Positions 1 through 18,486 of a stretch of 18,486 nt of DNA are shown here, piece after piece. Position numbers and translations under genes: made by a program. This DNA comes from Promethearchaeota archaeon (lineage in GTDB: Archaea; Asgardarchaeota; Lokiarchaeia; Sigyniarchaeales; SOKP01). Where the stretch lies: contig JBHLPW010000008.1 of NCBI GenBank assembly GCA_048939015.1, positions 1 to 18,486 of the forward strand, in the 5' to 3' direction. The notes beneath the pieces are model-generated. The model saw nothing but the letters and a program-made list of their open reading frames with translations. It did not search any database and was not told where the DNA came from. Position 1 is the first letter of the stretch. Every line of letters starts with the position of its first letter.

Positions 1-506
1 CCTATAGTTCCAGAAGCCCCTCTGATTAGTACTGTTTGTCCTTTCTGAATATTTGCTTTTCTAAGATAGTGCAATGCTTCAAGTCCACCAGTAGGAACTG
101 CAGCTGCTTCCTCATAACTCATATTATCTGGCTTTATAAGGATAATCCCGTCTTCAGGTAAACATACATACTCAGCATAAGCCCCGAAATTAAAACCTGT
201 AGAAGCAAAAATTGGGTTACCTTTCTTAAATAGCTTTACCCCACTACCTACTGATTCAATTTCTCCAGCTAATTCCTGTCCAAGTATATTATGTTTTTTT
301 CTTGGTCTCCTGAAACCTATTCCAAGGCGCATAAGGAATTTCAACCAGCCAGAGAATTTGAGACTTCGCATCTCACAATCACCCATTGTTACAGTTGTCG
401 CATGTATCTTTACCAGAATTTCATTTTCTTTTGGAGTAGGTTTTGCTACTTCTTTAAGCTGAAGAACATCTGGAGGCCCATATTTAGTGCATATAATGGC
501 TTTTAT
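1..506 (-). CDS. Zinc-independent MDR-family NAD(P)-dependent oxidoreductase (alcohol dehydrogenase/quinone reductase-like), N-terminal part; runs off the left edge; apparent ATA start
   Basis: Not in the ORF track. Manual translation of the minus strand from 506 gives [43 protein letters not shown]...[14 protein letters not shown]...[12 protein letters not shown]...[37 protein letters not shown]..., open to position 1 and colinear with the three adjacent paralogs. GGTGA lies 7 nt upstream of the ATA. Confidence 0.92.
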
Positions 507-580
507 GAACTCATCACCTATTATCGTTTTTATTAATTATATTTTATCTAAAGTTTATTAATTATAATAACAATCACTGT

Positions 581-1552
581 TTATTCTTCCATAATTATCG
601 CTATTTTTCCTTTGTGGTGGCCCTCTTCAAAATATCGAAAAGCATCAGGAACCTTACTTAAGGGATAGCGTTTATCTATAACAGGGACTACTTTACCAGT
701 TTTAAGTAGATCAAGAATACAACTAACATCTTCTTCTTTGTTAGATCTCCAAGCAGCAATACTCATTTTCTTACTCCCAAATAAAGAAATAAACGGTCCA
801 AGGAATATTACTTGGAGAATTGCCTTCCCAGAGCCTCCCACCATTTTATAAATTCCCTTGGGGTTCAAACAACGCTTATAATCGAAAATTGAATGATGAG
901 CTTGCATATCAAGGATCATATCATATCGTTTTCCACTCTTTGTGAAATCTTCTTGAGTATAATCAATGACATGATCAGCACCAATCGAGTGTAGCATATC
1001 TAATTTCTCCGAATTATCTACAGCAGTAACCTCTGCTCCAAAGTATTTAGCAATCTGCACCGCATAAGAACCCATCCCTCCTCCTGCTCCATTAATTAAA
1101 ACTTTTTGTTCTGGCTTAAACCTTAGAATCTGTTTCTTATTCCGAAGACCTTGAATTGCTGCGACTGCCGATTGAGGTATTGTTGCTGCTTCCTCAAAAG
1201 TTAAATTCTCTGGTTTCAGTCTTAAAAATTCCTCAGGAACACATACATACTCAGCGAAGGCACCATGACTTACTAATGAAGTATCCCCAAATACTTCATC
1301 ACCCTTCTTAAATTGCTTTATATTCTTACCAATTTCATGAACTTTCCCAGCTAAGTCGGTTCCAAGTATCGGGAATCTAGGTTTGCGCATAAAAGGTTGC
1401 ATTTTGCCTCTCATTATTTCAACGTCCATCGAATTTAGAGAAGATGCATGAATCTTTACCAGCACTTCATTTTCACGAGGAGTAGGTGTCTCGACCTCTT
1501 CGAGTTTAAGAACATCTGGAGATCCAAATTTGGGGCATACAATTGCTTTCAT
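581..1552 (-). CDS. Zinc-independent MDR-family NAD(P)-dependent oxidoreductase
   Basis: [27 protein letters not shown] start, GTDLAG, GAFAEYV, Rossmann motif GAGGGMG, GADHVIDY, C-terminal GHHKGKIAI. No catalytic Zn Cys/His (GHE) motif. Confidence 0.95.
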   Translation of the reverse strand: MKAIVCPKFGSPDVLKLEEVETPTPRENEVLVKIHASSLNSMDVEIMRGKMQPFMRKPRFPILGTDLAGKVHEIGKNIKQFKKGDEVFGDTSLVSHGAFAEYVCVPEEFLRLKPENLTFEEAATIPQSAVAAIQGLRNKKQILRFKPEQKVLINGAGGGMGSYAVQIAKYFGAEVTAVDNSEKLDMLHSIGADHVIDYTQEDFTKSGKRYDMILDMQAHHSIFDYKRCLNPKGIYKMVGGSGKAILQVIFLGPFISLFGSKKMSIAAWRSNKEEDVSCILDLLKTGKVVPVIDKRYPLSKVPDAFRYFEEGHHKGKIAIIMEE

Positions 1553-1554
1553 GA

Positions 1555-2481
1555 TTACTTTACTACTGTTATTACTACATTTCCTTTCTTATGTCCTTGA
1601 TCAACATAAGTATGAGCCTCGACAATTTGTTCCATTGGAAATGTTATATCTATAGCTGGTTTTAAATTACCTTCCTCAATAATCTCTTTTAGAAAAATTA
1701 AGTCTTCAGTAATTTCCTTTGTCGGAGATTTACTTGTAAGATAAGTTCCATCTTCCTTTAAAGCTCTTTTGCAATGTGAAGAAGAAATCTTACCTACGGC
1801 CTCAAAAACTACATCATAAATCGGACCACTATCGGTAAAATCCTCTTTTGTATAATCTATTACTTTATCAGCTCCCAGATTTTTCACCCAATCCAAATGG
1901 TTAGTACTGCACACAGCGGTAACTTCAGCCCCAAAATACTTAGCAAGCTGCACTGCAAAGGAACCTAAACTTCCAGAAGCACCATAAATAAGAACCTTTT
2001 GACCCTTCTGAATATCTGCCTTTTTAAGTATATATAGTGCAGTCATTGCCCCAATTGGGACGGCAGCGGCTTCCTCATACGATATATTGGCTGGTTTTAT
2101 TGCAACCACCCCTTGTTTCCATTCTTCAGGTAAACATACATATTCGGCATAAGCACCAAATTTCAATCCTGTGGTAGTTCCAAAAACTTGGTCACCTTTC
2201 TTAAATAATGTTACATTCTTTCCAACTTCTTCAACTTCCCCTGCTAACTCATATCCTAATATATTTCTTCTTGGTTTTCTGATACCAAATACTAATCTTG
2301 AAGCGAAAGTAAAAAAGTTGGAATCTGGGTGTTTACCGCTTCGAGCAACCATCACCCCAAATGATATTGTTGTTGCATGGACTTTTACCAGTAGTTCATT
2401 GTCCTTTGGAGTAGGCTTTTCTATTTCTGTTAGCTTAAGAACTTCTGGAGGTCCATATTTTTCATACACTACTGCTTTCAT
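1555..2481 (-). CDS. Zinc-independent MDR-family NAD(P)-dependent oxidoreductase
   Basis: [52 protein letters not shown]. The start overlaps the stop of the upstream paralog (ATGA). Confidence 0.95.
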
Positions 2482-3440
2482 GATTCTTTTACCACCGTTA
2501 TTACGACATTTCCCTTTTTATGCCCTTTATCAACATACCTATGAGCTTCAACTATTTGTTCCCATGAATATGTTCTGTCTATAGCAGATTTTAGTTTTCC
2601 CTCTTCAACAAGCTCTTTTAGGAGTATAAAATCATCATATTTTATTTGTTTACTATCACCCGAATCCTTATTCACATTCAAATAGATTCCTTTCTCCTTC
2701 AACAATTTTTTGCATTTCGAAGGCGAAGCTTTTCCAACGGCATCAAACACAACGTCATATAACTCACCACTTTGAGTAAAATCTTCTTTAGTATAATCAA
2801 TTACCCTATCAGCACCTAACGATTTCACCATTTCTAAATTAGTGGTACTACAAACTCCAGTGACCTCTGCCCCAAAGTACTTAGCAAGCTGCACCGAAAA
2901 GGTACCTACACTTCCAGACGCACCATAGATAAGTACTTTTTGTCCCTTCTGGATATTACCTTTTCTTATTACAGTTAATGCCGTTAACCCCCCACCAGCA
3001 ACAGGAGCAGCTTCTCCGAAAGTCATATTAGCTGGTTTTGGTGCTACAATCCCATCCTTCGAAAATCTTCCTTTTTCAGTTTCTTCAGGAAAACAAATAT
3101 ACTCAGCGTAACCTCCAAAACGGAATCCTGGAGTCGCAAAAACCTGATCTCCTTTTTTAAACTTTCTTACTTTTTGTCCTATTTCTTCAACTTCCCCTGC
3201 TAGCTCGAGTCCTAGTATCTTTACTTTTTTTGGTCCTTTTAACCCGAATGATAATCGTGCGAAAAAAGTTACCAAGGGATTGAATCGAGTAAAACCATTT
3301 CGAAAAGTCCAATCGCCTTTTGTGACTGTTGTTGCATGGATCTTAACGAGCACTTCGTTTTCTTTTGGTATAGGTTTTTCAACCTCCATCATCTTCAATA
3401 CTTCAGGAGGACCATATTTTTCATATACTATAGCTTTCAT
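2478..3440 (-). CDS. Zinc-independent MDR-family NAD(P)-dependent oxidoreductase
   Basis: [52 protein letters not shown]. Start placed at ATG 3440 by alignment to paralogs; the track's GTG at 3470 would add 10 aa. Confidence 0.95.
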
Positions 3441-3523
3441 TTTTTTACTATTTTTTTCCATTTTTTTCACTATTTTGTTTATATTCTATGAGGTATTAAT
3501 CATTAATTATAGAATTATACTGG

Positions 3524-4189
3524 TTATGGGAGGATGACAGAATACCAGAGTAGCCATAAACCCAATGTTAGTTCAAAAATTAAAATTAGCAGCCCTCCAA
3601 TACTCCACAATGCCTTAATATCGGATTTTCTAAGAAATGATCCGCTACCTAAGCCATATATAATGCTAGCAACAATTCCAAACCATCCGAAAAATAGTGG
3701 TGCCACACCATAAATAACAAACAGGATTGAATATCCGAACGTACCAATAGAGAAAAAGAGCTGTGCAATTGCAAATCTAAACTTTTTTATCGCAAAAATG
3801 CTATTACTTGAATCAATTAACACATCTTTTTCTGCTCCACTAGCACCGGAGTATTTTATTGCTATATTTAGAAATCCCCAATAATTTTTTTTGTCATAAA
3901 TTTGGATTAAGGCTTCTATTATTCGAGATATACACCAGATACTCCCTATTATAATGTTATATGAACCAAAAGCAATTAACAACGTTAACGCAAGAACAAT
4001 TATGCCAGTGTGCTCTATAAGAATCATAAATACACCAATTTTGAATTTTGTTGGACTTTTATTAATGAACTTTAGTTGAGCTTCTGCGTCTACATCACCT
4101 AATGTTTTATATCCAAAAAGACCACTTGCTATGTTAGTGACTATAATGAATAGAAAGAAAAAACCTGATAGCCAAATTTCGATATTCAT
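3524..4189 (-). CDS. DUF4386-like integral membrane protein
   Basis: 221 aa, about 6-7 hydrophobic segments, C-terminal 'LIFELTLGLWLL' and 'FFSIGTFGYSILF...P.FFGWFGIVAS' pattern typical of DUF4386. GGAGG RBS at 4197-4201. Confidence 0.75.
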   Translation of the reverse strand: MNIEIWLSGFFFLFIIVTNIASGLFGYKTLGDVDAEAQLKFINKSPTKFKIGVFMILIEHTGIIVLALTLLIAFGSYNIIIGSIWCISRIIEALIQIYDKKNYWGFLNIAIKYSGASGAEKDVLIDSSNSIFAIKKFRFAIAQLFFSIGTFGYSILFVIYGVAPLFFGWFGIVASIIYGLGSGSFLRKSDIKALWSIGGLLILIFELTLGLWLLWYSVILP

Positions 4190-4236
4190 AGAGAATCCTC
4201 CAATATTTTATATTTAAGATATATAACAGCTTTCAT
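4186..4236 (-). pseudogene. 16-aa remnant of an MDR paralog (MKAVIYLKYKILEDSL*), probable internal-deletion scar
   Basis: ATG AAA GCT GTT ATA TAT CTT AAA TAT matches the paralog N-terminus MKAVVYEKY. Its TGA overlaps the ATG of the DUF4386-like gene (ATGA), as in the intact paralog junction at 2478-2481. Confidence 0.7.
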
Positions 4237-4391
4237 AATTTAATTCACTTATCTTTCTTTAATTTTTTTTGTAATTAATAATGAAATCACTAAGATTATT
4301 TGAATATTCTTTTATAAATTCTAAAGCTCCATTTTCCAATCCTAAACCTATGTTATTTTGCTTTAAACATTGAATAAAAAATTAAGTTAAC

Positions 4392-4646
4392 TTATTCACT
4401 ACCTCGAATCATTTTAACTACAAAAACTATAAGAAATATTGCTCCAATTGTAACACATATAATCGGAATCACCTCAGTAACGATCCCGACAATTAACCCT
4501 TCTGGTGTACTAATTGAATCTACAAAATCCTGCCAACTCAAAATATTAGGGTAATACCAACCTAATAGTGGAGGTAGTACAAACATAGTGATTATAAAAA
4601 TTACAACCAGAATGACTCCAATGCTAAATGCTGTCCATTTTTTCAT
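4392..4646 (-). CDS. Small hypothetical membrane protein (2 TM helices)
   Basis: 84 aa, two clear hydrophobic stretches, purine-rich AAGGGGGAAA upstream, co-oriented downstream of the ABC permease. Confidence 0.75.
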   Translation of the reverse strand: MKKWTAFSIGVILVVIFIITMFVLPPLLGWYYPNILSWQDFVDSISTPEGLIVGIVTEVIPIICVTIGAIFLIVFVVKMIRGSE

Positions 4647-4707
4647 AATTTTTTGCTTTCCCCCTTTTGATTCATTTAATATAATTTTTTAAAAAAAAAG
4701 ATAAGAT

Positions 4708-5463
4708 TTACCTATCGTATAACTTTACTCCAATAACATACACTACTAAAGTAATAACGGCAATCACTAGAAGGTCAACCCAAAGATTTACATCTACTAA
4801 AGTTCCTCCGTAGAATATACGGTAAATACCTGCAGAAACATAATAACTTGGCATGGCATATCCTATTACTTTTGTTGCTTCACCCATGTAGATGAATGAC
4901 CCAAATAACTGTTGGGGTACAATAAAGATAAAAGCTAAACCACCAGCAGCTCTAGCATCTTTTGCGATCGTTCCAGTAATCAATCCAAGCCCTACTGAAC
5001 AGAAACTCATAAATATCATAAAAACAAATACCATAATTACTCCTTCAATAGTAAGTATTGGATGAAAACCCATGAGAAGTGCAGTTATTAATATTATTGC
5101 GGTTTGAATAATTGGTATAATTGTATATGATAACATTTGACCGATAATTACTTCACCAGAGGTTATTGGTGTTGTTTTCATTCTTCTTTGCACTCCAGTA
5201 TCCCGGTCTCCAGTTACAGCTGATGCAAAAGTAAATGTTAATAGTATTCCTGAATAAGCAAATAATCCGGGTACCATGTGTTCAAAAATACTTCTTGGAT
5301 TCCCATATGCATCAGGTCCCCATTCATAATAATTACCTAAAGCGAATCCTAATATTACTACTAATAATGCTACGAAAAAAAGTGAGATTATTAAGTACAT
5401 CGGTGTTCTTATTAGTTTCTTCATTTCCATCTTAAAAACCGTTAGAATTCTTTGTCCTTTCAT
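4708..5463 (-). CDS. ABC-2 type exporter permease
   Basis: About 6 TM helices, 'EMKKLIR', 'VPGL', 'DRDTGVQRRMKTTPITSGEVIIG' (ABC-2 signature-like) and 'MPSYY'. Lies 2 nt downstream of the ATPase. Confidence 0.92.
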   Translation of the reverse strand: MKGQRILTVFKMEMKKLIRTPMYLIISLFFVALLVVILGFALGNYYEWGPDAYGNPRSIFEHMVPGLFAYSGILLTFTFASAVTGDRDTGVQRRMKTTPITSGEVIIGQMLSYTIIPIIQTAIILITALLMGFHPILTIEGVIMVFVFMIFMSFCSVGLGLITGTIAKDARAAGGLAFIFIVPQQLFGSFIYMGEATKVIGYAMPSYYVSAGIYRIFYGGTLVDVNLWVDLLVIAVITLVVYVIGVKLYDR

Positions 5464-5465
5464 TA

Positions 5466-6275
5466 TTATAAACCCTCCGAAATTCTTCTTCCAGTAATTT
5501 TTAAAAAGACTTCTTCCAAACTTTTAACATTGTGTTCTTCCATGAGTTTTTTGGGAGAATCCAATGCTACAAGCTTCCCATAATCAATTATAGCTACTCT
5601 ATCACAGAGAGCTTCTGCTTCTTCGATATAATGGGTTGTAAGGATAATAGTTCTATTTTCATCTTTTAAAGAACTAATAAACTCCCATGTTTTGCGTCGA
5701 ACTCGAGGATCCATCCCCACCGTTGGTTCATCTAAGAAAAGAATATTAGGCTCATTTATTAATGCAACTAATAAATTTAATTGTCTTTTCATTCCTCCAC
5801 TATATTCTTTTGCTTTCCGCTCACTGGCTTCATATAAATCTAATGTCCTTAATAGTTTTTCTACTCGCTTATTTAATTTTTCTTTCGACATCAAATGCAT
5901 ATTCCCGAAATACTCAATATTCTCTCTTCCTGTAAGAAATGGAAAAATGGCTGCTTCTTGTGGGCATACACTAATTAATTCCTTAATCTCGTCAAGATTC
6001 TTCCTTACATCATAGCCTCCAATTAGAGCAGTTCCCTCAGTAGGTTTTAATAAACCACATAACATGTTTATTGTTGTAGTCTTTCCAGCTCCATTAGGTC
6101 CCAAAAGTCCAAATAACTCACCTTTTTTCACATTAAAGGAAATACTATCAACAGCTTTAACGTCGCCAAAACTTTTTTTCCCAATAAAATGTTTCTTTAA
6201 ATCCTTAACTTCAATGGCGATTGACTCATCGGATCCAAATTTAGTTTCATTATTTTTTGATTTTATTTCTGACAT
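5466..6275 (-). CDS. ABC-2 type (DrrA-like multidrug) exporter ATP-binding subunit
   Basis: Walker A GPNGAGKTT, Q-loop CPQE, signature YSGGMKRQ, Walker B ILFLDEPT, H-loop LTTH. Confidence 0.96.
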   Translation of the reverse strand: MSEIKSKNNETKFGSDESIAIEVKDLKKHFIGKKSFGDVKAVDSISFNVKKGELFGLLGPNGAGKTTTINMLCGLLKPTEGTALIGGYDVRKNLDEIKELISVCPQEAAIFPFLTGRENIEYFGNMHLMSKEKLNKRVEKLLRTLDLYEASERKAKEYSGGMKRQLNLLVALINEPNILFLDEPTVGMDPRVRRKTWEFISSLKDENRTIILTTHYIEEAEALCDRVAIIDYGKLVALDSPKKLMEEHNVKSLEEVFLKITGRRISEGL

Positions 6276-6356
6276 TTTTTAAAAGCCAATTTTTTTAGGT
6301 AATTTTGTAGTATATTTATTTATTTAAGAATTTTTATTATTAATTATAATACAGAT

Positions 6357-6559
6357 TGGGGGCTTAAGAGTAAAGCTTCAGAAGGATTATATCTTTGAAT
6401 CCTTCAGTTTACAGTTATTTCAGAATTTTTTGGAATTCTGAGCAGTTTTTCCCACGTTTGATATGTAATCAAATTGAGAAATTGTTAAGAATACAATCCC
6501 TCTTTAACAATTCCACTTATTGTACACTTTAGTAAAATTCATTGTCAATAGGAGGTGTA
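6357..6559. repeat. Cluster of consecutive inverted repeats in a divergent intergenic region (candidate structured RNA or operator array)
   Basis: Perfect arms: GAAGGATT/AATCCTTC (6381-6388/6398-6405), TCAGAATT/AATTCTGA (6420-6427/6434-6441), TTTGAT/ATCAAA (6457-6462/6468-6473), AATTGTTAA/TTAACAATT (6480-6488/6504-6512). G-U-containing stem TACACTTT/GAGGTGTA (6523-6530/6552-6559). Confidence 0.55.
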
Positions 6560-6619
6560 ACTTATATAATTATTAAAACCTAATTATAATCAATATGTTT
6601 AATCAAGTATGTGATTATT

Positions 6620-7132
6620 ATGAAAGAAAATGAAAGTGAAATCATAACAAAAGCATATGAATTTGGTCGGAAATATGAGAGAGAAAATACAGGATGTGCT
6701 CAAACCGCGATTGCTGCTATTTTTGACGCTTTAGGAATTTGGAATGAAGACGTATTTAAAGCAGCTAGTGGATTAGCAGATGGTTTAGGTTTAACTGGTG
6801 ATGGATCTTGTGGTGCTCTTGTTGGGGCATCAATGGTAATAGGTTACCTGTTTGGAAGAGAACGCAAGGATTTTAAGGATATGTATAAACCTTTAAAATC
6901 TTACACTCTTGTTAAGGAATTGCATGATGAATACATTAAAAAATATGACTCATGTCGTTGTTTTGATGTTCAAAATAAATTGATGGGAAGAACCTATAAT
7001 CTATGGGATGATGATGAGAAACAGGAAGCTTTTAATTCGGGTATGGTGGATCATTGCTCAGATTTAGTTGGAAAAATAGCAATGATAGCTATTAAAATTA
7101 TATTAAATAATGGATATACACCCGATAAATAA
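6620..7132 (+). CDS. C_GCAxxG_C_C family putative redox-active protein
   Basis: GCAQ...GSCGALVG...SCRC...DHC Cys pattern. ATG at 6620 preferred over GTG at 6611. Confidence 0.9.
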   Translation: MKENESEIITKAYEFGRKYERENTGCAQTAIAAIFDALGIWNEDVFKAASGLADGLGLTGDGSCGALVGASMVIGYLFGRERKDFKDMYKPLKSYTLVKELHDEYIKKYDSCRCFDVQNKLMGRTYNLWDDDEKQEAFNSGMVDHCSDLVGKIAMIAIKIILNNGYTPDK

Positions 7133-7247
7133 CAGATTTTGACTTATTTAAAAAAAAGATAATTTTTCTCTTAATAGATAACACTTTATCGACTCTAAAC
7201 AATAAATCCAATTGTATTATGATATTAAGTAAAAAATTACACTATTA

Positions 7248-7712
7248 TTACAGTTTTTGCTTCAATTCCTGCGCAAATTCTTTAGCACGTTTGAGGTCTT
7301 CAGCATTTGGTCTGCCTTTATTCATTCCCCCAAAATATTTCAAGAAACTATTTGTGTTAAAGCCTTTACACTGAAAGTCATCGAGAATCATATATCCCTT
7401 GGATTGCAGTTTTTCTCTAAGCTCCGCGTGATCTTTAGTGACTTTGGATTTCCCCGTCAATGCTGCTGTTGAGAATATGAACGCTTTCCTATTATTGACT
7501 TGAGATAGTTTATCAGCAAGATCAAATATCGATTTATGGTGTTTTGCACAATATATTCCTGACCCAAAACCTACTAAAATATATTCTTGAAGCTCTTTGG
7601 GATTTAATTCCTGTGGCGTTTTTATCTGAGCCCCAAGAACTTCAGCAAAGACTTGAGCCACTTTCTCAGTATTATTATGATGATATGAGTACAAAACTAA
7701 TATCGATTTCAT
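7248..7712 (-). CDS. Flavodoxin family protein
   Basis: N-terminal FMN loop variant YSYHHNNTEKVA, GFGSGIY, AFIFST, C-terminal GRPNAEDLKRAKEFA. GAGGT upstream. Confidence 0.9.
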   Translation of the reverse strand: MKSILVLYSYHHNNTEKVAQVFAEVLGAQIKTPQELNPKELQEYILVGFGSGIYCAKHHKSIFDLADKLSQVNNRKAFIFSTAALTGKSKVTKDHAELREKLQSKGYMILDDFQCKGFNTNSFLKYFGGMNKGRPNAEDLKRAKEFAQELKQKL

Positions 7713-7828
7713 TGGTAGTTCAACCTCTTATTTAAATCTCTTTCATGATTTTAATAGAATGTTATTAAGTATAAGGTGTAAAGGATAAAAAAAATATAAA
7801 AATTGAGGTTTGAAATTTATAGTTTTAT

Positions 7829-8179
7829 TTAAGATTTGTTTTGACTTAGCTTAATAAGTCCTCCAGACAATACACCCAACAATATAGTAAGGCAAATTGC
7901 AACGACAAGAAATACCATATTGCCCGGTCCAAGTAATGCATAACCTATCCAAACAACTCCTATCCCTGCACCTAATACCCAGCCAATTACTTCTTTAGTA
8001 GTATTTTCTTTATTGCTTAGAGCAAAAAATCCTCCAGATAATGTACCTAACAATATAGTAACTGCTATTGCTATAAAAAGAAACAACATACTACCTGCTC
8101 CGAGTATGGCATAACATATCCAAATAATTGCTATGCCTGCACCAGACAATTCTCCAATTAATTTTTTAGTATCATACAT
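7829..8179 (-). CDS. Small 4-TM membrane protein made of two 57-aa tandem repeats
   Basis: TKKLIGELSGAGIAIIWICYAILGAGSMLFLFIAIAVTILLGTLSGG versus TKEVIGWVLGAGIGVVWIGYALLGPGNMVFLVVAICLTILLGVLSGG. GGAG upstream. Confidence 0.85.
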   Translation of the reverse strand: MYDTKKLIGELSGAGIAIIWICYAILGAGSMLFLFIAIAVTILLGTLSGGFFALSNKENTTKEVIGWVLGAGIGVVWIGYALLGPGNMVFLVVAICLTILLGVLSGGLIKLSQNKS

Positions 8180-8366
8180 ATCTCATATACTCCAGAAATT
8201 TTTTTTTATTTTCATTTTTGTGTTAATTTTAGTTATTAATCTTATATCTAAAAAAACATTTAATCTGTTTTGGGTTATAACTGTAAAATTATTTATTCAT
8301 AAATATAATTTCTGCCTTCATTACTTTAATAGTAAAATTTTAATCTTAAGCAAAAATCAGACAACT

Positions 8367-8975
8367 ATGAGTTTATTTCAAATTTTAGCAGTTTGTGGTA
8401 TGCTTAGTCCAATCATTTATACCGCTATGTGGATAATATGTGGGCATTTAGATTCGAAGTATAATCATATTAGAGATGACATTAGTTCGTTGTTTGCAGT
8501 AGGTGCACCTAACAGACGCCTAGCTCAATCATTTGTAATTATAGAAAGCGTGTTATTGTTTGCATTTTTCATAGGATTACATCCTGGGATAAATGATGGG
8601 GGTGGTTCAATACTTGGACCTATATTTCTTCTAATAAGTTCAATTTTTGGAATACTTGTCGCTCTGTTTTTCCCTCTTGATGAAGGAGGTGAATTCATAA
8701 CTTATAAGGGAAAAGGACATATAGCATTTGTGGTTTTAATGGGTATATTTGCAATTGCTGGGATGGTAGCGCTGTGGATTCGTTTACAATTTGTTCCAGG
8801 TTGGAGTGATTTTGCTCTGTATTCGCTCATTTCAGCTATATTCTCATTAATTGGTGTGGTGATCTCGAGCATTTTTGCAGCAGGGAAATATAGGGGTATT
8901 ATTGAAAGAATTATGGTTACACCCTTTCAACTCTTCTACTTTGTTCTAGCTATGATGGTTTTTTTGAATAATTAA
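8367..8975 (+). CDS. DUF998 family membrane protein
   Basis: 'YNHIRDDISSL.AVGAP', 'FPLD', conserved His (KGHI) and 'GIIERI' are DUF998-like motifs. The real start is probably ATG 8367; the 78-codon extension from 8133 overlaps the divergent gene and is low-complexity. Confidence 0.85.
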   Translation: MSLFQILAVCGMLSPIIYTAMWIICGHLDSKYNHIRDDISSLFAVGAPNRRLAQSFVIIESVLLFAFFIGLHPGINDGGGSILGPIFLLISSIFGILVALFFPLDEGGEFITYKGKGHIAFVVLMGIFAIAGMVALWIRLQFVPGWSDFALYSLISAIFSLIGVVISSIFAAGKYRGIIERIMVTPFQLFYFVLAMMVFLNN

Positions 8976-9252
8976 TTAATTTCCACTTTTTTCAATAGCA
9001 AAATAATGTTTTAACTATCACGATAAATCAAAATTTTGACGAATGGATACAGTCTTTATATTTTCCTCATAGAGATCTTGATAAATTGTTTTATGGTTTG
9101 AAAAAGGAAATATTAACATTAAGAGACCTTCTAATTAAATAGAATACTTATTTTTAAATACGCTTACCACCATTATTTGAATTAATAAATTTTTAATGAG
9201 TATAGGAAATTTATCGAAATAATTTAAAAATATAAGGAAATGGGGATACAGA

Positions 9253-12200
9253 ATGATTAAGAAAAAAACAAAACTAAACCGATTCTTAATTTTATGCACA
9301 ATTTCAATATTAATTCTTATTGTTAATAATATTTTTACGAGTCAATCCAACCTAGGTTTAATAGAGGGGAGTAATAAGTTAAAAGATGAAAATTTGACTA
9401 AAAAATCATTACAACCACTGATAAGTCAACTTCCTGAAGATGTGGGAGGATATAACTCGTTAAATATTGCTAATTTTAAAACTCTAGAGAACGCATCAAG
9501 CACTATTTATAAAAGAGATTTTTTAGCAAATGAAAGTAATTATTTCAACATCACTACACCACAAGCTTGGAATGCTTCATCTATGCAGTTTACTGTTGAT
9601 CCTTATTCTAAAAAACAAATCATTCAAGATCCCAATTTTCAATCAGAATATGAAGGTGGACCTCAATATTGGGATGAAGAAAAAGTAGATAGTGGATTCG
9701 GATATTTTAGTCAATATAGTTTAGAAAGTTATCCTTATGGAATAACACATATATATAATTTAAAAGAAAGAGATTATCCAGGATTTTATCAAGGTGACCA
9801 TGCTTATTGGACGCAGGAATGTATCGATTTAAATCCTGAAGATAAGGATATTAAAAAAGGGAAAATAATACAAGAAAAAGATGAACAAGTTAGAGATTTC
9901 GATAATTTCGAAACTGATCCATCCTTTTATAAGGATTTAGATACCCCTTATGGTGGTGAATATGATCCGATCTGGGATGTGGTTGATCTCTATTACGATG
10001 AATCGATAACAAGCCTTAGCGTATTGATAGAGCCTAGTCGTACCTCACTAGGTGGTAATCCTTCAGCAGCTTGGTGGTATTACATTATTGCTCCATATGA
10101 AATTGATTATGCTCAGATAAAAATAACTTGGAATATTGACGAAGCTTCTTCTTTTGAGGCAGAAGATGAATATGAAGTAATTGCACGAATTAATAATAAA
10201 TATATTGATGGAAGGAATCCTATTGCTGAGAGTGGAGAAGATATACCATTTAATGGTTCCAGTACAGCTTTAATGGTATATGATAATCCAGAAGTTTCTG
10301 GGCATATCCGTCATGGCACAGTATCAAGAACATATAATATAACAGACTTAATTGATGGGCTAATAGGAATAAATAAGTTTGATTTTGGTGTGTGGGCTAA
10401 AAATCCTAGTCATTTAGGGGATGAAGATTTAATTCTTGCAAATTTTGAATCAATAGAGATTATGTTTAATACAACAACTAAATATGAGGTTGCTAGTCTA
10501 GGTTATAGATATAAATTAATTGATGCTGATGCATCTGGTAGTAATCCATTTTTATTAAGTAATGATGCATCTCTCTTTTTATATCTAAGAGATATGGATA
10601 CAGACCAAGAAGAGTTAATTAGAGTTCTTCCATTCTCAATTACAACGATAAGCTACAAAGATTTTAGTGATAGTCCGTGGATTAACATGAATTTTAGTAT
10701 TTCTGATAAGTACCAAGAGTTTTTAAAAGCTGACAGATTAGAGTTTAAAATTGGAGTATATTTTGAAAATGATTTCTATGATAGGAGTAATTACTATCAT
10801 TTTATTGACAATGTTACATTCAGAATAAACTACGACCAATCTGTAACAAATCCCCAATTAAGAATAAGAGTAGATAACTCTCCTACATGGGAAAATGTGA
10901 CAAATAGCATATATACAATAAATACCTCTAATTGGTTGAGTGGAGACCCTCACAGTTTTCAATTCACCACATTTAATCTAAGTTATCAAAATAGATTATA
11001 TCTTAATGTAAAATCAGATTTAGAGCTTAATTATATCAATGATATTTCAAATGGAGCTAAAGCAAGCTATTATATACGAGGAGCAAATTCTTCAAAAGGA
11101 ATGTGGAACGTTACCTATGATAATACGATTTCATATACTTATCTTTTATTGGAGAATTTCAGTCCATCTTTTAATTTATCATCTTATTCTATATCATTTT
11201 TAGACATGCCAGCTTTCGATTTTAAAGGTTCTAATAGTTCTAATTGGGAAATTTTAAACGCAATTTCACCTGACTTAGAGGATTTTTCTTCTAATTTAGT
11301 TAGGTACAATTATTCAGAATTTTCTAATAATCAGAGTGCTTTAATTTCAGGAGCTTATAGATTAGGAAATTGGTCAGTTCAAGGAACTCAACCAAATTAT
11401 ATAACTGACTTTGTTCTCAATGCATCAGACACTTATTTAGGACTACCCCAGTACTACACAGATGAGATTGTACAATACAATTTTTCTGTTTTAGAATCCA
11501 CTAATGGCTACTATTCTATTGCGTTATACAATAGTACTGGGGCTCTTATGAGTGAATTTCCACAACATTTTGCATCTAGTGGATCGACCGTTATAGGAAC
11601 AATAGATCTTGCTGAAAAGTATGGTGTTGGTCAATATTACCTTTATGTTAAATGGAATGATACTACTTCTTTTCCTGGAAGAGTATTAAGGTTAGGTTCA
11701 ACCATTCAAAGTTTTGTTATTTTTAATAATTCTTATGCTCAATTTACCAAATTAACTTCTCAAGTTGATTCTGGACTAACTGCGGAATTCGCTCTTAACT
11801 ATACTACCTATAAAGGTTGGGGTATTCCGGATGCCACCATTTTAGTGTTGGAAAACTCAACAGGAAATTTAAAATTTTGGGGAGTAGCTTGGTCAGGTGC
11901 TTATCAAGTTGGAGAGATCACCTATAAAGGAAATGGGAATTATTCTATTCCACTTAAAACAACTTTGACCCCTAATGGAACTTACTCCTTGTTTTTTTAC
12001 GTTTCAAAATTTCCAAATAAACCCCAAGTTCTTACTACTTCATTAAAGGTAATTGCTGTGAATACATTCGACTTCAACATCACTGAAGGTGCCTACTTAA
12101 ACAATTCTGAGTGGATTATTAATTCTGATAATGTCCCTTACGTGAATGATACTATAAATAGTGTTATTAGAATTAACTTAACAGATTCTGGAATCCCAAT

Positions 12201-15036
12201 TACAGGAGGCTCAGTTATAGGTCATATCGGAGAATCAGAGAGCTTTTTTGAAGCTCAAGAAATTGGGTATGGATTATATGATTTAACTCTTGACACTACA
12301 GGCTTTAATGCAACACAAAAAATTGATAATAAATATATTGAAAATAAAACACTGGAAATCCGATGTAGTGCAGGTGGATACAATCTTCTCCAAGAATATG
12401 TTACGATTTTTATAGATAAAATACCAACAACTATCACACTCCAAAATATTGAAAATGTATATGAAGAAGGAATTATTACGGCAAGTTCTATAATGGAAAA
12501 TCATATAGATTCATCAAATCCCCAACCCAATAATCATGGGAGTTTAAAATATTATATCTTTAATGAGACTTCTGAAAAATTAAACGGATCTTTAGATTTT
12601 CTTCTAAATGGTGTATATCAAAAAGATATCTCTTTATCAGGCCTTTCAGCAGGAGAATATAGCATATATATTAATGGAACTGCTTTTAATTGCGAAAATA
12701 GTAAAAGCAATGTTATTAATTTTACAATATTAGCACAATTTACTACAAATCTAGAAATAAATGTTCCAGAAACATTAAGAATATCAAAGGAATTCCAAAT
12801 TAAAACAACATTAAGTTATGCTATAAATGGTACACCGATTCAAGGTCAGACTATCTATCTAAACATCTCAATTGGCCAAGAGGAAAGTTTCCTTGTAACT
12901 ACTACTACGGATTCTCTAGGAATTAGTACTTATAATTATATAATCTCCTCACAATTTAAAGACCTGAACATTACTATTGAAGCTATTTATCAAGGTCAAC
13001 AAAAAATAGCTGCTTCACATAATAGTATTACTAAGACAATTTATGGCAAATTACCTATTCAAATGGAAATATATGATTTTCCAAGTGTTATAAGAGTAGG
13101 TTACTCTGCAACATACGGTTTAAGAATAAATATAAGTGATAGTGGAGAAACTCTCCAAAACAAAGTGATTCTTTTTTCAGCTTATTATAATGAAGATTTT
13201 ACTAGCCCCATTATCACCTTTTTACTTTATACGGACGTTGTCGGTCAATGTGAGTACACAATAACAGAAATAGAGGATAAAAATGATAATATCACTGTTT
13301 ATTTTGAATACCTTGGTTCAACCACTCTATCATATAATATAACATCAAGGATGGATATAATCGTACCAAAATGGAGTTCAAATTTTACTGTTCACCCCTT
13401 ACCAAGTATAATCCGTCATGGCCAAACTATCGAATTCGATATGTCATTTTCATGTGAAAATACTTCTATTACCTTACAGGATCTACCTGTTCATTTTATT
13501 TTTAATTATGAAGGAACAACAGAGATCTATACAACAATAATATCAATAAATAATACTTTGGTTTATTTATATCAAGTTGCTGATTCATTTAATGGTAACT
13601 TAAACTGTTCTATTATTTTCGAAGGTACTAACAGAATAGCAGGGGTTTCACTAAATTTCAGTTTAGTTATTAACCCAAAATCAATAGTTCAGCTTTCATT
13701 TATAGATACTATACTAACTCAATACATGCAAGGCTCTCACTCCTTTCATATATCAGTTGAAAATGAATTGGGAGAACTGTTAGATGGATTATTAATACGA
13801 TTTCAAATTATAAATAATAACGGAGAAGAAATCTCTAACTATACTGCTATCTGTGAAAACGGAATTGCTGTAGGATCCTTAGATCTGCCATTAGGTAATA
13901 ATTATAGGATTCGAGTCCAATTTCTTGCTGAAAGTTACTATGAAGGAGCAATTATAACTTCAGAGAGAATACGTGTAGTAAATGAATTGATTATTTTTTT
14001 AGATTATTTGCCATACATATTATTAGCTTTAGGTATTACAGCTGCTACTTTATTTACCGTATATCGGGCTGTCATTGTCCCTAGAAGACGAAGGAGAATT
14101 GAATCTTTAAAATTGCTTTATCAAAAGCTATCTGATGTAGAAAATCTTCAGTACTTAATCGTTTTGACTAAAGATGGGGGTGTACCTTGTTATAGTAAAA
14201 GCCTAGCAGATGTCCCAATTGATGAAACTCTTGTTTCTGGATTTTTAAGTGCCATATCTACTTTTGGTACAGAGATAGGAAAAAAAATTCAGGAAGGAGA
14301 AGGAGGTTTGGAAGAATTATCATACCGACAATTTAAAATTATAATCAATGAAGGAAAATTTATAAGAGTCGCACTACTTCTTTTAAAACGTCCTAGTGAG
14401 TCTTTGAAAGTAAAGTTAAGAAATTTTAATAAAATGTTCGAAGAAGTATACGAGAGTGAACTAAAAAGTTTCTCCGGACAAGTTTTTGATGATATTGCTG
14501 TTACTAAATTGATTGAAGATGTTTTTGAGGCTGATCTTTTATATCCTCATCAGGTTATTGAAACTAAAGTAGATGGCTATATGAAATCTTCTACATCAAA
14601 CAATATTGATAAAAAAATTATAATTATTGCACGAGGAGAAGAGTTTGAATCTAATTTTTACTTAAGAGATATAATAAATCATCTTAAAACAAAAGGGATT
14701 GAAGAAATCAAATCTTTTGATAGCATACAGAAAATGAAACAGGATAAAATTGTATTTGCTATTAACCCAAGAACTAATTACCTCATTGAAGATTTTAAAA
14801 GGTATATAAAACACATGAACTCTAATGATAGAAATGTCCTATTTGCAATTTTCGATGGTAATAATGATATTTTGAGTATCAGAAAGTATATGAAAAAAGC
14901 TAATATGTATGTACCCACAGATATTCATCAAATTGTTGAGAAATTGAGAAGATTACATTTGATAGATGAGGTAAATCGGATTAATGAACAAGGTAGTGCA
15001 ATTGCTACACTGTTAAAATTAATACCAGATTTATAA
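9253..15036 (+). CDS. Giant single-pass cell-surface protein: signal/anchor, beta-rich jelly-roll and Ig-like ectodomain, TM helix, cytoplasmic longin-like domain and two winged-helix-like domains
   Basis: N-terminal KKKTK + hydrophobic stretch; many N-x-S/T sequons in the first ~1570 aa; ~100-aa repeats with TDxxG and Y/F-x-G motifs; TM at ~aa 1586-1609 followed by RRRRR; then LQYLIVLTKDGGVPCYSKSL...DETLVSGFLSAISTFGTEI...LEELSYRQFKIIINEGKFIRVALLL, the typical Asgard longin pattern. Confidence 0.85.
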   Translation: MIKKKTKLNRFLILCTISILILIVNNIFTSQSNLGLIEGSNKLKDENLTKKSLQPLISQLPEDVGGYNSLNIANFKTLENASSTIYKRDFLANESNYFNITTPQAWNASSMQFTVDPYSKKQIIQDPNFQSEYEGGPQYWDEEKVDSGFGYFSQYSLESYPYGITHIYNLKERDYPGFYQGDHAYWTQECIDLNPEDKDIKKGKIIQEKDEQVRDFDNFETDPSFYKDLDTPYGGEYDPIWDVVDLYYDESITSLSVLIEPSRTSLGGNPSAAWWYYIIAPYEIDYAQIKITWNIDEASSFEAEDEYEVIARINNKYIDGRNPIAESGEDIPFNGSSTALMVYDNPEVSGHIRHGTVSRTYNITDLIDGLIGINKFDFGVWAKNPSHLGDEDLILANFESIEIMFNTTTKYEVASLGYRYKLIDADASGSNPFLLSNDASLFLYLRDMDTDQEELIRVLPFSITTISYKDFSDSPWINMNFSISDKYQEFLKADRLEFKIGVYFENDFYDRSNYYHFIDNVTFRINYDQSVTNPQLRIRVDNSPTWENVTNSIYTINTSNWLSGDPHSFQFTTFNLSYQNRLYLNVKSDLELNYINDISNGAKASYYIRGANSSKGMWNVTYDNTISYTYLLLENFSPSFNLSSYSISFLDMPAFDFKGSNSSNWEILNAISPDLEDFSSNLVRYNYSEFSNNQSALISGAYRLGNWSVQGTQPNYITDFVLNASDTYLGLPQYYTDEIVQYNFSVLESTNGYYSIALYNSTGALMSEFPQHFASSGSTVIGTIDLAEKYGVGQYYLYVKWNDTTSFPGRVLRLGSTIQSFVIFNNSYAQFTKLTSQVDSGLTAEFALNYTTYKGWGIPDATILVLENSTGNLKFWGVAWSGAYQVGEITYKGNGNYSIPLKTTLTPNGTYSLFFYVSKFPNKPQVLTTSLKVIAVNTFDFNITEGAYLNNSEWIINSDNVPYVNDTINSVIRINLTDSGIPITGGSVIGHIGESESFFEAQEIGYGLYDLTLDTTGFNATQKIDNKYIENKTLEIRCSAGGYNLLQEYVTIFIDKIPTTITLQNIENVYEEGIITASSIMENHIDSSNPQPNNHGSLKYYIFNETSEKLNGSLDFLLNGVYQKDISLSGLSAGEYSIYINGTAFNCENSKSNVINFTILAQFTTNLEINVPETLRISKEFQIKTTLSYAINGTPIQGQTIYLNISIGQEESFLVTTTTDSLGISTYNYIISSQFKDLNITIEAIYQGQQKIAASHNSITKTIYGKLPIQMEIYDFPSVIRVGYSATYGLRINISDSGETLQNKVILFSAYYNEDFTSPIITFLLYTDVVGQCEYTITEIEDKNDNITVYFEYLGSTTLSYNITSRMDIIVPKWSSNFTVHPLPSIIRHGQTIEFDMSFSCENTSITLQDLPVHFIFNYEGTTEIYTTIISINNTLVYLYQVADSFNGNLNCSIIFEGTNRIAGVSLNFSLVINPKSIVQLSFIDTILTQYMQGSHSFHISVENELGELLDGLLIRFQIINNNGEEISNYTAICENGIAVGSLDLPLGNNYRIRVQFLAESYYEGAIITSERIRVVNELIIFLDYLPYILLALGITAATLFTVYRAVIVPRRRRRIESLKLLYQKLSDVENLQYLIVLTKDGGVPCYSKSLADVPIDETLVSGFLSAISTFGTEIGKKIQEGEGGLEELSYRQFKIIINEGKFIRVALLLLKRPSESLKVKLRNFNKMFEEVYESELKSFSGQVFDDIAVTKLIEDVFEADLLYPHQVIETKVDGYMKSSTSNNIDKKIIIIARGEEFESNFYLRDIINHLKTKGIEEIKSFDSIQKMKQDKIVFAINPRTNYLIEDFKRYIKHMNSNDRNVLFAIFDGNNDILSIRKYMKKANMYVPTDIHQIVEKLRRLHLIDEVNRINEQGSAIATLLKLIPDL

Positions 15037-15059
15037 TTTTTATTTAGATAAACAAAATT

Positions 15060-15293
15060 CTATTCTTTTTTCAATTTTTTATATAATTTAACAACTTGAG
15101 TACATCCAGTATTACTGCCATCTTCTGTATTTGCGAAACATCTTCTCTCGGGACTTTTAGTGAATTTTGCACAACCCCAGCACCACATTTTATTAAAAGA
15201 AATTGATTTTTTCTTATTTATGGCACGAACTTGTTCACATAATTCTAAAGCTTCATCAAATTCTAATCTAAATTTGCCCATATTCTTTATCAC
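15060..15293 (-). CDS. Small Cys-rich hypothetical protein (C-x18-C-x2-C-x10-C-x11-C), possible metal/Fe-S binding
   Basis: 77 aa from GTG 15293 (or 73 aa from ATG 15281), 13 nt downstream of the membrane protein gene on the same strand, convergent with the giant gene without overlap. Confidence 0.75.
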   Translation of the reverse strand: MIKNMGKFRLEFDEALELCEQVRAINKKKSISFNKMWCWGCAKFTKSPERRCFANTEDGSNTGCTQVVKLYKKLKKE

Positions 15294-15306
15294 TTTTTAC
15301 TCTATT

Positions 15307-15972
15307 TTATTCCATTATTAACTTTTTCCTTTGAATTCCTTTTTCCCGTAAGTAATTAGCTATATACCAACCGAGAAAGCCGCCCATAACTCCCTGAATA
15401 ATTGAATATGGTATCATAAAATATCCGTGTGTGAGAAAATCATCAACTCCTGGGACTGATAAGCCTTTTTTATAGAAAGTTGCACCCGCTAAAATACTTA
15501 ATAAGATGATGCTAATTGAAGAGATTAAAGAGGATACTAGAATTGCTTTTCTTTCATTTCTAGCAGGTTTAAGTAACCATAGTGAAAGATCGATAGACAA
15601 TCCATAACCAACATAGATTAAAGCCCAATATAAAGCACCAAAAGGAGACTTTAAAGTATTCTCAATCTGCCATTCTATTATCAATTCAATAGGAATTCCT
15701 ATGAGCCCATTTATTCCAAAAAGAAAAGTAGCTGTACCTTTTGTCTTCAAGTTAACTACAAAGAAATAGGTTACCATCATTAGAAAAATCAATACAAAAT
15801 AAATGTAAATATAACCAATATCTAACCATACTATGTCAAAAAATACAGTAAAAATACCTGTTAAGACAGCTATAAGCATGAAACCGATTATATTCAATCC
15901 AAAGGATCGTTTAGTCCAAGGCTTATACCAACCTAAATTTTGACTTTGATTCAAAATAATTAATTCTTTCAA
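15307..15972 (-). CDS. Integral membrane protein resembling an ECF transporter substrate-specific (S) component
   Basis: About 6 TM helices, 'LKTKGTATFLFGINGLI' and C-terminal 'GVMGGFLGWYIANYLREKGI', both similar to S-component patterns. Start likely TTG 15972 (GGAGGT 7 nt upstream) or ATG 15987; the extension to 16212 is considered spurious. Confidence 0.6.
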   Translation of the reverse strand: MKELIILNQSQNLGWYKPWTKRSFGLNIIGFMLIAVLTGIFTVFFDIVWLDIGYIYIYFVLIFLMMVTYFFVVNLKTKGTATFLFGINGLIGIPIELIIEWQIENTLKSPFGALYWALIYVGYGLSIDLSLWLLKPARNERKAILVSSLISSISIILLSILAGATFYKKGLSVPGVDDFLTHGYFMIPYSIIQGVMGGFLGWYIANYLREKGIQRKKLIME

Positions 15973-16056
15973 CTTTTTTACCTCCATTAATTTTTTTTTA
16001 AGTTTGTATGAAAAACAGGATAAAATTTCACAGTTTTTCTTACGTATTGCGAGAAA

Positions 16057-16135
16057 TTTGAAATATTTAAAGTCTGTGGCGATTTCAAACCGAAAAATGG
16101 GACATAAGTTTTGAAAAAAATGTACAGTTTCAAAA
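16057..16135. promoter_or_regulatory. Candidate operator palindromes in the divergent promoter region
   Basis: TTTGAAAT-N17-ATTTCAAA (16057-16089) and TTTTGAAA-N11-TTTCAAAA (16109-16135) share the TTTGAAA half-site, directly upstream of a regulator gene. Confidence 0.35.
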
Positions 16136-16150
16136 AAATAATTAAGGAAA

Positions 16151-17089
16151 ATGGACAATAATTTAGTAATACTAAAAAATGAGAACAACCTGAAAATGGA
16201 CGATAAAGACATCGAAATTCTAAAGATGCTGCTCTTTGATGGAAGAATGACTTATGAATCAATTGCGAAGAAATTTAAATTAAGTCCCTACTTAGTCAAA
16301 AAGAGGATTAATAACCTTGTAGATCTGGGAGTAATAATGAAATTTACAACAAATTTAAATTTTTTAATGTTTCAAAAATCAGTATGTTATACACTTGCTG
16401 ATATAAAGCAAGGTGTTGATCAGCAAGAACTAATTGAACGCATTGGAAAGTTGGATGAGGTTACCGGAGGGGCGATCTCTCTCCAAAATAAGATGCAAAT
16501 TATACATACATATTCTGATGATTATGAATTCAAAGAAAACCTTGAAAAATTGATGCAATTCGAAGAAATTGAAAGCATTGAAAATTTTATTTTGCTTATT
16601 CCTCCCTCTTTAGGCTTTAAAAATGAAAAGTTAACCAAAACTGATTGGAAAATAATTAATGTTATTAAAGATGACTGTAGAAAGACCGATATAGAGATCG
16701 CTGATGAAATAGGAGTCTCAACTAAAACAGTTACAAGAAGATTAAAGTATCTAAGGGAAAATAATATAATTCTTTTCATGATTGACCTTGATACAAGTGC
16801 TGCTGATTTCCTATCGTACCTCTTAATAGTAAAATTTCAAAAGATTGCGTCTGATTCTTTTAATGAAGTGATAAAAGTAGTAAAAAATTATTTTTATGTT
16901 TGGAGAGTTGCTAACGAAGAAGCTTTCATCTTTACCATTTTCATTGATAAATTAAGAGAAATTGATGAACAAGTCAAAGAAATTGAAAAAATTCCATATG
17001 TTAAAGAAGTAATCAGTTTTGTACCAACAAAAATGTTCTATTTTGAGAATTGGTTGGATAAATTAATTAAAAGAAATGCAGTCGACTAA
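16151..17089 (+). CDS. Tandem (double) Lrp/AsnC-family transcriptional regulator
   Basis: Two HTH units, MDDKDIEILKMLLFDGRMTYESIAKKFKLSPYLVKKRINNLVDLGVI and LTKTDWKIINVIKDDCRKTDIEIADEIGVSTKTVTRRLKYLRENNII, each followed by a RAM-like alpha/beta domain. Alternative start ATG 16196. Confidence 0.88.
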   Translation: MDNNLVILKNENNLKMDDKDIEILKMLLFDGRMTYESIAKKFKLSPYLVKKRINNLVDLGVIMKFTTNLNFLMFQKSVCYTLADIKQGVDQQELIERIGKLDEVTGGAISLQNKMQIIHTYSDDYEFKENLEKLMQFEEIESIENFILLIPPSLGFKNEKLTKTDWKIINVIKDDCRKTDIEIADEIGVSTKTVTRRLKYLRENNIILFMIDLDTSAADFLSYLLIVKFQKIASDSFNEVIKVVKNYFYVWRVANEEAFIFTIFIDKLREIDEQVKEIEKIPYVKEVISFVPTKMFYFENWLDKLIKRNAVD

Positions 17090-17196
17090 GTGTAATTTTG
17101 TATCTCGAAATATTTTTCAGAGTCCATAATGTATAAATGAAGTCGATAATTAATATAAGCGACAATATATATTGGGAAATTTGGGTGTTTAAATAA

Positions 17197-18291
17197 GTGA
17201 CTATGAAAACCTTTAAAGATTTAATAGAGGAAGTTCATAAAAAGGGTATTTGTCAAGAATGTGGAGGGTGTGTAAGTTTTTGTAATGCTCTTGATAAGGA
17301 AATTATTGGATTTAAAACCTCCAGTGGCCCGCCTGAATACATAAATGAAGATCAATGCCTTGAATGTGGTATATGTTATGCAATATGCCCACAAACACAT
17401 GTATTAGATGATGACCTTAACGAAATTTACAACTTTTCAGATATCTCTTCAATGCCAATTGGTCATTTTAGAAATATTTATATTTGCCAAACAAACGATG
17501 AAGAATTTTTAAAATATGGAACTGATGGAGGAGTTGTAAATACATTATTGAACTTTTTGTTAGAAAAGAAAATGATTGACGGTGCGATCGTTGCCAAAAC
17601 TAAGGCTGCTTTTTCTAGAGAGGCGAATATCGCAAAAAGTAAAGAGGATTTAATTGATTCTTCAGGAGTTAAATTAGATTTACACCATCAAGTAACAGAA
17701 ATCCAAAAATTCCATACTTATACCAGTTCCATACAAGAATTAAAAAAAGTAAAGTTTGATAAGCTAGCAGTTGTTGGAACTCCATGTCAAATATACACTA
17801 TTAGATGTATGCAAGATTTGGGTATAATTCCGTCGCAAAATATTGACTTATGTATAGGATTATTTTGCTATGAAAACTTCTTTTTTGATAAAGTGAAAGG
17901 AGAACAATTTGAAAAGGACTTTAAGGTTGAATTCGATGATATTGTAAAACTCAATATCAAGGAAGATTTAATTATTAAAGTAAAAGATGGCAAAACAATT
18001 CATATTCCCTTTAAAAAACTAAACAATTATATGAGATCGGCATGTAATGCGTGTAATGATTTTACTAATATTTATGCTGATATAAGCTTTGGTGGGTTAG
18101 GTTCTCCTGATAAATTTACAACAGTAATTACTCGTACAAAGAAAGGAGATGACATTTTCAACAAGGCACTTAAAACTGAAGTAATAAAATCTGTAAAAAT
18201 TGAAAAAGATCGGTTAAAAGAAATAAAAGATCTGCTCTCGAAATACTCTAAGCAAAAAATAGTGCGAAAGGAATCTTTTATGAATCAGTAA
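17197..18291 (+). CDS. Coenzyme F420 hydrogenase/dehydrogenase beta-subunit family (FrhB/FdhB/FpoF-like) protein with N-terminal 2x[4Fe-4S] ferredoxin domain
   Basis: CQECGGCVSFC and CLECGICYAICP ferredoxin motifs; TDGGVV, VGTPCQ, IGLFC, CNAC..DISFG FrhB-family motifs. Start GTG 17197 or ATG 17203. Confidence 0.92.
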   Translation: MTMKTFKDLIEEVHKKGICQECGGCVSFCNALDKEIIGFKTSSGPPEYINEDQCLECGICYAICPQTHVLDDDLNEIYNFSDISSMPIGHFRNIYICQTNDEEFLKYGTDGGVVNTLLNFLLEKKMIDGAIVAKTKAAFSREANIAKSKEDLIDSSGVKLDLHHQVTEIQKFHTYTSSIQELKKVKFDKLAVVGTPCQIYTIRCMQDLGIIPSQNIDLCIGLFCYENFFFDKVKGEQFEKDFKVEFDDIVKLNIKEDLIIKVKDGKTIHIPFKKLNNYMRSACNACNDFTNIYADISFGGLGSPDKFTTVITRTKKGDDIFNKALKTEVIKSVKIEKDRLKEIKDLLSKYSKQKIVRKESFMNQ

Positions 18292-18324
18292 TAAATAAGA
18301 GTAAATTTGAAGTTTGAATATTAA

Positions 18325-18477
18325 TTACTTACTATATTTTTTATTCCATTCTGCTTGCTTCTTTGCAGGATCATCTCTCATTTCGCACTTATGATGAATC
18401 AAATCTTGATTTTCAAAAGCTTGATCTAATAGATCATCTATATCATCTTCAGGTTCTTTCTTTTTCTTCTCTGACAT
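18325..18477 (-). CDS. Small charged hypothetical protein (50 aa); the frame stays open to the window edge, so it may be the end of a longer gene
   Basis: Not in the ORF track. MSEKKKKEPEDDIDDLLDQAFENQDLIHHKCEMRDDPAKKQAEWNKKYSK*, protein-like composition, ends convergently 33 nt from the FrhB-like stop. Confidence 0.65.
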   Translation of the reverse strand: MSEKKKKEPEDDIDDLLDQAFENQDLIHHKCEMRDDPAKKQAEWNKKYSK

Positions 18478-18486
18478 AATTCTTTT

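Follow-up and report, generated by a model that had tools for sequence, protein, structure and literature searches.

A Lokiarchaeia-type surface protein joining a giant sequon-rich ectodomain to a cytoplasmic longin and winged-helix tail

Locus, layout and membrane topology

The window considered here (the whole 18,486-nucleotide stretch of DNA analysed) carries at 9253..15036 on the + strand the sole long open reading frame (ORF) in that part of the window, encoding 1927 amino acids (aa) plus a stop and preceded by a 277-nt AT-rich spacer with purine-rich AAGGAA/GGGGA 7-18 nt ahead of the ATG. Downstream, window positions 15307-17089 hold a 301-aa ORF on the - strand without a Pfam match and, divergent from it, a 312-aa protein on the + strand with two winged helix-turn-helix (wHTH; HTH_24/AsnC-type) domains; the called 5' ends of these two ORFs share 62 nt, probably because one or both starts are mis-set, and both ORFs are kept solely in the two closest relatives (loci L013 and L014). 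At the other end of the window, positions 1-3470 on the - strand encode a tandem series of at least three zinc-type alcohol dehydrogenase/MDR paralogues upstream of DUF4386 and of an ABC-2 exporter pair, a cluster with no relation to the receptor-like gene. Within the 1927-aa protein the following features were delimited:

9253..9345, + strand: signal peptide or signal anchor (aa 1-31), with a KKKTK n-region, a 14-residue hydrophobic core and a polar c-region
9436..10857, + strand: membrane-distal head (aa 62-535), entirely beta and built from two jelly-roll sandwiches
10858..12432, + strand: middle ectodomain (aa 536-1060), beta-rich, sequon-rich and conserved among orthologues
12433..13974, + strand: membrane-proximal stalk (aa 1061-1574), ~4-5 Ig-like repeats (probably Big_1 / macroglobulin MG) of ~110 aa each
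13975..14079, + strand: transmembrane (TM) helix (aa ~1575-1609), from hydropathy, its position identical in orthologues
14080..14142, + strand: RRRRR stop-transfer and juxtamembrane helix (aa 1610-1630), pI ~10.8, within the predicted dimer interface
14143..14544, + strand: longin domain (aa 1631-1764), beta-beta-alpha-beta-beta-beta-alpha-alpha, with an invariant SGFLSAIxxFG helix
14545..14799, + strand: middle tail unit (aa 1765-1849), helix-strand-helix-helix-strand-wing-strand pattern in the model, a winged-helix-like candidate
14800..15033, + strand: C-terminal winged helix (aa ~1846-1927), near-neutral (median pI 6.7), with a conserved LLKLIPDL end

A hydropathy scan of the whole protein found hydrophobic segments only at aa 6-31 and aa ~1575-1609, the former in a signal region that is poorly conserved in sequence (22% identity among orthologues) yet present in them, and the latter followed directly by RRRRR at aa 1611-1615. 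All 52 of the 52 N-x-S/T sequons lie between these two segments (shuffled sequences give 22.9 +/- 4.2), the 318-aa tail (aa 1610-1927) having none, an asymmetry shared by 25 of 25 aligned orthologues (37-73 sequons outside versus 0-3 in the tail) that, together with the positive-inside rule, supports an N-terminus-out, C-terminus-in orientation. These results bear out the topology proposed in an earlier note on this DNA, namely a sequon-rich beta ectodomain of ~1570 aa (here ~1540 aa), a single TM helix with an RRRRR stop, and a cytoplasmic tail of ~315 aa (here 318 aa). The protein, from a Lokiarchaeia-type Asgard archaeon, is thus a type-I, single-pass surface protein open to heavy N-glycosylation, and it probably bears a sugar coat.

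A lectin-like ectodomain head and a conserved cytoplasmic module

The head was modelled with AF2 at a pLDDT of 89.2, and structural comparison of the model placed the beta-sandwich jelly roll of its residues 147-348 (aa 208-409, nt 9874-10479) on carbohydrate-binding modules (CBMs). The middle ectodomain gave no match in Pfam and PDB sequence searches and contains a single weak internal repeat (~894-936 with ~1006-1057). For the stalk, Pfam matches were frequent among 25 orthologues (Big_1 in 21, with a best E of 1.4e-11; MG4 in 15; Big_3_5 in 12), whereas the stalk of the 1927-aa protein itself gave sub-threshold Pfam matches only (MG4, E 0.0089; Big_1, E 0.26); its internal ~110-aa repeats aligned to each other at offsets of 220 and 330 aa with hhalign probabilities of 94-98%. 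With a jelly-roll head on a probable Big_1/MG stalk, the ectodomain is better described as a lectin-like head on an Ig-like stalk; the previous description of an Ig-like ectodomain probably holds for the membrane-proximal ~500 aa of Big_1/MG-type repeats but not for the CBM-like head. Two longer orthologues, P0007 (2833 aa) and P0191 (2338 aa), carry an extra 400-700-aa N-terminal extension ahead of the conserved head, with WD40/PQQ beta-propeller Pfam matches.

The C-terminus holds a conserved cytoplasmic module that includes a longin domain and a winged helix, arranged from N to C as juxtamembrane helix, longin, winged-helix-like unit and winged helix. Conservation within the protein peaks in the longin (mean identity 58.5% among orthologues, compared with 34-37% for the ectodomain). 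An alignment of 35 orthologue tails served as AF2 input, and the resulting model (pLDDT 82.7, pTM 0.69) comprises a juxtamembrane helix, elements in longin order and then two small helix/strand units. In the model, DSSP assigned E28-35, E41-46, H54-75, E83-87, E90-96, E100-106, H112-134 and H143-159, which is the secondary-structure order of a longin. In the longin fold a five-stranded sheet carries a single helix on one side and a pair on the opposite side; helix packing in the model was judged solely through superposition. Model residues 27-156 superpose on solved longins over the full domain, clearly above background, the closest being Sec22b, TRAPP subunits, AP sigma/mu N-terminal domains and zeta-COP; these residues correspond to the segment at 14143-14530 (aa 1631-1759) for which a longin fold had been suggested from the DNA, and that assignment stands. 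By sequence, neither the whole protein nor the tail searched separately matched a Pfam or NCBIfam family at threshold, including any curated longin or roadblock family, and Robl_LC7 appeared as sub-threshold matches in 5 of the 35 orthologue tails (best E 3.6e-4). When the tail, the full-length alignment and the middle unit were each used as profile queries against PDB sequences, only matches at E >= 0.01 came back (the CheF C-terminal domain, OhrR, FokI D3 and CdvB2); a shape search of the ESM Atlas yielded nothing beyond unannotated Asgard clusters, and a protein-atlas feature search gave scores of 0.79-0.85, to be taken as leads only.

The C-terminal domain shows the helix-strand-helix-helix-strand-wing-strand order (H1-S1-H2-H3-S2-wing-S3) of a winged helix and superposes on solved wHTH domains, with the Rio2 N-terminal wHTH as best fold match. 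The middle unit had no PDB match and no recurrent Pfam family among the 35 orthologues, and fold searches barely covered it, although its secondary-structure pattern fits a winged helix. hhalign detected no homology between the two, so sequence lends no support to a tandem duplication; of the tandem winged-helix module read earlier, the C-terminal half is retained and the middle unit is kept as a candidate.

Two copies of the tail folded together gave an ipSAE of 0.49 (best of 3 controls, 0.00). Among proteins solved as one-chain pairs, 20 of 30 attain this score, against 1 of 23 among those solved as single chains; the counts hold only roughly here, as the run used a custom alignment, and the predictor may also draw on solved longin/roadblock dimers. 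Dimer runs agreed in at least 81% of contacts, with partner pLDDT of at least 81. The cytoplasmic module is thereby predicted to form a symmetric homodimer through the juxtamembrane helix, the conserved PIDETL loop and one helix of the middle unit, an arrangement in which two TM helices would sit side by side.

Compared with known systems, the architecture combines parts that are familiar separately. The eukaryotic longins considered (N-terminal domains of Sec22b, VAMP7 and Ykt6, TRAPP synbindin (TRAPPC4/Trs23), sedlin (TRAPPC2), Bet5, AP sigma/mu and SRX) share 6-15% sequence identity with the tail longin, which has no Pfam Longin match and, in contrast to them, lies behind a TM helix at the cytoplasmic end of a protein with a giant ectodomain. 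In longin SNAREs (VAMP7, Sec22b, Ykt6) the longin is N-terminal and is followed by a SNARE coiled-coil motif and then a C-terminal anchor; here the TM helix precedes the longin, no Synaptobrevin/SNARE Pfam match was found and winged-helix-type units follow. NPRL2/NPRL3 of GATOR1 share with the tail a domain order of longin first and then small helical or winged-helix-like units, although they are soluble and the present protein is membrane-anchored. Foldseek aligned the tail over ~360 columns to putative NPRL2/3 chains of the KICSTOR-GATOR1 entries 9o5a/9o5d at an rmsd of 16.4-16.5 and a TM score of 0.21-0.24, and these chains were absent from the top 50 by Z, which SNARE, TRAPP and AP longins led; the resemblance seen to NPRL2/3 is confined to domain order. 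Giant prokaryotic adhesins and archaeal S-layer glycoproteins share the Sec signal, the sequon-rich beta ectodomain, CBM-like and probable Big_1/MG modules and one C-terminal TM helix, but have at most a short cytoplasmic stub where this protein has a three-domain tail of 318 aa as its most conserved part.

Among Asgard archaea, longin and roadblock eukaryotic signature proteins (ESPs) are described in Klinger 2016 (as cited in PMC4917890), Liu et al. 2021 on asCOGs (bioRxiv 10.1101/2020.10.19.343400) and Tran et al. 2024 (PMC10933270), and structures exist for comparison (PDB 8yqg, 9jue, 9m28). The literature consulted describes Asgard longins that are soluble or fused to GTPase, TRAPPC3, two-component or Vps28/adaptin parts (PMC10933270; PMC4917890; bioRxiv 10.1101/2020.10.19.343400; bioRxiv 10.1101/2024.02.06.579148), and these four sources make no mention of a giant ectodomain-TM-longin-winged-helix protein.

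Orthologues, paralogues and gene neighbourhood

A full HMMER scan of 1.84 billion representatives returned 881 clusters at E <= 1e-3, ~40 of which are proteins of ~1900-2050 aa with the entire tail. Full-length orthologues (the closest at 89-91% identity) are restricted to Lokiarchaeia-type Asgard genomes, among them those of the cultured Promethearchaeum syntrophicum MK-D1 and Lokiarchaeum ossiferum (the latter at locus L036); relatives sharing just the longin come from Hel-, Heimdall-, Hod-, Thor-, Sif- and Atabeyarchaeia. Loci confirmed in GTDB species genomes were Asgard, bar one Deferrimicrobium-labelled and two Bathyarchaeota-labelled contigs (L027, L037 (Bathyarchaeota Bin_245) and L046 (Deferrimicrobium sp., a bacterium)); the family members on these three contigs are likely explained by mis-binning, though they may reflect transfer. 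With a cutoff of E <= 1e-40, the tail turned up in 12 of 301 genomes sampled across the phylum; these belong to two families of one order and include just 3 of the 22 other members of the genus that were sampled, a patchy distribution indicating an accessory gene and not a core-pathway component. Orthologues are annotated as 'hypothetical' or 'Ig-like domain-containing' and, in MK-D1, as 'carbohydrate porin' (P0030 at locus L035, 1953 aa; so labelled in RefSeq and UniRef), a label at odds with the single-pass topology and the longin tail. A divergent orthologue locus, L093:98-6503 (GCA_964413395.1), is split: a 1575-aa ORF with ectodomain, TM helix and basic stop ends where the longin should start, a 188-aa ORF overlapping it by 4 nt matches only tail aa ~1734-1869, and further downstream an intact, separate 320-aa longin/winged-helix protein is encoded (P0055, which shares 28% identity with the tail). 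The receptor at L093 seems to have lost its longin core, with a free copy downstream; alternatively, the split is an assembly frameshift.

A profile HMM of the longin part, searched against the 4.86-Mb genome, identified 40 ORFs with related longins. Three groups were apparent: eight of the 40 (767-2239 aa) have a signal, a large sequon-rich ectodomain, a TM helix, a 23-34-aa spacer and a longin, with ectodomains that differ and a TM-longin junction that is alike; five are multi-pass membrane proteins; and the remainder are soluble. The multi-pass proteins (G000 contigs C31:26574-28754, C10:46406-47716, C10:3382-4701, C24:6595-8247 and C79:12146-14092) have ~5-11 predicted TM helices and, in four of the five, a C-terminal longin, so that in this genome longins have also been joined to polytopic membrane proteins. 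The middle and C-terminal tail units are confined in this genome to the 9253-15036 gene.

The genome totals 88 Ras-family and 17 roadblock matches, and its small GTPases are put at ~90-106 ORFs. Three longin ORFs are soluble ~290-aa fusions to a Ras-like GTPase (C88:5027-5920, C32:73031-73927 and C34:9071-9940) and three more lie within 310 nt of a Ras-like gene, such that 6 of the 40 are fused or adjacent to a GTPase against a 5.5% background (P 0.02, the cases not all being independent). Two soluble ~650-aa proteins with a C-terminal longin (C21:126158-128715 and C120:4638-7457) are 69 and 310 nt, respectively, from Ras-like GTPase genes. No GTPase, roadblock or longin gene was found near the 9253-15036 gene, the nearest GTPase being 47 kb off, and none of the eight type-I paralogues has a GTPase within 6 kb. 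As no GTPase lies close to the gene, coupling to one is a step that we infer. Across 29 orthologous loci, no neighbours were conserved beyond the closest relatives, with the upstream side poorly sampled because the 6-kb upstream flank is largely the gene itself.

Possible functions and significance

Longins are the fold by which eukaryotes dock small GTPases, and they also act in SNARE regulation, coat adaptors and the SRP receptor; a longin fold alone therefore does not show function. The reading we prefer, which may well be right but which we advance tentatively, is that the head binds a glycan or partner surface and that the dimeric longin/winged-helix tail recruits a cytosolic partner, coupling contact to an intracellular response. 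Under this reading, the CBM-like head would bind a glycan or the surface of a partner cell, the predicted tail homodimer would form a longin/winged-helix platform under the membrane, the platform would recruit a cytosolic protein, and surface contact would elicit a local intracellular response (for example, in the cytoskeleton, membrane shaping or sorting). A small GTPase or a roadblock/longin regulator would be the likeliest partner, given the known roles of the superfamily and the GTPase-fused paralogues. A stronger version, which we consider unlikely, is an outside-in receptor in which contact or glycan sensing is passed to a small-GTPase switch via the membrane-anchored dimeric longin, with eight receptors feeding ~90 GTPases; if true, it would represent an Asgard forerunner of the eukaryotic sequence from surface receptor through longin-type GEF/GAP platform to Ras/Arf/Rag-like GTPase.

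Among the alternatives, the one that fares best, although still rather on the unlikely side, is a structural coat or adhesion protein that does not signal, its ectodomain serving as a glycocalyx-like envelope or a grip on syntrophic partners and its tail only oligomerizing or anchoring (for example, by lateral clustering or cytoskeleton attachment). A giant glycosylatable ectodomain with a CBM-like head and an Ig-like stalk is adhesin-like, the tail is predicted to homodimerize, no signalling partner gene is close by, the eight type-I paralogues vary their ectodomains on a constant TM-longin junction, and Lokiarchaeia lack an ordered S-layer yet have many surface proteins (PMC9834061). However, a 318-aa three-domain tail far exceeds the needs of an anchor and is more conserved than the ectodomain, with the longin highest, and elsewhere in the genome related longins are found either fused to GTPases or next to their genes. 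By analogy with AP sigma/mu longins, Sec22b-Sec23/24 and the tandem winged helices of ESCRT-II, the longin tail might instead be a built-in sorting tag that is recognized by, or mimics, coat/adaptor or ESCRT-type machinery and directs the protein to protrusions or shed vesicles; the nearest solved folds are trafficking longins (Sec22b, TRAPP, AP sigma/mu, zeta-COP), a longin followed by winged-helix units resembles NPRL2/3 and ESCRT-II-like modules, and Asgard ESCRT and adaptin-like parts combine with longins (bioRxiv 10.1101/2024.02.06.579148), but we regard this as improbable. More doubtful still is a membrane-tethered transcription regulator whose C-terminal winged helix or helices bind DNA, ToxR/CadC-like or after proteolytic release, with the longin as dimerization or sensor module: the C-terminal winged helix is close to neutral (median pI 6.7; net charge 0, range -4 to +3), its putative recognition helix ranks among the most variable stretches and its conserved residues sit after the wing, its best fold match (the Rio2 N-terminal wHTH) is a protein/RNA-contact module, and no Pfam DNA-binding HTH family was matched at threshold.

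The protein encoded at 9253-15036 sets a known Asgard ESP domain in a new architecture that is real and well supported, and even if the tail merely anchors or clusters, the results put right the annotation of a family that now goes under 'hypothetical', 'Ig-like' or 'carbohydrate porin'. Asgard genomes encode dozens of small GTPases together with longin and roadblock proteins whose inputs are unexplained, as are the 'complex surface proteins' of cultured species, such as those of L. ossiferum cells, which have a single membrane and no ordered S-layer (PMC9834061). Contact-dependent recruitment by the tail, as we favour, would connect the two: a glycan-binding-type ectodomain joined to a longin platform is a testable candidate link from the cell surface and syntrophic partners to eukaryote-like intracellular machinery, and its orthologues in two cultured Lokiarchaeia (P0030 in MK-D1 and the L036 protein in L. 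ossiferum) make pull-downs, localization and structures feasible.
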